Assembly: GCA_963824995.1 (NCBI GenBank)
Contig: CAWGRK010000006.1
Coordinates: 68,273 to 132,272, forward strand
Direction of reading: 5' to 3'
DNA length: 64,000 nucleotides
Source: an uncultured Actinomycetes bacterium
GTDB taxonomy: Bacteria > Actinomycetota > Acidimicrobiia > Spongiisociales > DATADW01
The stretch's first letter is position 1. Every line of letters begins with the position of its first letter. Under the pieces are notes generated by a model. That model had not been told where the DNA came from. It ran no database searches and worked only from the letters and a program-made list of their open reading frames with translations. Shown piece by piece: positions 1 to 64,000 of this stretch. The position numbers were made by a program, and so were the translations under genes.

Positions 1-572
1 GGCGCAAGGTGCGTCTGGCCAATGGCCGTGACCTCTCCGCCCTCGACATCCAGTGGGAGTATCTGGATCGGGCGCTCCGCTACAGCCGCTCGCCCGGTTT
101 TCCAGCCGGTGTGCAGCGAGCGGTGGAGATGTGGGAGCACCTGCTCACCGGGTTGGAGAAGGACCCGCTCAGCCTCGATCGCGAGGTGGACTGGGTGATC
201 AAGCACCATCTCGTCGAGCGGTACCAGGCGAAATGGTCGGTCCCGGTGTCGCATCCGAAGTTGGCGATGCTCGATCTCTCCTACCACGACGTGATGCGCG
301 ATCGCGGCGTCTACCACCTCCTCGCCAAGCGCGGCTTGGTGGACCTGGTGGTGACCGAGCACGCCGTGGATCGGGCGGTGAATCTGCCACCACAAACCAC
401 TAGGGCGAGGTTGCGCGGCGAGTTCATCAAGGCCGCCAAGGCGCAGAAGCGGGACTTCACCGTGGACTGGGTCCACCTCAAGCTCAACGACCAGGCGCAG
501 CGGACCGTTCTCTGCAAGGACCCGTTCAAGGCGGTGGACGAGCGGGTGGAGAAGCTGATCAGGAGCCTCTGA
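1..572 (+). CDS. pafA: Pup--protein ligase PafA, C-terminal fragment (5' end outside window)
   Basis: Frame open from window start to TGA 570-572 (ORF track 9..572). Sequence resembles the C-terminal part of the PafA/Dop family. Assigned PafA rather than Dop because pafB-pafC-tatA-tatC-helY follow in the conserved order. Confidence 0.7.
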   Translation, partial: RKVRLANGRDLSALDIQWEYLDRALRYSRSPGFPAGVQRAVEMWEHLLTGLEKDPLSLDREVDWVIKHHLVERYQAKWSVPVSHPKLAMLDLSYHDVMRDRGVYHLLAKRGLVDLVVTEHAVDRAVNLPPQTTRARLRGEFIKAAKAQKRDFTVDWVHLKLNDQAQRTVLCKDPFKAVDERVEKLIRSL

Positions 573-590
573 GCGGAGCTGAGAGGCTCC
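562..590 (+). terminator. Hairpin spanning the pafA stop codon
   Basis: Inverted repeat GGAGCCTCT (562-570) / AGAGGCTCC (582-590) with an 11-nt loop. Weak T content afterwards (CTATTGG), so terminator function is uncertain. Confidence 0.35.
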
Positions 591-598
591 CTATTGGA

Positions 599-660
599 TA
601 GTGGGTAATGCGTAGTGGGTAGAAAAGCGGTACCCAGTACTCAATACTCAATACCCAGTA
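599..660. promoter_or_regulatory. Four-copy 9-mer cluster directly upstream of pafB
   Basis: TAGTGGGTA at 599-607 and 613-621. TACCCAGTA at 631-639 and 652-660; its reverse complement TACTGGGTA differs from the first motif at one base. The patch is unusually AT-rich for this window and ends 7 nt before the pafB ATG. Confidence 0.35.
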
Positions 661-667
661 CCCAAAT

Positions 668-1588
668 ATGAACAAGGTCGTCGAGCGGCTTCTGAATCTT
701 CTGGCCTTTCTGCTCACGGTGGGCCGGCCGGTCACCATGGACGAGATCCGTCGCACCGTGGCCGGGTACGACCGCGACGCAGACGAGGCCTTCCGCCGGA
801 TGTTCGAGCGGGACAAGGAACTGCTCAGGGCGATGGGTGTGCCCCTCGAGCTTCGTCCCACCGACGCATGGGAAGTGGAGCACGGCTACGTGATACCCGC
901 CGAGGACTACGAATTGGAGGACCCCGGCTTCACGGATGAGGAGCGAGCCGCGCTGTGGCTGGCTGCGCAGGTGGTGAGGCTCGGCGGGCGGCCCACCGGC
1001 CCCGAAGGGTTGCTCAAGCTGGGCGGAGCGCCGGTAACCGGGGCGGGCGAGCCGCTGGCGGCGGATCTCGGAGTGGGGGTGGACGACCTGGCGGTGGCGT
1101 TCCGGGCGATCGCCGACCGTCGCATCCTCCAGTTCGAGTACCGCGGTCGGTCCCGGTCGGTTCAGCCCCTGGCGCTGATCCACCGGCGGGGGCACTGGTA
1201 CCTGATGGCGGTGGAGAGGGGCCAGGAACGCGCCTACCGGGTAGACCGGGGCAATGCTTACAGGGCGGGGGACAAGGAGGACGCCTTCAGGCGTCCCGCC
1301 GGGTTCGACGCCAAGTCCGCCATCCCCGAGATGCCATGGCAGGCGGGCACCGATGAGCCCGAGACGGCGGTTGTCCGCTTCGACCCCGACGTTGCCTGGT
1401 GGGCGGAACGCCAACTACCCGGCGGAGCGGTCCGCCGTCTCGATGACGGGTCGTTGGAGGCGACTCTCGAGGTGGCGAACCGGGACTCCCTGGTCGGCTG
1501 GCTGATCACCTTCGGCGCCTCGGCCGAGATCGTCTCCCCGCCCGCGCTGCGAGATCGCCTCGTCGCACTCGTCGAGGGCGGGTCATGA
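668..1588 (+). CDS. pafB: HTH + WYL domain transcriptional regulator PafB
   Basis: 306-aa ORF. N-terminal wHTH-like MNKVVERLLNLLAFLLTVGRPVTMDEIRRTV, central WYL-type region (HRRGHWYLMAV). Position is between pafA and a paralogous WYL protein. Confidence 0.8.
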   Translation: MNKVVERLLNLLAFLLTVGRPVTMDEIRRTVAGYDRDADEAFRRMFERDKELLRAMGVPLELRPTDAWEVEHGYVIPAEDYELEDPGFTDEERAALWLAAQVVRLGGRPTGPEGLLKLGGAPVTGAGEPLAADLGVGVDDLAVAFRAIADRRILQFEYRGRSRSVQPLALIHRRGHWYLMAVERGQERAYRVDRGNAYRAGDKEDAFRRPAGFDAKSAIPEMPWQAGTDEPETAVVRFDPDVAWWAERQLPGGAVRRLDDGSLEATLEVANRDSLVGWLITFGASAEIVSPPALRDRLVALVEGGS

Positions 1589-1642
1589 AACATTGGCCAG
1601 GGTCGGCAGCCCTCCTACCCTCGCTGTCGCCGCGGGACCCTT

Positions 1643-1657
1643 CCCCCCTGCGGGGGG
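1643..1657 (+). other. Short GC hairpin in the pafB-pafC spacer
   Basis: CCCCCC (1643-1648) TGC GGGGGG (1652-1657). Confidence 0.3.
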
Positions 1658-1674
1658 ACCGAGAAGTTGGTTTG

Positions 1675-1759
1675 GCTGCCGTCCGCCGTCCGCCGTCCGC
1701 CGTCCAAGAGGCTCTGGCCGCCGTCCGCCGTCCGCCGTCCGCCGTCCGCCGTCCGACGG
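1675..1759. repeat. Heptanucleotide tandem array (CCGTCCG)n, two blocks; copy 1 of a dispersed family
   Basis: About 4 units (1678-1705), spacer AAGAGGCTCTG, then about 5 units (1717-1759). Left flank is TTTGGCTGCC. Same core as the arrays at 8634-8730, 46537-46565 and 61085-61106. Confidence 0.9.
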
Positions 1760-1762
1760 CTC

Positions 1763-2698
1763 ATGACTTCCAAGACCGCGTCGCGCATGGTGCGGCTGCT
1801 TTCGATGGTGCCTTGGGTGATCGCCAATCCGGGGACGGCGGCAGAGGAGGTGGTCGCCCGGTTCGGGTACCGCGACGAGCGGGAGTTGCTTGCCGACCTC
1901 AACACGGTTTTGGTGTGCGGCCTCCCTGGGTACGGCCCGGGCGACCTCATGTGGGCGTCTATCGAGGACGGCGATGTGGTGATCGACGCCGCCGACTATT
2001 TCTCCCGTCCGTTGCGGCTGACCCCGATGGAGGCGCTCGGGCTGTTGGCATCGGGCCTGGCGGTGGAGAGCACGGGCCAGGCGCCGGATGCGCTCGGGTC
2101 GGCGGTGGCCAAACTCCAGGCTGCTCTCATCCCTGACGGAGATGACGTCCTGGTGGTGGATGTCGAGGCAGAGCCGGAGTTGTTGGCCCCTCTGCGCCGG
2201 GCGGTTGCCGAGCGGCGCGCCGTGCGTCTCACCTATACGTCGCTCGGGAAGGGCGAGACGACCGAGCGGACAGTGGAGCCTTGGACGCTGTTCGCCACCA
2301 TGGGGAACTGGTATCTCACCGGCTTCTGTCGGGAGGCGGGGGCGGAGCGCCGATTCCGGGTGGACAGGATCCGGGACCTCGAGGTGACCGATGAGGTCTT
2401 CGCGGCGCCAGCGCAATTGCCACCTCCGGAGGTCCGCTACACACCCGCCGAGGACGACGTGGTGGCCACGATCAGGCTCGGGCCGCAGGCGCGTTGGGTG
2501 ACCGAGTACTACGAGGTCGAGAGCGTGTCCGAGGAGCCGAATGGCTGGTCGGTGGTGCGGTTCTCAGCCCCGGACCCGATGGTGGCAGCCAGGCTGCTTG
2601 TTCGGCTCGGTGGTGCCGCCGAATTGGTTGAAGGCGACGAGGTGGCGGGCGCCACCGCAAAGCTCCGCGCCGCCATCCTGGATCGCTACCGCCGATAG
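1763..2698 (+). CDS. pafC: HTH + WYL domain transcriptional regulator PafC
   Basis: ORF track 1667..2698. I place the start at ATG 1763 (MTSKTASRMVRLLSMVPWV...) because the first 32 codons are just the translated heptamer array. WYL-type core (MGNWYLTGFCREAG). Confidence 0.8.
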   Translation: MTSKTASRMVRLLSMVPWVIANPGTAAEEVVARFGYRDERELLADLNTVLVCGLPGYGPGDLMWASIEDGDVVIDAADYFSRPLRLTPMEALGLLASGLAVESTGQAPDALGSAVAKLQAALIPDGDDVLVVDVEAEPELLAPLRRAVAERRAVRLTYTSLGKGETTERTVEPWTLFATMGNWYLTGFCREAGAERRFRVDRIRDLEVTDEVFAAPAQLPPPEVRYTPAEDDVVATIRLGPQARWVTEYYEVESVSEEPNGWSVVRFSAPDPMVAARLLVRLGGAAELVEGDEVAGATAKLRAAILDRYRR

Positions 2699-2743
2699 CG
2701 GCGGGCCCTTTCCTGGACCCGGATCGTCCTACCATCCGATCCA

Positions 2744-3238
2744 ATGTTCGATGTGAGCGCCACCGAACTGATCATCATCCTCCTTGTCGCGCTGGTGGTT
2801 TTCGGGCCTCAGCGGCTCCCTGAGCTGGCTAGGAAGGCCGGCGGGTGGGCACGCTCGGTCAGGGAAGCTGCGGCGGACCTGCGCCGGGGTCTCGACGATG
2901 AGGTAGCCGGATTACGCGAGCCAATGGAGGAGGCGCGCCGAACCGTCGAGGACGTCAAGCGGAGCGTCACCGGCGCCGGCGGCGAGGTGCAGAGGTCGCT
3001 GCGCTCGATCGACGGTGGGATGAAGCCGCGCTCGGGGCCCGGTCCCGGTGGGGTTTCCTCAGCATCCACGCCGTCTGATGCCGAAGCCGACGCCGAGGCC
3101 GAGGCCGAAGAGACTGTCGTTCCTGGCACCAGGGTGCAATGGGTCGGGCCAGTCTCGACCTCAGGCCCGACTCCCGATGATGCATACGCCGACCTTGCTG
3201 CCCTGGAGGAGCGTGTCGACAAAGAGGGTCAGCCTTGA
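2744..3238 (+). CDS. tatA: Twin-arginine translocase TatA/TatE/TatB-family subunit
   Basis: N-terminal TM plus hinge motif LIIILLVALVVFGPQRLPELARKAG, followed by a long acidic low-complexity tail. Adjacent to tatC. Confidence 0.85.
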   Translation: MFDVSATELIIILLVALVVFGPQRLPELARKAGGWARSVREAAADLRRGLDDEVAGLREPMEEARRTVEDVKRSVTGAGGEVQRSLRSIDGGMKPRSGPGPGGVSSASTPSDAEADAEAEAEETVVPGTRVQWVGPVSTSGPTPDDAYADLAALEERVDKEGQP

Positions 3239-3259
3239 CCGTGGCGCTGAGCGTTCACC

Positions 3260-4009
3260 GTGGCTGAAAGCATCGACGACCCCGGTCCGAGCAGATACGA
3301 CGAGAAACGGCTGCCGATCCTCGAGCACCTCGAGGAGCTGCGGTGGCGGATCGTCAAGTGCGCCGCCGTGGTGCTGGTCGGTGCGATCGTCGCCTACCTG
3401 TTCCGCAACCAGCTGATCGATCTGCTGCGGCGTCCATACGAGATCGCCTTCCCCGACGGATCGCCGCTTGTGGTGCTGTCGCCGACCGAACAGTTCAGCA
3501 CCGCGATGAAGGTGGCGATCTACGGCGGCGTGGTCCTTGCCAGCCCGGTGCTGTTCTATCAGGTGTGGGCGTTCATCAACCCTGCGCTGACCCCAAGGGA
3601 GCGCCGCTGGGCGATCCCGCTGGTGGCTGCATTCGTCCTCCTCTTTGCCATCGGGACGACGTTCGCCTATTGGGTCCTGCCCCGGGGTCTCGGGTTCCTA
3701 CTGCAGATCATCCCCGACGTCGACTCGACGCTGCGGATCGGCGAGTACATGTCGTTTGTCACCCGGTTCCTGCTCGTGTTCGGGCTTGCGTTCGAGTTCC
3801 CGCTGTTCCTGTTCGCCGGGGCGGCGACGGGTCTGGTCTCCTCGGAGCAACTTGGCAGAGGCCGCCGCTGGGCGGTCCTGGTGATCGTGGTCCTGGGGGC
3901 GGCGGTGACCCCGACCGGAGATCCGCTGACGCTGGCGCTGTTGGCGGTCCCGCTCTACATCTTCTATGAGGTCACCATCTGGCTGGTCCGACTCCTGCTT
4001 CGGCGATGA
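3260..4009 (+). CDS. tatC: Twin-arginine translocase subunit TatC
   Basis: 249-aa polytopic membrane ORF with GTG start. Typical TatC N-terminus (LPILEHLEELRWRIVK) and six hydrophobic segments. Confidence 0.9.
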   Translation: MAESIDDPGPSRYDEKRLPILEHLEELRWRIVKCAAVVLVGAIVAYLFRNQLIDLLRRPYEIAFPDGSPLVVLSPTEQFSTAMKVAIYGGVVLASPVLFYQVWAFINPALTPRERRWAIPLVAAFVLLFAIGTTFAYWVLPRGLGFLLQIIPDVDSTLRIGEYMSFVTRFLLVFGLAFEFPLFLFAGAATGLVSSEQLGRGRRWAVLVIVVLGAAVTPTGDPLTLALLAVPLYIFYEVTIWLVRLLLRR

Positions 4010-6615
4010 CAGAACCAGCCCCGGACCGGGCGGTGGAGCCCGTGATCCAGCGACGGCAGGCGCGGCTCGACGAGTTCTGGCGGTCGCTGCCATACCCGCC
4101 CGACCGGTTCCAGCGGGAGGCAGGTCAAGCACTGGAAGACGGCGCCACCGTGGTGGTCACCGCGCCGACCGGTTCGGGCAAGACACTGGTGGCGGAAGCG
4201 GCGGTGCATCTGGCCCTCGAGTCCGGTGAACGAGCCTTCTACACGACCCCGATCAAGGCGCTCTCCAACCAGAAGTTCGGCGATTTCATCATCGAGTACG
4301 GGCACGACCTGGTGGGCCTGCTCACCGGGGACAACTCGATCAACGGTGGAGCGCCCATCGTGGTCATGACCACCGAGGTACTACGCAACATGATCTACGC
4401 CGGGTCCGAGGATCTCAGCCGGCTCGGGGTGGTGGTGCTCGACGAGGTCCACTACCTCCAGGATCGGGCGCGGGGGCCGGTGTGGGAGGAGATCATCATC
4501 CACGCTCCACGCCACATCCAACTGGTGGGCTTGTCGGCAACCATCGCCAACGCCTCCGAGTTCGCCGCCTGGGTGGAGACGAGACGCGGGCCGACGCGCC
4601 TCGTCGAGGAGACCTCGCGACCGGTGCCGCTGGAGAGCCTCTACATGGTCAAGGACCGCTGGTCGCAGCCGTCGGCTCGCATGTACGACACCTTTCGGGG
4701 GAGCGATGGCGGACGGCGGCGTCCCAACCCGGCGGTGCAAAGGCTGCTCACCCAAGGTCAGCGCAGGCGATTCGGGACACCCCGTCGCACCGAGACCGTG
4801 GAGCACCTCGCAGAGGAGGGGATGCTCCCCGCCATCTACTTCATCTTCTCCAGGGACGGTTGCGAGTCGGCGGCGCGCCAGATCGTCGCCGACGGTGTTC
4901 GGCTGACCACCCCGGACGAGAGGGAGGAGATTCGGGCGATTGCTGCGGCCCGCACCGCCCACCTCGGTGACCGCGACCTAGGTGTTCTCGGATTTGAGCC
5001 CTGGCTGGCGCATCTCGAGCACGGGGTGGCGGCGCATCACGCCGGTCTGGTCCCTGCTTTCAAGGAGACCGTCGAAGACCTGTTCTCGCGCGGCCTGGTC
5101 CGAGCGGTGTTCGCCACCGAGACCCTTGCTCTGGGTATAAACATGCCCGCCAAGACCGTCGTTCTCGAGTCCCTTTCCAAGTTCACCGGCGAGGGCCATG
5201 AGCTTCTGCAGCCCGGGGACTACACCCAACTGACGGGGAGAGCGGGTAGGCGGGGGATCGATCTGCGCGGATACGGCGTCGTGCTCCACTCGCCGTACGT
5301 CCGGTTCGACCAGGTGGCCGAGATCGCAGCTGCAGGGAGTCATGAGCTCGTATCGAGTTTCCGCCCCACCTACAACATGGCGGCCAACCTGGTGTCGAAC
5401 TATCCCCGGCGGCGGGCCGAGGAGCTGCTCGCCGCGTCTTTCGCCCAGTTCCAGCGGAAGAACCGCGCATCGGCGGTGGCGGCCGGGATCGACGGCCTCG
5501 AGTCGGAGCTCGTCCGGTTGCGCGACCAGGCAGTGTGCGAACGAGGTGACATCTGGAGCTACCTGGACGAGGCCGACGCCGAGCGGGGAAGAGCCAGACA
5601 CCGGAATCGGGCGATGTTCGCCAACAGGCTGCGCGGTGGCGACGTTGTCGAGGTGCCCAGAGGAAGGCGCGCCGGTCGCTACCTGGTTCTCTCCCGCCGC
5701 TCCTCGGGCAGGGGCGACGAGGGCCGGCTTGTGCTGTTGGGCACATCGGGCAAGGTCACCTCGTGGACGTGGGAGGACCTCGTCGAGGGGACGAGCCGTC
5801 TCGGGAGCATCACGCTCCCCACGCCTTTCCGACCCAAGGAGAGGGGCTATCAGCAGAACGTGCTTCGACTCCTCCGCAGGTTCCGCCCGGACGGCAAGTC
5901 GTCCACCTCGGACGAGGCGGCGCCACCGCCTTCGGCCAACCCGGTGACCGGTTGCCCGGACCTGAGCGACCATCTCCGAGCGGCGCGCCGGATGCGCCGC
6001 GCCGAACAGCGGCTCGCCCGGGCGCAGACCGAGTCTGTCCGGACGGGCGAGGACCTGGTACGGGACTTCGAGTCGATTCTCGACGTGCTCGGTTCGTGGG
6101 ACTATGTGGACGGGTGGCAGCTCACGGCGCAGGGAGAACAGCTCCGGTTCGTCTACAACGAACTCGATCTGCTGCTCACTGAGACGGTGCGGAGAGGGGG
6201 CTTCACCGGGCTTTCGGTGGCCGAGAGCGCTGCTCTGGCGTCGGCTTTTGTATTCGAGCCCCGCCTCGACGATCAGGGTGGCGCATGGCCGACCGAGGAA
6301 ACGGGTCGCAGGTTCGACACCGTCCTCACCTTGTGGGAGGAGCTCACCGCCGCGGAGCGCCGGCACCGGCTCCCCGAGACCCGCCGTCCCGAGCCGGGAT
6401 TCGCCTCGCTCGCCCACCGCTGGGCTTCGGAGCACGACCTGGAGGACTTCCTCGAGGATGTTTCGGTATCACCGGGCGACTTCGTCCGGGTGTGCAGGCA
6501 GATACTCGATCTGACCCGGCAGATCCGCGACGCCTGGCCCGAGATGGAGGAGAGTGCCACCGCGGTGCTCGAGGCGATGGACCGCGGGGTGGTGGCGGCC
6601 GGCGGACTGGCGTGA
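4006..6615 (+). CDS. helY: Ski2-like DEAD/DEAH-box RNA helicase (HelY type)
   Basis: 869 aa. Walker A APTGSGKT, DEVH box (VVLDEVHYL), SAT motif (GLSATI), HHAG motif. ATGA overlap with tatC. Position matches helY after tatC. Confidence 0.85.
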   Translation: MTEPAPDRAVEPVIQRRQARLDEFWRSLPYPPDRFQREAGQALEDGATVVVTAPTGSGKTLVAEAAVHLALESGERAFYTTPIKALSNQKFGDFIIEYGHDLVGLLTGDNSINGGAPIVVMTTEVLRNMIYAGSEDLSRLGVVVLDEVHYLQDRARGPVWEEIIIHAPRHIQLVGLSATIANASEFAAWVETRRGPTRLVEETSRPVPLESLYMVKDRWSQPSARMYDTFRGSDGGRRRPNPAVQRLLTQGQRRRFGTPRRTETVEHLAEEGMLPAIYFIFSRDGCESAARQIVADGVRLTTPDEREEIRAIAAARTAHLGDRDLGVLGFEPWLAHLEHGVAAHHAGLVPAFKETVEDLFSRGLVRAVFATETLALGINMPAKTVVLESLSKFTGEGHELLQPGDYTQLTGRAGRRGIDLRGYGVVLHSPYVRFDQVAEIAAAGSHELVSSFRPTYNMAANLVSNYPRRRAEELLAASFAQFQRKNRASAVAAGIDGLESELVRLRDQAVCERGDIWSYLDEADAERGRARHRNRAMFANRLRGGDVVEVPRGRRAGRYLVLSRRSSGRGDEGRLVLLGTSGKVTSWTWEDLVEGTSRLGSITLPTPFRPKERGYQQNVLRLLRRFRPDGKSSTSDEAAPPPSANPVTGCPDLSDHLRAARRMRRAEQRLARAQTESVRTGEDLVRDFESILDVLGSWDYVDGWQLTAQGEQLRFVYNELDLLLTETVRRGGFTGLSVAESAALASAFVFEPRLDDQGGAWPTEETGRRFDTVLTLWEELTAAERRHRLPETRRPEPGFASLAHRWASEHDLEDFLEDVSVSPGDFVRVCRQILDLTRQIRDAWPEMEESATAVLEAMDRGVVAAGGLA

Positions 6616-7493
6616 CCTGGACCGTCGCTGTCAACCCGATGTCGGGACGGAGGCCGGTGGACCCCGAGCAGGTACGGGCGATACTCACTGTGGCCGGCCT
6701 CGATGTCGTCGTCTCTGCTCCGATGGGCAGGGAGGAGATGGCTGCTGTGATCGACGAAGGTGTCGCCCGCCGCCATGAGGGATTCATCGTCGCCGGGGGC
6801 GACGGCACGCTCGGATTGGCTGCCGACACGCTGCTCCGTCACGAATGGGCGGAGCCGCCGGTTCTCGGCGTTTTGCCCACCGGGTCGGGTGGCGACTTCA
6901 TCCGCACCTTCGCCCTGCCGCGATCGCTGGAGTCCGCCGTGGCCCGGATGGTTAGAGGAGATACCTACACGGTGGACGCGGTCAGCATCGAGGGGTCCTT
7001 CGGCACCCGTATGGCGCTCAACGTCATCCAGGGAGGAATCGGCGCTGCCGCCGCCCGTACGGCCGCCCGGCTCAGCCGCTCGATGGGCAGCGCCCGGTAC
7101 GCGCTCGGCTTCGCCAGTCGGGTTCCGGGGTTGCGCCGCGTCGATGTCCGGGTGGAGGCAGGGCGCCGCAGCTACGAGGGTCCTGCAGCCGCAGTGATCT
7201 TCGCCAACGGCCAGTTTTTCGCCGGAGGGTGGAACATCGCGCCCAAGGCGATGTTGGTGGACGGCGAGGTGGACGTCCAGGTGATCGACGCCCGAATCCG
7301 CGACGCGGTGCGCCTCGTCCCGCGTATCGTGCGCGGGGTCCACCTCAGCGATCGCTCGGTGCGACGATGGAGTGCACCCTGGTTCCGCCTCGAGACCGAC
7401 GCGCCCTGGCCGGTGGAGGCGGACGGCGACCACCTCGGCACCACTCCGCTCGAAGGCAGGGTCCTCCCAGGTGCGATCCGGTTCCTGATCTAG
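6612..7493 (+). CDS. Diacylglycerol kinase-family lipid kinase
   Basis: In ORF 6285..7493. Start placed at GTG 6612 (GTGA overlap with the helY stop). VNPMSGRR..., GGDGTL motif (VAGGDGTLG), LPTGSGGDF. Confidence 0.8.
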   Translation: MTWTVAVNPMSGRRPVDPEQVRAILTVAGLDVVVSAPMGREEMAAVIDEGVARRHEGFIVAGGDGTLGLAADTLLRHEWAEPPVLGVLPTGSGGDFIRTFALPRSLESAVARMVRGDTYTVDAVSIEGSFGTRMALNVIQGGIGAAAARTAARLSRSMGSARYALGFASRVPGLRRVDVRVEAGRRSYEGPAAAVIFANGQFFAGGWNIAPKAMLVDGEVDVQVIDARIRDAVRLVPRIVRGVHLSDRSVRRWSAPWFRLETDAPWPVEADGDHLGTTPLEGRVLPGAIRFLI

Positions 7494-7678
7494 TCGGCTG
7501 ACGGGCGGCGGGGCAGGCGGAACCGGAATCGCGGTAGTTGACGACTGCCGGGAATGCCCGGCGGATGGCGCGTGTTTCCATGCTGCTACGGCGAGCCGTT
7601 TTGTTCCTCGTCGTTGCCTACACTCCCGCCGCGCCGGGGGGCGCAATTGGATGAGCTGGTCGCTCTCAGGGGGCAAAG

Positions 7679-8116
7679 GTGTCAACACAGAACATGCCGG
7701 AAGCGGAGATCGAACTCGAAGAGCCCGAAGAGCTCGACGTGCCCGAAGACGAGGTGGTCGACCTCGAGGAAGTGGAGGAGGTCCTCGACGATGAGGAGAT
7801 CGAGGACGTTGAAGACGCAGAGGACGCCGAGGACGACGAGTACGAAGAGGAATCGGAAAACGAAGAGGAAGATGAGACCGAGGCACTCGACGAGCTCGAG
7901 GCCGAAGAGCTAGAGCTCCTTGACGAGGAGGCCTCCGAGTCCCTTTTGGTGGACGAGGTCGCCGAGCTGCGCGCCATCCGTCGCGAGGAGCTGACCATGA
8001 ACGTGGAGGCTCAGGCGGTGCGCGGTGACGAGTTCGTCTGCCGCTCCTGCTTCCTCGTCAAGAGGGCCAGCCAGTTGGCGGACCGGAAGAAGTTCCTCTG
8101 CGTCGATTGCGCCTGA
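7679..8116 (+). CDS. DUF4193-like protein (acidic N-terminus, C-terminal CxxC...CxxC zinc ribbon)
   Basis: 145 aa. About 100 residues of D/E-rich sequence, then FVCRSCFLVKRASQLADRKKFLCVDCA. AGGGGG RBS 6 nt before GTG 7679; ATG 7694 is an alternative start. Confidence 0.65.
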   Translation: MSTQNMPEAEIELEEPEELDVPEDEVVDLEEVEEVLDDEEIEDVEDAEDAEDDEYEEESENEEEDETEALDELEAEELELLDEEASESLLVDEVAELRAIRREELTMNVEAQAVRGDEFVCRSCFLVKRASQLADRKKFLCVDCA

Positions 8117-8220
8117 TCAACAAGGCGTCCAGCATCACGTACTGAGGGCGGCGCTGATGACCCCCACGAGCCCATCGCCGGCTGAGGACGCAAAGCACCC
8201 AGGGCTACGCTGACCCGCCG

Positions 8221-8760
8221 ATGGACGTCAGCAGCGATGAGCCCGCTCCTATCCCGGGTGTAGGAGCGGTGATCGTCGACCGGGGCGCGCTCCTGTTGGT
8301 ACTGCGGGGGAGAGGGCCCGGCCAGGGACTGTGGGCGGTTCCCGGCGGCAAGGTCCGGTTTGGCGAGACGCTGCGCCAGGCGGTGGTCCGCGAGGTCAGG
8401 GAGGAGACCGGACTCGAGATCGAGCCTGGCGAGGTCGTCTGGGTGGGTGACAGTCTCGGACCCGGCGACCCGCCCGCATGGCACTACACCCTGGTGGATT
8501 TTGCGGCGCGTGTCGTGGGTGGCGATGCGGTCGCCGGGGATGACGCCCTCGCAGTCGAGTGGGTCCCTTTGGATGAAGTCCTCGACCGTCCGCTAACACC
8601 GACGATGGTCGATCTGGTGGGGCTGCTCAGGAAGGACGGCGGACGGCGGACGGCAGCCAGAAGAGAGACGGCGGACGGCGGACGGTGGACGGCGGACGGT
8701 GGACGGCGGACCGCGGACGGCGGCCAGACGGAAAGCGGACAGATGGAGGATCCCCCTTGA
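8221..8760 (+). CDS. NUDIX hydrolase; last ~40 codons are encoded by a heptamer tandem array
   Basis: Nudix box GGKVRFGETLRQAVVREVREETGLE. The C-terminal tail DGGRRTAARRETADGGRWTADGGRRTADGG is the translated repeat. Confidence 0.75.
   Translation: MDVSSDEPAPIPGVGAVIVDRGALLLVLRGRGPGQGLWAVPGGKVRFGETLRQAVVREVREETGLEIEPGEVVWVGDSLGPGDPPAWHYTLVDFAARVVGGDAVAGDDALAVEWVPLDEVLDRPLTPTMVDLVGLLRKDGGRRTAARRETADGGRWTADGGRRTADGGQTESGQMEDPP
8634..8730. repeat. Heptanucleotide tandem array (GGACGGC)n; copy 2, opposite orientation to copy 1
   Basis: 3 units (8634-8654), AGCCAGAAGAGAG, then about 9 units with GGACGGT and GGACCGC variants (8668-8730). Confidence 0.9.
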
Positions 8761-10107
8761 CCGCCCCTTCGGCCGGTGAGGTTGCCGAGTTGTTGGTTGC
8801 GCTCATCCGGAATGCATGCGTCAACGACGGGACGCCCGAATCGGGTTACGAATCTCGATCCGTGGAGACGCTGGCTGAGGCTCTCGGCGAGCCCGACGAG
8901 GTGGTCGAACCGGCGCCGGGGAGGCAGAGCGCAGTCTGGCGAGTGCCCGGGACGGTGCCCGGGGCGCCGCGGCTGGCGCTGATGGGGCACCTCGATGTGG
9001 TGCCGGCCAACCCCGAGGGGTGGTCGGTGGACCCCTTCGAGGGGGTGATCCACGACGGGTTCGTATGGGGGCGTGGTGCGGTGGACATGCTCAACCTCAC
9101 CGCGGCCATGGCCGCCGTGTTCGGCCGCTACCGCCGCGGTGACCTCGACGCGCTGCCCGGCGATCTCCTCTTCCTGGCGGTGGCCGACGAGGAGAACGGC
9201 GGTGGGCTCGGCGCCGATCCACTCGTGAGGGAGCGATGGGACCTGGTCGGTTGTGAGGCACTGCTCACCGAGATCGCCTACCCGGCCCTCGAGACCCCGG
9301 GCGGTATCGCCTACCCGGTGAATGTCGGGGAAAAGGGCCCTCACTGGCGCAGGCTCATCAGCCGTGGGACCCCGGGGCACGGCAGCGTTCCATATGGCCA
9401 GGACAACGCGCTGATCCCGCTGGCACGCGCCATGGCGGGAATTGCCGCGGCGGAGATGCCGGTCTCGATCAGCGATGAATGGCGCGCCTTCGTGGAGGCG
9501 CTGGAGCTCCCCAAGGATGAGAGCGATGCCCTGCTCGATATGGAACGGGTCGATGCCGCCATCGAAGCCTTGGAGTCAGAGTCAATGGGGATGGCCCGGT
9601 ATGTCCATGCGTGCACCCATCTCACGGTGAGTCCCAATGTCTTCGGGACAGGGGGCAAGGCCAACCTCATACCCGACCACGTGGTGGGCGAGGTCGATGC
9701 CAGAGTGCTCCCCGGTCAGGACGCCGACACCGTTGACGACCATCTTCGCAAGGCGATGGGCGCCGACTCCGACCGAATCGAGTTGCTCCCGGTGATGGAC
9801 CACATGGCCAACTCGAGCCCTACCCGCGGGCTGCTGTGGGAGGCGATCGTCGAGGGGATCGCCGGTCTCACCGGGTCAAGGACGCGTTGTCCCAGCCCTC
9901 ACCCCGGCGACCACCGATGCCCGCTTCTTCCGCGACCGGGGGACCACCAGCTACGGGGTGGGGATGTTCGACGACCGGGTGTCGTTCTCCGACTTCCTCG
10001 ACATGTTCCACGGGAACGACGAACGTGTCAGCGTCGAATCACTCGGCCGCACCGCCGACCTGCTCGACCGGGTGCTCGAGGGGTGGGGAAGGCGTACCGC
10101 CGGGTGA
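8757..10107 (+). pseudogene. M20/M25/M40-family metallopeptidase, one apparent frameshift near 9868-9885
   Basis: TTG 8757 (TTGA overlap with the NUDIX stop) is a tentative start; no canonical alternative was checked. MGHLDVVPA and VADEENGG motifs. After ...GIAGLTG the homologous C-terminus (VVPALTPATTDARFFRDRGTTSYGVGMF...VLEGW) continues in the +1 frame to TGA 10105-10107. Confidence 0.7.
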
Positions 10108-10853
10108 ACCTGGTCGCCGACATCGATGGCGTGGTCCTGCTCGGTGAGCAACCGGTGCCCAGGGCGGGGGAAGCGTTGATGCGCTTCGATCGGGCAGGTT
10201 GGAAGGTGCTGTTCGTTACCAACAACTCGTCACGCGGTGCGAGTTCGATAGCCCAACGGATCCGATCGATTGCCGGTTATCCCGCCGGGGATGAGCAGGT
10301 GCTGCATTCCGGGCGGGCGGCGGCCCTGCTCACCGGCCGGGGCCCTGCCTTCGTCCTGGGCGGGGATGGCATCGTCGAGGGGTTGGAGGAACGCGGGGTC
10401 GAGATCACGACCGAGTGGCAGGAGGCGCGGGTGGTGGTCGTTGGTCTCGACAGAGCGCTGACCTACGAACGGCTGCGCGACGCGGTCCTGGCGGTGAGGG
10501 CCGGTGCGGCGCTAGTCGCATCGAACGACGACGCCACGTACCCGACATCGGAGGGGCAATGGCCGGGCGCCGGCGCCATGGTGGCGGCGGTGGAACGCGC
10601 CAGCGGGGTGACCGCGGCGGTCGCCGGGAAGCCGCACGAGGCAATGGTCGAACTGGTGGTCGAGCGTCTCGGTCCGGGAGAGGTGTGGATGGTGGGTGAC
10701 AGGCCCGAGACCGACCTGGCAATGGCAGAGCAAGCCGGATGGAAGTCGGCTCAGGTGCTCACCGGGGTATCGAGCGAGGCCCATCCGCTGGCTGACCTGG
10801 TGACGGCTGATCTGGCCGAGTTGGCGGATCGACTGGTGCCGGGTGATGGGTGA
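10104..10853 (+). CDS. HAD-IIA family hydrolase (NagD-like phosphatase)
   Basis: GTG 10104 (GTGA overlap). DIDGVV, VTNNSS, GKP, GDRPETD motifs. It is the 3' part of ORF 8685..10853. Confidence 0.75.
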   Translation: MNLVADIDGVVLLGEQPVPRAGEALMRFDRAGWKVLFVTNNSSRGASSIAQRIRSIAGYPAGDEQVLHSGRAAALLTGRGPAFVLGGDGIVEGLEERGVEITTEWQEARVVVVGLDRALTYERLRDAVLAVRAGAALVASNDDATYPTSEGQWPGAGAMVAAVERASGVTAAVAGKPHEAMVELVVERLGPGEVWMVGDRPETDLAMAEQAGWKSAQVLTGVSSEAHPLADLVTADLAELADRLVPGDG

Positions 10854-10947
10854 CGGCTGTATCGATGCAGCGCCCGTCGAGCCTTGACCGAGTCAGCTAC
10901 TTCACGATGCCGAACCTTCAAGATGACCGATGGCCTTGCCGGCATGT

Positions 10948-12219
10948 CTAGCTCTCCCCCCTGAGGTCATCGACCCCGAGTTCGCCGGCCAGCCTGATCG
11001 CCTCGTCGAGTTGGACTGGCGACAGGGCGAATCGGTGGGCGAGCGCCACTTCCAGCTCCTTTGCCGCTCGTCGCTCGTTGCCGTTGGCGGCGAGCACACG
11101 TGCCCCGTGGTAGCGGAGAACCGGATCGCGCGAACCCAGCCGGAGCGCCTCCTCGATCCTCGGAAGCGCAGCACGAGCCCGGCCTGAGCGGAACAGCGCC
11201 CAACCCAAGGCGTCGGCGGCATGGATCGTCGGCCGGGTGCGGTAGGCGGCTCTAGCCAGCGACACCGCTCTCGCCGGGTCGCCGTGATCCGCCTCGAATC
11301 GGGCCATCTCCAGATCGACCACCTGCCCTTCCCGCTCTGATAGCCGGGCGATGGTCCGGACCAGGTCGAACTGGGCGGCGGCATCGCTGTCCCGACCGAG
11401 CTCGGAGTAGACCTCCCCGAGCAGGACGACAGCCTCGGGCGCCGGGTACCGCTCCACCGTCGCTTCGAGGATGGCGGCAGCGGTCGCCGGGTCGTCCCGA
11501 ACCAGGGCAACCCGTGCGGAGCCGAGGGCGCTGACCGTCATGCCGGGGGCGAGACCGTCCGCCTCGGCGAAGGCGGCGGATGCGCCGTCGAGATCGCCCG
11601 CCGTCAGCATCAACTGGCCGGATAGGGCGGTGACCGTGGCAACGTCGTGGACGGAGCCCGAGCCCGCCAGCCGCGCCTGTTCCATCGCCTCGATGGCTCC
11701 GTCGAGATCGCCGTGGAGCTCTCGAAGGTAAGAAGCCCGCGAGAGCGCTGCGAGCGCAGGACGGAGATCGAGCATCTCCTGGAGATGGCCGGCAGCCGAG
11801 CCATACCGCCCCAGTTCGATCTCGGCGTCCACCACGACGGCGAGCGGATCGGCGGAGAACGGATCCGACGAACGCGCTGCCAGGCCGAGCCGCAGGGCCT
11901 CTTCGAAGTCGTGTCGAGCCAAGGCGAGCACCCCGAGTGCGGTTGCTGTCCGCGGGTCCCCTGGGGCGAGCTCCTCGGCCTCTGTAAGAACCCTCTCCGC
12001 CGCCGTGTAGAGCGCCGGGTCGCCCACTTCCGCAGCCCGCTGCAGGTAGGCGACGCCGAGCCTCTGTCTTCCTCCCAGGTCCGAGGGGTCCACCGAGACC
12101 CGATCTTCCAGAATGGCGATCGTCTCCTCCAACGTTGCGGCGGATGAGGCCGCAACCTCGGCCGGGTCGTGGGCGGTGAGGAACCTGCCGACCGCCAGAC
12201 CGACGAGGAGAGCGACCAT
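10948..12219 (-). CDS. Tetratricopeptide-repeat protein with N-terminal membrane anchor
   Basis: 423 aa. N-terminal hydrophobic MVALLVGLAVGRFL, then Ala/Leu/Arg-rich helical repeats. Immediately downstream of the DUF4331 gene. Confidence 0.65.
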   Translation of the reverse strand: MVALLVGLAVGRFLTAHDPAEVAASSAATLEETIAILEDRVSVDPSDLGGRQRLGVAYLQRAAEVGDPALYTAAERVLTEAEELAPGDPRTATALGVLALARHDFEEALRLGLAARSSDPFSADPLAVVVDAEIELGRYGSAAGHLQEMLDLRPALAALSRASYLRELHGDLDGAIEAMEQARLAGSGSVHDVATVTALSGQLMLTAGDLDGASAAFAEADGLAPGMTVSALGSARVALVRDDPATAAAILEATVERYPAPEAVVLLGEVYSELGRDSDAAAQFDLVRTIARLSEREGQVVDLEMARFEADHGDPARAVSLARAAYRTRPTIHAADALGWALFRSGRARAALPRIEEALRLGSRDPVLRYHGARVLAANGNERRAAKELEVALAHRFALSPVQLDEAIRLAGELGVDDLRGES

Positions 12220-12286
12220 CGCCAGCGCAAGGGCACGGACGGCGGGGGACGATGCCCCCCGCCGCTTCCGTACCGGCGAAGCCGAT

Positions 12287-13707
12287 TCAGGCGTCGCTGT
12301 TGGTGTGATCGTGGACGTGGTCGTATCCCTGGTGCGGTGTCGGCATGTAGGGGAAGCCGGTCAGGAATGGCCGGTCGTTCCCCGTGGCGCCGTCGTTGAG
12401 GGCGTTGTTCGGGAACACGTTGAACGGGCTGTCGAAGCTCGCTCCGGCGCACCCATCTGCGGGGTCACCGCTGTCGCTGTCGCAGAACACACCCGCCACC
12501 GCCTGGAGCGAGGTGTCGACGATGTCGTCCTGGAGCGTCCTTCCGTTGGGGAAGCCGCTGGGCAACGTGGTGTTGATGCGGAGCATCTCCGACGGCTTGA
12601 CGTTCCTGGGCTGGTTGATGCCCCGGGATCCCGGTGAGGAATATGGTCACCAGGTCGTTGCGCGGCGCCTGCGGGACCTGGATCCCACTCGAGCCGTACA
12701 GCGCCGGGATCAGCCGCCCCAGTTCCGGGTCGACGACGAAGTTGAGGAACTGTGCGTCGTCGCGTGGCTCGCTGGCGTTGAAGCGGTCCTTCTTGCCCAG
12801 AGGGATCACGACCTCGTTGACCAGGGGCATCCCCAGCCGCGAGACCTGGACCCAGTCCCCGAGGTGGAACGGCTTGGACCCGTCGCCAAAGGCGAAGACC
12901 CGGGTCTGACGACGGTAGGTCGTCGAGTAGACCCCGAGCACCGGGTCGTCGTCCACCAGCCTGGAGGCTGGGATCTCCATCACGATCGAGTGGACGTTGT
13001 ACCCGGTTGTGGCGTCGATCCCGGACTCGGCGTCGAGCGGGCAGCAGGTGGAAATTGTTGAAGCGGCCGCAGACCGCCCAGGTCGAAGATCGACCCGAGG
13101 TCGACGGGAACGCCTCGTCGCGCTGACCGGCGAAGACCTTGATCCCACCAGGAAGGCTGTAGACGGCCTGTGCCGCCAGGTTCTCGTAGTTCGGGGTCGA
13201 GCGCTCGGACCGATGTTGTTGGGCGGCGACGAGGAGCGCCGCTGCCCAGCTTGGTCCTCCGGCCGTTCTTGACCTCCGACACCGTGTAGGTCTGACGCAC
13301 GTTGAAGTCGGCGTCGTCGAGCGACGTGATCGGGCCGGTGTTGTAGAGGAACGTGTTCGGGTTCTCGATCGTGGTGGTGAACCGGAACTCGTAGACGACG
13401 TCGTCCTTGGCGTCGCCGTCGTTGTCGATGTTGATCTCGTAGAGCACGTCGTCGCCGAACTTGTAGAAGTTCGGGCCGCCGGCCGGCTCCTCGAACGGGA
13501 TCCAGTTGGCGACCACGTCACCGTGTCGGGCCCGTCAGGGCTCACGAAGGCGTAGACGTCGGTGTTGTCGGCCACGGGATCCTCGGTGATCAGCGGCGCC
13601 TCGCGGTGGCTGGAGGCTCCTATGGGTGAAAGCAGCGCCATGAAGAGCGCAGCAGCCAACCCGAGGACCACCAACACCACGGGCAGTCGCCGTCGTGCGA
13701 GGGACAT
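12287..13707 (-). pseudogene. DUF4331-family secreted protein with His-rich C-terminus; at least four reading-frame changes
   Basis: Signal peptide and N-terminus in ORF 12361..13707 (ASSHREAPLITEDPVADNTDVYAF). Continuation in ORFs 12980..13516 (VANWIPFEEPAGGPNFYKF...), back to 12361..13707 (STPNYENLAAQAVYSLPGGIKVFAGQRDEAF), then 12465..13148 (GIDATTGYNVHSIVMEIP...) and 12287..12586 (...PTPHQGYDHVHDHTNSDA). AGGAGG RBS before ATG 13707. Confidence 0.7.
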
Positions 13708-13839
13708 TCGATTCCTCCTATGTCGGGTTTGTTTCTGTGTGTCTGTGCCCTTGGTGGCTGGTCAGGTGCGGGCGGCTCGGGCGGGACGCGCCAACTCCGG
13801 TTGATGGGTGAGGCGGGTCGCGGGAGCGCCTACCGAGGC

Positions 13840-14710
13840 TCATCCCGCCTCCCCGCCTGGCAGGACTCCGATGACAATCCACTCAACGCCGACAGGGGCG
13901 AGGACAACCTGCAGCGGGACAGGGGACTCGACTGTCACCGCGCGGCCCCATTGATCGAACTCCGGACCGAACGCCCCGACGAACTGGGCAGCGTCGATCT
14001 GGTCCTCGAGCGGTCCCGGCCTTCCCACCTCGACCGGTCCGACCGCCCCGCACAGCGAGTCCGCCAGGCCGGGGTTTCCGAGCAGTCCGCCCTCGTACTC
14101 CTCGGCCATGATGCATGCGGTTCGGTCAATGACCCAGCGACGGGCAGATTCCGTGGCCGCGACTCTCGGGGGCGTAGCGAGGCTCGACGACGGTCTCGAA
14201 GAGGGCGATGCGCCATCCACCGGACTCGCGAACCAGGTGCCAGGTGACGATCGCATCGCCAGGGACCAGTCCAGAGACCTCGTCGAGCGAAGGGGTGAAA
14301 GCGACATCAGTCACCACTTGGCTCGAGCCACCGGTCTTCCCGCCGGACCGGATCGAGAAGGTCTCCACCGGGGGGAGCAGGTCGGCATGCGCCGCTTCCC
14401 ACCCCGCAACCGACCCGAGGGTCTGCCGGTCCTCCCGGCTGAGGAAGGTGAAGGACTCGGTCAGCGTTCCCTCCTGCTCGGCGGCGAGGAAGCCCTCGAT
14501 GGCAGCAACAGCTGATTCCGGAGCAGTCGATGTGTCGGGTGCGGCTGTCGTCGGTGTGGTGGTGGCGGCGACCGCCTCCGTAGCCAACCGTCTGATCGGC
14601 TCGGTGGCTGGTGCCCGGTACCTGTCGATCAACAGGGTCGCTCCGATTCCGACCGTCAACCCGAGGATCACCACGATCAAATCGCGTCGTCTGGGCATCT
14701 GCCTTCGCAT
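13840..14710 (-). pseudogene. Hypothetical membrane-anchored protein, one apparent frameshift near 14150-14170
   Basis: ATG 14710 (MRRQMPRRRDLIVVILGLTVGIGATLLI). Thr/Ala-rich linker. Plausible domain continues from ORF 14126..14860 into ORF 13840..14307. Confidence 0.4.
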
Positions 14711-14858
14711 CCCCCTTCGGGTCACTGCTTGCCGGCGCTGGTTCGGAGCAGGTGGTCCGCTGGTTTGGCTGCCGGCGGAGAAGGAGGTGGGCGGCCGGGG
14801 ACAGTCATGGCCCACGGAAGATCCCCCCGGTTGGGGCGCCGCGGTGGATAATGGCGCC

Positions 14859-14990
14859 ATGACCGATCAGATCGAGGCTCTGCTCGAGGAACTGGAGGCG
14901 GCGGATCCCGGTGCCGCCCCCGACATATCGGATCGACTCGTCGACCTGCTCGGCGAGGCGCTGGACCCCGATCCGGACGGCGACGACTGA
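14859..14990 (+). CDS. Small acidic hypothetical protein (43 aa) upstream of tlyA
   Basis: ATG 14859: MTDQIEALLEELEAADPGAAPDISDRLVDLLGEALDPDPDGDD. A small ORF occupies the same position before tlyA in mycobacteria (from memory). Confidence 0.35.
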   Translation: MTDQIEALLEELEAADPGAAPDISDRLVDLLGEALDPDPDGDD

Positions 14991-15013
14991 GCCGTTCCCG
15001 GCTCGATCAGGCG

Positions 15014-15769
15014 TTGGTGGCGCGCCGCCAAGTCCTCTCTCGGGGTGAGGCGCAGCGCGCCGTCAGCGAAGGCCGGGTGACTGTGGACGGCGTGACCGCG
15101 CTCCGGTCATCGGCTCTGGTCAACGCATCCAGCAGGCTGGTGGTGGACCAGGCGCCGACCGCGTTCGTCTCGCGAGGCGGGCACAAGCTGGATCACGCCA
15201 TCGATGACCTGGACGTGGCGGTCGCCGGGCGCCGGTGCCTAGACGCGGGGGCATCTACCGGCGGGTTCACCGACTGCCTCTTGCAGCGAGGAGCCCAGCA
15301 GGTGGTTGCGCTCGACGTAGGCCACGACCAGATGGCGCCGGCGCTCGCTGCCGACGAGCGAGTGGTTGCGCTCGACGGGACCAATCTCCGCAACGCCGAC
15401 CCGAGGATGCTCGGGACACCATTCGACCTCATCGTCGCCGATCTCTCGTTCATCTCGCTCTGTGTCGTCGCCAATGCTCTGGCTGGGTTGTCCGGCGAGA
15501 GCACCGATCTCGTGCTCCTGGTCAAGCCTCAGTTCGAGGTTGGCCGGGGGGCGCTCGGCAAGGGCGGTGTGGTCCGCAACCCAGAGTTGTGGGCGATGGC
15601 GTTGCAGAAGGTCATCGGATGCCTGGACACGGCGGGTCTGGGTGTGGTGGGGCTCACCGCAGCGTCGTTGCGGGGGGAGCGAGGCAACCAGGAATTCTTC
15701 GTGCTTGCCCGTCCGGGGCCTGCATCGCTCAGACCCGAAGCGATCGTGGCAGGCGAGATGGCGACATGA
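15014..15769 (+). CDS. tlyA: TlyA-family rRNA (cytidine-2'-O)-methyltransferase
   Basis: S4-like N-terminus followed by an FtsJ-type MTase (DAGASTGGFTDCLLQRGA). The frame stays open upstream (LSRSRLDQAL) with no ATG/GTG/TTG, so the true start is uncertain (TTG 15014 or CTG 14987). Confidence 0.85.
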   Translation: MVARRQVLSRGEAQRAVSEGRVTVDGVTALRSSALVNASSRLVVDQAPTAFVSRGGHKLDHAIDDLDVAVAGRRCLDAGASTGGFTDCLLQRGAQQVVALDVGHDQMAPALAADERVVALDGTNLRNADPRMLGTPFDLIVADLSFISLCVVANALAGLSGESTDLVLLVKPQFEVGRGALGKGGVVRNPELWAMALQKVIGCLDTAGLGVVGLTAASLRGERGNQEFFVLARPGPASLRPEAIVAGEMAT

Positions 15770-16584
15770 GGATGGCTCTGGTGCCGCACATCGAGCGGAG
15801 GGACGCGCTCGAGGTCGGTCGCAAGATGGCCGCCGGCGGGCGGGCACGGGGCATAGAGGTGACCGCCGATGTAGCGGCGGCCGGGGCTCTCGAGATCGAC
15901 TCGGTGCCATTCGAGGACTTCGATCTGGTGGTCGCAGTAGGAGGAGACGGGACGATGCTCTCCGCCGTCCAGTTGGCCCTCCGGGAGGATGTGCCCGTGC
16001 TCGGAGTGAACCTGGGCACCGTCGGCTTCCTCGCCGACGCCGAGGTGAGCGATCTCGAGATGGTGCTCGACCGGCTCGCTTCCGGATCCTGGACCGTGGC
16101 AGAGAGGATGACGCTGCATGCCGCCGCCGGCGGGCACGAGGCGGTCGGTGTCAACGATGTCGTGGTCGAGAAGGTGGACAGTCAGAGGCTGGTCGCCCTC
16201 TCGGTCGCTTTCGACGGCGAGCCGTTCCTGACCTACCGGGCGGACGGCCTCGTCTTTGGGACGCCGACCGGGTCAACTGCGTACAACTTCTCCGCCGGGG
16301 GCCCCTTGGTCGATCCCGGGCTCGAGGCAATCGTGCTCACCCCGGTGGCGCCCTTCTCGCTCTTCACCAGGAGCGTCGTGCTCGACGCATCGGTGGTCGT
16401 CCAGTGCACGGTCGCCCAGGATCGCTATGTCAGGGTGAGCACCGACGGCGTACCCGTTGCCGAACTGGCACCGGGGGATGTCGTCGAGATCCGTCGCGGC
16501 GAGCGGCCGGTCCGCTTCGTCCAGATGAGCGGGCGGAGTTTCCCCGCACGGGTCAAGACGAAGTTCCGTCTCGGCGGGTTGTGA
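15766..16584 (+). CDS. nadK: NAD+ kinase
   Basis: ATG 15766 (ATGA overlap with tlyA). GGDGTML and NLGTVGFL motifs. It is the 3' part of ORF 15235..16584. Confidence 0.9.
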   Translation: MRMALVPHIERRDALEVGRKMAAGGRARGIEVTADVAAAGALEIDSVPFEDFDLVVAVGGDGTMLSAVQLALREDVPVLGVNLGTVGFLADAEVSDLEMVLDRLASGSWTVAERMTLHAAAGGHEAVGVNDVVVEKVDSQRLVALSVAFDGEPFLTYRADGLVFGTPTGSTAYNFSAGGPLVDPGLEAIVLTPVAPFSLFTRSVVLDASVVVQCTVAQDRYVRVSTDGVPVAELAPGDVVEIRRGERPVRFVQMSGRSFPARVKTKFRLGGL

Positions 16585-16585
16585 C

Positions 16586-18191
16586 GTGCTCGACGAGCTT
16601 TCGGTTCGCAACCTGGGCATCATCTCGACGGCCCGGCTCGAGCCCGGGCCTGGGTTGGTGGTGGTGTCCGGTGAGACTGGAGCGGGCAAGACGCTTCTGC
16701 TCGGCGCTTTGCGACTGCTCTGCGGAGAGACCGCACGCCCTGACCTGATCGGTCCCGATGGCGACGAGACGAGCGTGGACGCCCGCTTCTTCCGCGGCGA
16801 CGAGGAGTTCACGGTCACCCGGCAACTGCTCCGTGGCGGACGCAGCAGGGCATACCTCGACGGCGCGCCGGTTCCAGCCCGGGTCCTCGTCGACCGTATC
16901 GGGGGCATGGTCGAGGTCGTCGGTCAGCACGATCAACAGTCGCTGAGCAGACCGGCTGAGGTGCGCGCCGTGTTGGACCGACTGCTCGACGATGCCGGGA
17001 GGCGAGCACGCGACGGCTACCGGGCCGCCTGGGACAGGGTGCAATCGCTCTCGAGAGAGAGCGCTGGGCTGGGAGGCGGGAGAGAGACGGTGGAGCGCGA
17101 TGCCGCCCTGGCGAGGTTCCAGGCGGCGGAGATCGCCGGCGCCGGGTTCGTCGCCGGGGAAGACGCAGAACTGGAGCAGAGGCTGAGCCGGCTCCGCCAC
17201 CTCGGAGAGTTGACCGAGCGACTCGCTACGGCCCACGCCGCCGCCACCCGAGCAGGCGACACCATCGGCGAGGTTGTTGCGGTGATGAGGCGAGCGGCGA
17301 CGCTCGACGGGTCGTTCGAGCCGCTGGCGAAGCGGGCCGAGGAGTCCCAGGCGGTGACTGGCGACCTCACCGTCGAGTTGCGCGCCGCCGCATATGCCCT
17401 CGAGGACGATCCTGCGCAGCTTGCGGCGTTGGAGGAGCGGTTTGCCTTGCTCGGCTCGCTCCGCCGGAAATACGGAGCCACACTCGAGGAAATCCTTGCC
17501 TTCGGCGAGGAGTCCGCTGCCCGAGCCGACGAGTTGGAGCGGATGCTCTCGAGGGCGGGGGAGGTCGAGAGTGAATCGGCCCAAGCCGGTCATGACCTGG
17601 AACGCCGTGGCTCCCGGCTGCGACAGAGCCGTGCCGCAGCGGGAGGTCGGCTGGCCGAGTCGGCGCGGGACCATCTCCGCACAGCTCGGGTTCAGCGACC
17701 CCCACCTCGAAGTCGATATATCACCGGCCAAGCCAGGTCCGGATGGTGCTGAAACGATCCGATTGCTCTTCGCCTCCGACCGGCGCCTCACGCCCAACGA
17801 AGTGGGACGCGTCGCCTCGGGTGGGGAACTGAGCCGGCTGATCCTGGCCCTCCGTCTCGCCGGCGGAGCAGGTCGCTCCCCTGTGGTCGCATTCGACGAG
17901 GTGGACGCAGGCGTGGGTGGGACTACGGCGCTGGCTCTCGGCGCAAAGCTGGCCGAGCTGGCAGCGGACCGTCAGGTGCTCTGCGTGACCCATCTGCCGC
18001 AGGTCGCCGCCTTCGCCGACACCCATGCCGTGGTGCGGCGCGACGGGCCGTCGGCGACTGTCGAGGTGGTCGAGGGAAAAGAGCGACTCGAGGAGTTGAG
18101 CCGCATGCTTTCCGGGCTCCCCGAGAGCGAGCGGGGCAGGGAGCACGCCGGGGAACTGCTCGCCATCGCAGCCGCCGGTTCGGCCGGCTGA
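16586..18191 (+). pseudogene. recN: DNA repair protein RecN, one apparent frameshift near 17674-17690
   Basis: N-terminus LDELSVRNLGIISTARLEPGPGLVVVSGETGAGKT (ORF 16586..17752). C-terminus with SGGELSRL and FDEVDAGVGG in ORF 17394..18191. Confidence 0.85.
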
Positions 18192-18210
18192 CCTACGATC
18201 GGAGAACGAG

Positions 18211-18978
18211 ATGACTGGCGAGAACCTCGGTGTGAAGCACGATGGCCGGGTCACCCGGCTGGTGCTCGACCGGCCGGATCGGCGCAACGCCCTCGGTCTG
18301 GCGATGATGCGGGAGTTGATCGAGGCGATCGAGGAACTCCCCGCCGAGACCGAGTTGGTCGTGCTCGGCGCCGAGGGACCCGTGTTCTCCGCCGGACACG
18401 ACCTCTCCGAGATGGTCGGCGCTGCCGAGGATCACCATCGGTTGCTCTTCGATGCGTGCACCGAGGTGATGCTCGCTCTCCACCGCATCCCCCAGCCGGT
18501 GGTGGCCAGGGTCCAAGGCCCGGCCACCGCCGCAGGCTGCCAACTCGTGGCGAGCTGCGACCTGGCGGTAGCGGCCGAGTCGGCCTGGTTCGCCACCCCT
18601 GGGGTGAAGATCGGGCTGTTCTGCTCGACGCCAATGGTCCCATTGACCAGAGCGGTCGGGCGCAAACGCGCCATGGAGATGCTGCTCACCGGGGACCGCA
18701 TCGACTCGGCAACCGCCGTGGAGTGGGGTTTGGTCAACAAGGCGGTGCCCGACGACCGGCTCGATGACGAGATCGACGAATTGGTGGAACGTATCCTCAG
18801 CTCCAGCCGGAGGGTCATCGGGCTTGGCAAGAAAGCGTTCTACGACCAGGTGGACGTCACCGAGGAGGAGGCATACCGGTCGATGGCGGCCGTGATGACC
18901 GGCAACGCCGGGCTGGCCGATGCCCAGGAGGGAATGTCCGCTTTCCTGGAGAAGCGGAAGCCCACCTGGCCGGACTGA
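18211..18978 (+). CDS. Enoyl-CoA hydratase/isomerase (crotonase) family protein
   Basis: 255 aa. RVTRLVLDRPDRRNAL..., oxyanion-hole region FSAGHDL, GPATAAGCQLVASCDL. Confidence 0.8.
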   Translation: MTGENLGVKHDGRVTRLVLDRPDRRNALGLAMMRELIEAIEELPAETELVVLGAEGPVFSAGHDLSEMVGAAEDHHRLLFDACTEVMLALHRIPQPVVARVQGPATAAGCQLVASCDLAVAAESAWFATPGVKIGLFCSTPMVPLTRAVGRKRAMEMLLTGDRIDSATAVEWGLVNKAVPDDRLDDEIDELVERILSSSRRVIGLGKKAFYDQVDVTEEEAYRSMAAVMTGNAGLADAQEGMSAFLEKRKPTWPD

Positions 18979-19142
18979 ATCTCAGGTGACGATCCGGGTG
19001 GCGACGTCCCTCGGCCCGACCGGGGCCCCAGGGAGGCCCACTCCGCCGGACTCGATCTCAACCGCCCAACTGCGCCCTCCGATCCGGGCCTGCACCCGGG
19101 GAAGGGGAGGGGGACCGAGCCGGCCGATCAGGTACGTCCACA

Positions 19143-19154
19143 TCGATCGATCGA
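19143..19154. promoter_or_regulatory. Perfect 12-bp palindrome TCGATCGATCGA upstream of the acyl-CoA synthetase gene
   Basis: Self-complementary 12-mer in the 234-nt intergenic region, about 60 nt before GTG 19213. Confidence 0.3.
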
Positions 19155-19212
19155 GCGAGCGTACGCCTCCCAAGACCCCTCTACGCTCGGACTGCATCTG
19201 TAGAGGAGACAA

Positions 19213-20815
19213 GTGGCCCACTCTGTCCATCTGACCCCGCTGACACCGCTGTCCTTCCTGGGTCGGAGCAGCGCGGTCTTCCCCGAGAAGACGGCCATCA
19301 TCCACGGCACCCGCCAAATCAGCTATCTGGAGATGGCGCAATCGGCCACCCGGCTTGCCCATGCCCTCAAAGCCAGCGGGTTCGAACCGGGTGACCGGGT
19401 CGCATATCTCTGCCCCAACATCCCCGAGCTTCTGGTGGCTCACTTCGGGGTGCCTCTTGCGGGGGCGGTTCTGGTGGCGATCAACACCCGGCTCTCCTCC
19501 GAGGAGATCCGTTACATCATCGGTCACTCGGGTTCGCGGTTGCTCGTTGTCGACTCCCAACTCGCCTCTCTGATCGAGCCGATACGAGATGATCTGGAAG
19601 GGATCGATGAGATCGTGACGGTGGACGACACCGGGGACGGGGCGGCGCTTCGGGCGACGGACTTCGCCGAGTTCATCGCCAGGGGAGGCGACGAGCCGAT
19701 CGATTGGTCCGTCGACGACGAGGACCGCACCATCTCGATCAACTACACAAGCGGGACCACGGGAAGGCCCAAAGGTGTCATGTACACCCACAGGGGGGCC
19801 TATCTCAATGCACTCGCCGAGGTGATCCACTCACGCCACACGACCGAGTCGGTCTACCTCTGGACCCTGCCCATGTTCCACTGCAACGGATGGTGTACAA
19901 CCTGGGGGGTGACCGCTATCGGCGGGACCCACGTGTGCCTTCGGGCGGTTAGTCCCTCCGAGGTGTGGCGGTTGCTCGAGGAGGAGGGCATCACTCATCT
20001 CAACGCCGCTCCCACAGTTCTCATATCGCTGGCGAACGCCGACGAAGCACGCCCGCTGACGTCACCGCTGGTGGTCACCACCGCCGGCGCCCCGCCCAGC
20101 CCGACCTTGATCGCCCAGATGAGCGCTCTGGGCGCCGAGATGGTCCACGTCTACGGGCTCACCGAGACCTACGGCCCGTACACCGTGTGCCAGGAACAGC
20201 CCGGGTGGGATCGCCTCGACCCGGCGGAACGCGCCGCGTCTGATGGCCCGCCAGGGGGTGGCGATGATCTCGGCGGAACCGATCCGGGTGGTGGATGACG
20301 AGATGGGCGACGTCCCCCGAGACGGGTCGACCATCGGCGAAGTGGTTATGCGGGGCAACAACGTCATGAAGGGCTACTTCGACGACCCGGAAGCCACCGA
20401 TACCGCCTTCCGCGGTGGTTGGTTCCACTCCGGCGACCTCGGCGTATGGCACCCCGACGGTTACATCGAGCTGAGGGATCGAGCCAAGGACATCATCATC
20501 TCGGGTGGGGAGAACATTTCGACCATCGAGGTCGAACAGGCTCTGGTGAGCCACCCCGCAGTCCTCGAGGTCGCCGTGGTCTCGGTGCCAGACGACTACT
20601 GGGGGGAGCGCCCCAAAGCTTTCGTCGTGCTCAAGTCGGGGACCGAGGTGACCGAAGACGAGTTGATCGGACACGTCCGTCAGCGGATCGCCAAGTTCAA
20701 GGCACCGGATCAGTTCGAGTTCCTCACCGCCTTGCCAAAGACCTCGACAGGGAAGATCCAGAAGTACGTTCTGCGGGACAAGGAGTGGGCTGGGAGAACC
20801 AGCCGAATCAACTGA
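19213..20815 (+). pseudogene. AMP-dependent acyl-CoA synthetase/ligase, one apparent frameshift near 20236
   Basis: AMP-binding motif YTSGTTGRPKGV, YGLTETYGP. C-terminal part (ARQGV...GWFHSGDLG...GGENIS...PKTSTGKIQK) continues in ORF 20243..20815. Confidence 0.8.
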
Positions 20816-20826
20816 GCGGGGAAGAC

Positions 20827-22251
20827 ATGGGCGCACCGGGCCCGGATGTCGGAACTGATCGGGGCGAGATCGAGGCCCGCGAGGCTCGGCATCAGCTCGA
20901 CCTCGACAGGATCAGAGGACACTTCGACTTTGTCGGACGCGGACGGATAGTCACCAACAACGCCGCCACCACCCAGTCGCCGCGGCAACTGATCGAGTTG
21001 CTGGCCGAATTGGTCCCCGGGTACGAGAGCGTCCACCGGGGCAGGTCCACCGCCTCGCGGGCGATGACCGACCTTTTCGAGAGCGCATACGACACCATCG
21101 CCCAGTGGATCAACGCTCCGAGCAGGCGGAACATCGCCATCTACCGGAACACGACCGAGGCGCACAACGCGGTGATGTACTCGATGCTCACCGATTTCCG
21201 CGATGGTGACAACGTCGTTACCACGAGGTTGGAACACAACTCCAACTACGTGCCCTGGTACGGGATGACCAAGGAGATCCTCGAACCGCTGGGGCGGCAT
21301 GTCGAATACCGCCTGGTGGACTTCGATCCCGCCACCGGTGAGCTCGATCTCGACCACATGGCACGCCTGGTCGACAGTCGGACCAAGTTGGTTTGCTGTA
21401 CCGGAGCCTCCAACTTCCTTGGGACCAAACCGCCGCTCTCCGACATCCGGGCGATCGCCGATGGCAGCGGATACGAGCAACCCGATGGCCGGATCCGGTC
21501 GCTGCTGTTGGTTGACGGGGCCCAACTGGTGCCGAGCAGCCCGGTGGACGTCACCGCCCTCGACGTCGACTGGCTGTCGTTCTCCTTTCACAAGATCCTG
21601 GCGCCATTCGGGGTCGGGGTCCTATACGGGCGGGAGGACCTCATTGCGCGTTCGCGGCCGTTCCTCTATGGCGGCGACATGATCGCCGACGGTGGTGTCT
21701 GGGACGACCGGATCGAGTACGCCGACCTCCCCTGGCGATCGGCAGCGGGGACTCCCGCTGTCCTCGAGGTGATCGTGTCGGCGCAGGCGCTCCGCCTGCT
21801 GGTGGACTTCGTGAGAGGGCCGGACGCCGAGCCCTACTTCCGCACCGAGAGGCCGCTGGACCGATCGACCGTTGAAGATGTGATGTGCTCGGTCCGTGCC
21901 CACACCAGGCTGCTCACCACCCACGCCATGACGAGACTGGCAGACGTGAGCGGGATCACAATCTACGGCCCTCCGGCCGGCTGTGACCGCTCCCCGCTGG
22001 TCGCTTTCAACGTGGAAGGTTGGAGCCCATACGACCTGGCCGACGGACTCGACAGTCAAGGCATCGAGAGCCGTGCCGGGTGCCACTGTGCATCTCTCGC
22101 CCACAGATGGCTCGGGCTTGCCCCACAGGCAACCTGCCGGTTGAGCTTCGCTCTCTACAACAACTTGGGGGACGTCGATCGGGCGGTGGATGCCCTGTGC
22201 CGACTGATAGAGGCCGGCCCCCCCTCGAACGGACCTCCCCGGGCCGGTTAG
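20827..22251 (+). CDS. Class-V aminotransferase-fold PLP enzyme (cysteine desulfurase-like)
   Basis: ATG 20827, 12 nt after the synthetase stop. PLP-lysine context SFSFHKILAPFGVGVLYG. C-terminal RAGCHCAS resembles the SufS/CsdA GHHCA active-site Cys loop. Confidence 0.8.
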   Translation: MGAPGPDVGTDRGEIEAREARHQLDLDRIRGHFDFVGRGRIVTNNAATTQSPRQLIELLAELVPGYESVHRGRSTASRAMTDLFESAYDTIAQWINAPSRRNIAIYRNTTEAHNAVMYSMLTDFRDGDNVVTTRLEHNSNYVPWYGMTKEILEPLGRHVEYRLVDFDPATGELDLDHMARLVDSRTKLVCCTGASNFLGTKPPLSDIRAIADGSGYEQPDGRIRSLLLVDGAQLVPSSPVDVTALDVDWLSFSFHKILAPFGVGVLYGREDLIARSRPFLYGGDMIADGGVWDDRIEYADLPWRSAAGTPAVLEVIVSAQALRLLVDFVRGPDAEPYFRTERPLDRSTVEDVMCSVRAHTRLLTTHAMTRLADVSGITIYGPPAGCDRSPLVAFNVEGWSPYDLADGLDSQGIESRAGCHCASLAHRWLGLAPQATCRLSFALYNNLGDVDRAVDALCRLIEAGPPSNGPPRAG

Positions 22252-22283
22252 CCTCGGCGGAGGATCGATTCGAGGAGGACGAG

Positions 22284-22532
22284 ATGACCAGCGAAGACCA
22301 GTCGCTGCGCGACGAGGACATCCAGACCGTGACCGGCGGGATCCCAACCCCGGAGCAGGACGATGCCGACGGGGTGGACGGCACAGACGCCGATGGTGTT
22401 GACGGCACCGATGCCGACGGCGTTGACGGTGTGGACGGCACCGACGCCGATGGTGTTGACGGAGTCGATGGCACCGACGCCGATGGCGTTGACGGGACCG
22501 ACAGTGACGGCGTAGACGGGACCGACGAGTAG
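22284..22532 (+). CDS. 82-aa Asp/Gly-rich tandem-repeat peptide with double-glycine-type leader (candidate precursor peptide)
   Basis: GAGGAGGA RBS at 22272-22279, spacer CGAG, then ATG 22284. Sequence: MTSEDQSLRDEDIQTVTGG / IPTPEQD / six DADGVDG(VDG)T repeats (the last is DSDGVDGT) / DE. Repeat copies differ almost only at synonymous third positions. Confidence 0.6.
   Translation: MTSEDQSLRDEDIQTVTGGIPTPEQDDADGVDGTDADGVDGTDADGVDGVDGTDADGVDGVDGTDADGVDGTDSDGVDGTDE
22359..22526 (+). repeat. In-frame 24/33-nt tandem repeats encoding DADGVDGT / DADGVDGVDGT
   Basis: Six units read directly from the sequence. GAC/GAT, GGN, GTN and ACA/ACC vary between units while the amino acids are kept. Confidence 0.9.
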
Positions 22533-22558
22533 CACCAACGACTGACCCCGCCCCGTCG

Positions 22559-23713
22559 ATGAAAGAAGCGCCCGACGCCGGCCTCGAGCGCTGCGTTGGC
22601 GATACAACCACCTTCGCCACCGAGATCTGGGGGCAGCGTCCCCTCCTGTACCGGTCGGGCGAGGGGTTCGCCGACCTGCTGTCGCTCGACGACGTGGACC
22701 ATCTGATCTCATCGGCGGGCTTGCGTCTCCCCGCCTTCCGACTGGTGCGGCAAGGGACGATCATCGCTCCCAGCGCCTACACAAAGACGACCCGGACCGG
22801 ATCTCAGACGGCCACCGGTGTGGCCGACGCCGCGGCAGTGTTCGCCCACTTCGACCGGGGGGCGACGATCGTGCTCCAGGGGATGCACCGCTACTGGTTG
22901 CCTGTCGCCAGATTCGCCCGCAACTTGGAAGCCACACTCGGCCACCCGGTTCAGGTCAACGCCTACATCACGCCGCCCGGTTCACAGGGGTTCGATGCCC
23001 ACATGGACGACCACGACGTATTCGTGCTCCAGAGCGACGGCAGCAAGCGGTGGGTGGTGCACGAGCGGCACGACCTGCCCCCGGCCCAAGGAGCGCTGGT
23101 CGAGGTGGACCTGGAACCGGGCGACAGCCTCTACATCCCGAAGAATTTCCCACACTCAGCAGCCACCCAGGACAAAGCGTCCGTTCACCTCACGGTCGGG
23201 ATCCTCACCCTCGGCACCAAGGACGTCCTCGACGCGGTGGTCTCGCTGCTCCAAACCGATGGGGAACTCGACGACCCACTGCCACTGCGATTCGCCGATG
23301 ATGCCCAGGCATTGAGTGCGATGTTGGACGAGAGCCTGGAGCGGGTCGCCGAACTCGTGGCGAAGATCGACAGGAAGGCCGTCGGGGGTCGGCTGCAACG
23401 CCGCTTCCTCACGACCCGTCAGCCGCTGCTCTCCGGTCAGATGAGACGATTGCTCGATCTCGATCAAGTCACCGAACGATCCTTGGTGGGGGTGAGGCAG
23501 GGCGCGCTCTGCCTCCTCCAGGTGGAAGGTGACGCGCTTGCAGTGTTGCTCGGGGACCGCGAGCTCCGTATGCCGGCATGGTTAGGGCCCGTCATGGATG
23601 AGGTAGTGGAGCGCGGTGAGCTCCGGGTCGACGAGATCGATCTGGATGCCGAGAGCCGCCTGGTGCTGGTCAGGAGGCTGATCAAGGAAGGCCTGCTCGA
23701 GGTGCGCGGTTGA
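22559..23713 (+). CDS. JmjC / cupin_4-family Fe(II)/2-oxoglutarate oxygenase-like protein
   Basis: 384 aa. Resembles YcfD/RoxA-type ribosomal oxygenases. Candidate HxD in GFDAHMDDHDVFVLQSDGSKRW and distal His in IPKNFPHSAAT, plus a C-terminal helical/winged-helix-like region. Confidence 0.7.
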   Translation: MKEAPDAGLERCVGDTTTFATEIWGQRPLLYRSGEGFADLLSLDDVDHLISSAGLRLPAFRLVRQGTIIAPSAYTKTTRTGSQTATGVADAAAVFAHFDRGATIVLQGMHRYWLPVARFARNLEATLGHPVQVNAYITPPGSQGFDAHMDDHDVFVLQSDGSKRWVVHERHDLPPAQGALVEVDLEPGDSLYIPKNFPHSAATQDKASVHLTVGILTLGTKDVLDAVVSLLQTDGELDDPLPLRFADDAQALSAMLDESLERVAELVAKIDRKAVGGRLQRRFLTTRQPLLSGQMRRLLDLDQVTERSLVGVRQGALCLLQVEGDALAVLLGDRELRMPAWLGPVMDEVVERGELRVDEIDLDAESRLVLVRRLIKEGLLEVRG

Positions 23714-24597
23714 CCGCGAACCGGTTCCGTTGCTCGGAGGCGAACCGGGAAGAACCGCTCTTCGCCACCGCATCGACCGTCACCGGCTGGATCGCAATCG
23801 AGCAGCCAGGCCCGTGGGGCCCCGAAGCGCTGTTAGAAAGCCGGTTCCCACTGGACGTGGCGATCGAGTTGGAGCGGCGCACCACGGCCCACGGTGTCCG
23901 GCCGCTGCTCATCCGGCGCGGTGGCCACGACCCCGGCGAGCGGGCCATGTTCCTCGCATTCAGCGGCGGAGCCGGCAAAGGACCCGCCATGGTGCGGCGC
24001 CCCTTGGCAACTCCCGAGGCCGTGCTCGATGTCGATCTGGCGGCGCTCGCCGCCGGTGACATCGAGGGGTTCAGCGAGCACCAACCGCTGTTTCTGGTCT
24101 GCACCCACGGGCGGCACGACATCTGCTGTGCCGACCGGGGTAGGCCGTTGTACCGGGCGGCGGCTGCGGTGCTCCCCGACAGGGTGTGGGAGACGTCGCA
24201 CATCGGGGGAGACCGGTTTGCGGGCAATCTGCTCGTCCTGCCTCACGGGGCCTACTTCGGGCGAGTTCAGCCCGAGGATGCCTCCCGGCTCATCGAGTCG
24301 TTCGAGCTTGGCCGGCTCGAAATGGACCTCTACCGAGGTCGGAGCACGATGCACCGCATCGCGCAAGCTGCCGACCACTTCGTCCGCACCCACTTCGAAT
24401 GGACCGGAATAGAAGATGTCGAGGTGGTCGCGTTCACGAGGCTCTCGTCTGGATCCGCAGAAGCGCTGACGCGCGGCCCGGCGGGGGAGGAAGTCGCAGT
24501 CAGGGTCGAATATCGGAGCGCACCGGAGGAGTCGATGCTCACCTGCCGGGCGCCGCACCCCGCACGGCCGCCGGTGTTCTCCGTCGTCATCCCCTGA
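23710..24597 (+). CDS. Sucrase/ferredoxin-like (thioredoxin-like [2Fe-2S]) family protein
   Basis: TTG 23710 (4-nt overlap with the previous stop). LFLVCTHGRHDICCADRG ... SHIGGDRFAGN, which matches Cx8C plus an HxGG(H/D) motif of Apd1/Aim32-type proteins. Confidence 0.65.
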   Translation: MTANRFRCSEANREEPLFATASTVTGWIAIEQPGPWGPEALLESRFPLDVAIELERRTTAHGVRPLLIRRGGHDPGERAMFLAFSGGAGKGPAMVRRPLATPEAVLDVDLAALAAGDIEGFSEHQPLFLVCTHGRHDICCADRGRPLYRAAAAVLPDRVWETSHIGGDRFAGNLLVLPHGAYFGRVQPEDASRLIESFELGRLEMDLYRGRSTMHRIAQAADHFVRTHFEWTGIEDVEVVAFTRLSSGSAEALTRGPAGEEVAVRVEYRSAPEESMLTCRAPHPARPPVFSVVIP

Positions 24598-24598
24598 A

Positions 24599-26848
24599 TC
24601 AGGCGGGGAACACCTCGACGACCGCGTTGTAGTCGGGGATCCTCGCCTCGGGATCGCGCACGCCCGGCGCCAGCAGCACGTTGGCTTCCGGCCAGAATGC
24701 CTGGACGTTCCCGGGCCGGATCCGCCCACTCCTGGCCACGGCATCCATCTCGCCGTGAGCGGAGCGGACCGTGACCGGCGCGCCGTCGGTGAGCCCGAGA
24801 CCTTCGAGATCGGTCGCAGCCATCAACACGTCGTGGCGGTTCATCCCGGTGAGGGGATCCCGCTCTGCGAACACCATCGTGTTGAACTGCTTACCGCGCC
24901 TGGTGGATAGCCGGAACCGCCCCGGCTCGGGCGGGGGTGGTGGTCGGACCACGGCGAAGTGGGCTTTGCCGTCCGGGGTGGGGAACAGACCTCCCTCACC
25001 GAGGCGCTCGCCACCCCATTGCACGTTGTCACCAAGCTCGGCGAGACCCTCCACTCCCTGGTAGCTGGGCACGACCCGGGCAATCTCGGCGCGGATGTCC
25101 TCGCCCGATGCGAACTCGATGAGGTGCGAGCGGGCCGGATCGACGCGTCTGGCCAGGTCGAGGAAGATCTCCCACTCGGTGCGCGCCGCCCCCACCGGAG
25201 GCACGATCTGGGGGCCGAAGACCACTCTCCGCTCGGTCGTGGTCTCGGTGCCCCCGTCCCGCTGCTCGTAGCGGGTGGCCGCGGGCAAGAGCACCACCTC
25301 GTCGGCGGGGTCGAGCAGCATCTGAGTGGTGACGACGATGTCCTGGTGGACGCGCAGCGGGACCCGTTCCAGAGCCTCTCTCACCTGGTACGGGTCGGGG
25401 AGCACCTCGAGGAAATTCCCCCCGCACGAGTAGAGGATGTCGATCTCTCCACGATGGGCGGCCTCGACCATCTCGGCGGCGCTCAGCCCGGGTGTCGGTG
25501 GGACGGCGAACCCGTAATCGGCTGACAGCCGGCCCGCCGATGCCGGGTCGAGAGGGATGCCGCCGGGGAGCGAGGTGGCATAGGCACCCATCTCGGCGCC
25601 ACCTTGGACCCCGGAGTGACCGCGGATCGGCATCAGCCCCGCACCGGCGCGGCCGATGTTTCCTCGAGAAAGCGCCAGATTGACGATGGCGCGAACGTTG
25701 TCCGACCCGAACACATGCTGGGTCACGCCCATCGACCAGATGAGGATGGCGGACCGGGCCTTCCCGTAGACCTCGGCAAAACGCTCCATCTCCACCCGGG
25801 TCGATCCCGAGGCACGCTCGAGATCCTCCCAATCGGCCGCTTCGATGTCGGCTCGAAGTTCGAGCCATCCCTCCGTGTGATCGGAGATGAAGTCGAGGTC
25901 CACGGTGCCTTGGGCCAGCATCGCCTTGAGCACACCGGAGACGAATGCGATGTCGCCCCCGGTGTGGACCGGGAAGAACTCGTCGGTCATGCGGGTCCCG
26001 AATAGGGCGCTCTCCGGGTTGGAGGGGACCCAGTACCGCTCGAGCGCAGGCTCGCGGAAGGGGTTGACCACGACGACGCGCAACCCCTTCTTCCGAGCAA
26101 GGTAGAGGTACTTCATCATCACCGGTTGGGCGTTGGCGACGTGGCTGCCGAAGAGGACGACCAAATCTGCTTCGAAGAGGTCGCGGTACGAGACGGTGGT
26201 CGCCCCGAAGCCGATCGATCCTTTGAGCGCCATTGTCGAAGGCGCATGGCAGACCCTCGCCGCATTGTCGATGTTGGGTGATCCGAGGAAACGCACGAAC
26301 TTCTGGGCCACGTAATAGGTCTCGTTGGTCAGGCCCCTCGACGTGAGGTAGAGGGCGAACCTTGACGGGTCGGTATCCCTCAGGCGGCCGGCGATCAGAT
26401 CGAGCGCCTCGCCCCAGGTCACCCGATGGAATCCTGGTTCGCCGCGGCTCCTCACCATGGGATGCGCCAACCGACCCAGATCGCGTAGGTTCCTTCCTGA
26501 CTTCTTCCTCAGGAGGGACGCATCGCCGAGGGTCGCCGGGTCGAGCGGTCCCATGGTGTTTAGCCGGAGGAGGTTGAGCCGGATGGTGCACAGGTGGACG
26601 CCGTCGATCGTCCAGTCGTGGAGCCCAGCGGTGCCAAGGGCACACCCGTCACAGACTCCCTTGGTCAGGATCGTCCAGGCGCGGGGAAGCGAATCGCGGT
26701 TGTCCCAGACGGTCCGGAAGATCTCCCCGTAGTGGTTGGGTTTGACCTCCCCGACGCCGTTCGGCCTCCACCCGGCCCACAGGTCAGGGCGCACTCTGCG
26801 ACGCTGCGGCGATGCACCGGCCATGGAGTCACGGTACCGCCGGTCCAT
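24599..26848 (-). CDS. Molybdopterin oxidoreductase, FdhF/YdeP family
   Basis: ORF 24599..27139. Start placed at ATG 26848 or 26824 because the extension upstream is low-complexity. GVCDGCALG Cys cluster and molybdopterin-binding domains. Convergent with the preceding operon. Confidence 0.8.
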   Translation of the reverse strand: MDRRYRDSMAGASPQRRRVRPDLWAGWRPNGVGEVKPNHYGEIFRTVWDNRDSLPRAWTILTKGVCDGCALGTAGLHDWTIDGVHLCTIRLNLLRLNTMGPLDPATLGDASLLRKKSGRNLRDLGRLAHPMVRSRGEPGFHRVTWGEALDLIAGRLRDTDPSRFALYLTSRGLTNETYYVAQKFVRFLGSPNIDNAARVCHAPSTMALKGSIGFGATTVSYRDLFEADLVVLFGSHVANAQPVMMKYLYLARKKGLRVVVVNPFREPALERYWVPSNPESALFGTRMTDEFFPVHTGGDIAFVSGVLKAMLAQGTVDLDFISDHTEGWLELRADIEAADWEDLERASGSTRVEMERFAEVYGKARSAILIWSMGVTQHVFGSDNVRAIVNLALSRGNIGRAGAGLMPIRGHSGVQGGAEMGAYATSLPGGIPLDPASAGRLSADYGFAVPPTPGLSAAEMVEAAHRGEIDILYSCGGNFLEVLPDPYQVREALERVPLRVHQDIVVTTQMLLDPADEVVLLPAATRYEQRDGGTETTTERRVVFGPQIVPPVGAARTEWEIFLDLARRVDPARSHLIEFASGEDIRAEIARVVPSYQGVEGLAELGDNVQWGGERLGEGGLFPTPDGKAHFAVVRPPPPPEPGRFRLSTRRGKQFNTMVFAERDPLTGMNRHDVLMAATDLEGLGLTDGAPVTVRSAHGEMDAVARSGRIRPGNVQAFWPEANVLLAPGVRDPEARIPDYNAVVEVFPA

Positions 26849-26971
26849 ACGCTGGGGGAGTCCTGTGAGGTTCGGCCGCCCGCTGCTACGCTGGCCTCCC
26901 GTGATGAGCCGCCTGCTGCGCTCCCGGGATTTCACCTCTCCTCGGCGCACGCCAAGCCTTGAGGAGGATCG

Positions 26972-28618
26972 ATGAGCAAGCACGTTTTCGTCACCGGTGG
27001 TGTGGTCTCCTCCCTGGGCAAGGGGATAACCGCGGCATCGCTCGGCCGGCTGCTCAAGGCACGCGGGCTGAGGGTGGTCAACCAGAAGCTCGACCCCTAC
27101 ATCAACGTCGACCCGGGGACCATGAACCCGTTCCAGCACGGCGAGGTCTTCGTCACCGACGACGGTGGCGAGACCGACCTGGACCTAGGTCACTACGAGC
27201 GGTTCACAGGTGAGAACTTGCGTCGAACCTCGAACGTCACCACCGGCTCGGTGTACCAGACCGTGATCCAGAAGGAGCGGCGCGGCGACTACCTGGGAGA
27301 CACCGTCCAGGTGATCCCCCACGTCACCAACGAGATCAAGACCAGGATCCGCCGGCTCGGCGACCCGGAGGTGGACGTGGTCATCACCGAGGTGGGTGGG
27401 ACCGTCGGTGACATCGAGAGCCTCCCGTTCCTCGAGGCCATTCGCCAACTGCGCAAGGACCTCGGGAAGGCGAACACCGTCTACATCCACGTCACCCTCG
27501 TCCCCTTCATCGGGTCCTCCGAGGAGCTCAAGACCAAGCCGACCCAGCACTCGGTCGCCGAATTGCGAAGCAGGGGGATCCAGCCCGACGTGATCGTCGT
27601 GCGGTCGGACCGACCCATCGACGAGGGTGTGCGGCGCAAGATCAGCCTCTTCTGCGATGTGGACCCGAGCGCGGTGATCAACGCCACAGACGTCAAGGAC
27701 ATCTACGAGGTCCCGCTTGTGCTCAACCAGGGTGGGCTCGACCAGGTGGTCTGCGACACGCTCGAGCTCTCGACACCCGAGCCCGATCTGGACGACTGGG
27801 AGAAGATGGTGCACCGTACAGCCGTCGCCGGCGACGCGGTCACCATCGGCGTGGTGGGCAAGTACGTAGATCTGCCCGACGCCTATCTCTCGGTGGTCGA
27901 GGCCCTGCGGCACGGAGCGAACGCGAACGACGTGAGGCTCGACCTGCGCTGGGTCCCCTCCGACGACACGGTCGGGTTGCTCGCCATGACCAACCTCGAC
28001 GACCTCGACGGGATCCTCGTCCCCGGTGGTTTCGGGGTGAGGGGGATCGAGGGCAAGGTGCAGGCGGTCCGGTTCGCCCGCGAACAGGACATCCCCTTTC
28101 TCGGTTTGTGCCTCGGGCTCCAATGCGCCGTCATCGAGTTCGCCCGGTCGCAGCTCCATCTCCCCGACGCCAACAGCTCCGAGTTCGATCCCACCACCGC
28201 CCACCCGGTGATCGATCTCATGGAGAGCCAGCAGTCGGTGGACGAGATGGGCGGCACGATGCGACTGGGGCTGTACCCGGCGGCGCTCGAGGACGGGTCC
28301 CTCGCCCGGCGGCTCTACGGCAAGGAGTTGATCTACGAACGACACCGGCACCGATTCGAGGTCAACAACCGCTATCGCGCCGACCTCGAGCAGGCCGGCA
28401 TGCGGCTGTCGGGTCTGGCACCAGACGATTCGTTGGTGGAGATCATCGAGCTGCCCGGGCACCCCTTCTTCATCGCCAGCCAGTTCCATCCCGAGTTCAA
28501 GTCACGGCCCGACCGGTCGCATCCGCTGTTCGCTGGTTTCGTCGGCGCTGCGGCGGAGAGGCGGCGCGCCGCTACCGGACAGGTTCCGGTCGAGGCACCC
28601 CTGGTCGAGCTGGGTTGA
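26972..28618 (+). CDS. pyrG: CTP synthase
   Basis: 548 aa. [19 protein letters not shown]..., glutamine amidotransferase domain GLCLGLQ. GAGGAGGA RBS. Confidence 0.95.
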
Positions 28619-29170
28619 GCACCTCCCCGGCATCCGATCCCGAGTTCAGGTTGCTCGGGGAGAGGGTGATGGGGACCGGGGTGTTTCTCGAGTTGACCCG
28701 GCACCACCTCCTCGCGCCCGACGGGCGGTCGGTGGAGCGGGACGTGATCCGTCACCCGGGCGCCGTCGCAGTCGTGCCGCTACTCGGCGAAGACGTCGTT
28801 CTCATACGACAGCACCGCAGTCCTGTGCGTAGGTTCCTGTTGGAGATCCCCGCCGGGAAACTCGACATCCGAGGTGAGGATCCCGCGGAGGCGGCGCGGC
28901 AGGGAGTGCGTCGAGGAGGTGGGTTTGGAGCCGGTGACGCTGGAGCCGTTGTGCGAGTTCTTCACCGCCCCGGGGTTCACCGACGAGCGGATCGCCCTCT
29001 ATCTCGCTGAGGACCCGCTACCCGTCCAGTCGGCGCCCGTGGGTGCCGAAGAAGAGGTGAGCGAGGTGGTCCGGATGCCTCTCGCCCGAGCGATCGAGTT
29101 GATCTGGGAAGGTGCGATCGTGGATGCCAAGACACAGATCGGTCTGCTCATGACCGGCAGCCGGCGATGA
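28615..29170 (+). pseudogene. NUDIX hydrolase (ADP-ribose pyrophosphatase-like), one apparent frameshift near 28890-28900
   Basis: N-terminal part in ORF 28108..29010 (...LEIPAGKLDIRGEDPAEAAR). The Nudix box continues in ORF 28874..29170 (RECVEEVGLEP...). Same position as the nudix gene after pyrG in mycobacteria. Confidence 0.7.
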
Positions 29171-30297
29171 TCGTCGGCGTACCCACCGAGATAAAGGCGT
29201 CCGAAGGGAGGGTGGCGATTACCCCCACCGGGGTGCGTGAGCTCGTCAGCCGCGGGCACCGGGTGTTGGTCGAGTCGCAGGCGGGTGAGGGCTCGACCAT
29301 CCACGACGCCGAGTACACCGCCCAAGGTGCCGACATCGTTCCCACCGCCGCGGACGTCTTCGATGGAGCCGACCTGATCCTCAAGGTGAAGGAACCGCAA
29401 CCGGTCGAGGTTGAGCGCTTCCGCCCCGGTCAGATCTTGTTCACCTACCTCCACCTCGCCGCATATCCGAACCTGGCCAAGGGTCTTGCGGAGAGCGGCG
29501 TCGTCGGGATCGCATACGAAACCGTCCAACTCGCCGACCGGTCGCTCCCACTGCTGGCCCCGATGTCCGAGATCGCCGGGAGGATGGGCACCCAGGCCGG
29601 TGCCTACTTCCTGGAGCACGCCCAGGGCGGTAGAGGGATCCTGCTCGGCGGCGTTCCAGGCGTGGCGCCGGGCAAGGTGGTCGTCATTGGTGCAGGCATC
29701 GCCGGGACCAATGCCGCGGTGATCGCGGTGGGGATGCAGGCAGAGGTCATTGCGCTCGACCGGGACCTCTCACGCCTCCGGGCCATCGATTCGCTCTACC
29801 ACGGACGCATTGTCACCCTCGCCTCGAACCAGCTCACCCTGGAGCAGCAGGTGGAGGACGCCGACCTGGTGATCGGATCGGTCCTGGTGCCAGGGGCTTC
29901 GGCGCCCAGGCTGGTCACCGACCAGATGGTGGCCGGGATGAAGCGGGGGGCCGTGCTGGTGGACATCGCCATCGACCAGGGTGGTTGCTTCGAGACCAGC
30001 CGGGAGACGACCCATGAGGATCCGGTGTATTCGGTACACGACGTTGTCCACTACGCGGTTGGCAACATCCCCGGGGCCGTGCCCCACACCTCGACCTACG
30101 CCCTGACCAATGCCACCATCCCGTATGTCCTGGCGCTCGCCGACCTCGGGGTCCAGGAGGCATTTCGACGCCATCCCGAACTGGTACCCGGGCTCAACGT
30201 CGCCAACGGGTCGTTCGCCAACCGTGCGGTGGCCGAGAGCCTCGGCACGACATGGGTTGCGCCCGACGAGGCGCTGGCAGGCGTCATCCCGGTGTGA
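29167..30297 (+). CDS. ald: Alanine dehydrogenase
   Basis: 376 aa. MIVGVPTEIKASEGRVAITP..., NAD-binding VIGAGIAGTNAA. Confidence 0.9.
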   Translation: MIVGVPTEIKASEGRVAITPTGVRELVSRGHRVLVESQAGEGSTIHDAEYTAQGADIVPTAADVFDGADLILKVKEPQPVEVERFRPGQILFTYLHLAAYPNLAKGLAESGVVGIAYETVQLADRSLPLLAPMSEIAGRMGTQAGAYFLEHAQGGRGILLGGVPGVAPGKVVVIGAGIAGTNAAVIAVGMQAEVIALDRDLSRLRAIDSLYHGRIVTLASNQLTLEQQVEDADLVIGSVLVPGASAPRLVTDQMVAGMKRGAVLVDIAIDQGGCFETSRETTHEDPVYSVHDVVHYAVGNIPGAVPHTSTYALTNATIPYVLALADLGVQEAFRRHPELVPGLNVANGSFANRAVAESLGTTWVAPDEALAGVIPV

Positions 30298-31196
30298 CCG
30301 CAGGTCCGCCCGACAATGACCTCGACGCGGCCGTCACCGAGTATCTCGGACACCTCTCCGCCGAGAGGGGTCTGGCGGGCAACACCGTCTCCGCCTACCG
30401 GCGTGACCTGACCGGTTACCTGGAGCACCTCGAGGGGGCGGCTCCGAACCGCCAGTTGGTGGACTCGTTTGTGAAGCGGCTCTCCATGGCGGGTCTTGCG
30501 CCATCGACCGTGGCGAGGAAGACGGCGGCGGTACGTGGGCTGCACCGTTTCATGGTGGTCGAGGGCTTGGCGTCCGAGGACCCCACGGTCCTGCTCGACC
30601 GACCCGCCCGGAGGGTGCCGTTGCCCAAGGCACTGGCGGTTGATGAGGCAATCAGGCTGGTCGAGTCGCCCGACATGACGACAGTGCTCGGCAGAAGGGA
30701 CCGAGCGCTGCTCGAGTTCCTCTACGCCACCGGTGCCCGGGTCGCCGAGGCGGTCGGTCTGAACCTGGTGGACCTCGAGTTGGAGGAGCGCTCGGCTCTG
30801 GTCACCGGCAAGGGATCGAAGCAGCGTCTCGTGCCGCTGGGGACGGCGGCGGTGGAGGCCATCAGCCTCTACCTGCCGGACCGGTTGAGTCTTCGGCGGC
30901 CCGGACAGGACCCGGGCGCGCTCTTCCTCAACTTCCGCGGTGGGCGGCTCACCCGCCAAGGGGTGTTCGCCGTGGTGCGGCATTCGGCGGTTCGTGCCGG
31001 CCTCGACGCCGCCAAGGTGTCACCGCACGTCCTCAGGCACTCGATGGCGACACACATGGTCGAGGCGGGGGCAGATTTGAGGACCGTCCAGGAGCTGCTC
31101 GGTCACGCTAACATCAGCACAACGCAGGTTTACACCAAGGTGTCCGCCGGGCACCTGTACGAGGTGTACGTCTCCTCACACCCCCGAGCCAGATGA
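30294..31196 (+). CDS. xerD: Site-specific tyrosine recombinase XerD
   Basis: GTG 30294 (overlaps the ald stop). SAERGLAGNTVSAYRRDL; catalytic region HVLRHSMATHMVEAGADLRTVQELLGHANISTTQVYT. Confidence 0.85.
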   Translation: MTAGPPDNDLDAAVTEYLGHLSAERGLAGNTVSAYRRDLTGYLEHLEGAAPNRQLVDSFVKRLSMAGLAPSTVARKTAAVRGLHRFMVVEGLASEDPTVLLDRPARRVPLPKALAVDEAIRLVESPDMTTVLGRRDRALLEFLYATGARVAEAVGLNLVDLELEERSALVTGKGSKQRLVPLGTAAVEAISLYLPDRLSLRRPGQDPGALFLNFRGGRLTRQGVFAVVRHSAVRAGLDAAKVSPHVLRHSMATHMVEAGADLRTVQELLGHANISTTQVYTKVSAGHLYEVYVSSHPRAR

Positions 31197-31549
31197 CCAC
31201 GTCCTCATACGATCTAGATACCGCTCGTCTCACCCTCGACGAAGAGCGCGCCCGCTTGGTGCACCAGCTCAGCGAGCTCGGTGCCACCGAAAGCGGTGAC
31301 CTGCGCCCCGACCTCGAGTTCGGTGACGGGTTCGCCGACGCCGGTGCAGCCACCGCAGAGCGCACCGAACTCCTCGGTGTGGTCGAGTCGCTCAAGAACC
31401 AGGTCGAGGGGATCGACAGGGCGCTGCAGAAGGTCGACGAAGGCAGCTACGGGGTATGTGACCGATGTGGCGGCGAGATCGGTGCCGCCCGGCTGGAGGC
31501 GCGTCCCTCGTCGGTGCTCTGCGTGGAGTGCAGGGCGCGCCAGGGCTGA
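31193..31549 (+). CDS. TraR/DksA-family C4 zinc-finger protein
   Basis: 118 aa. Coiled-coil N-terminus, then YGVCDRCGGEIGAARLEARPSSVLCVECR. Confidence 0.7.
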   Translation: MTTSSYDLDTARLTLDEERARLVHQLSELGATESGDLRPDLEFGDGFADAGAATAERTELLGVVESLKNQVEGIDRALQKVDEGSYGVCDRCGGEIGAARLEARPSSVLCVECRARQG

Positions 31550-31616
31550 GCCGGCCCTTTCGAAGATCGCCACGCACCGCGACCCCTGGGGCCACCTGGT
31601 CAGACGGTTCTTCGAT

Positions 31617-32075
31617 GTGGCGTCATCGGAACCGCTCGATGCCGACGAGACAGTCTTCGTCGCTGGGCAGCTCCGTGGGCCTGAGAAGAGGCTCTTCGGG
31701 GAGCAGCCCTCCGCCGACCAGCGCCACGCATACCGGGCAGCCCGGTATGTCGTGCTGGCGAGCCCGGAGCGATCCGACCTGGTCAGGGCTGCGCTGCTCC
31801 ACGACGTGGGCAAGCGGCACTCCCGTCTCGGCATCCTCGGGCGGGTGGTGGCGTCGCTTCTCCGCCAGCTCCGTTTGGAAGGGAGGGGACGGGTCGCCCT
31901 CTACCTCGAGCACCCTGCCATCGGCGGTGCCGAACTGGAGGAGGCGGGAGCCGAACCACTCGTGGTGGAGTTTGCCCTCAACCATCACGGCAGGCGCCCG
32001 GCGACGATCCACCCCGACGACTGGGCGGTCCTTCTCGCCTCCGACCACACCACGGGCGGTCTGTTCGCCGATTGA
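31617..32075 (+). CDS. HD-domain protein (start uncertain)
   Basis: HAYRAARYV...ALLHDVGK motif. Plausible sequence (PWGHLVRRFFD) extends upstream to about 31560, but no ATG/GTG/TTG exists there. GTG 31617 is the first canonical start. Confidence 0.55.
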   Translation: MASSEPLDADETVFVAGQLRGPEKRLFGEQPSADQRHAYRAARYVVLASPERSDLVRAALLHDVGKRHSRLGILGRVVASLLRQLRLEGRGRVALYLEHPAIGGAELEEAGAEPLVVEFALNHHGRRPATIHPDDWAVLLASDHTTGGLFAD

Positions 32076-32133
32076 TCGTTGACCTGGGCGTTGCACACGG
32101 TCACGATGCGGGACTCGCAATGACCTGCACGCC

Positions 32134-32868
32134 ATGACATACACGGTCCGGACACCGGTCTTCGAGGGTCCACTCGATCTTCTGCTCCAACTGGTCAACC
32201 GTCACCAGATCGACGTCACCGCCATGCGGCTCTCCGACCTGGTCACCGAGTACCTCTTTCATCTGGAACAGATCCGCCGCCTCGACCTCGAGGTGACCAG
32301 CGAGTTCGTCCTCGTCGCCGCCACCCTCATCGAACTCAAGGCGCGGCGGCTGCTCCCGGGCCCCGATGACGTGGACATGGACGACGAGCTCGCCCTCCTC
32401 GAAGAGCGGGACAGGTTGCTCTCCCGTCTGCTGGCGTGCGTCACCTTCAAGGACGTGGCTGCAGTGCTCGGGAGCAGACTCGACGAAGGTTCGAGATGGC
32501 ACGCCCGCGTGCCTGCACCCGGTGACCTCCCGCCTCCACCGCCGAGAGAGGTCCAGGTGCCGGTGGACGCCTCCGGGCTCGCCGCTATCGCCTCCTCGGT
32601 GCTCGCTGAGAGGGATGAGGAGCCGTCGGTCGATCATCTCGACCTCGAACTCCCTTCTGTGGCCGATGCGATCGAGGACCTCCGCGCCCGGCTCGAGGTG
32701 GTCGCCGATTCCGGGTTCGAGGATCTGGTCGCCCATTGCACCCGGCCCGTCGAGATTGTCGCCTACTTCCTCGCCATGCTCGAACTGGCCAGATGGGGCA
32801 TGGTCGAGATCGAGCAACCCGATGGGCTGACCGAGATCCGGGTGCGGGCCGCGGAGACAGCGGCGTGA
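32134..32868 (+). CDS. scpA: Segregation and condensation protein A
   Basis: 244 aa. FEGPLDLLLQLVNRHQIDV...ELKARRLLP. Confidence 0.85.
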   Translation: MTYTVRTPVFEGPLDLLLQLVNRHQIDVTAMRLSDLVTEYLFHLEQIRRLDLEVTSEFVLVAATLIELKARRLLPGPDDVDMDDELALLEERDRLLSRLLACVTFKDVAAVLGSRLDEGSRWHARVPAPGDLPPPPPREVQVPVDASGLAAIASSVLAERDEEPSVDHLDLELPSVADAIEDLRARLEVVADSGFEDLVAHCTRPVEIVAYFLAMLELARWGMVEIEQPDGLTEIRVRAAETAA

Positions 32869-33431
32869 CCGGTCCCGAGACGCTCGACACAGCGGCACAG
32901 GTTGAGGCGATCCTGTTCGTCGCCGAGGAGCCGCTGACGGTAGAGGAACTGGCAGAGGTGCTCGAGGTGCCCAAGCAGAGCGTGGAGGAGGAGTTGGACC
33001 GTCTCGGCGAGCGGCTCGACGGCCACGGCATCGAGTTGCGACGGGTGGGCAGGGGGTGGCGGATCTACACGCGTCCTGCGGCCGCCCCCCACCTGGAGCG
33101 CTTCTCGCGTGCCTCGGCGACCCGATTATCGGCGGCGGCGCTCGAGGTGCTGGCAGTGGTCGCCTACCGCCAGCCCGTGACACGTGCCCAGATGACGCAC
33201 ATCCGAGGGGTGGACTCCGAGTCGGCGGTGCGCACCCTGGAGCGCCACGGGCTGATCGAGGAAGCGGGTCGCCTCCCGCTGCCGGGTAATCCGGCGGTGT
33301 ACCGGACCACTCCGACATTCCTCGAGAAGCTCGGCATGCGCGCCCTCGACGAGCTCCCCCCATTGGCGGACCATGTTCCCCCGGCCGATGTGGTCGATCG
33401 GCTCGAGGAGACCTTCCGCTCCGAGGTGTGA
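32865..33431 (+). CDS. scpB: Segregation and condensation protein B
   Basis: GTG 32865 (GTGA overlap). EAILFVAEEPLTVEELAEVL..., LEVLAVVAYRQPVTRAQM..IRGVDS. Confidence 0.85.
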   Translation: MTGPETLDTAAQVEAILFVAEEPLTVEELAEVLEVPKQSVEEELDRLGERLDGHGIELRRVGRGWRIYTRPAAAPHLERFSRASATRLSAAALEVLAVVAYRQPVTRAQMTHIRGVDSESAVRTLERHGLIEEAGRLPLPGNPAVYRTTPTFLEKLGMRALDELPPLADHVPPADVVDRLEETFRSEV

Positions 33432-34219
33432 ACGTGGAAGACGGGCCTGACCCTCCCCGGCTCCAAGAGGCGCCCGACCCGCCTCGGCTCCAAAAGGTGA
33501 TTGCCGCCTCCGGCGTGACGTCGCGCCGCAACGCCGAGGAGTGGATACGGAGCGGCAGGGTGCAGGTGGATGGCGCGACGGCGCGCCTGGGAGATCGCGC
33601 CGACCCGGAGACGGCCGCAGTCACGGTCGACGGTGTGCCTCTGCCGGTCAGACCAGGGCTCGTGACCTACCTGCTGAACAAGCCGGCCGGCGTGATCAGC
33701 ACGAGCGCCGATCCCCAGGGCCGGCCAACCGTGGTCGGCCTGGTCCCCACCGAGCCCAAGGTGTTCCCGGTGGGGAGGCTCGACGCCGACTCGGAGGGTC
33801 TGCTCCTGCTCACGAACGACGGCGAGTTGGCCAACCTGGTCACCCATCCGCGCTACGGGATCACCAAGACCTACAACGTTCTGGTGGAGGGCCGTCCCGA
33901 CGCGGCGACGCTCCGCGGTTTGGAGCAAGGCGTCGAACTAGACGATGGGCCGGCGGCGGCGATATCGGCGAGGCTGCTCGGGTCGAGTGGCGGGAGGTCG
34001 CATCTCGAGTTGACCATGGGAGAGGGTCGCAAGCGCGAGGTCCGTCGCATGCTCGACTCGGTCGGGCACCCGGTCCTCAACTTGTTCCGCGCTGCCATCG
34101 GCCCGATCGCCGACCCGAGCCTGAGGCGCGGCGAGTGGAGGGAACTCACACCCCATGAGACCCGGCTCCTCTACCGAACGGCCCATGGCCCTGGTCTGCT
34201 ACACCCACGAGCACCTTGA
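33428..34219 (+). CDS. rluB: Pseudouridine synthase, RluB/RsuA family
   Basis: S4 domain (RLQKVIAASGVTSRRNAEEWIRSGRVQVDG) and catalytic GRLDADSEGLLLLTNDG. Confidence 0.85.
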   Translation: MNVEDGPDPPRLQEAPDPPRLQKVIAASGVTSRRNAEEWIRSGRVQVDGATARLGDRADPETAAVTVDGVPLPVRPGLVTYLLNKPAGVISTSADPQGRPTVVGLVPTEPKVFPVGRLDADSEGLLLLTNDGELANLVTHPRYGITKTYNVLVEGRPDAATLRGLEQGVELDDGPAAAISARLLGSSGGRSHLELTMGEGRKREVRRMLDSVGHPVLNLFRAAIGPIADPSLRRGEWRELTPHETRLLYRTAHGPGLLHPRAP

Positions 34220-35508
34220 CCTCCGCCTTCCCAGCCCAACTAGAGATCGCCCCCCTGCGCTCCGCTCTCGATGTGACCGTTCGGCCCCCCGGCTCGAAGA
34301 GCATCACCAACCGGGCGCTCCTGGTGGCGGCACTGGCGAGGGGGACCTCGCGGTTGACCGCGCCGCTCCGAAGCGACGACACCGAAGCGATGCGGCGCTG
34401 TCTCCAGGCTCTGGGGGTGGAGATCTCGGACGGCGAGGAACCGTGGCGGGTGGAGGGAGTGGATGGCCGGCTGAGCGGACCCGAGCAGACACTCGACGCC
34501 GCCGCCTCGGGGACAACCGCCCGTTTCGTGACCGCAGCGGCCACCCTCGCCGGCGGGCAATCGACCATCGACGGGACACCACGGATGAGAGAGCGACCCA
34601 TCGGCGATTTGGTGACGGCTCTCAAGGCGATGGGCGCCGGCATCGAGACGCCGCACAACGAGGGCTACCCGCCAGTCAGGGTGCACGGCGGCGGGATCGA
34701 GGGCGGCGATGTGACCATCGACGCCAGTCGGTCGTCGCAGTTCGCGTCGGCGGTCCTGATGGTGGCCCCGTACTCGCGGACAGGGCTGACCCTCGGCTTC
34801 GTGGACGACGTGATCGTCTCCAAGCCGTACCTGGGCACCACGCTCGAAGTGATGACGAGCTTTGGGGCGAAGGCCGATTGGGCGGGGGACACGACGATTC
34901 GAGTCGAGCCGGGGGGATTCCGGGGAATCGACTACGCCGTGGAAGCCGACGCCTCGGCGGCGACATATCCCTTCGCGGCCGCCGCGATCACCGGAGGTGT
35001 GGTGCGGGTCGAGGGCATCCCACCGGGCTCGACCCAGGCTGACATGCGTCTGCTCGGCGTGCTCGAGGAGATGGGTTGCATGGTCAGCCGGATGGGCGAC
35101 ACGATCGAGGTCCGCGGGCCAGGGCGGGGAGGGTTGCGGGGGGTGGACGTGGACATGACCGAGATGCCCGATGCGGTGCTGGCGCTCGCTGTCGCCGCCG
35201 CCTTCGCCGACCGCCCGAGCACGATCCGCGGGGCGGGAACGCTCCGGATCAAGGAGACCGATCGGCTGGCAGCTCTCGAGACCGAGCTGCGCCGGATCGG
35301 CGCCGGGGCCTCCGCCGGTCCCGACTCACTGACGGTGGAGCCCGCACCCCTCAACGGTGGGTTGGTCCGCACCTACGACGACCATCGGATGGCGATGGCG
35401 TTCACCATCGCCGGATTGGCAGTGCCCGGTGTGGTCATCGATGACCCGGGTTGTGTGACCAAGACATGGCCGGGGTTCTTCGCCGAAGTCGCCCGATGGA
35501 CCGGGTGA
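34216..35508 (+). CDS. aroA: 3-phosphoshikimate 1-carboxyvinyltransferase (EPSP synthase)
   Basis: 430 aa. PPGSKSITNRALLVAALA..., RMRERPIGDL, KETDRLAA. Confidence 0.9.
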   Translation: MTSAFPAQLEIAPLRSALDVTVRPPGSKSITNRALLVAALARGTSRLTAPLRSDDTEAMRRCLQALGVEISDGEEPWRVEGVDGRLSGPEQTLDAAASGTTARFVTAAATLAGGQSTIDGTPRMRERPIGDLVTALKAMGAGIETPHNEGYPPVRVHGGGIEGGDVTIDASRSSQFASAVLMVAPYSRTGLTLGFVDDVIVSKPYLGTTLEVMTSFGAKADWAGDTTIRVEPGGFRGIDYAVEADASAATYPFAAAAITGGVVRVEGIPPGSTQADMRLLGVLEEMGCMVSRMGDTIEVRGPGRGGLRGVDVDMTEMPDAVLALAVAAAFADRPSTIRGAGTLRIKETDRLAALETELRRIGAGASAGPDSLTVEPAPLNGGLVRTYDDHRMAMAFTIAGLAVPGVVIDDPGCVTKTWPGFFAEVARWTG

Positions 35509-36146
35509 TCATCGCCATCGACGGGCCGGGTGGATCCGGTAAGTCCACCGTGAGCCGTGAGACCGGTCGCCGGCTCGGTCTGCCCCACCTCGACACGGGT
35601 GCCTTCTACCGGGCGGCGACCCTGTTGGCGCTCGAGCGCGAGATCGACCCTGGAGATGGCCCTGGTCTGGCCGCTGCCCTGGCATCGGCCGAGATCGAGT
35701 TCGACAAAGGCCGAACTCTGCTCGACGGGGTCGATGTGAGCGAGGAGATAAGAGGCGAGTGGGTGACGGCAGGGGTCAGCACGGTGGCGGCCAACCCCGA
35801 GGTCCGCAGGATCATGGTCGAGCGGCAGCAGCGCTGGGTGGCCGACCACGGCGGTTCGGCGGTAGTGGAGGGCAGGGACATTGGCACCGTGGTCTTCCCC
35901 GGGGCCCCATTGAAGGTGTTCCTCACGGCGAGACCCGAGGTCAGGGCGAGGCGCCGCTCCTCCGAGGGGCCATCGAGCGTCGAAGCGGCCCTGGTTGCAG
36001 CCGAGTTGGCCCGTCGGGACGAGTTCGACTCGACAAGAGAGGTCTCCCCACTTCGGCCCGCCACGGGAGCCGTCGAAATCGACACGAGCGACATGGATAT
36101 TGCCCAGGTGGTCGAGCGGATCATCGAATTGTCCCGTATGGCGTAG
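35496..36146 (+). CDS. cmk: (d)CMP kinase
   Basis: ATG 35496: MDRVIIAIDGPGGSGKSTVSR... It overlaps the aroA 3' end by 13 nt. Confidence 0.9.
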   Translation: MDRVIIAIDGPGGSGKSTVSRETGRRLGLPHLDTGAFYRAATLLALEREIDPGDGPGLAAALASAEIEFDKGRTLLDGVDVSEEIRGEWVTAGVSTVAANPEVRRIMVERQQRWVADHGGSAVVEGRDIGTVVFPGAPLKVFLTARPEVRARRRSSEGPSSVEAALVAAELARRDEFDSTREVSPLRPATGAVEIDTSDMDIAQVVERIIELSRMA

Positions 36147-36230
36147 TCACGAACCGAGTTAGTCGGCAACCAGGCTCTGGCGACGTTTGGCGGGCACTCA
36201 ATCGGTGAGGCCGGCGGTAACATCGACAGC

Positions 36231-36911
36231 ATGCCCGGCCGTGCTCTGCTCGATCCGGGGCGGCGCGGCCTGGTGATTCTCGGCGCCGTCTTCATCGGCT
36301 TGATCGTGGGGGTCGTGGGTCTGGGAGCGTTGATCCTCGCCCCGTCCGACGCGCCACCATCAGCGGCACCGGGCTCCCAATCACCGGTGACCACGGTCTC
36401 AGCTTCACCCACCACCTCCCACGACATGACCCAGACCACCGCTGTCGATGAGTTGGTGCTCGGTGAGGAACCGGGGGCGGTGCTGACGGCGCACGGCGGG
36501 GTGGAGGGTGAGTTCGTGCTCGAGACAGTCGAGATGAAGGACGCCCCCGAGGGCGGGGGACTGTCGGTGGAGTTCCGCTCCGGCGACGACCGGCTACTGA
36601 TGACGGTGCGCGATTGGCCTGGCCGCGAGGAGGAACCAAAGTTCGAGCGCCCCGCCGAGGCGACGTTCGTGCTCGGGCAGTCCACCTTCATCGCCAGCCG
36701 CGGCGAGTGCACCGTGACCGCCCGCGAGACGGAGATCAACGAGATCGAGCCGACGATCATGGCCGTGGACGGGGTCTCCCGAACCGTCGTTGCGCTGGCG
36801 ACGCTCGAGGGCGTGATCGACTGCGAGCCGATCGAGGCGGTACGCGACCCGGTCGATCCGGTCTCGGTCGACGGTCGGTTCGCCGCCTACCTCGCTGTGT
36901 GGGAGGAGTAG
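36231..36911 (+). CDS. Hypothetical membrane-anchored protein
   Basis: 226 aa. N-terminal TM (GLVILGAVFIGLIVGVVGLGALIL), Ser/Pro/Thr linker, then an acidic globular part. No recognisable family. Confidence 0.45.
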   Translation: MPGRALLDPGRRGLVILGAVFIGLIVGVVGLGALILAPSDAPPSAAPGSQSPVTTVSASPTTSHDMTQTTAVDELVLGEEPGAVLTAHGGVEGEFVLETVEMKDAPEGGGLSVEFRSGDDRLLMTVRDWPGREEEPKFERPAEATFVLGQSTFIASRGECTVTARETEINEIEPTIMAVDGVSRTVVALATLEGVIDCEPIEAVRDPVDPVSVDGRFAAYLAVWEE

Positions 36912-36966
36912 GGGAAGGGTTCTGGGCACCGGGTTCCTGGGTTGTGGGTACCGAAACCCAGGTTGA

Positions 36967-38017
36967 CTAGCTGCCACCCACAACGTCTAGGGCCTCGGTG
37001 GCCCCCCAGGTCCGGTCCTTCTCCAAGAGGCCCGTTTCGCCGGGACGGCTGGCCGTGTACCCGGCTTCTACCAGGGCCTGAACCGTCGAGATCATCGCCC
37101 GCAGCGCCGGGGGAAGAGGGAAGTACTCGTCCTCTCCGACGACCTGGAGCAGTTCCACCCCCTGACTGGGGGCGAGACGCTCCACCACCTCAGCGACCAG
37201 ATGGTCGGGAGCAGATGCGCCGGCGGTGACTCCCACCGTGCCAACTCCCTCGAGCCAGGACTGGTCGATCTGTCCGGCATCATCGATGCGGTGTGCCGCC
37301 ACGCCCTGCTCGTTCGCCACCCTGACCAGCGCCAAGGTGTTCGACGAGGTCTGGGACCCCACCACCAGGATGAGATCGCACTGTCGCGCCAGCTCGAGGA
37401 CAGCATCCTGTCGGTTGGTGGTGGCGTAGCAGAGATCGCCCCGTCCGAGCGGTCCAGAGATCGGGGAACCGCTCTGCGGCGCTGTCCATCACAGAACGCC
37501 ACTCGTGGACCCCGAGCGTCGTCTGCGCCAGCAGTGCCACCCGCGATGGGTCGCCCGGATCGAACGAGCCGAGCCCATGCTCGGGATCGACCAGCGTCAT
37601 GGCGTGGGGTGCTTCCGCCATGGTCCCCTGCGCTTCGTCGTGACCCTCGTGACCTATGTAGATGATCTCGTACCCCTGGTCGGCCATACGGCGCACCTCG
37701 TGGTGCACCTTGGTGACCAGCGGGCACACCGCGTCGACCACCACCCCGGCCCTGTCCTTGGCGCCCGACACCACCTGCGGCGCGGAGCCGTGGGCTGACA
37801 GCATGACCGGCGCTCCCACCGGGACCTGTTCGATGTCGTCGATGAAGATGACACCGGCGCGCTCGAACGCCTCCACCACCCACTGGTTGTGGACGATCTG
37901 GTGGTAGCAGTAGACGGGAGGCTCGAAGACCCGCACCATCCAGGTGAGGGCCTTGATCGCCATCTCGACGCCGGCGCAAAACCCGCGCGGCTCTGCGAGC
38001 AGGACACGGTCAACCAT
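36967..38017 (-). pseudogene. ispH: 4-hydroxy-3-methylbut-2-enyl diphosphate reductase IspH, one apparent frameshift at a C4/G4 run (37449-37452)
   Basis: ATG 38017 (MVDRVLLAEPRGFCAGVEMAI...) in ORF 37280..38263. After ...ERFPDLWT the conserved DLCYATTNRQDAV...VVGSQTSSNT... continues in the frame of ORF 36967..37365. The gene is normally essential, so a sequencing artefact is likely. Confidence 0.85.
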
Positions 38018-38046
38018 TGCCGTGAATGGTAGGAACAACGGCACCC

Positions 38047-38106
38047 AACCCGTTTTGGCGTCACCCCGCGTCCCGTGACCGCGTTCCCTGACGCCAAAAC
38101 TGGGTT
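38047..38106. other. Long imperfect inverted repeat in the ispH / der divergent intergenic region
   Basis: AACCCGTTTTGGCGTCA (38047-38063) pairs with TGACGCCAAAACTGGGTT (38089-38106). One bulge, 25-nt spacer. Confidence 0.6.
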
Positions 38107-38147
38107 CGGCTGTGATACCGGGCGCCGTCTGTGTTGACTGTGACTCC

Positions 38148-39491
38148 ATGACATCGGTGCCCGTAGTAGCGGTGGTCGGCCGGCCAAACGTCGGAAAGTC
38201 CACACTGGTCAACCGGATCATCGGCTCGCGCTCCGCAGTGGTCGAGGAGATGCCAGGCGTCACCCGCGACCGCCGCGAGTTCGTTGCCGAGTGGGCCGGT
38301 CACGGCTTCCTGTTGGTTGACACCGGCGGGTGGGAGGTGGATCCCAACGAGGACCTCGTCGCCGCCATCAGGGAGCAGGCGGAGGCTGCGGTCCGCGCCG
38401 CCGACGCCGTGCTCTTCGTGGTCGACGCCACCACCGGAGTCTCACCCGACGATGCCGGCGTGGCCTCTCTCCTCAATGACTCGGGCACCCCCGTGTTGTT
38501 GGTGGCCAACAAAGTGGACGACGCCTCCCGGGAGGCCGACGTCCATCACCTCTGGAGCCTCGGGGTTGGTCCTCCCTATCCGGTCAGCGCACTCCACGGG
38601 CGCGGCACCGGCGACCTGCTCGACGCCCTCGTGGTCGCAATCCCGGAGGGCCCTGCAGCGGTCGAATCTGACGAAATGCCCTCGCTGGCGATCGTGGGGC
38701 GCCCCAATGTCGGGAAGTCGACGCTGCTCAACCGACTGGCAGGCACCGAACGCGTCCTGGTGTCACCACGGCCCGGAACGACCAGAGACCCGATCGACAC
38801 GGTCGTGGACCTGGACGGGACCGCATACCGGATCGTGGACACAGCCGGGATCCGGCGCCAGGCGCGCATCGCCGAGAGCGCCGACCACTATGCCGTGCTC
38901 AGGGCGCGCAAAGCGCTCGCCGAATCCGACGTTGCTGTGGTGCTCGTAGATGGCATCGAGGGAGTGACCTCCCAGGACCAGAGGATCGCCGAGGAGGTGG
39001 TCCAGGCAGGCGCCGGGTTGGTGGTGCTGCTCAACAAGTGGGACGCCGCCGACCCGGAGGAACGGCTCATCACCGAGCGAGGGGTGGGGGAGAGACTTGG
39101 CTTTGTGTCGTGGGCGCCGCTGCTGCGCGGCTCGGCGCGGACAGGGGCGCGGCTCCACCGGCTTCCGACTGCTGTGGAGACCGCCCGGCTAAACCGGGAG
39201 ACCAGGGTGCCGACCGGACCCCTCAACCGGATGGTCCGCGCCTGGCAGGAGGAGCACCCGCCACCGATCCGGCGGGGGAGGAGGGCGAAGATCCTCTACG
39301 CGACGCAGGCGGGGGTGCGCCCACCCACGGTCCTCCTCTTCGTCTCCGGAGGCGAACTCTCCACCGACTATCTCCGATTCCTGGAGAACCGGCTGCGCAA
39401 GGAGATCGATCTGACCGGCACTCCTGTGAGGGTGGTGGGTCGTCGGCGGGTGGGGAGCACCAGGCGGGATGACGGTCGCTATGGCTCCTAG
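38148..39491 (+). CDS. der: Ribosome-biogenesis GTPase Der (EngA)
   Basis: ATG 38148. Two G domains (GRPNVGKSTL twice; DTGG and DTAG) and a KH-like C-terminus. Confidence 0.9.
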   Translation: MTSVPVVAVVGRPNVGKSTLVNRIIGSRSAVVEEMPGVTRDRREFVAEWAGHGFLLVDTGGWEVDPNEDLVAAIREQAEAAVRAADAVLFVVDATTGVSPDDAGVASLLNDSGTPVLLVANKVDDASREADVHHLWSLGVGPPYPVSALHGRGTGDLLDALVVAIPEGPAAVESDEMPSLAIVGRPNVGKSTLLNRLAGTERVLVSPRPGTTRDPIDTVVDLDGTAYRIVDTAGIRRQARIAESADHYAVLRARKALAESDVAVVLVDGIEGVTSQDQRIAEEVVQAGAGLVVLLNKWDAADPEERLITERGVGERLGFVSWAPLLRGSARTGARLHRLPTAVETARLNRETRVPTGPLNRMVRAWQEEHPPPIRRGRRAKILYATQAGVRPPTVLLFVSGGELSTDYLRFLENRLRKEIDLTGTPVRVVGRRRVGSTRRDDGRYGS

Positions 39492-39639
39492 GAGTCCGCT
39501 CGAGCCCGACCAGCGGCCTCCCGAGGATGACGGAAGTCTCCCCTGGCACCTCTGGCTGCTGATCGTGGCGGCCGTGGTCTATCTGGGATGGCGGCTGATC
39601 CAGGGCATCCAGGCACTGGTCAACTGGCTGGGCGGGTGA
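39481..39639 (+). CDS. Possible 52-aa single-TM protein overlapping the der 3' end
   Basis: ATG 39481 to TGA 39637-39639: MAPRSPLEPDQRPPEDDGSLPWHLWLLIVAAVVYLGWRLIQGIQALVNWLGG. Not in the ORF track (presumably because it is short; all listed ORFs are 60 aa or longer). Only the hydrophobic helix and its position support it. Confidence 0.3.
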   Translation: MAPRSPLEPDQRPPEDDGSLPWHLWLLIVAAVVYLGWRLIQGIQALVNWLGG

Positions 39640-39673
39640 GATCCGGCTGACATCGTGTCTACGATTGCCGTTA

Positions 39674-39750
39674 CGGGCCGTGGCGCAGCTTGGTAGCGCA
39701 CCAGTCTGGGGGACTGGGGGTCGCCGGTTCGAATCCGGCCGGCCCGACCA
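39674..39750 (+). tRNA. tRNA-Pro (anticodon GGG)
   Basis: Cloverleaf folded by hand. Acceptor CGGGCCG/CGGCCCG, D arm GCGC-AGCTTGGTA-GCGC, anticodon arm CCAGT-CTGGGGA-ACTGG, T arm GCCGG-TTCGAAT-CCGGC, discriminator A, encoded CCA. Confidence 0.85.
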
Positions 39751-39884
39751 TTCGATCAACCACCACTTCGCGTTGCACAAGCAACCCCCCCTCCGGTAAT
39801 GTCGGTGGTACTCGCCCGAGTGGCGCGGACCACCCGGGTTTGGAGAGTGGATGGGAAGTGGGACTCGATTGGAGGACTTAACTG

Positions 39885-41930
39885 ATGAGTACGCGTGAAA
39901 AGCTCGCGTCCTGGCGCTGGTTGGCGCTTGTCGCGGTGTTTGCGCTGGTAGCTGCCGCCTGTCAAGGGGGCACTACCGACACAACCGCCGGCGGCGCTGC
40001 CACGACGGCTGCGGGCGGCACTGCGACGACAGTTGCGGGCGGCACTGCAACGACAGCTGCTGGCGGGACCGCAACCACCGCCGGCGCCACGGCTACCACC
40101 GCAGCGGGCGGTACGGCAACCACCGCAGCGGCCTCGGCGGAGGGCTTCTCCTACACGATGGGGATCTTCGCCGACGTGACCACCGACAACTACTGGACGC
40201 TGCTCGACACCGGCGGCGCCACCGTGTGGAACTCCTACCTGCTCGACGACACCCACGTGGGTTTGTTCGACCTCGCCGCCCCCGGGTTCGAGGTCGTTCC
40301 CTCGCTGGCTGCGATCGACGAGGTTCCCGAGGTGACACAGGAGGGCGATGCCTGGGTGGCAGATATCCCGATCAGGGATGACGCCACATGGAGCGATGGC
40401 GAGCCCGTCACGGCCGAGGACTACGTCTTCACGTGGACCACGGCGCGCGACTTCAACCTGGGCGCCAACTGGATCGAGTATGTCCGGGCGGCCCAAGAGG
40501 ACGACCCCGAGACCGACGCCGACGAGTCGGCGCAGGTCGGGGTAACCGGAGTCGAAGCGGTGGACGACCACACCGTGAGGATCACCTGGAACATGCAGCC
40601 GGGCGTATCGGTGTGGGGTCTGGGCAACGGCCCGCACAACATGCCGATCATGGCGCAACACTTCTGGGCGGACGTCGTTGAGGAAGCGGCGGGTAGCGAG
40701 GATCCGTTGGCGACACTCGAGGCAGCCTCGGGCGCCGGCGACCCGGCCACCGGTCCGATCGTCTACGACACCCGTCAGGAGGGCGCTTTCGCCCGCAGTA
40801 TTGCCAACGAGACCTACTTCGCCTCGGGCGAGGAGGTCACCAGCGCTGACGTCACCTACTCCGAAGGTCCGTATCTCTCTGACTCGACGCTGCAGTTCTA
40901 CGGCTCCCAGGACGCCGCCGTGCTGGCGCTTGCCGACGGTGAGGTGGACTACCTCCTCAATCCGCTTGGCATGCAGCGGGGGTTGGTGGACCAGGTCGAG
41001 AACAACCCGGATCTGACCGCCGTCGTGAATCCGACGAACGGCTATCGGTACCTCGCCTTCAACCTGACCAAGGCGCCGATGAGCGACCAGGCGTTCCGCG
41101 ACGCGCTGGCGCTGATGATCGACAAGGAGTACGCCGCTGAGAGCGTTCTCCAGGGTGTCGCCTTCCCGCTGTACGTACAGGTGCCTGAGGGGAACACCAA
41201 GTGGTACAACGAGGAGGTCGCCGGAGAGATCGCCTCGCAGTACGAGGGCAAGACCCCCGATGTCCGTCTCCAGGAGGCGGTGGCGTTGCTCAAGGATGCC
41301 GGATACACCTGGGAAACCGAGCCAGCGGTCGATCCCGAGACGCTTGCCATCACTCCCGGCGCCGGGATGATGATGCCCAACGGGAATCCGATGCGTCAGC
41401 TTGAGCTGATCTCGCCGACGCCGTCGTATGACCCGCTGCGGGCCAACTACGGCAACTACATCGAGAGCGTCGCTACCCAGCTGGGTATCCCAGTCGACAA
41501 CGAGCCGACTGAGTTCAACACCATCATCGAGCGGGTCTACGTGCCCAACGATGCGGGGGAGCTCACGTTCGACATGTTCATCCTGGGGTGGAGCCTCGGG
41601 AACCCGGCGCTGCCGACGTTCCATGAGTCGTTCTTCTCCAGCAGGAACCTGACCGTTGTCAACGACGGGAACAACAACACCGGGTTCGATGACCCCGACT
41701 TCGAGGTCCTGGTCGATGAGCTCAACGGGGCTCAGACCGAGGAAGAGGCGTACGACATCATCTGGCAGATGGAGCAGATCCTCGCCGAGAAGAAGCCGTA
41801 CATCGTGCTCTTCGACACCGGAATCCTCGAGTTCTACAACAACCGGGTGCTGTACCCCTTCACGGACACACTGAGCGGTCTGCAGTTCCTCAACGGGCTG
41901 CAGGGCACGGTCCAGACCGTCTCTCAGTAA
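39885..41930 (+). CDS. ABC transporter substrate-binding lipoprotein, peptide/nickel (family 5) type
   Basis: 681 aa. Lipobox LVAAAC, then a Gly/Thr/Ala repeat linker, then an SBP_bac_5-like body. GGAGGA RBS. Confidence 0.85.
   Translation: MSTREKLASWRWLALVAVFALVAAACQGGTTDTTAGGAATTAAGGTATTVAGGTATTAAGGTATTAGATATTAAGGTATTAAASAEGFSYTMGIFADVTTDNYWTLLDTGGATVWNSYLLDDTHVGLFDLAAPGFEVVPSLAAIDEVPEVTQEGDAWVADIPIRDDATWSDGEPVTAEDYVFTWTTARDFNLGANWIEYVRAAQEDDPETDADESAQVGVTGVEAVDDHTVRITWNMQPGVSVWGLGNGPHNMPIMAQHFWADVVEEAAGSEDPLATLEAASGAGDPATGPIVYDTRQEGAFARSIANETYFASGEEVTSADVTYSEGPYLSDSTLQFYGSQDAAVLALADGEVDYLLNPLGMQRGLVDQVENNPDLTAVVNPTNGYRYLAFNLTKAPMSDQAFRDALALMIDKEYAAESVLQGVAFPLYVQVPEGNTKWYNEEVAGEIASQYEGKTPDVRLQEAVALLKDAGYTWETEPAVDPETLAITPGAGMMMPNGNPMRQLELISPTPSYDPLRANYGNYIESVATQLGIPVDNEPTEFNTIIERVYVPNDAGELTFDMFILGWSLGNPALPTFHESFFSSRNLTVVNDGNNNTGFDDPDFEVLVDELNGAQTEEEAYDIIWQMEQILAEKKPYIVLFDTGILEFYNNRVLYPFTDTLSGLQFLNGLQGTVQTVSQ
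39986..40132 (+). repeat. About 24-nt in-frame repeats encoding (A)GGTATT(A/V) linker units
   Basis: AGGAATTAAGGTATTVAGGTATTAAGGTATTAGATATTAAGGTATTAAAS, read from the translation. Confidence 0.8.
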
Positions 41931-41946
41931 TCATCAGAGTGGCTTT

Positions 41947-41970
41947 GGGGGGCGGGTCAAACCGCCCCCC
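41947..41970 (+). terminator. GC-rich hairpin between the SBP and permease genes (attenuator/terminator-like)
   Basis: GGGGGGCGG (41947-41955), GTCAAA loop, CCGCCCCCC (41962-41970). No U-tract. Confidence 0.45.
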
Positions 41971-42075
41971 ATTCCACCGCCCGAACCAGGGGCACTCCGG
42001 CGAGCACGGGAAGCGCCCCCACGACTACGCTGACCGAAGGCCGGTCCATCCGCCGAAAGGATCGCCAAGCGCGCC

Positions 42076-43233
42076 ATGCTGAAGTTCATCGGTCGCCGAA
42101 TCATCCAGATAGTCCTGACCTTCCTGGCGATCCTGACCGCAATCTTCTTCCTCCTGCAGGCGCAACCAGGCGACGTCACCGACCAATTCATAGGCAACCC
42201 GAGCATCCCGCCCGAAGTCAGGGCGGAGCTCTCAGAGCGCCTGGGGCTGGACAAATCGGTCTGGGAGCAGTACCTCACCTATCTAGGGAACTTCTTCCAG
42301 GGTGACCTCGGTATCAGCTTCACCCGCTACCCCCAGCAGGTGTCCGACCTGCTCTGGGCGGCATTGCCCCGGACCATCGTCCTCTTCCTCAGCGCCACAC
42401 TTCTCGCCTACCTCCTCGGCTTCGTCCTTGGAAGAATCGTGGCGTGGCGCCGTGGCCGAGGGACCGAAACGGCCATCACGGTTGGAGGGGTCTTCCTATA
42501 CACGGTTTTCTATCCGTGGTTCGCCATCATGATGCTGTGGCTCTTCGGGTTCATACTCGGGTGGTTTCCCATAGGACGGTTTATCACCACCGAGGTGTGG
42601 AATGGCGCCCCATATCAGGCCAACCAGGTCTTCAGCGTCATGATCCTCTCGGTGGGAGTGGCCAGTCTCCTCTTCGGGCTGGTTGCGTGGCTGGCTACCA
42701 GGATCAATCGGGATCCGGCGCGTCAAAAAGTGATCCGCAGGATCGGCCTATTGGTGATTCTCGCCGGTTTTGTCGTCTTCTGGCTCATGTCCCCCATGGC
42801 CACGTACGCCCGAGACATTGCCCATCACACAGTCCTCCCAGTGATCACGCTCGCCGCGGTCACCTTCGCCGGGGTGATGTTGCTGACTCGGAGTTCGATG
42901 TTGGAGACCCTGCGTGAGGATTACATACTCACTGCTCGGGCAAAGGGGCTGACCGAGTCGACCATCCGGGATCATCATGCCGCCCGTAACGCTCTTCTCC
43001 CGGTGACCACGTCGTTGGTTCTCGCGCTCGCTTTCGTTATCGGCGGTGGCATCGTCACCGAGTACGTCTTCTCCTGGCCAGGGGTGGGGAGCCTGCTGCT
43101 CGAGGCATCGCTCCGCGAGGACATCCCACTCGCCATCGGTGCCCTGAGCATTGTCGCCATCCTGGGGCTGGTCGGGCATCTCATCGCCGATATCGTTTAC
43201 ATGTTCCTCGACCCGAGGATCCGCGTCGCATGA
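42076..43233 (+). CDS. ABC transporter permease (DppB/OppB type)
   Basis: 385 aa, multi-TM. Conserved loop TARAKGLTESTIRDHHAARNALLPV. Confidence 0.85.
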   Translation: MLKFIGRRIIQIVLTFLAILTAIFFLLQAQPGDVTDQFIGNPSIPPEVRAELSERLGLDKSVWEQYLTYLGNFFQGDLGISFTRYPQQVSDLLWAALPRTIVLFLSATLLAYLLGFVLGRIVAWRRGRGTETAITVGGVFLYTVFYPWFAIMMLWLFGFILGWFPIGRFITTEVWNGAPYQANQVFSVMILSVGVASLLFGLVAWLATRINRDPARQKVIRRIGLLVILAGFVVFWLMSPMATYARDIAHHTVLPVITLAAVTFAGVMLLTRSSMLETLREDYILTARAKGLTESTIRDHHAARNALLPVTTSLVLALAFVIGGGIVTEYVFSWPGVGSLLLEASLREDIPLAIGALSIVAILGLVGHLIADIVYMFLDPRIRVA

Positions 43234-43243
43234 GGAGGTGGCC

Positions 43244-44386
43244 GTGACCGACCTGGCCAAGCAGGAACCGGCCGCACCCAGAGAGGAGGTGCCGCTCGGG
43301 GACGTAGAGCCCGACGTCATCGCCGCCGACGCCCCGGTCACGGCCGTCCCGCTATGGAGGGTGCGGCTCCGCCTCATGCGGCGGACGCTCTCCCGCAACT
43401 GGGCACTGTTCGCCGATAACAAGATCGGATTCATCGGGCTCGCCATCATCGCCGTCTTCGCCCTGATGGCGGTGTTGCAGCCAATCCTCATCGCGACTGT
43501 ATGGGATCCGAGGGTCTACGATCCGGTGACGGGGTACGACGCCGTGGTGACCGAATTCACCGTGGTGGAAGAGGTTACGGACCCCGCCAGCGAGATCGAC
43601 CTGCAGACCGCCCGGTTGGAAACGACGCCCTTCGTCGAAGTCGGTGAGGTCGTCGAGATACCGACCCAACCTGCGCCGCCCACGTTTTCGGGTGAATATC
43701 CGCACTATCTCGGGACGGACCCGTTGGGGCGTGACATCCTGTCTCAGTTGATGTACGGCGCCCGGGCGGCCTTCTTCCTCGGGTCGGTCGCGGCCATCGT
43801 GACCGTGATCATTGGAACCACGGTAGGTTCGGTCGCTGCCCACTTTGGTGGGTGGATCGACACCGGGCTCATGAGGTTCGCCGACTTCCTCCTGGCGATT
43901 CCCTTAATCCCGTTGTTGATCGTGGTCGCTTCGCTGTTCACCATCACCATGCCGACCCTCGGGCTGCTCATCGGTCTCCTCTCCGGGTTCGGTGCCGTCG
44001 CCATCGTGCTCAAATCGCAGGCGCTATCAGTGAGGGTCAAACCCTTCATCGATGCCGCCCGCGTCGCGGGCGGGGGTGACTGGCACGTCATCTTCCGCCA
44101 CATAGTCCCCAACGTCCTTCCGCTCAGCTTCCTCTACATGATGTTCGGAGTGACCGAGGCGATCTCGCTGGAGGCGACGCTTTCGTTCTTCGGACTGCTC
44201 AACATCCCGATGAGCTGGGGGATCATGATCAACACGGCAGCGACCCAGGGCTACCTGCTGGGGGGCACGGATTACTGGTGGCTGCTACTCCCTGCCGGTT
44301 TGGCGGTGACCCTGCTCGCCTTCGCCTTCTTCCTGGTGGGGCGCGCAATGGATGAGGTCGTCAACCCCAGGCTCCGCGCCAGGTGA
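43244..44386 (+). CDS. ABC transporter permease (DppC/OppC type)
   Basis: In ORF 43151..44386. GTG 43244 lies 5 nt after GAGGAGG; GTG 43238 is an alternative. AARVAGGGDWHVIFRHIVPNVLP. Confidence 0.8.
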   Translation: MTDLAKQEPAAPREEVPLGDVEPDVIAADAPVTAVPLWRVRLRLMRRTLSRNWALFADNKIGFIGLAIIAVFALMAVLQPILIATVWDPRVYDPVTGYDAVVTEFTVVEEVTDPASEIDLQTARLETTPFVEVGEVVEIPTQPAPPTFSGEYPHYLGTDPLGRDILSQLMYGARAAFFLGSVAAIVTVIIGTTVGSVAAHFGGWIDTGLMRFADFLLAIPLIPLLIVVASLFTITMPTLGLLIGLLSGFGAVAIVLKSQALSVRVKPFIDAARVAGGGDWHVIFRHIVPNVLPLSFLYMMFGVTEAISLEATLSFFGLLNIPMSWGIMINTAATQGYLLGGTDYWWLLLPAGLAVTLLAFAFFLVGRAMDEVVNPRLRAR

Positions 44387-44401
44387 ATCGAAAGGACCTC
44401 G

Positions 44402-45442
44402 ATGACCACATCGCTTGAAGACCTGGCGGCGCGCTCCGTCGACCCCACCAAGCCTCTGCTCGAGGTCGATCGGTTGGTGATGCGGTACCAGGTCAAGGCG
44501 GGAGACGTCTCGGCAGTCGAGGACGTCACGTTCACCGTCCACGAGGGGGAAGCGGTGGGCCTCGTGGGCGAATCGGGATGCGGTAAGACATCGGTGGCCC
44601 TCTCGCTGCTGCGACTCCTCCCTGACAACGCCAAGTTCGTCTCGGGGGAGATAAGACTCGACGGCACCGACCTGATCGCACTGAGCGAAGAGGAGATGCG
44701 TCAGAACCGGTGGAACAACATCGCCATGGTCTTCCAGGGCGCCATGAACTCGTGGAACCCGGTGCAGAGAGTTGGCGACCAGATCAAAGAGGCGCTCGAC
44801 ACCCACTTCCCCGGCAAGATGACCTATGCCGAGGCACGGCATCACATGGCGGAACTCTTCCGTAGCGTCGGACTGCCCGCCGAGATGCTCGACCGCTATC
44901 CGCACGAGTTCTCGGGAGGGATGCGGCAACGGGCGGTGATCGCTATGGCGCTCTCCTGCAGCCCCCAGGTGATCATCGCCGACGAGCCGACTACGGCTCT
45001 CGACGTCATCGTCCAAGACCAGATCCTCAAGGAGCTGAAGCGGATCCAGGCGGATTTGGGGATGAGCATCATCTACATCTCGCACGACATCGCGGTGATC
45101 GCCGAGGTCACCGACTCGATGGGTGTGATGTACGCCGGCAAGCTGGTCGAGTACGGAGCCACCCGCGATGTGTTCTCCCACCCGATCCATCCGTATGCCT
45201 ATCTGCTGCTCCGGTCCACCCCGTCGATCACGGGACCGCGGCGCAAGCTCGCACCCCTCAGCGGCGAGCCGCCCGACCTGCTCCACCCGCCCTCCGGGTG
45301 TCGTTTCCACCCCAGGTGCCCGTTCGCCACCGAGAAGTGCACCGTCGACGAGCCCCCGCTCGAGGAGGTTCTGCCCGGACACCAGGTCGCCTGCTGGCAC
45401 TGGGAAGAGGTGCCCGTACTAGAGGAGGCGCTCCGCCGATGA
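44402..45442 (+). CDS. ABC transporter ATP-binding protein (DppD/OppD type)
   Basis: Walker A GESGCGKT, signature SGGMRQR, Walker B IIADEPTTALD, C-terminal oligopeptide-ABC CxxHxRC region. Confidence 0.9.
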   Translation: MTTSLEDLAARSVDPTKPLLEVDRLVMRYQVKAGDVSAVEDVTFTVHEGEAVGLVGESGCGKTSVALSLLRLLPDNAKFVSGEIRLDGTDLIALSEEEMRQNRWNNIAMVFQGAMNSWNPVQRVGDQIKEALDTHFPGKMTYAEARHHMAELFRSVGLPAEMLDRYPHEFSGGMRQRAVIAMALSCSPQVIIADEPTTALDVIVQDQILKELKRIQADLGMSIIYISHDIAVIAEVTDSMGVMYAGKLVEYGATRDVFSHPIHPYAYLLLRSTPSITGPRRKLAPLSGEPPDLLHPPSGCRFHPRCPFATEKCTVDEPPLEEVLPGHQVACWHWEEVPVLEEALRR

Positions 45443-46479
45443 CTGCCCCGGCAACGCCATCGCCGAAGACCCCGGTGAACGCTCCGCTGCTTCAAGTTGA
45501 GAACCTGGAGAGGAAGTTCCCCATCAGCCGGGGACTCTTCCGGACTCCAACCGACTTCGTCCACGCGGTGGACGGGGTCAGCTTCAACATCGCCTACGGC
45601 GAGAGCCTCGGTCTGGTCGGGGAGTCAGGGTGTGGCAAGACCACCACGGGAAGGATGCTGGTCAAGCTGATGGAGGCGACCGGAGGCCGGATCCTGCTGG
45701 CCGCCGAAGGGATCGAGGCGATCGACGTCGCCGACATCAAGCGTGAAGACATGAAGGCGTTCCGTCGCAGGGTCCAGATGATCTTCCAGGACCCATACGA
45801 GTCGATGAACCCGCGCCGCACCATCTACGACACGATCTCCGAGCCGCTGGCTGTGCAAGGAGTCGGAACAGTCCCGGAGCGGGAAGAGCGGGTGATGGAA
45901 CTGCTTCAACTGGTGGGGCTCACCCCACCCGTGACGTTCATGTTCCGCTACCCCCATGAGCTCTCCGGCGGTCAGCGTCAGCGGGTGGCCATCGCCAGAG
46001 CGCTGGTGCTCGACCCATCGTTCGTGGTTGCGGACGAGCCGACCTCAATGCTCGACGTGAGCATTCGCATCTCGATCATGGACCTGATGCTCAAGCTCGG
46101 CAGCGAATTCGACGTCTCCTACCTCTACATCACACATGACCTCGCGGTAGCTCGGTACATGTGCGACCGGATCGCGGTCATGTACCTGGGGAAGATCGTC
46201 GAGTTGGCCAGCACGGAGGAGCTTCTGGCCAACCCGCTCCACCCATACACCAAGGCGCTGCTCTCGGCGGTGCCGGTTCCCGATCCCTCGTACCGGCGAA
46301 CACCGGTTGAGATCAAGGGTGGCATATCGAAGTCGATCAACCCCCCACCCGTTTGCCGTTTCATCGAACGCTGCCCCTGGGCTGCCGAAGTTTGCCGTCA
46401 GAACGACCACCCCCCTCTGGAGGACAAGGGGAACGGGCATTACGTGGCGTGCTATCTCGTGGACACAGGGGCGGCTTGA
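45439..46479 (+). CDS. ABC transporter ATP-binding protein (DppF/OppF type)
   Basis: ATG 45439 (ATGA overlap). [29 protein letters not shown]. Confidence 0.9.
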
Positions 46480-46485
46480 ATGCGC

Positions 46486-46516
46486 AAGTACTTGGTACTT
46501 AGTACTTAGTACTTAG
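46486..46516. repeat. AT-rich tandem block (AGTACTTN)n built from the AGTACT palindrome
   Basis: AAGTACTTGGTACTTAGTACTTAGTACTTAG, starting 7 nt after the ABC ATPase stop. Related blocks occur at 631-660 and 49846-49876. Confidence 0.85.
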
Positions 46517-46536
46517 ACCGCGACTGCGACGTTTCG

Positions 46537-46648
46537 GCAGCCGTCTCTGGCTGCCGTCCGCCGTCTTGTATCGTCGGCCGTCCAAGGTCGAGGCCGTTCG
46601 CCGCTCCGTGTTTTGCATTTTCGTGCTTCCGTCTTCCGTCTTCCGTCC
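46537..46648. repeat. Heptamer-family element, copy 3, plus a variant (CTTCCGT)3 array
   Basis: GGCAGCC-GTCTCT-GGCTGCC hairpin (46537-46555). The core TCTGGCTGCCGTCCGCCGTC (46546-46565) is the reverse complement of GACGGCGGACGGCAGCCAGA. GCTTCCGTCTTCCGTCTTCCGTCC at 46625-46648. Confidence 0.8.
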
Positions 46649-46682
46649 TGGATTGCAGTCTCCTACCGTTCCATCCCGGAAC

Positions 46683-47251
46683 ATGAATGCCATTCTGACA
46701 ATCCCCAACCTCATCTCGTTCGTCCGCCTCTCTCGCCGTGTCCTGTCTTCGTCTGGCTGCTCGTTTGGGAGGAGAACTTTCTTTGGGCGGCTGTGCTCCT
46801 ATTCGCCATTGGGGTGACCGACTGGGTCGATGGTTGGCTGGCTCGGCGGCTTGGTCAGGTTTCGGAGTTGGGCAAGGCGCTCGACCCGGTGGCGGATCGT
46901 CTCGCCGTGTTTGCCGCGGTGGTCGGCGGGTGGATAGTCGGTGTGATACCTCCCGTGCTGGCTGCGGCGCTCGTGCTTCGCGAGTTGGTGATGGCGGCTG
47001 CCACGGTGCTGTTGACCGTACGCAAGGGGGAGAGGGTGGCGGTGCGGCAATTGGGCAAATGGGCCACGTTCCTGCTCTATGGCGGCATCCCGGCGTTCTA
47101 TTTAACGGCGGTCGAGTCGTTCCCTGCCGGTCTCCGCACGTTCTTCGAGGTGGGCGCCTGGATCTTCTGCGTGGTCGGGATCGTCCTCTACTACGCCGTC
47201 GCCTTCCAGTACCTGAAGGAGATCGGTAGCAGGCTTCGTTCGCCGCGGTAG
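46683..47251 (+). pseudogene. CDP-alcohol phosphatidyltransferase (PgsA-like), one apparent frameshift near 46715-46745
   Basis: ATG 46683 (MNAILTIPNLISFVRL, ORF 46566..46817). It continues in ORF 46613..47251 with the DG(x2)AR(x8)G(x3)D(x3)D signature (DWVDGWLARRLGQVSELGKALDPVADR). Confidence 0.75.
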
Positions 47252-47304
47252 GACGGTCGCCCCCGGTATCCTCCGGTCCGCCAGCGAGATTGGAGGCCGC
47301 TCGG

Positions 47305-47688
47305 ATGCACGTCCCTGACGATCGTCGGTTCACCGAAGACCACGAATGGGCACAACGCTCGAATGGGGTGGTCCGGATTGGCATAACCGACTACGCCCAG
47401 GACGCCCTGGGCGACATCGTCTTCATCGATCTCCCCGAGCAGGGCCAATCGGTCACCAAGGGAGATACCTTGGCCGAGGTCGAATCGACGAAATCGGTGG
47501 CGGAGGTCTACGCCCCTTTGAGCGGGACGGTGTCGGCGGTGAACGGGGATCTGGCCGAACATCCCGAGTTGGTCAACCAGAGCCCATATGACGGTGGCTG
47601 GTTCGTCGATCTCGAGCCGACCGACGACTCCGAATACGACGGTCTGCTCGAGCCCGAGACTTATAGGGCCCATACCGAGAATGACTGA
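47305..47688 (+). CDS. gcvH: Glycine cleavage system H protein
   Basis: ATG 47305. Lipoyl-lysine motif EVESTKSVAEVYAP. Confidence 0.9.
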   Translation: MHVPDDRRFTEDHEWAQRSNGVVRIGITDYAQDALGDIVFIDLPEQGQSVTKGDTLAEVESTKSVAEVYAPLSGTVSAVNGDLAEHPELVNQSPYDGGWFVDLEPTDDSEYDGLLEPETYRAHTEND

Positions 47689-47703
47689 ACGCATCCGGGG
47701 AGC

Positions 47704-48888
47704 ATGACCGCCTACCTCCTCCGCAGGCTGGGGTGGGCTGTGGTCACCCTGTTCATCTTCGTGGCCGTCGTCTTCATCGGTTTGCAGCTGCTGCTCCCCT
47801 TCGATTTCTCCACCCAGTTCGCTTTCGGGGGTCGAGGGGACGACTACTACGCGGTGCGTGAATCGCTCGGCCTCGACCGACCGCTGTTGGCCAGGGTGGG
47901 GCTCTATGTGCTGGGTCTGGCCCAGGGCGATCTGGGGATGTCGTACACCGGCGAGCCAGTCGCCGCGGTCATCGGGCGCTCGCTCCCGTTCACCCTCCTC
48001 GTGTTCGCCGTGGGCGGGATCCTCGCATACGTGCTGGGGGAGTGGCTGGGGAGGGTCGCTGCCTGGCATCGCAACCGGGCTGTCGGTTCGGCCGCCACCA
48101 CGGCCAGTGTCTTCCTCTCCACCATGTTCCCGCCGCTGCTCGTGTTCCTGATGACCTACTTCCTCACCATGCCGTTCTACGAGCTGCGTTTCGCCCTCGG
48201 GCTCCCCTCAGACAGCCTCGAAGTGTGGCGGAGCACCTATCTCACCCAGCTCCAGGTGCTCACGCTGGTGGCGGTAGCGGTGCTCGGGGCGGTGATCGCC
48301 GCCTTCGCGCTACGGGCATATGCACGGAAGTGGGACCTCCGACTGATTGCGGCACTGGCTCTCCCGGTGACGGTGGCCGCGGCATTGATCGGAGTCGGGC
48401 TGACCGGCGCCGGGACCGAGGCCCTCGACCTCATGTTCCGGGGCACCGCCGGGGTGAACGTCGGGCGCGGCAGCCCCTTCCTCGCCATGGTCGCCTTCAT
48501 CATCCTCGGATTCGGCGAAGTGGCGATTCTGATGCGCACCGGGATGGCCGAGGAGGCTTCGGAGGATTACGTCAAGACCGCATATGCCAAGGGTCTGCCG
48601 GGGCGCGTGGTGCGCGACCGACACGTGGCGCGCAACGCCATGCTCCCCGTGCTGACAAGGCTCTTCGTCGGGATCCCGTACATCCTCACCGCCCTCATCA
48701 TCATCGAGCAGCAACTCGAAGTAGGGGGTCTATCTCAGACCTTCTTCGAAGCGGTAGGCACCGCCGACACGCCGGTTGTCCTCGGCGTGGTCGTGGTGGT
48801 GGGGATCATCGGGCTGGTGCTGCGGCTGCTCATGGACATCTTGGTGGCGGTGCTGGACCCACGGGTGCGAACGGCGGCGATGGAATGA
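47704..48888 (+). CDS. ABC transporter permease (DppB/OppB type), no cognate SBP or ATPase adjacent
   Basis: 394 aa, multi-TM. TAYAKGLPGRVVRDRHVARNAMLPV. Confidence 0.8.
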   Translation: MTAYLLRRLGWAVVTLFIFVAVVFIGLQLLLPFDFSTQFAFGGRGDDYYAVRESLGLDRPLLARVGLYVLGLAQGDLGMSYTGEPVAAVIGRSLPFTLLVFAVGGILAYVLGEWLGRVAAWHRNRAVGSAATTASVFLSTMFPPLLVFLMTYFLTMPFYELRFALGLPSDSLEVWRSTYLTQLQVLTLVAVAVLGAVIAAFALRAYARKWDLRLIAALALPVTVAAALIGVGLTGAGTEALDLMFRGTAGVNVGRGSPFLAMVAFIILGFGEVAILMRTGMAEEASEDYVKTAYAKGLPGRVVRDRHVARNAMLPVLTRLFVGIPYILTALIIIEQQLEVGGLSQTFFEAVGTADTPVVLGVVVVVGIIGLVLRLLMDILVAVLDPRVRTAAME

Positions 48889-49848
48889 CCGCCACCGTGG
48901 CTCCGGAGACCACCACCCGCAGTGTCCCCCAGCCGCGGGTGCCGCTCAACGCCAAGATCCGGATCGGGCTGGCGATCCTGGCCGGGTTCTTGGTGCTTGC
49001 GGTGGCGCGGCCCATCCTGACGCACACCTTGTGGAAAGGGCAATGGCTCGTATACGAGCCTGTGGCCGGGTGGGATTCGACAATGACTCACCCGGCGGGG
49101 ATATCGGCTCGCCATCTCCTCGGCTCAGACAGCTATGGGCGGGACGTGTTCAGCATGCTCTCCCACTCCACCTGGCCGACACTCCAGGTCGCTCTGGCCG
49201 CGGCATTGGTGGCAGGGCTCGTGTCCACCGCCTTTGCGGCGATCGCCGCCTACAGGAGAGGGCCGATAGACGGGGCGCTAACCCACCTCGCCGACGCCTT
49301 GGTGCTTCTACCCCCGCCGGTGGCGCTGTTCATCATCGGGGTGAGCGCCCCCGACTTGCAGCCACCCATCCTCGGTGCGCTCTACGGCCTGCTGTTCGGG
49401 CTGAGCACGGCCGCGCTGGTGCTGCGTTCTCAAGCGCTCGTCGTGATGGCGAAACCCTTCATGGAGGCGGCACGCACCGCCGGAGGGTCGGGGTGGTGGA
49501 TCATCCGCTGTCCATCTCCTGCCACATCTGCTGCCCATGACGGCGGTACAGATGATGGCTGCAGTCACCGGCGCCGTGATCACCTTTGGCTTCCTCGAGT
49601 TCACCGGAGCCGGGGGAGACTGGTTCGGCTACGGAAGCCTCATCTACAGCGGGCTGCCTTTGCCTGGTCTCGTGCCCCGCGACTATGCCTGGAACGCCCT
49701 CCTCGCCGGCGGGCTAGGGATCACACTCCTCTGTGGAGCCTTCTACCTGATCAGCGTCGGCCTCCGCGAGGCGGTGGACCCCGAGCTGCTCGCCTCGCGC
49801 GCCCGCTTCGGCGGTACCTCCAGGTGGCGAAGGCTCGGTTCTAGCTAA
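48885..49848 (+). pseudogene. ABC transporter permease (DppC/OppC type), one apparent frameshift near 49505-49512
   Basis: ATG 48885 (ATGA overlap) in ORF 48042..49844 up to ...AARTAGGSGWWIIR. It continues as HLLPHLLPMTAVQMMAAVTGAVITFGFLEF... in ORF 49537..49848. Confidence 0.75.
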
Positions 49849-49876
49849 GTACTGAGTACAAAGTACTAAGTACTGA
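49846..49876. terminator. AT-rich AGTACT-block hairpin between convergent genes (bidirectional terminator-like)
   Basis: AGTACTGAGTAC-AAA-GTACTAAGTACT pairs 11 of 12 positions. It fills most of the 33-nt gap between stop codons TAA 49846-49848 (+) and 49882-49884 (-). Confidence 0.45.
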
Positions 49877-49881
49877 TCGTC

Positions 49882-50406
49882 CTACCCCGTCCCCCCCGAA
49901 ATGGGACTGTGAAACGCCGCGTCGAGGACGATCACGTCGTCTCCTCGCAGCGAGTGGAGCACGGGGCAGCGAACCCGGCCGGTCAGCCAGGCGAAGTCCG
50001 ACCGGGTGAAGTCGATGGTGCACTCGCCCTCGAAGGAGAGGAAGTCCCGCTCGAATATGGCGAACTGTGCCTGCATCCCCTCTCCGGTGATCACTTCGGC
50101 GGCGCCGTCGGGAGCTACACCGGCGAGCCGGACCCGCTGGCGGTAGCCGCTGTTGAACAGCAGTTCGAATTCACGCGAGTACCGGTCGAAGGTGTTGAGC
50201 CCGGCGTCACGCAGCAGGAGCACGCCGTCGATGTCTCCGCGAACGACGACCTTGGCCACCGATCCCTGGATAACGATCCCGTCGACATCCTGGGGCTGGG
50301 GGAGTACGGCGGCGGACAGACCCATGACACCAAGGGTGATGGCGGCGGCAGCCGTCGCCAGCAACAACAGCCCGCGCCGCTTCGGGTTTGGGATCCGTCG
50401 TTTCAT
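49882..50406 (-). CDS. Hypothetical secreted/membrane-anchored protein
   Basis: 174 aa. N-terminal KRRGLLLLATAAAAITLGVMGLSAAVL. No recognisable family. Confidence 0.5.
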   Translation of the reverse strand: MKRRIPNPKRRGLLLLATAAAAITLGVMGLSAAVLPQPQDVDGIVIQGSVAKVVVRGDIDGVLLLRDAGLNTFDRYSREFELLFNSGYRQRVRLAGVAPDGAAEVITGEGMQAQFAIFERDFLSFEGECTIDFTRSDFAWLTGRVRCPVLHSLRGDDVIVLDAAFHSPISGGTG

Positions 50407-50492
50407 CGCCGGCTCGTAAGACGGTAGTTGAGCCCCGTCACTTTGACGGCCGGCTTCCAGGTTGAGGACCGACCCCTCACTACGATGAGGAC

Positions 50493-50948
50493 GTGCAATG
50501 CCCTCATTGTCGCGCTCAACTGCCTCCGGGCGCCACGGTTTGCCCGAGCTGTGGCACGAACGTGGACAGCGAGCCGACGATCACCTATGTCCCCATGGAC
50601 CCAACCGCTCCGCCGCTCACCCCGGACGAGGCGGCGCATCTCTCCGGATTCAGCGGCTTCGCCCTGGTGGCGGAGCGTGGGCCGCGTGCCGGGCAGACAT
50701 GGGTCCTTCCATTGGGAACCGCCAGCGCAGGGCGGGCACCCGACTCGGACATCTTCCTCGACGATGTCACCGTCTCCCGAGACCACTGCCGTCTGACCGT
50801 CGATGAGCAGGGGATCTTGCTCGAAGATCTCGGCTCGACCAACGGCACCTATGTCAACGGCGACCGTGTCGACCGGGCAGCGCTCAAGCCGGGTGACGAG
50901 GTGATCATCGGCCGGTTCCACATGCTGGTGGCTTTGGGCGATGAGTGA
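50493..50948 (+). CDS. FHA-domain protein with N-terminal CxxC...CxxC zinc ribbon (in the garA/odhI position)
   Basis: MQCPHCRAQLPPGATVCPSCG... then an FHA core (GRAPDSDIFLDDVTVSRDHCRL...DLGSTNGTYVNG). Confidence 0.8.
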   Translation: MQCPHCRAQLPPGATVCPSCGTNVDSEPTITYVPMDPTAPPLTPDEAAHLSGFSGFALVAERGPRAGQTWVLPLGTASAGRAPDSDIFLDDVTVSRDHCRLTVDEQGILLEDLGSTNGTYVNGDRVDRAALKPGDEVIIGRFHMLVALGDE

Positions 50949-51618
50949 CGGGGCTCTCACGATCGGCGAGGCGATAAACCTCCTCCAGGATGAGTTCCCC
51001 GAGGTCTCGGTATCCAAGGTGAGGTTTCTCGAGAGCCAAGGACTGCTCCGGCCCACCCGGAGTGCATCGGGCTACCGCCAGTTCCACCAGGAAGACCTGG
51101 CTCGGTTGCGGTACATCCTCGAGCTGCAGCGGGACCAATACCTCCCACTCAAGGTGATCAAGGCAAAGCTGACCATGTGGGAGCGGGGCGAGGATCCCGA
51201 AGGGCCCGACGGGAGCCGTCGACGCCAGACGAGCGATGGTGATCAGCCGATGCGCATCGGGTTCGATGACCTGGCGCGCCGCTCCGGCCTATCGCTGGAA
51301 CAACTCGGACAACTGGTCGACCACAGCCTGCTCGATCCCGACGAGGAGGGTCTGGTCGCCGAGGAGTCGGTTGACCTGGCGGTGCAGGCGTCTCGGCTCT
51401 TCGCCCAGGGACTCGAGGCACGCCACCTCCGCTCGGTGGGGATCGGAACCGATCGGGCTGTGGACGTTCTGGAGCAACTGGTGGCACCTCTACAACGAAA
51501 CCACAGTCCCGAGGGGCGCCGCCGCCTCTCCGACACCATGACCGAGGTCGTGGATGCTCTGCAGCGTCTCCAGGCCGCTTTGCTCGATATCCAGGCGCAG
51601 GCCATCCTGCATCGGTGA
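50941..51618 (+). CDS. MerR-family transcriptional regulator
   Basis: LTIGEAINLLQDEFPEVSVSKVRFLESQGLLRPTRSASGYRQF. Position matches the MerR gene that follows garA in actinobacteria. Confidence 0.8.
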   Translation: MSDGALTIGEAINLLQDEFPEVSVSKVRFLESQGLLRPTRSASGYRQFHQEDLARLRYILELQRDQYLPLKVIKAKLTMWERGEDPEGPDGSRRRQTSDGDQPMRIGFDDLARRSGLSLEQLGQLVDHSLLDPDEEGLVAEESVDLAVQASRLFAQGLEARHLRSVGIGTDRAVDVLEQLVAPLQRNHSPEGRRRLSDTMTEVVDALQRLQAALLDIQAQAILHR

Positions 51619-51648
51619 TGCAGTCTCTTCGCCTTCCTCCTCGTCGCT

Positions 51649-52645
51649 TTGTCCGCCCTCGCACCGATGGCCGCGCTCGCCCAGGAGGGCGGCGACGGGT
51701 CTGAGGGGGCACCGGCATGGGTGCGCAACGCCCCGCCGCCACCGCCTGTCGAGTCGGCCACCTGGATCCTCTGGGACGACACCAACGACGTGTTACTCGC
51801 CGCCGACGAGCCAGACGTCAGGAGGGGGATGGCATCGACCACCAAGCTCATGACGGCGTTGGTGGTCGCCGAGCGGGCACGGATGGACGAGATCGTCGAG
51901 GTTCCCAACGACTACATCCCCATCGGTGGCCAGATGATCGGAATAGACCGGGATGAGCGTTGGACGGTCGAGGAGATGCTGACCGGCCTGATGGTGAAGT
52001 CGGGCAATGACATCGCCGACCTGTTGGCGATCCACGTTGGCGGGTCGATCGACCGGTTCGTCGCGCTCGATGAACCGGAAGGCCGATCAGATGGGACTGG
52101 AGAACACGCACTTCGCCAACCCGAGCGGGCTCGACGCCGAGGGCCACTACTCATCGGCCGAGGAATTGGTCGAGATCGGGAAGGCGGTGATGGAGCACCC
52201 CGAACTCGCCAGGATGATGCGGTTGAAGTCTGCTGTGCTTCCCGGTGCGCCGGTACGGGTGGTCACCGGGACCAACAAAATTCTCTCGGAGGTTCCGGGG
52301 GCCTTCGGGCTCAAGACAGGTGACACTCCGCTGGCCGGTCTGGTGTTGGTGGCGGGCGCTGAGCGCAACGGCCGCCGGCTGTATTCGGTGGTCATGGGAT
52401 CCGCCGACCATTTCGCTGATGCGGGCGCGCTGCTCGAGTACGGGTTCGACGCATTCGACCCGCCGCGCCGTCCACGAACCAACGGGGAAGGAAGCCCGGC
52501 CACCACCACGGTGAGCACGACGATCCCGCCCCCGACCACGGCGACAACCGTGGCTGGATCACCGCCGCCCCCGCCGTTCCCCGAGGCCCTCCCGACATTG
52601 CTCGACTCGTTCGGATGGCTAGGGCACCTCTTCGGTGACGACTGA
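51649..52645 (+). pseudogene. D-alanyl-D-alanine carboxypeptidase (S11, DacB-like), frameshift near 52067 and possibly another at the signal peptide
   Basis: SxxK (MASTTKLMT) and SGN (VKSGNDIA) in ORF 51649..52323. The KTG motif (GLKTGDT) and the rest are in ORF 52007..52645. A good signal peptide (..SLFAFLLVALSALAPMAALA) is open upstream but has no in-frame start; ATG 51619 is in another frame. Confidence 0.75.
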
Positions 52646-53225
52646 CCAGACACTGGTGGAGGTGATCCCGGAGCCGGTGCTGCGCTCCAGGATCGGAGAG
52701 CTTGGTCTGCAACTCGCCCAGGACTTCGCCGATCGGCGCCCCGTCCTCGTCGTCGTGCTCCAAGGGGCGCTTCCCTTCGTGGCCGACCTGATCCGGTCGA
52801 TGGACATCGAGCTCGAGGTCGACTTCCTGGCGCTCACCAGGTTCGGTGAGGGGGGTCGGGTGCGAATCGCCATGGACACCGAAACGTCGTTGGAGGGCCG
52901 CGACGTGCTGCTGGTCGAGGACGTGGTCGATACCGGGCTCTCGCTCACGGTGCTGCGCCGCCTGATCGCGGCTCGTGAAGTGGCCTCGTTGGCCACGGTC
53001 ACACTCTTCGACAAGGCCGTGCGGCGCATTGTCGAGGTCCCCCTCGAATACCGGGGATTCGAGGTCGGCGACGAGTTCCTCCTCGGGTACGGGCTCGATT
53101 GGGAGGGCCGCTTCCGCAACCTGCGTTCGGTGTGGGCGGTGCTCGACCTCGTCAGCTTCCAGTTCGAGCCGCAGCGCTTCGCCTCGCGGCTGTTCAGACG
53201 GCCCGGTGATAACCTGCCCGAATGA
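52635..53225 (+). CDS. hpt: Hypoxanthine phosphoribosyltransferase
   Basis: PRPP motif VLLVEDVVDTGLSL. 196 aa, GTG start. Confidence 0.9.
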   Translation: MTTDQTLVEVIPEPVLRSRIGELGLQLAQDFADRRPVLVVVLQGALPFVADLIRSMDIELEVDFLALTRFGEGGRVRIAMDTETSLEGRDVLLVEDVVDTGLSLTVLRRLIAAREVASLATVTLFDKAVRRIVEVPLEYRGFEVGDEFLLGYGLDWEGRFRNLRSVWAVLDLVSFQFEPQRFASRLFRRPGDNLPE

Positions 53226-53728
53226 GCGGGGACCACCCCAATGACGGCATCTCGATGGAGCTGGTTGGGGTCAGGGTCGAGCTTCCCAGCAACCAGCCAA
53301 TAGTTCTGTTGCGAGAGAGTTCGGGCACCCGGTACCTACCCATCTGGATCGGTGCAGTCGAGGCGACCGCCATCGCTTTCGCTCTCGAGCACATGGTGCC
53401 GCAGCGCCCCCTCACCCACGACCTGCTCAAGTCGGTCAGCGAAGCGCTTGGTTCGCGGGTATCGAGGGTCGTGGTCACCGAACTTCGCGACCAGGTCTTC
53501 TACGCCGATCTCGTCTTCGATCAGGATGGGAAGCAGGTTCGGGTCTCTTCACGGCCCTCGGACGCCATCGCCCTCGCTGCCCGGACCGACGCCCCGATCT
53601 TCGCCATGCCCGAGGTCCTCGACGACGCCGGCATCGAGATCCAGGACGAGAACGAGGAAGAGGAGATCGAGCGCTTCCGCGAATTCCTCGAGGACGTCCG
53701 CCCCGAGGACTTCGACCCCGAGGAGTGA
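53222..53728 (+). CDS. Bifunctional nuclease-family (DUF151) protein
   Basis: MELVGVRVELPSNQPIVLLRE...YLPIWIG..EA.AIA..L, with an acidic C-terminus. Same position as the mycobacterial Rv1829-type gene (from memory). Confidence 0.75.
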   Translation: MSGDHPNDGISMELVGVRVELPSNQPIVLLRESSGTRYLPIWIGAVEATAIAFALEHMVPQRPLTHDLLKSVSEALGSRVSRVVVTELRDQVFYADLVFDQDGKQVRVSSRPSDAIALAARTDAPIFAMPEVLDDAGIEIQDENEEEEIERFREFLEDVRPEDFDPEE

Positions 53729-53734
53729 ACCCGT

Positions 53735-53786
53735 CAACCCAGGGTTGACAGCTACCCCAGCGGTACTCTCCAACCCAGGGTTGACA
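53735..53786. promoter_or_regulatory. Two identical 16-mers CAACCCAGGGTTGACA (near-palindromic AACCC-N-GGGTT core) upstream of a MerR gene
   Basis: Copies at 53735-53750 and 53771-53786. Related AACCCAGGTTGAC at 36955-36967 and AGGTTGAACCCTG at 53852-53864. Each contains a TTGACA -35-like hexamer. Confidence 0.45.
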
Positions 53787-53916
53787 CTGGCTCAGCAACT
53801 TCCCACAGAGTTTTCCACAGGGACCGTTGACATCGTCAGACCCGTCCCGCTAGGTTGAACCCTGAAATTACGGGCATGTGATTGCCACCTCGGAGGCTGA
53901 GCAGCGTGACCCCGAC

Positions 53917-54480
53917 ATGGGAACGGCCAAGGGCAACGTGATCCTCGACACCCCAGCAGCGGGCACCACCGGTGTCACCCCCGAAAGTCCCAGCAATGTG
54001 CTGGTCGGGGGATACGGCGGGCACGAGCACGGGTACCGGGCACCCCAGGTGTGCAAGCTGGTGGGGATCACCTACCGGCAACTCGACTACTGGGCCCGCA
54101 CCGGGCTTCTCGAGCCGACTCTCCAACAGGCGAAGGGGTCCGGGTCACAGAGACTCTATGGCTTCTCCGACGTGGTCCAGCTCAAGGTGATCAAGCGTCT
54201 GCTCGATGCCGGCATGAGCCTGAAGAAGATCCGCCAAGCCGTCCAAATCCTCCAATCGACGCTGGCGAGCGACCGGCCGCTGATGGATGTCACGCTCCTC
54301 TCCGACGGCCAGACCATCTATGCGGCGCATTCCGCCGAAGAGGTGGTCGACGTCTTCCGCCGTGGTCAAGGGGTTTTCGGGATCGCCGTCGGGCCGGTGC
54401 AGCAGGAGCTGGAAGGTGAGTTGCACCGATTGTTCCCCGAGAGCCCGCCGCCGATATCGGGGAGAGCGGAGGCGCACTGA
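53917..54480 (+). CDS. MerR-family transcriptional regulator
   Basis: ORF 53878..54480; ATG 53917 preferred. YRAPQVCKLVGITYRQLDYWARTGLLEP...QRLYGFSDVVQLKVIKRLLDAGMSLKKIR. Confidence 0.8.
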   Translation: MGTAKGNVILDTPAAGTTGVTPESPSNVLVGGYGGHEHGYRAPQVCKLVGITYRQLDYWARTGLLEPTLQQAKGSGSQRLYGFSDVVQLKVIKRLLDAGMSLKKIRQAVQILQSTLASDRPLMDVTLLSDGQTIYAAHSAEEVVDVFRRGQGVFGIAVGPVQQELEGELHRLFPESPPPISGRAEAH

Positions 54481-54500
54481 CCAGGCAGCCCGAACCGGAG

Positions 54501-54932
54501 TTGGAGACGGGGGGGCTGGCTGAGGTCGTGAACTTCGCTCACAACAGTGAGCGCCAATTCGCCCGGCTGCTCGACTTCTACGGCTTGCCCTGGGAGTACG
54601 AGCCGCGCTCGTTCCCGATCGCTTGGGACCGCCACAGCAAGCCGACCCAGTTCTTCACCCCGGACTTCTACCTGCCCGATGAGAACGTATATATAGAGAT
54701 CACCACGATGAACCAGAAGCTGGTGACCAAGAAGAACGCCAAGGTGCGCCGGCTCCACCAACTCCACCCGGATGTGAGGTGCCGCGTCCTCTACCAGCGC
54801 GACTACCTGCACCTGGTGATCAAGTACGGGCTAGAGGAGCCCGCCCACATGGAGACGGTGCGCCCTCCGACCAGGTTGCCCGGTCCGCCGCGGGTCATCC
54901 GGCTCGGTGAAGCCGAGGAAGCCGCTGGCTGA
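54501..54932 (+). CDS. Conserved hypothetical protein
   Basis: 143 aa, TTG start. Non-low-complexity sequence (ERQFARLLDFYGLPWEYEPRSF...FTPDFYLPDENVYIEITT). Family not recognised. Confidence 0.5.
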   Translation: METGGLAEVVNFAHNSERQFARLLDFYGLPWEYEPRSFPIAWDRHSKPTQFFTPDFYLPDENVYIEITTMNQKLVTKKNAKVRRLHQLHPDVRCRVLYQRDYLHLVIKYGLEEPAHMETVRPPTRLPGPPRVIRLGEAEEAAG

Positions 54933-54985
54933 AGCCACCACCTGTTCATCTATCCTCCGACGATGCCGAGCGTGCCTCTCTCCCT

Positions 54986-56038
54986 GTGACGGCGCGCTCC
55001 GCCCTCTTCGAGGTGCACGCCTCCCTCGGGGCGCGCACCACCGACTTTGGCGGCTGGGAGATGCCGCTCCAGTATCAGGGCGTTCTCGCCGAGCACAACG
55101 CGGTACGCCAGGGCGTCGGTGTATTCGATGTGAGTCACCTGGGCCGGTTATCGGTGGAGGGGGGCGGGACCACGCCACTCCTCCGCCGCCTCCTGTGCAA
55201 CGACATCGCTGATGTGGGCCCGGGCAGAGCGCAGTACTCGATGGTCCTCAACGAGCGCGGTGGAGTGGAGGACGACGTCATCGTGTGGCGTTGGAGCGAG
55301 GACCGTGCCTGGGTACTGCCGAATGCCTCCAATTACGACAAGGTCGTCGGGCTCCTGGAAGGCGAGGCTCCGGAGGGGACCGTCGTCGAGCCCTTGCGGG
55401 AGAGCACCGCACTGCTGGCGGTGCAGGGACCCCAAGCGCCAGACCTGCTGGCATCCGTCCTCGAGGCGGCGCCGGGGCGGTTCCGGCTGGTTGAGACCGA
55501 AGGACCGTCGGGGAAGGTCTGGGCAGCCGGCACCGGATATACGGGGGAGCGGGGAGGGGAGATCGCCGTCCCCAACGAGCACGCAGCCGCACTATGGCGG
55601 GCGCTGGTGGATGGTGGCGCCGTGCCCTGCGGTTTGGGAGCCAGGGACACGCTTCGACTCGAGATGGGTTATCCGCTCTGGGGGCAGGACCTCGACCCGG
55701 AGACGACCCCGCTCGAGGCCGATTTGGCGTGGGTCGTGGGGTGGAACCACGAGTTCGTCGGCAAGGACGCCCTCGAGGCGCAGCAGCGCGACGGCTTGGG
55801 ACGGGCGCTCACCGGCTTCGAGATGGCTGATCGCGCCATACCGCGGCACGGCTATCCGGCACGCGCCGGCGAATCGACGGGGGTGGTGGCGAGCGGGAAC
55901 TTCAGCCCGACGATCGGCCGCGGCATCGGGCTCGCCTTCCTCTCCCCGCCAGCGGAGGGGGAGTCCATGGAGATCGAGGTGCGTGGCGTGTGGCACCCGG
56001 CGCGACGCGCCAAGCCGCCATTCGTGAACGGAGGTTGA
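54986..56038 (+). CDS. gcvT: Glycine cleavage system aminomethyltransferase T
   Basis: 350 aa. FGGWEMPLQY, VFDVSHLG, GYTGERGGEI. Confidence 0.9.
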   Translation: MTARSALFEVHASLGARTTDFGGWEMPLQYQGVLAEHNAVRQGVGVFDVSHLGRLSVEGGGTTPLLRRLLCNDIADVGPGRAQYSMVLNERGGVEDDVIVWRWSEDRAWVLPNASNYDKVVGLLEGEAPEGTVVEPLRESTALLAVQGPQAPDLLASVLEAAPGRFRLVETEGPSGKVWAAGTGYTGERGGEIAVPNEHAAALWRALVDGGAVPCGLGARDTLRLEMGYPLWGQDLDPETTPLEADLAWVVGWNHEFVGKDALEAQQRDGLGRALTGFEMADRAIPRHGYPARAGESTGVVASGNFSPTIGRGIGLAFLSPPAEGESMEIEVRGVWHPARRAKPPFVNGG

Positions 56039-57360
56039 GTGGACTTCACCCCGCACACCGATGAGGACCTCGGCACCATGCTGGGCAGGCTCGGTCTTGA
56101 TTCGGTCGACGACCTCTACCGGCACCTCCCCGAACAGGTGGTGCTCGAACGTCCGCTCGACCTCGATTCTGGGCTGGCGGAGCCCGACGTCATGGCGATG
56201 GTGGATCAACTTGCCGAGCGCAACACCCAGCTCGTCTGCTTCGCCGGGGGTGGGATCTACGACCACTTCCTCCCACCGGTGGTGCGGTCGCTGACCATGA
56301 GGCCCGAGTTCGTCACCTCGTACACCCCCTACCAACCCGAGGTGAGCCAAGGGGTCCTCCAGCTTCTCTTCGAGTTCCAGTCGATGGTCGGCTCGCATCA
56401 CCGGCCTCCCTGTGGCAAACGCTTCGCTGTACGACGGAGCGACCGCCGTGGTCGAGGCCGTGCACATGGCGGTGGCGGCAACCGGCAGACGGGTGGTCTG
56501 GTTGTCGACGCGGGCTCTCGCCGGGCATCAGGCAAGCGGTGGCCACGATGGCCGCCGCCCAATCGATAGAGGTCATCGAGCATCCGCTCAGTGAGGGCCG
56601 CACCGAATGGAGCGAAGATGCGCTCGAGCCGGCGGCGCTGGTGATGGCCCAGCCGAACTACCTGGGGATGGTCGAGACGTACGACGATATGGTCGGCCTT
56701 GCCCACCGGGTCGGCGCTCTCGCCATCGCCTCGGTGGACCCAATGCTCCTCGGGCTCCTCCGCACCCCGGGGAGTGCCGGTTGCGACGTGGTGGTGGGGG
56801 AGGGCCAGCCGTTCGGCACCCCGCTGTCGTTCGGGGGCCCGTACCTGGGGCTGTTCGCCAGCAGCCGGGAGCACGTGCGCCGGCTCCCGGGACGCCTGGT
56901 GGGCGAGACGGTCGACGTGGAGGGGCGGCCGGGTACGTGATCACACTGCGCACGCGCGAGCAGGACATCCGCCGGGAGCGGCGCTCGTCGAACGTCTGCA
57001 CCAACCAGACGCTGATCGCCGTTGGCTGCGCCGTCCACCTGGCCTGGCTCGGCCCCTCCGGGCTGGCGGGTGGGCGACTGCGCTGCGCCCGGGGCGCGCT
57101 ACCCGCCGGGCGACTCGAAGCGCTCCCCGGGGTGCGGCTGGTCCACCGCGGCGGGTTCTGCGGGAGTTCGCCTTGCCTCTCCCCACGGATGCCGACGAGG
57201 TGGTCGCCGCGCATGGCCGAGGAGGGCTTCCTCGCCGGCGTCCCCCTCGGGGACGAGTACCCCGAGCGGCGGCTGCTGGTGGCCGTCACCGAGCGACGCA
57301 CCCGGGCGCAGATCGACGCGTACGTCGCCGCCATGGAGAAGGTGATGCCGGTGGCTGATG
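56039..57360 (+). pseudogene. gcvPA: Glycine dehydrogenase (decarboxylating) subunit 1, multiple frame changes; 3' boundary approximate
   Basis: Recognisable GcvPA segments are scattered over ORFs 56039..56569, 56412..56594 (ANASLYDGATAVVEA), 56539..56940, 56607..57575 (ITLRTREQDIRRERRSSNVCTNQ) and 56699..57358. Confidence 0.7.
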
Positions 57361-58856
57361 CGGGTGCCGGCCAGGGCGTCCTCGGCGCCGCTAGCCGGTG
57401 GCGACGAGGAGCCGACCATCTTCGAGCTGTCTCGTCCGGGGCGGCGGGTCTGGTCGCTGCCCGGACCTGGATGTCGCCTTCTGGAGACCTCGGCCGCCCG
57501 AGCACCTGGCGGAGACACCGCCGACCGTGCCCGAGGTGTCCGAGCGCGACCTGGTGGCGCACTTCACCCGGCTGACCCACCGCAGTACTTCGGTCGACCT
57601 CGGCGCCTACCCGCTCGGGTCGTGCACCATGAAGTACAACCCCAAGCTCTGCGACGCCGCGGCCGTCGCTGCCCGGGCTGGCCGACGTCCACCCGGCGGC
57701 GCCCGCTGCGCATGGCCCAGGGCTGGCTCGAGCTGCTGGTCGACCTGCGAGCGAGGCCCTGTGCGAGATCACCGGCATGGCCGCGCGCCACCCTCCAGCC
57801 GCCGGCCGGCGCCGCCGGGGAGCTCACCGGGCTGCTCCTCATGCGGGCCTGGCACCGCGCCCAGGGCCGACGAGCCGCGACCAAGGTGATCTGATCCCCG
57901 ACTCGGCCCACGGCACCAACCCGGCGTCGGTGACCCTGGGCGGCTACGAGGCGGTCCAGGTGCCGTCCGACGACCGGGGCTGCGTCGACCTCGCCGCCCT
58001 GCGGCGACGCGCTCGACGACGACGTGGCCGGGTCATCATGCTCACCAACCCCAACACCCTCGGCCTGTTCGAGGAGGACATCGTCGAGATCGCCGCCGCC
58101 GTCCACGAGGTGGGCGGGCTCCTCTACTACGACGGCGCCAACCTCAACGCCATCCTCGGCGTCACCCGCCCGGGCGACATGGGCTTCGACATCGTCCACA
58201 TGAACCTGCACAAGACCTTCGCCGTCCCCCACGGCGGCGGCGGGCCCGGGGCCGGGCCGGTGGCGGTGTCCGAGCGCTGGCGCCCTACCTGCCCGGGCCG
58301 CTGCCCGGCCCGCGGGTGAGCGACGGCGCGTACGCGCTGGGACACGCCCGAGCAGTCGATCGGCCGGGTCCACGGCTGGCACGGCAACGCCCTGGCCCTG
58401 GCCCGGGCCTACGCCTACATGCTGGCCAACGGCGGCGACGGGCTGCGCCGGGTGGCCGAGCGCGGCCGTGCTCAACGCCAACTGGCTGCGGCACCGGCTC
58501 CGGGGCGTCTACGACATCCCCTACGACCGGCCGTGCATGCACGAGTTCGTGGCCTCGGCGCCGTCCGCTCAAGAAGCGCACCGGGGTGCAGGGCCATCGA
58601 CGTGGCCAAGCGGCTGCTCGAGGAGGGCTTCCACGCGCCGACCGTGTACTTCCCGCTCATCGTCGAGGAGGCGCTCATGATCGAGCCCACCGAGACGCGA
58701 GTCCCGCAGACGCTCGAGGCGCTGGCATCGGCCCTGCTCGATATCGCAGGCGACGACCCCGATGCGGTGAAGGCATCGCCGGTGCGCACCCCGGTGGGCA
58801 GGCTGGACGAGGCACGGGCAGCGCGAACCCTCGACGTCAACTGGGACACGGTGTGA
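57358..58856 (+). pseudogene. gcvPB: Glycine dehydrogenase (decarboxylating) subunit 2, multiple frame changes; 5' boundary approximate
   Basis: Segments [13 protein letters not shown] (57358..57894), [13 protein letters not shown] (57398..57889), [10 protein letters not shown]...[16 protein letters not shown] (57777..58319), and AYMLANGGDGL plus FHAPTVYFPLIVEEALMIEPTE (58419..58856). Confidence 0.7.
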
Positions 58857-59698
58857 TTGCCCCGATAGTCGAGGTGGTCGCTACGTCGGATTCGTCCCGG
58901 TTGGTGCGGGTCTGGACCCCGGAGAGCGATCCGTGGGGGGCGGTGCTGATAGTGCACGGTGTCGGCGAGCACTCCGGCCGCCACGACCGGACCGCCACCC
59001 TCCTGGCTGAAGCGGGCCTGCTCGTTCGCTCTTTCGACCTCGAGGGGCATGGGGGGTCCGGAGGCAGGCGCGGACACGTCACAACCTGGGACGTCTTCCT
59101 TGCCGCCGTCGGCGAAGAGATGACGGTGCTGCATGACGATGCGATGCCGGTGGTGTTGTACGGGCACTCGATGGGGAGCGCCATCGCCCTCAGCTATGCC
59201 CTCTCCGACCGCCCGCAGCCCGACGCGTTGATCCTCAGTTCACCACCGGTGACGGGGCACGGCCTGGCACCCTGGAAGGAGTGGGCGGCGAAGATCCTGG
59301 GACGTCTCACGCCCACGCTCGCCATACCCAACGAGATCGACAGCGAGCAATTGACCCACGACAAGGAGATCGCCGCGGCGTACGACACCGATCCGCTGGT
59401 GCTGACCAAGAGCACCATTGGGCTCGGGCGGGAGGGGTTTGGCGCGGTGAGGGCCAATGCTGCTTCGCTCGATCGGCTACGCATCCCGACGCTGGTCATT
59501 CATGGCGGCGCCGACACCGTCATCCCGCCGCAGCACAGCCTGGCCCTCGCCAGGCTGCCATCGGTGGAGCGCCGGCTCTATCCGTCGCTGCGTCACGAGA
59601 CTTTCCACGAGCCCGAGGGCCCGGCGGTCCTGGCGGACGTCGTCGATTGGCTACGACGGACGTTTCCCGACCGCCAGGAGGGGACCGGGTCGGGCTGA
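58853..59698 (+). CDS. Alpha/beta hydrolase (lysophospholipase / monoacylglycerol lipase-like)
   Basis: GTG 58853 (overlaps the gcvPB stop). HGVGEHSGR, nucleophile elbow GHSMGS, IHGGADTV. Confidence 0.8.
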   Translation: MIAPIVEVVATSDSSRLVRVWTPESDPWGAVLIVHGVGEHSGRHDRTATLLAEAGLLVRSFDLEGHGGSGGRRGHVTTWDVFLAAVGEEMTVLHDDAMPVVLYGHSMGSAIALSYALSDRPQPDALILSSPPVTGHGLAPWKEWAAKILGRLTPTLAIPNEIDSEQLTHDKEIAAAYDTDPLVLTKSTIGLGREGFGAVRANAASLDRLRIPTLVIHGGADTVIPPQHSLALARLPSVERRLYPSLRHETFHEPEGPAVLADVVDWLRRTFPDRQEGTGSG

Positions 59699-59709
59699 CG
59701 GCAGATTTC

Positions 59710-59729
59710 CCCCTCCCGAAAGGGAGGGG
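59710..59729 (+). terminator. Hairpin after the hydrolase gene
   Basis: CCCCTCCC-GAAA-GGGAGGGG, 12 nt after the stop codon. No U-tract. Confidence 0.45.
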
Positions 59730-59828
59730 TCAGGGGAGGGCGATGGCGCCTTGGCGGAGTCACCCCCTCCGCTCGCTGCGCTCGCGCCTCCCGCCTTGGG
59801 CGGATCGAGCGGATCTATCCTGACGGCG

Positions 59829-61070
59829 ATGCGGCGATTGGCTGCACTCTTCACCTTGGCCGTCACTGTCGCTGCCTGCAGTGGTCAGGTTGCGCCGCAG
59901 AGAGGGACTCTCCCCGATCTGTCCATTGGTGCCTCAGAGTGCTCGGTTCCGGTGGGGGAGGGCCGTGGTGCATTTCTGGTGAGCGTTCTCACCGATGTGG
60001 CGGCAGCCGATGTGCTCCAAGCCGGGGATGTGATCGTCGAGCTGGGCGGCCGTCAGGTCGTGAACGTGGGGGAGTTGATCGCAGCCGTCCAGGAGGGTGC
60101 ACCCGGTGACGAGGTGGACATCCGCCTAACCAGGGCCGACGAGGAGGTCACGGTCACCACCTCGCTTGCCGAGAGTCCAGATCAGCCGGGGCGCCCGATT
60201 CTCGGTGTGAACGCGAGGACCGACTACGACACCAGGCCGTTTGTCGAGGTCAACTCCGCTCCTCTGGTGGATTCGCCTCTGGTCCGGGTGGTCGGGATCG
60301 AAGACGGGATGGCCGCTCTGGACCCGGTTGGGCACCGCTGGCAAAGACTCGATCTCGAAGAGCCGGAAGACCAGTGGATCTCGCTTGGTGGTCGGGTCGT
60401 GTCACTCGGGGGGGACGAGGACCTCGTGATGACGGTGGATGACGGCGAGCCGATTTCGATCACCGAGGATGACATCACCGATCCCGTCCTGCTCGGCGGC
60501 GTGGGTGAGTTGGCGCTGGTCTCCCACACCGGTGGCGAGCAACCTGAGGTGGCTGCGATCGATCCCGCGACCGGTGAGGTCGCCTGGCGCTGGGTTCCCC
60601 CGGGAGACCTCGAGGGGTTGACTCCGTTGACCGCGTACCGACACCCGGACGGCTCATCGGCGCTTGTCGTACTGACTCCGTCGGTGGAACAGCCGTCTAC
60701 CACCGCGGTGGTGGTCATCGACACCGATGGCACTGCCGTAGCCATCCCCAGCGATGAGCTGGCCGGTGCCTTCATTGCCGGCTGGTGGGATCAGAGGGCG
60801 GTGCTCGCCCTGCCCTTGACCTCGGATGGAACTCCTACCGGTGACATCATCACCGTCGATGCCGTCGGCGGTCAGCTGGTTCCGCTCGATAGCACCTCGG
60901 TGGACCCCGCCAACACCCTCAGGACCTGGGCGGTGGGCGACGGGCGACACGCTCTCATACTCGTCCCCGAGCGCCTTGTGGTGGCTGATCTGAGCAGCAC
61001 TGCTGAGGCGCAGCCACTCACCGAGGGGTGCCAGCTCCAGGTCGCCGACCCGGGCTGGGTAGCTCCTTAG
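59829..61070 (+). CDS. Lipoprotein with PDZ-like domain and a C-terminal repeat/propeller-like region
   Basis: ATG 59829. Lipobox LAVTVAAC. PDZ-like LQAGDVIVELGGRQVVNVGELIAAVQEGAPGDEVDIRLTR. Confidence 0.6.
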   Translation: MRRLAALFTLAVTVAACSGQVAPQRGTLPDLSIGASECSVPVGEGRGAFLVSVLTDVAAADVLQAGDVIVELGGRQVVNVGELIAAVQEGAPGDEVDIRLTRADEEVTVTTSLAESPDQPGRPILGVNARTDYDTRPFVEVNSAPLVDSPLVRVVGIEDGMAALDPVGHRWQRLDLEEPEDQWISLGGRVVSLGGDEDLVMTVDDGEPISITEDDITDPVLLGGVGELALVSHTGGEQPEVAAIDPATGEVAWRWVPPGDLEGLTPLTAYRHPDGSSALVVLTPSVEQPSTTAVVVIDTDGTAVAIPSDELAGAFIAGWWDQRAVLALPLTSDGTPTGDIITVDAVGGQLVPLDSTSVDPANTLRTWAVGDGRHALILVPERLVVADLSSTAEAQPLTEGCQLQVADPGWVAP

Positions 61071-61084
61071 ACGGCTCTGAGCCG

Positions 61085-61106
61085 GGACGGCGGACGGCAG
61101 CCAGAG
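61085..61106. repeat. Heptamer-family element, copy 4 (short)
   Basis: GGACGGCGGACGGCAGCCAGAG, in the convergent intergenic region. Confidence 0.75.
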
Positions 61107-61237
61107 TGCAGAACCCGCTCTGTGCCGCCGGAAACCAGTTCCGAAAGCCGAGTGGGCGTTGCAGGGATGGTGACCCCGGTAGCAGTTCTGTGGGCTGGAG
61201 ACGTCGTTGTGCGACGCTTCGAACCCGGGGTTCGTAG

Positions 61238-63553
61238 CTAATCGACGGGGTCGAGTTCGGGTTCGTCGGCCGGCGCGTCGTCCGTCAGCTCGTCGTCAGC
61301 TTTGCCGTTTGGGTGTGGGCCGCCGTTGGGGGACTCTTCCCCGAAGGGGAGGGTGAGAGCGCTGCGGCCCTCGGGGTCCACACTCGACCAGCCGGCAGGG
61401 CGGCGGGCGACGAGGGATCCGTGGGGGATACCGACGATCTCGGCAACGTCGTCTCCCGAGATCAACCGCTTCTCCTCGAGCGCGGCGGCCACCGCCAGGA
61501 CCTGGGGCCGATGGGTGTCGAGTAACTCCCATACCTCCTGGTACAGCCGTTGCAGCCGGGTCTCGACTTCCTCGCCTTTCTTGCCGAGGATGGCGCTGAC
61601 CGGTGAGGTAGGCATTCCGGTTGGTCCCAAGGTGGTACCGGCGAATGAGGTGATGGTGTCGCCCATCGCCATCACGCCCTCCATCGAGGCGGCCAGCGCC
61701 GTGGCGGAGCGCATGTCGCCACCGACTCCGGCCGAGTTGTCACCCTCGAAGAACATCCGCTCCCCGGCCAGCGAAGCGAGCGAAACCATCAGGTCAACCT
61801 CGTACTCCGACCGCCACTCGAACATCCGGTCTTCCTCGGGGATGCTCGATACGAAGCCGCCGACATCCCCGCGCCTTTCGATGGTGGCGATGTCGATGGC
61901 GGCGTGAGCCCGCAGGAGATGGGCGGCGACTGCGTGCGATGCCTCGTGGATGGCCACGGCGTGGCGCTCGCGCTCGACGTACTCGGCGTCATCGGGAGGT
62001 CCCACCTCTTTGAGTGCCTTCGCCCTCCACAGGTCGTCCCACTCGATCGTGGTGCGGCCATCACGGATGGCGATGATCAGCGCCTCGTTGACCATGTCCT
62101 TGATAGAGGCGCCGGTGGCGTATGGGCTGCGGACGGCGAATTTCTCTATCTCCTCATCGGTCAAGGTGTTGGACACCTTGCTGAGGTAGCCGATCAGGGT
62201 CTCCTTGCGGCCCGTCTTGGACGGATAACCCACCTTGTAGATCCGGTCGATCCTCCCGGGACGGAGCATTGCCTGATCGAGGGCGTTTGGCATGTTGGTG
62301 GCCATGATGTGGAGGATGCGGTACTTGGGTGGCGGCTTCGGTCTCATACCCAGCATCTTGCGGATCTTGTTGGAGATCCCACGAGGCTTGGTCAGACCGT
62401 TCATCTCGGTGAGCAGCGCCTGGAGCGTCCCCATGCCGCCGCCGCCCATCCCGCCCATCATGATCCGGTCCCGCCAGCGGCGTGGCGCCTGGTCGGGATC
62501 ATCAACTGGGTTGTTCAGATCGAACTCGCCCACCAGGGTGCGCTGCGCCGGGCTCGAGAGGTAGTGGACTCCGTTGCAGCCCTGGGCAGCGGTGAACCGT
62601 TCCAGCGTCGACGCTCCAATGCCGCCCCCCGGTGTGCCGCCCAGAGCACCGCGCGACCCGAGGCTGTCAGCCTCGTCGAAGAACACGATCACCCCACCGT
62701 GCTTGAGCGAGAGTTTGCGAAGCTTGCGATAGAGCGACTTCACCTTGAGGATCCCGACACCCATGAACATCTGGATGAATGCGCCCGGGTCGACGAACAC
62801 ATAGGGGCGGCCGGTCTCGCCGGCGATCCCCTCGGCGATGAGTGTCTTCCCGGTCCCCGGAGGTCCCCAGAGCAAGATCCCACCGGGGATGTACCCGCCC
62901 TTGGCCTCGATCTCGTCCGGGCGCTCCAGGAAGGCGATGTTCTCCTTGATCGAATTGAGGACGTGGTCCTGACCCCAGATGTCCTTGAACCTGGTCTTGA
63001 CCTCTTCGGGGGAGAGGATGTCGGTCCCTCCCCGGGAGAGGAACCAGAACAGGAAGACGAACTGGCCGACGATGATGGTGAAGCTCATGATTATTTGCCA
63101 GAACATCGGGTTGGTGAAGACCCCGACAATGAGCCGGGGCAATTCGCCTATCGCCTGGACAGGAGTCTCGATGCCGGGTACCAACCACATCACCGCGTAC
63201 GCGTAGATGGCGAGATATATGGCCCAGCGGAAATAGCGCCGCATCCGGTAGCGGGTCCACGGCTTGAGCCGCCCGGCGAGCTTCTCCCAGCCGCCAAGGA
63301 CTCTGCTCTCCCAATACGTGTTGTACCGGACGCTTCGCTCACAGAGCAGGTAGTGGATCTGGCGGAAGATCTCCAGGATGAAGAGACCGGCGATGATGAA
63401 TCCGATGGGCTCGGATAGGAACTCGCGCAGAGCGACGTCGAGCGGGATGAACGGCGGTTGCACGCGGCTGCCAACGAGTACCACCGCAACCAGGACGAGC
63501 AGGAGCAGGATCTTGATCCGATCCCACATGTCGCTCCTGCGTCTGGTGGTCAT
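61238..63553 (-). CDS. Atypical FtsH-like AAA+ zinc metalloprotease with a four-TM N-terminal domain
   Basis: Walker A GPPGTGKT, pore loop FIQMFMGVG, Walker B VFFDEADS, MATNMPNALDQAMLRPGRIDR, zinc motif HEASHAV. Start is ATG 63553 (ATGA overlap with the upstream ORF) or ATG 63574. Confidence 0.75.
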   Translation of the reverse strand: MTTRRRSDMWDRIKILLLLVLVAVVLVGSRVQPPFIPLDVALREFLSEPIGFIIAGLFILEIFRQIHYLLCERSVRYNTYWESRVLGGWEKLAGRLKPWTRYRMRRYFRWAIYLAIYAYAVMWLVPGIETPVQAIGELPRLIVGVFTNPMFWQIIMSFTIIVGQFVFLFWFLSRGGTDILSPEEVKTRFKDIWGQDHVLNSIKENIAFLERPDEIEAKGGYIPGGILLWGPPGTGKTLIAEGIAGETGRPYVFVDPGAFIQMFMGVGILKVKSLYRKLRKLSLKHGGVIVFFDEADSLGSRGALGGTPGGGIGASTLERFTAAQGCNGVHYLSSPAQRTLVGEFDLNNPVDDPDQAPRRWRDRIMMGGMGGGGMGTLQALLTEMNGLTKPRGISNKIRKMLGMRPKPPPKYRILHIMATNMPNALDQAMLRPGRIDRIYKVGYPSKTGRKETLIGYLSKVSNTLTDEEIEKFAVRSPYATGASIKDMVNEALIIAIRDGRTTIEWDDLWRAKALKEVGPPDDAEYVERERHAVAIHEASHAVAAHLLRAHAAIDIATIERRGDVGGFVSSIPEEDRMFEWRSEYEVDLMVSLASLAGERMFFEGDNSAGVGGDMRSATALAASMEGVMAMGDTITSFAGTTLGPTGMPTSPVSAILGKKGEEVETRLQRLYQEVWELLDTHRPQVLAVAAALEEKRLISGDDVAEIVGIPHGSLVARRPAGWSSVDPEGRSALTLPFGEESPNGGPHPNGKADDELTDDAPADEPELDPVD

Positions 63554-64000
63554 GCCCTCACGTTGACCAGCCATGAATCCACCACCTCCGAGATCTTCTC
63601 CTCGTGTTCAAGGAAGCACTCGACAGAGCAGCCCACCGCCACCGAGTAGATGCGGGCGTCTTCTTCATCGGTCACCGAGATCAGGTAGACCGCAGCCGTG
63701 TCCCCGCTCGCCGGGTCGGTGTAAGTGGCGAGCTGGCGCACGCCGTCGAACCCCTCGGCGAACTCGAAAGGCTCCTGAAGCTCGGGGGTGATCTCCAAAC
63801 CCTCGTATGGCACCGCGACCTGGCTGAGCAGCCGTTGGGAGATGGCGTCGCGCACCCCTTCGTCAACGCGGCGGATGATCGAGACCCCGACGGGGAAATC
63901 GGCGGTCAGGAACGGGGAATTGACGTTCTCCGGGTCCCTGCTGGGGGCTCCATCGAAGGCGATGCTGTACTCGATGGGGAGGCCATCGATGTCGGCGGTG
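63550..64000 (-). CDS. Hypothetical protein, C-terminal part (5' end outside window)
   Basis: Frame open from the window end to TGA 63550-63552 (...DGLPIEYSIAFDGAPSRDPENVNSPFLTADFPVGV...CSVECFLEHEEKISEVVDSWLVNVRA). Translationally coupled to the FtsH-like gene. Confidence 0.5.
   Translation of the reverse strand, partial: TADIDGLPIEYSIAFDGAPSRDPENVNSPFLTADFPVGVSIIRRVDEGVRDAISQRLLSQVAVPYEGLEITPELQEPFEFAEGFDGVRQLATYTDPASGDTAAVYLISVTDEEDARIYSVAVGCSVECFLEHEEKISEVVDSWLVNVRA

Follow-up and report, generated by a model that had tools for sequence, protein, structure and literature searches.

Conserved linkage of an Asp-rich repeat peptide, a ROX-type JmjC oxygenase and a Suc_Fer-like protein in Actinomycetota: a cassette resembling an undescribed peptide-modification system

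Four closely packed ORFs lie on the + strand of the window (the whole stretch of 64,000 nucleotides analyzed here), at positions 20827–22251, 22284–22532, 22559–23713, and 23710–24597, with gaps of 32 and 26 nt and a 4-nt overlap between the last two. Re-reading of the window sequence bore out this layout as given in a preliminary description of the locus, as well as all of the motifs listed there (SFSFHK, RAGCHCAS, AHMDD, FPHSA, the Cx8C motif CTHGRHDICC, and SHIGGD). Domain searches assigned the first ORF to a SufS-like class-V PLP enzyme (Aminotran_5, E 1e-79), the third to a JmjC cupin (JmjC_2, PF08007, E 6e-24), and the fourth, which encodes 295 aa and begins with a TTG codon that overlaps the stop of the cupin gene, to the Suc_Fer-like family (PF06999, E 8e-22). 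The second ORF (82 aa) had no match in Pfam or NCBIfam, even at E 10.

The DNA around the locus is 66% GC and contains 78 ORFs of ≥60 aa in 12 kb, so that ORF size alone is uninformative. Spurious ORFs are abundant in such high-GC DNA, and the repeat within the 82-aa ORF is also open in its remaining frames and on the opposite strand, as would fit a chance frame in a non-coding, GC-rich intergenic tandem repeat. Against this stand a Shine-Dalgarno element (GAGGAGG; 22270–22283, + strand) 6 nt before the start, with GAGGAG or AGGAGG elements also upstream of the peptide start in orthologous loci, and a non-repetitive N-terminal motif that is conserved in one frame only. Synonymous codon differences clearly exceed non-synonymous ones across six co-linear orthologues (as far as 12:0, otherwise 13–29 vs. 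3–12), and among the repeats of the window peptide third codon positions differ while amino acids are retained. The small ORF is therefore a real gene; the chance-frame reading is effectively refuted by this codon pattern, by the presence of the N-terminal motif in 73/73 orthologues, and by independent gene calls for similar hypothetical proteins of 72–148 aa in at least 930 database clusters.

Judged by its sequence, the peptide (22284–22532, + strand) has a leader/core-like precursor layout. The head motif LRDEDIQT (residues 8–15) is followed by a short Pro/Gly linker and then by an Asp-rich tail of DADGVDGT units. This repeat core (22359–22529, + strand) comprises approximately seven DxDG[VT]D units, detected by TRF as an array with periods of 24, 33, and 57; about one-third of its residues are Asp, whereas Cys, His, Lys, and aromatic residues are absent. 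The consensus L-x-D-[ED]-[DE]-[IM]-x-T occurs in every one of the 73 cleanly read upstream ORFs, over which core composition was also taken (D 33%, T 17%, G 17%, S 10%, A 10%), and Asp is the sole residue universal to all of these cores. The orthologues likewise have Asp-rich repeat tails, usually DxDG[TV]D, of variable length. The peptide has no signal peptide and is an acidic, low-complexity chain.

The neighborhood survey proposed in the preliminary description found that the cupin clade does co-occur with an Asp-rich repeat ORF and a Suc_Fer-like gene. The cassette of peptide, JmjC, and Suc_Fer-like genes recurs in 80 loci of Acidimicrobiia, Nocardioides, Micropruina, and other Actinomycetota, which span several orders and cupin identities of 41–77%. 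In 78 of these, the Suc_Fer-like gene immediately follows the cupin. The peptide ORF lies immediately before the cupin, and often overlaps its start, in almost all loci for which upstream sequence is present. The cupin and the Suc_Fer-like protein are the sole conserved protein clusters within ±7 kb (the next best cluster is present in 13 loci), and a reverse look-up from peptide homologues recovered the order peptide, JmjC_2, Suc_Fer-like in 5/5 places. In hundreds of actinobacterial genomes, the gene for the Asp-rich repeat peptide is neighbored by those for the JmjC-type oxygenase and an iron-sulfur-like protein. The peptide, JmjC cupin, and Suc_Fer-like genes are thereby supported as a conserved functional unit.

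The cassette consists of these three genes and not four. The preliminary description had proposed a four-gene modification operon, of which the SufS-like PLP enzyme (20827–22251, + strand) falls outside the conserved unit: it adjoins the cassette in only 3 of 81 loci (the window and its two closest relatives, L001 and L017), all sharing the syntenic block RecN-ECH-ACS-SufS-peptide-cupin-SucFer-Fdh-PyrG. Other genes occupy the upstream position elsewhere (an ACT-domain protein in the next clade, a LuxR-type regulator in Nocardioides), and we regard the adjacency as local synteny and reject the enzyme as a cassette member. Its SufS family score (291 bits) is under the 475-bit cut-off. The lysine for PLP and the loop with the catalytic Cys are both retained. 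That it nonetheless supplies sulfur, either for thio-modification of the peptide or for a cluster in the Suc_Fer-like protein, would fit its orientation, its 32-nt distance in the window, its intact catalytic residues, and the probable Fe-S requirement of the Suc_Fer-like protein; the survey already speaks against this, the peptide core offers neither Cys nor another obvious sulfur acceptor, and we consider it very improbable.

No leader peptidase or exporter is conserved within ±7 kb across the relatives, which extends to them what had been noted for the window. No IdeR, Zur, or Fur box was found in the upstream DNA of 74 loci, leaving a role in metal metabolism without regulatory support. 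Neither a curated family (Pfam, NCBIfam) nor a paper describing the peptide or the cassette was found, in keeping with the earlier remark that no RiPP class with such enzymes was known, and the cassette looks like an undescribed peptide-modification system.

The cupin (22559–23713, + strand; 384 aa) is a ROX-type JmjC Fe(II)/2-oxoglutarate (2OG) oxygenase. Its best PDB sequence matches are NO66 (2e-15), MINA53 (5e-13), and YcfD (3e-10), with the HxD, K, and H residues aligned. The metal triad H148/D150/H199 and the putative 2OG-binding K163, which align with H340/D342/H405 and K355 of NO66, are invariant in 22 homologues. In the AF2 model (pLDDT 83.8), a JmjC barrel is followed by a helical middle domain and then by a strongly conserved C-terminal domain; at full length the model matches NO66 in Foldseek (E 7e-24, TM 0.63 over ~448 columns), and also MINA53 and YcfD. 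Alignment and model together show an intact Fe/2OG site and ROX architecture. The C-terminal domain (residues ~306–384; 23474–23710, + strand), previously described as a winged-helix-like region that could serve in leader recognition, is part of the ROX layout and no special addition to it. It carries the longest invariant non-catalytic stretches (GDRELRMP and RLVLVRRLIxEGLLE), has a beta-beta-beta-beta-alpha-beta-alpha-beta secondary structure in the AF2 model, and had no sequence match in Pfam or the PDB by which it could be identified as an RRE. Its several invariant Arg residues would complement the acidic peptide motif, and it may be a leader-binding module. With a pI of 5.1, the cupin as a whole is acidic, and its fit to a polyanionic substrate is not obvious.

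The Suc_Fer-like protein (23710–24597, + strand) scores 78.6 bits against the PF06999 cut-off of 34.9, with the divergent N-terminal 120 residues left uncovered by the Pfam model. In an alignment of 25 homologues, the candidate metal ligands C8, C131, H133, H136, C139, C140, H164, and D168 are invariant and C279 is nearly so. AF2 modeled the protein only weakly (pLDDT 67), with the lowest values in the ligand loops, and the model had no significant match among PDB folds. The protein shares Suc_Fer-like membership and the Cx8C motif with the thioredoxin-like [2Fe-2S] ferredoxins Apd1 and Aim32, for which the motif CX8C…HX3H with a bis-His HxGGH is described (PMC8482512). It differs from them in that an invariant Asp replaces the second His (HxGGD), in the additional invariant C8, H133, H136, and C139 (and nearly invariant C279), and in its divergent N-terminus. 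It probably requires an Fe-S cluster.

ROX enzymes (E. coli YcfD/RoxA, human NO66, and MINA53) perform C-3 hydroxylation of protein side chains. They share with the cupin the fold, the domain order, the HxD…H triad and, in NO66, the 2OG-binding Lys; however, identity is only ~18–22%, and the cupins of this clade show strict linkage to a Suc_Fer-like gene and to an acidic repeat peptide encoded upstream, which is not known for ROX enzymes. These closest characterized enzymes hydroxylate ribosomal proteins, not peptides, and here the likely substrate is not a basic ribosomal protein but a polyanionic peptide. Precedent for JmjC action on a precursor peptide is provided by two proven RiPP hydroxylases, each encoded beside its ribosomal precursor: BipG, an ornithine hydroxylase of the biphenomycin pathway (PMC12707348), and CzlI, a Phe hydroxylase of the curacozole pathway (PMC11575548). 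Their clusters encode many other maturation enzymes along with a protease and a transporter, whereas the cassette, at three genes, is minimal; it differs further in its repeat core, in its predicted target residue, and in having a thioredoxin-like partner of the Fe-S type. Cupin homologues of ~30% identity also occur in recognizable Streptomyces RiPP clusters: on S. clavuligerus pSCL4, the cupin follows a 48-aa ORF that has a similar leader (SLEPDEIEV) and is Asp-rich in its core, an S9 peptidase and an ABC transporter being encoded close by, and further distant cupins occur in YcaO/TfuA and TOMM/thiopeptide-type clusters.

The best explanation, to which we assign a probability of roughly 0.6, is that the three-gene cassette hydroxylates the repeat peptide in a leader-directed manner, most likely at C-beta of Asp. 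The first gene would yield a small cytoplasmic precursor-like peptide with an invariant head motif and an Asp-rich repeat tail of variable length; the JmjC oxygenase would bind it through the head motif, probably by the C-terminal domain, and may hydroxylate the tail many times. Asp C-beta is the most likely site, since C-3 is where known ROX and FIH-type JmjC hydroxylases act and Asp alone is universal to the cores; beta-hydroxy-Asp formation is a reasonable guess. The third gene product, a Suc_Fer-like protein of presumed thioredoxin fold, may be a redox or metal-handling partner; it might serve to maintain reduced iron in the oxygenase, or its target might be the product once loaded with metal. 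The cassette would yield a polyanionic peptide that chelates metal and remains intracellular unless unlinked genes export it. We infer that the peptide is the substrate, and our proposals on where and how it is modified, on what the third gene does, and on the function of the product stand on the same footing. Against this explanation, the cassette has no conserved leader peptidase or exporter, unlike most RiPP clusters; moreover, to our knowledge, 2OG oxygenases require no ferredoxin, so that the strict linkage of the Suc_Fer-like gene is not accounted for.

The cupin could instead hydroxylate a ribosomal or other protein, as do YcfD/RoxA and NO66, with the acidic peptide as a partner (acting as a regulator, as a pseudo-substrate or inhibitor, as a chaperone that assists a basic substrate, or as an Fe2+/Ca2+ buffer docking via the head motif). 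Ribosomal oxygenases are its best sequence and fold matches and have the same three-domain layout, many regulators and metal buffers are acidic and of low complexity, and the missing protease and exporter would fit an intracellular protein partner. We consider this distinctly less probable, since the gene order, the frequent start/stop overlap, and the conserved head with a variable tail are those of precursor-enzyme pairs, distant cupin relatives stand beside short peptides in RiPP clusters (one with a similar motif), and known ROX enzymes share no more than ~20% identity with the cupin. Less probable again is an oxygen/redox or iron-status sensor, in which O2-dependent hydroxylation would fall not on the repeats but on the head motif (at the invariant Asp or Thr, for instance), switching the activity of the acidic protein, with the Fe-S protein as redox input. 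JmjC hydroxylases such as FIH do sense oxygen by acting on Asn/Asp in defined motifs, conservation is much stronger in the head than in the tail, and the Cys/His-rich partner is conserved; however, the cassette has no DNA-binding or signaling domain, no known regulator box was found upstream, and retention of Asp periodicity in all peptides, despite wide variation in repeat number, suggests that the tail itself is functional.

For the hydroxylation of the repeat peptide that we favor, Fe/2OG-dependent beta-hydroxylation of Asp/Asn is known from CinX (cinnamycin), the JmjC enzyme FIH, and AspH, and erythro/threo-3-hydroxy-Asp binds metal. This likeness is one of reaction, which is proposed for the cassette: there is no close sequence kinship (Foldseek of the cupin model against FIH, E ~1e-7, TM 0.36), and their substrates are modified at a single site, in contrast to the many repeats here. 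CinX is named in PMC11575548. Methanobactins and bufferins are described, in PMC12710340 (reference 73), as small ribosomal peptides made into metal binders by iron-dependent oxidases. Unlike the cassette, which has a JmjC enzyme and lacks Cys, a signal peptide, and a conserved exporter, they involve MNIO/DUF692 enzymes acting on Cys, together with signal peptides or exporters.

Four co-oriented ORFs lie on the + strand of the window, which has a GC content of ~66%. They encode a SufS-like class-V PLP enzyme (20827–22251; Pfam Aminotran_5, E 1e-79), an 82-aa peptide (22284–22532), a JmjC-type cupin (22559–23713; Pfam JmjC_2, PF08007, E 6e-24, 84.5 bits vs. a cut-off of 22), and a sucrase/ferredoxin-like (Suc_Fer-like) protein (23710–24597; Pfam PF06999, E 8e-22, 78.6 bits vs. 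a gathering cut-off of 34.9). The PF06999 match spans profile positions 94–191 only. Gaps of 32 and 26 nt separate the first three ORFs, and the fourth overlaps the third by 4 nt; reading the ORFs reproduces all of these coordinates and spacings, and the motifs quoted in the preliminary description are all present in the sequence. HMM searches give Pfam domains to three of the four proteins and none to the 82-aa peptide, which has no match in NCBIfam either; neither the cupin nor the Suc_Fer-like protein is covered by an NCBIfam model.

The peptide, cupin, and Suc_Fer-like genes form a unit that is kept well beyond the window. A scan with a cupin alignment, using one genome per species, finds at least 583 relatives, of which 80 loci were returned (from Acidimicrobiia, Nocardioides, Micropruina, Aeromicrobium, Halosaccharopolyspora, and Sporichthyaceae; cupin identity 41% to 77%). 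Searches with the window proteins (tblastn) place a Suc_Fer-like gene directly 3′ of the cupin gene in 78 of these 80 loci. Across these loci, 4230 ORFs reach 90 aa or more, and clustering them all against all yields two near-universal families, the cupin and the Suc_Fer-like protein (plus their antisense shadows), and the next cluster reaches 13 loci. An ABC ATPase cluster is present in only 13/80 loci, on mixed strands, and the remaining clusters reflect lineage-specific synteny (a methyltransferase, hut genes, a LuxR regulator, and scattered ABC ATPases). Because only the cupin and Suc_Fer-like genes, beside the peptide gene, are kept nearly everywhere, the unit comprises three genes. In the survey, the cupin does co-occur with a short Asp-rich ORF and a Suc_Fer-like gene across Actinomycetota. 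The clustering reveals no further conserved gene (protease, exporter, or regulator) within ±7 kb of the cassette in the 80 loci, so that the absence of a peptidase or exporter remarked on for the window extends to its relatives.

The four-gene operon of the preliminary description is therefore retained in its last three members and loses its first. The SufS-like protein has the SFSFHK and RAGCHCAS motifs and an NCBIfam SufS score of 291 (below the 475 cut-off), but its gene adjoins the cassette only in the window and in two surveyed loci (L001 and L017), all three of which have the whole block RecN–ECH–ACS–SufS–peptide–cupin–SucFer–Fdh–PyrG in common. On the 80-locus survey, the SufS-like gene is rejected as a cassette member, and SufS-dependent sulfur chemistry acting on the cassette is very improbable. 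Within this block in the window, the genes for RecN (16586–18191) and acyl-CoA synthetase (19213–20815) are each split into two overlapping + ORFs by apparent frameshifts, which may be long-read assembly indel errors or mark pseudogenes.

Long ORFs are common in every frame of this GC-rich DNA, and for this reason comparative evidence was relied upon for the small ORF. The peptide gene is preceded by a GAGGAGG ribosome-binding site, and its 3′ two thirds consist of an imperfect tandem array (TRF periods 24, 33, and 57) encoding DADGVDGT-type units. Nearly all surveyed loci that extend upstream of the cupin have an ORF of 52–126 aa ending within a few dozen bases of the cupin start and frequently overlapping it. 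A head motif, L-x-D-[ED]-[DE]-[IM]-x-T, occurs ~8 residues from the N-terminus in 73/73 peptides (seven truncated or frameshifted cases having been left out), with L in 70/73, D in 72/73, and T in 69/73. Six co-linear orthologues have the Shine–Dalgarno (SD) sequence in common and differ by 12–29 synonymous vs. 0–12 non-synonymous codon changes. A profile built from 25 peptides has matches in at least 930 clusters, all of proteins of 72–148 aa, which are named "hypothetical protein" wherever they are named and none of which has a Pfam domain; three look-ups begun from peptide homologues recover the order peptide, JmjC_2, Suc_Fer-like in 5/5 places. On this comparative evidence, the 82-aa ORF is judged to be a real gene. 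A chance reading frame is rejected on the conservation, the SD sequence, and the synonymous vs. non-synonymous counts, and retains only a very small probability. In Nocardioides-type loci (L046, L062, L069, L071, L074, and L075, comprising named strains and related MAGs), a common promoter-like block lies ~40–110 nt upstream of the peptide start (GGGTAC ... CTTGTG/C ... ~17 nt ... CAGCAGACT), which suggests a dedicated promoter.

The 73 peptides are bipartite, with a conserved leader-like head and a variable core: behind the head motif come first a Pro/Gly/Ala linker and then an Asp-rich tail. In the region after the head motif, D makes up 33% of residues, T and G 17% each, and S and A 10% each, and K, R, H, aromatic residues, and Cys are almost absent. 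DxDG[TVSIA]D units number 0–9 per peptide (median 4; two or more in 64/73), and some clades have alternative units (TADTTD, DSSDSDDK, and DPDxTD), such that the tails differ in both unit and copy number and periodic Asp is their sole universal feature. The DxDGxD pattern resembles Ca-binding loops (thrombospondin (TSP) type 3, EF-hand-like DxDxDG); four representative peptides have no hit to any Pfam or NCBIfam model, curated repeat models included, up to an E of 10. As the peptide N-terminus is acidic, there is no signal peptide, and the product is presumably cytoplasmic unless exported by unlinked genes.

In a PDB sequence search, the cupin (384 aa) retrieves NO66 (2e-15), MINA53 (5e-13), YcfD (3e-10), and YxbC (1e-3). 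Its H148-x-D150, K163, and H199 align on the HxD motif of NO66, the Lys 15 residues later, and the distal His, corresponding to H340/D342, K355 (the 2OG-binding residue), and H405; all four cupin residues are invariant among 22 homologues. The full-length AF2 model (pLDDT 83.8) matches NO66 best (E 7e-24, TM 0.63, ~448 columns), followed by MINA53, YcfD, and a Rhodothermus YcfD-like enzyme, and FIH and JMJD5 are much weaker fold matches. As modelled, the cupin has the three-domain architecture of the ribosomal oxygenases (ROX): a JmjC domain, a helical dimerisation domain, and a C-terminal winged-helix-like domain. The C-terminal region earlier put forward as a possible leader-recognition element is thus present, but comparison of the model with NO66, MINA53, and YcfD assigns it to the standard ROX layout. 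In the model, this highly conserved domain is beta-rich and then helical; as a candidate RRE (beta3-alpha3) or wHTH, it has no hits in Pfam or in a PDB profile search. Its segments GDRELRMP and RLVLVRRLIxEGLLE are the longest invariant non-catalytic stretches of the cupin, and with its several invariant Arg they would suit a site for the acidic, invariant head motif.

Known ROX substrates are ribosomal proteins (L16 Arg81, Rpl8 His216, and Rpl27a His39); the genomic linkage to the peptide argues for a different substrate of this cupin. By tblastn against plasmids, cupins of ~30% identity are found in Streptomyces and relatives, including one on S. clavuligerus pSCL4 with a 48-aa ORF (MDDKKTSLEPDEIEVIPPVSTPDFVIADNDPSDPPIAIADPDPFDPVI) just 5′ of it, the head motif of which is similar to that of the cassette peptides and the core of which is Asp-rich. 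The pSCL4-type locus (L081, 5769–9116), in which this 48-aa ORF is Asp/Pro-rich (leader SLEPDEIEV) and an S9 peptidase and ABC transporter lie nearby, looks like a related RiPP-like cluster, annotated merely as a hypothetical protein and a cupin. One distant cupin follows a TOMM leader-binding protein and a thiopeptide-type dehydratase, and others adjoin YcaO/TfuA, or S9 and M13 peptidases. JmjC enzymes that hydroxylate RiPP precursors include BipG (PMC12707348) and CzlI (PMC11575548), and PF08007 proteins fused to RRE-like domains have been noted in RiPP-like contexts (PMC12710340). Given the RiPP contexts of the distant cupins and the precedent of JmjC enzymes in RiPP maturation, a peptide substrate is the most economical reading. 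Among such contexts, L082 (1195–7143) and L083 (1593–9033) have distant cupins within TOMM/thiopeptide-type and YcaO–TfuA (thioamide-type) clusters, which also hold a methyltransferase and a carbamoyltransferase.

Across 25 homologues of the Suc_Fer-like protein, C8, C131, H133, H136, C139, C140, H164, and D168 are invariant and C279 is nearly so; the motifs are CTHGRHDxCC and SHxGGDRFAxN. The family prototypes Apd1 and Aim32 bind a [2Fe-2S] cluster with bis-His ligation through a CX8C...HX3H motif (PMC8482512). The cassette protein keeps the Cx8C (C131...C140) but differs in that the second His is Asp (H164-x-G-G-D168) in 25/25 sequences, and in having further conserved Cys and His. The AF2 model is weak (pLDDT 67, worst in the ligand loops); Foldseek with this low-confidence model gives nothing significant (best, a complex I subunit labelled V2, E 0.2), and a PDB sequence search gives an Aquifex [2Fe-2S] ferredoxin at E 0.67. 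The protein likely binds a metal or cluster. A 2OG oxygenase needs no external reductant, and the strict linkage of the Suc_Fer-like protein to one is the least explained feature of the cassette. In two Actinomycetota MAG loci with peptides resembling the Nocardioides type, an extra Suc_Fer-like copy (L051, 5719–6518; L078, 5810–6489) lies directly 5′ of the peptide gene, besides the one that follows the cupin gene.

In the model that we favor, with a probability of roughly 0.6, the cupin would recognize the head motif of the peptide and hydroxylate the repeat tail many times, and the Suc_Fer-like protein would serve as a redox or metal partner. The likeliest site of hydroxylation would be the Asp C-beta, by analogy with ROX and FIH enzymes, which act at C-3, and since Asp is the only residue common to the cores. 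The missing conserved protease and exporter count against a classical secreted RiPP. Alternatively, the cupin could be a protein hydroxylase and the peptide its regulator, its pseudo-substrate, or a metal buffer; this is unlikely. A switch function of the cassette, operating on the head motif in response to O2 or redox state, is less probable still. Consensus scans for IdeR, Zur, and Fur boxes give essentially nothing in 74 upstream regions, which counts against a metal role.

A more specific proposal, tentative and rather doubtful, is that the cassette makes a ribosomal poly-(beta-hydroxy-aspartate) that would act as an intracellular metallophore or iron/calcium buffer. The ROX-type JmjC oxygenase would install alpha-hydroxy-carboxylate ligands, many per peptide, and loading of the metal, or its reductive release, would fall to the dedicated Suc_Fer-like Fe-S protein. 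If this were true, the RiPP-like class would be new, and the ROX and Apd1/Aim32 families would gain a new physiological role in bacteria.

That JmjC enzymes act on ribosomal peptides is already known. No curated model covers the precursor family (Pfam and NCBIfam, searched to E 10), its core of Asp repeats, the minimal layout of three genes, or the obligate pairing with a Suc_Fer-like protein, and, within the searchable library, the literature on RiPP JmjC enzymes, sucrase ferredoxins, hydroxyaspartate/cupin RiPPs, and 2OG repeats contains no paper on the cassette. The chemistry and function that we infer for hydroxylation of the repeat tail would, if correct, represent a widespread unannotated peptide-modification system in Actinomycetota (the scan of one genome per species matches at least 583 places, and the peptide profile at least 930 clusters). 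Bacterial ROX-type JmjC oxygenases would then have a non-ribosomal substrate, there would be a definite genetic partner for the poorly understood Suc_Fer-like (Apd1/Aim32) family, and a repeat, poly-Asp precursor type would join the RiPP repertoire. Because it consists of only three genes and is present in cultured Nocardioides and Halosaccharopolyspora strains, among them Nocardioides soli DSM 105498 and Halosaccharopolyspora lacisalsi DSM 45975, the cassette is directly testable.

The flanks of the cassette vary with lineage. In the window, a formate-dehydrogenase-like molybdopterin oxidoreductase ORF follows on the − strand (24599–27139) and, at its longest start, overlaps the start of pyrG (26972–28618, +) by 168 nt; translation of this ORF probably begins at a more downstream start. 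In one lineage (L088 and L091; 3546–4885, 7327–9320), a divergent DUF4234 protein and a class I methyltransferase are encoded upstream and a GH25 lysozyme-like protein downstream, a flanking arrangement that is kept in the three contexts looked up.
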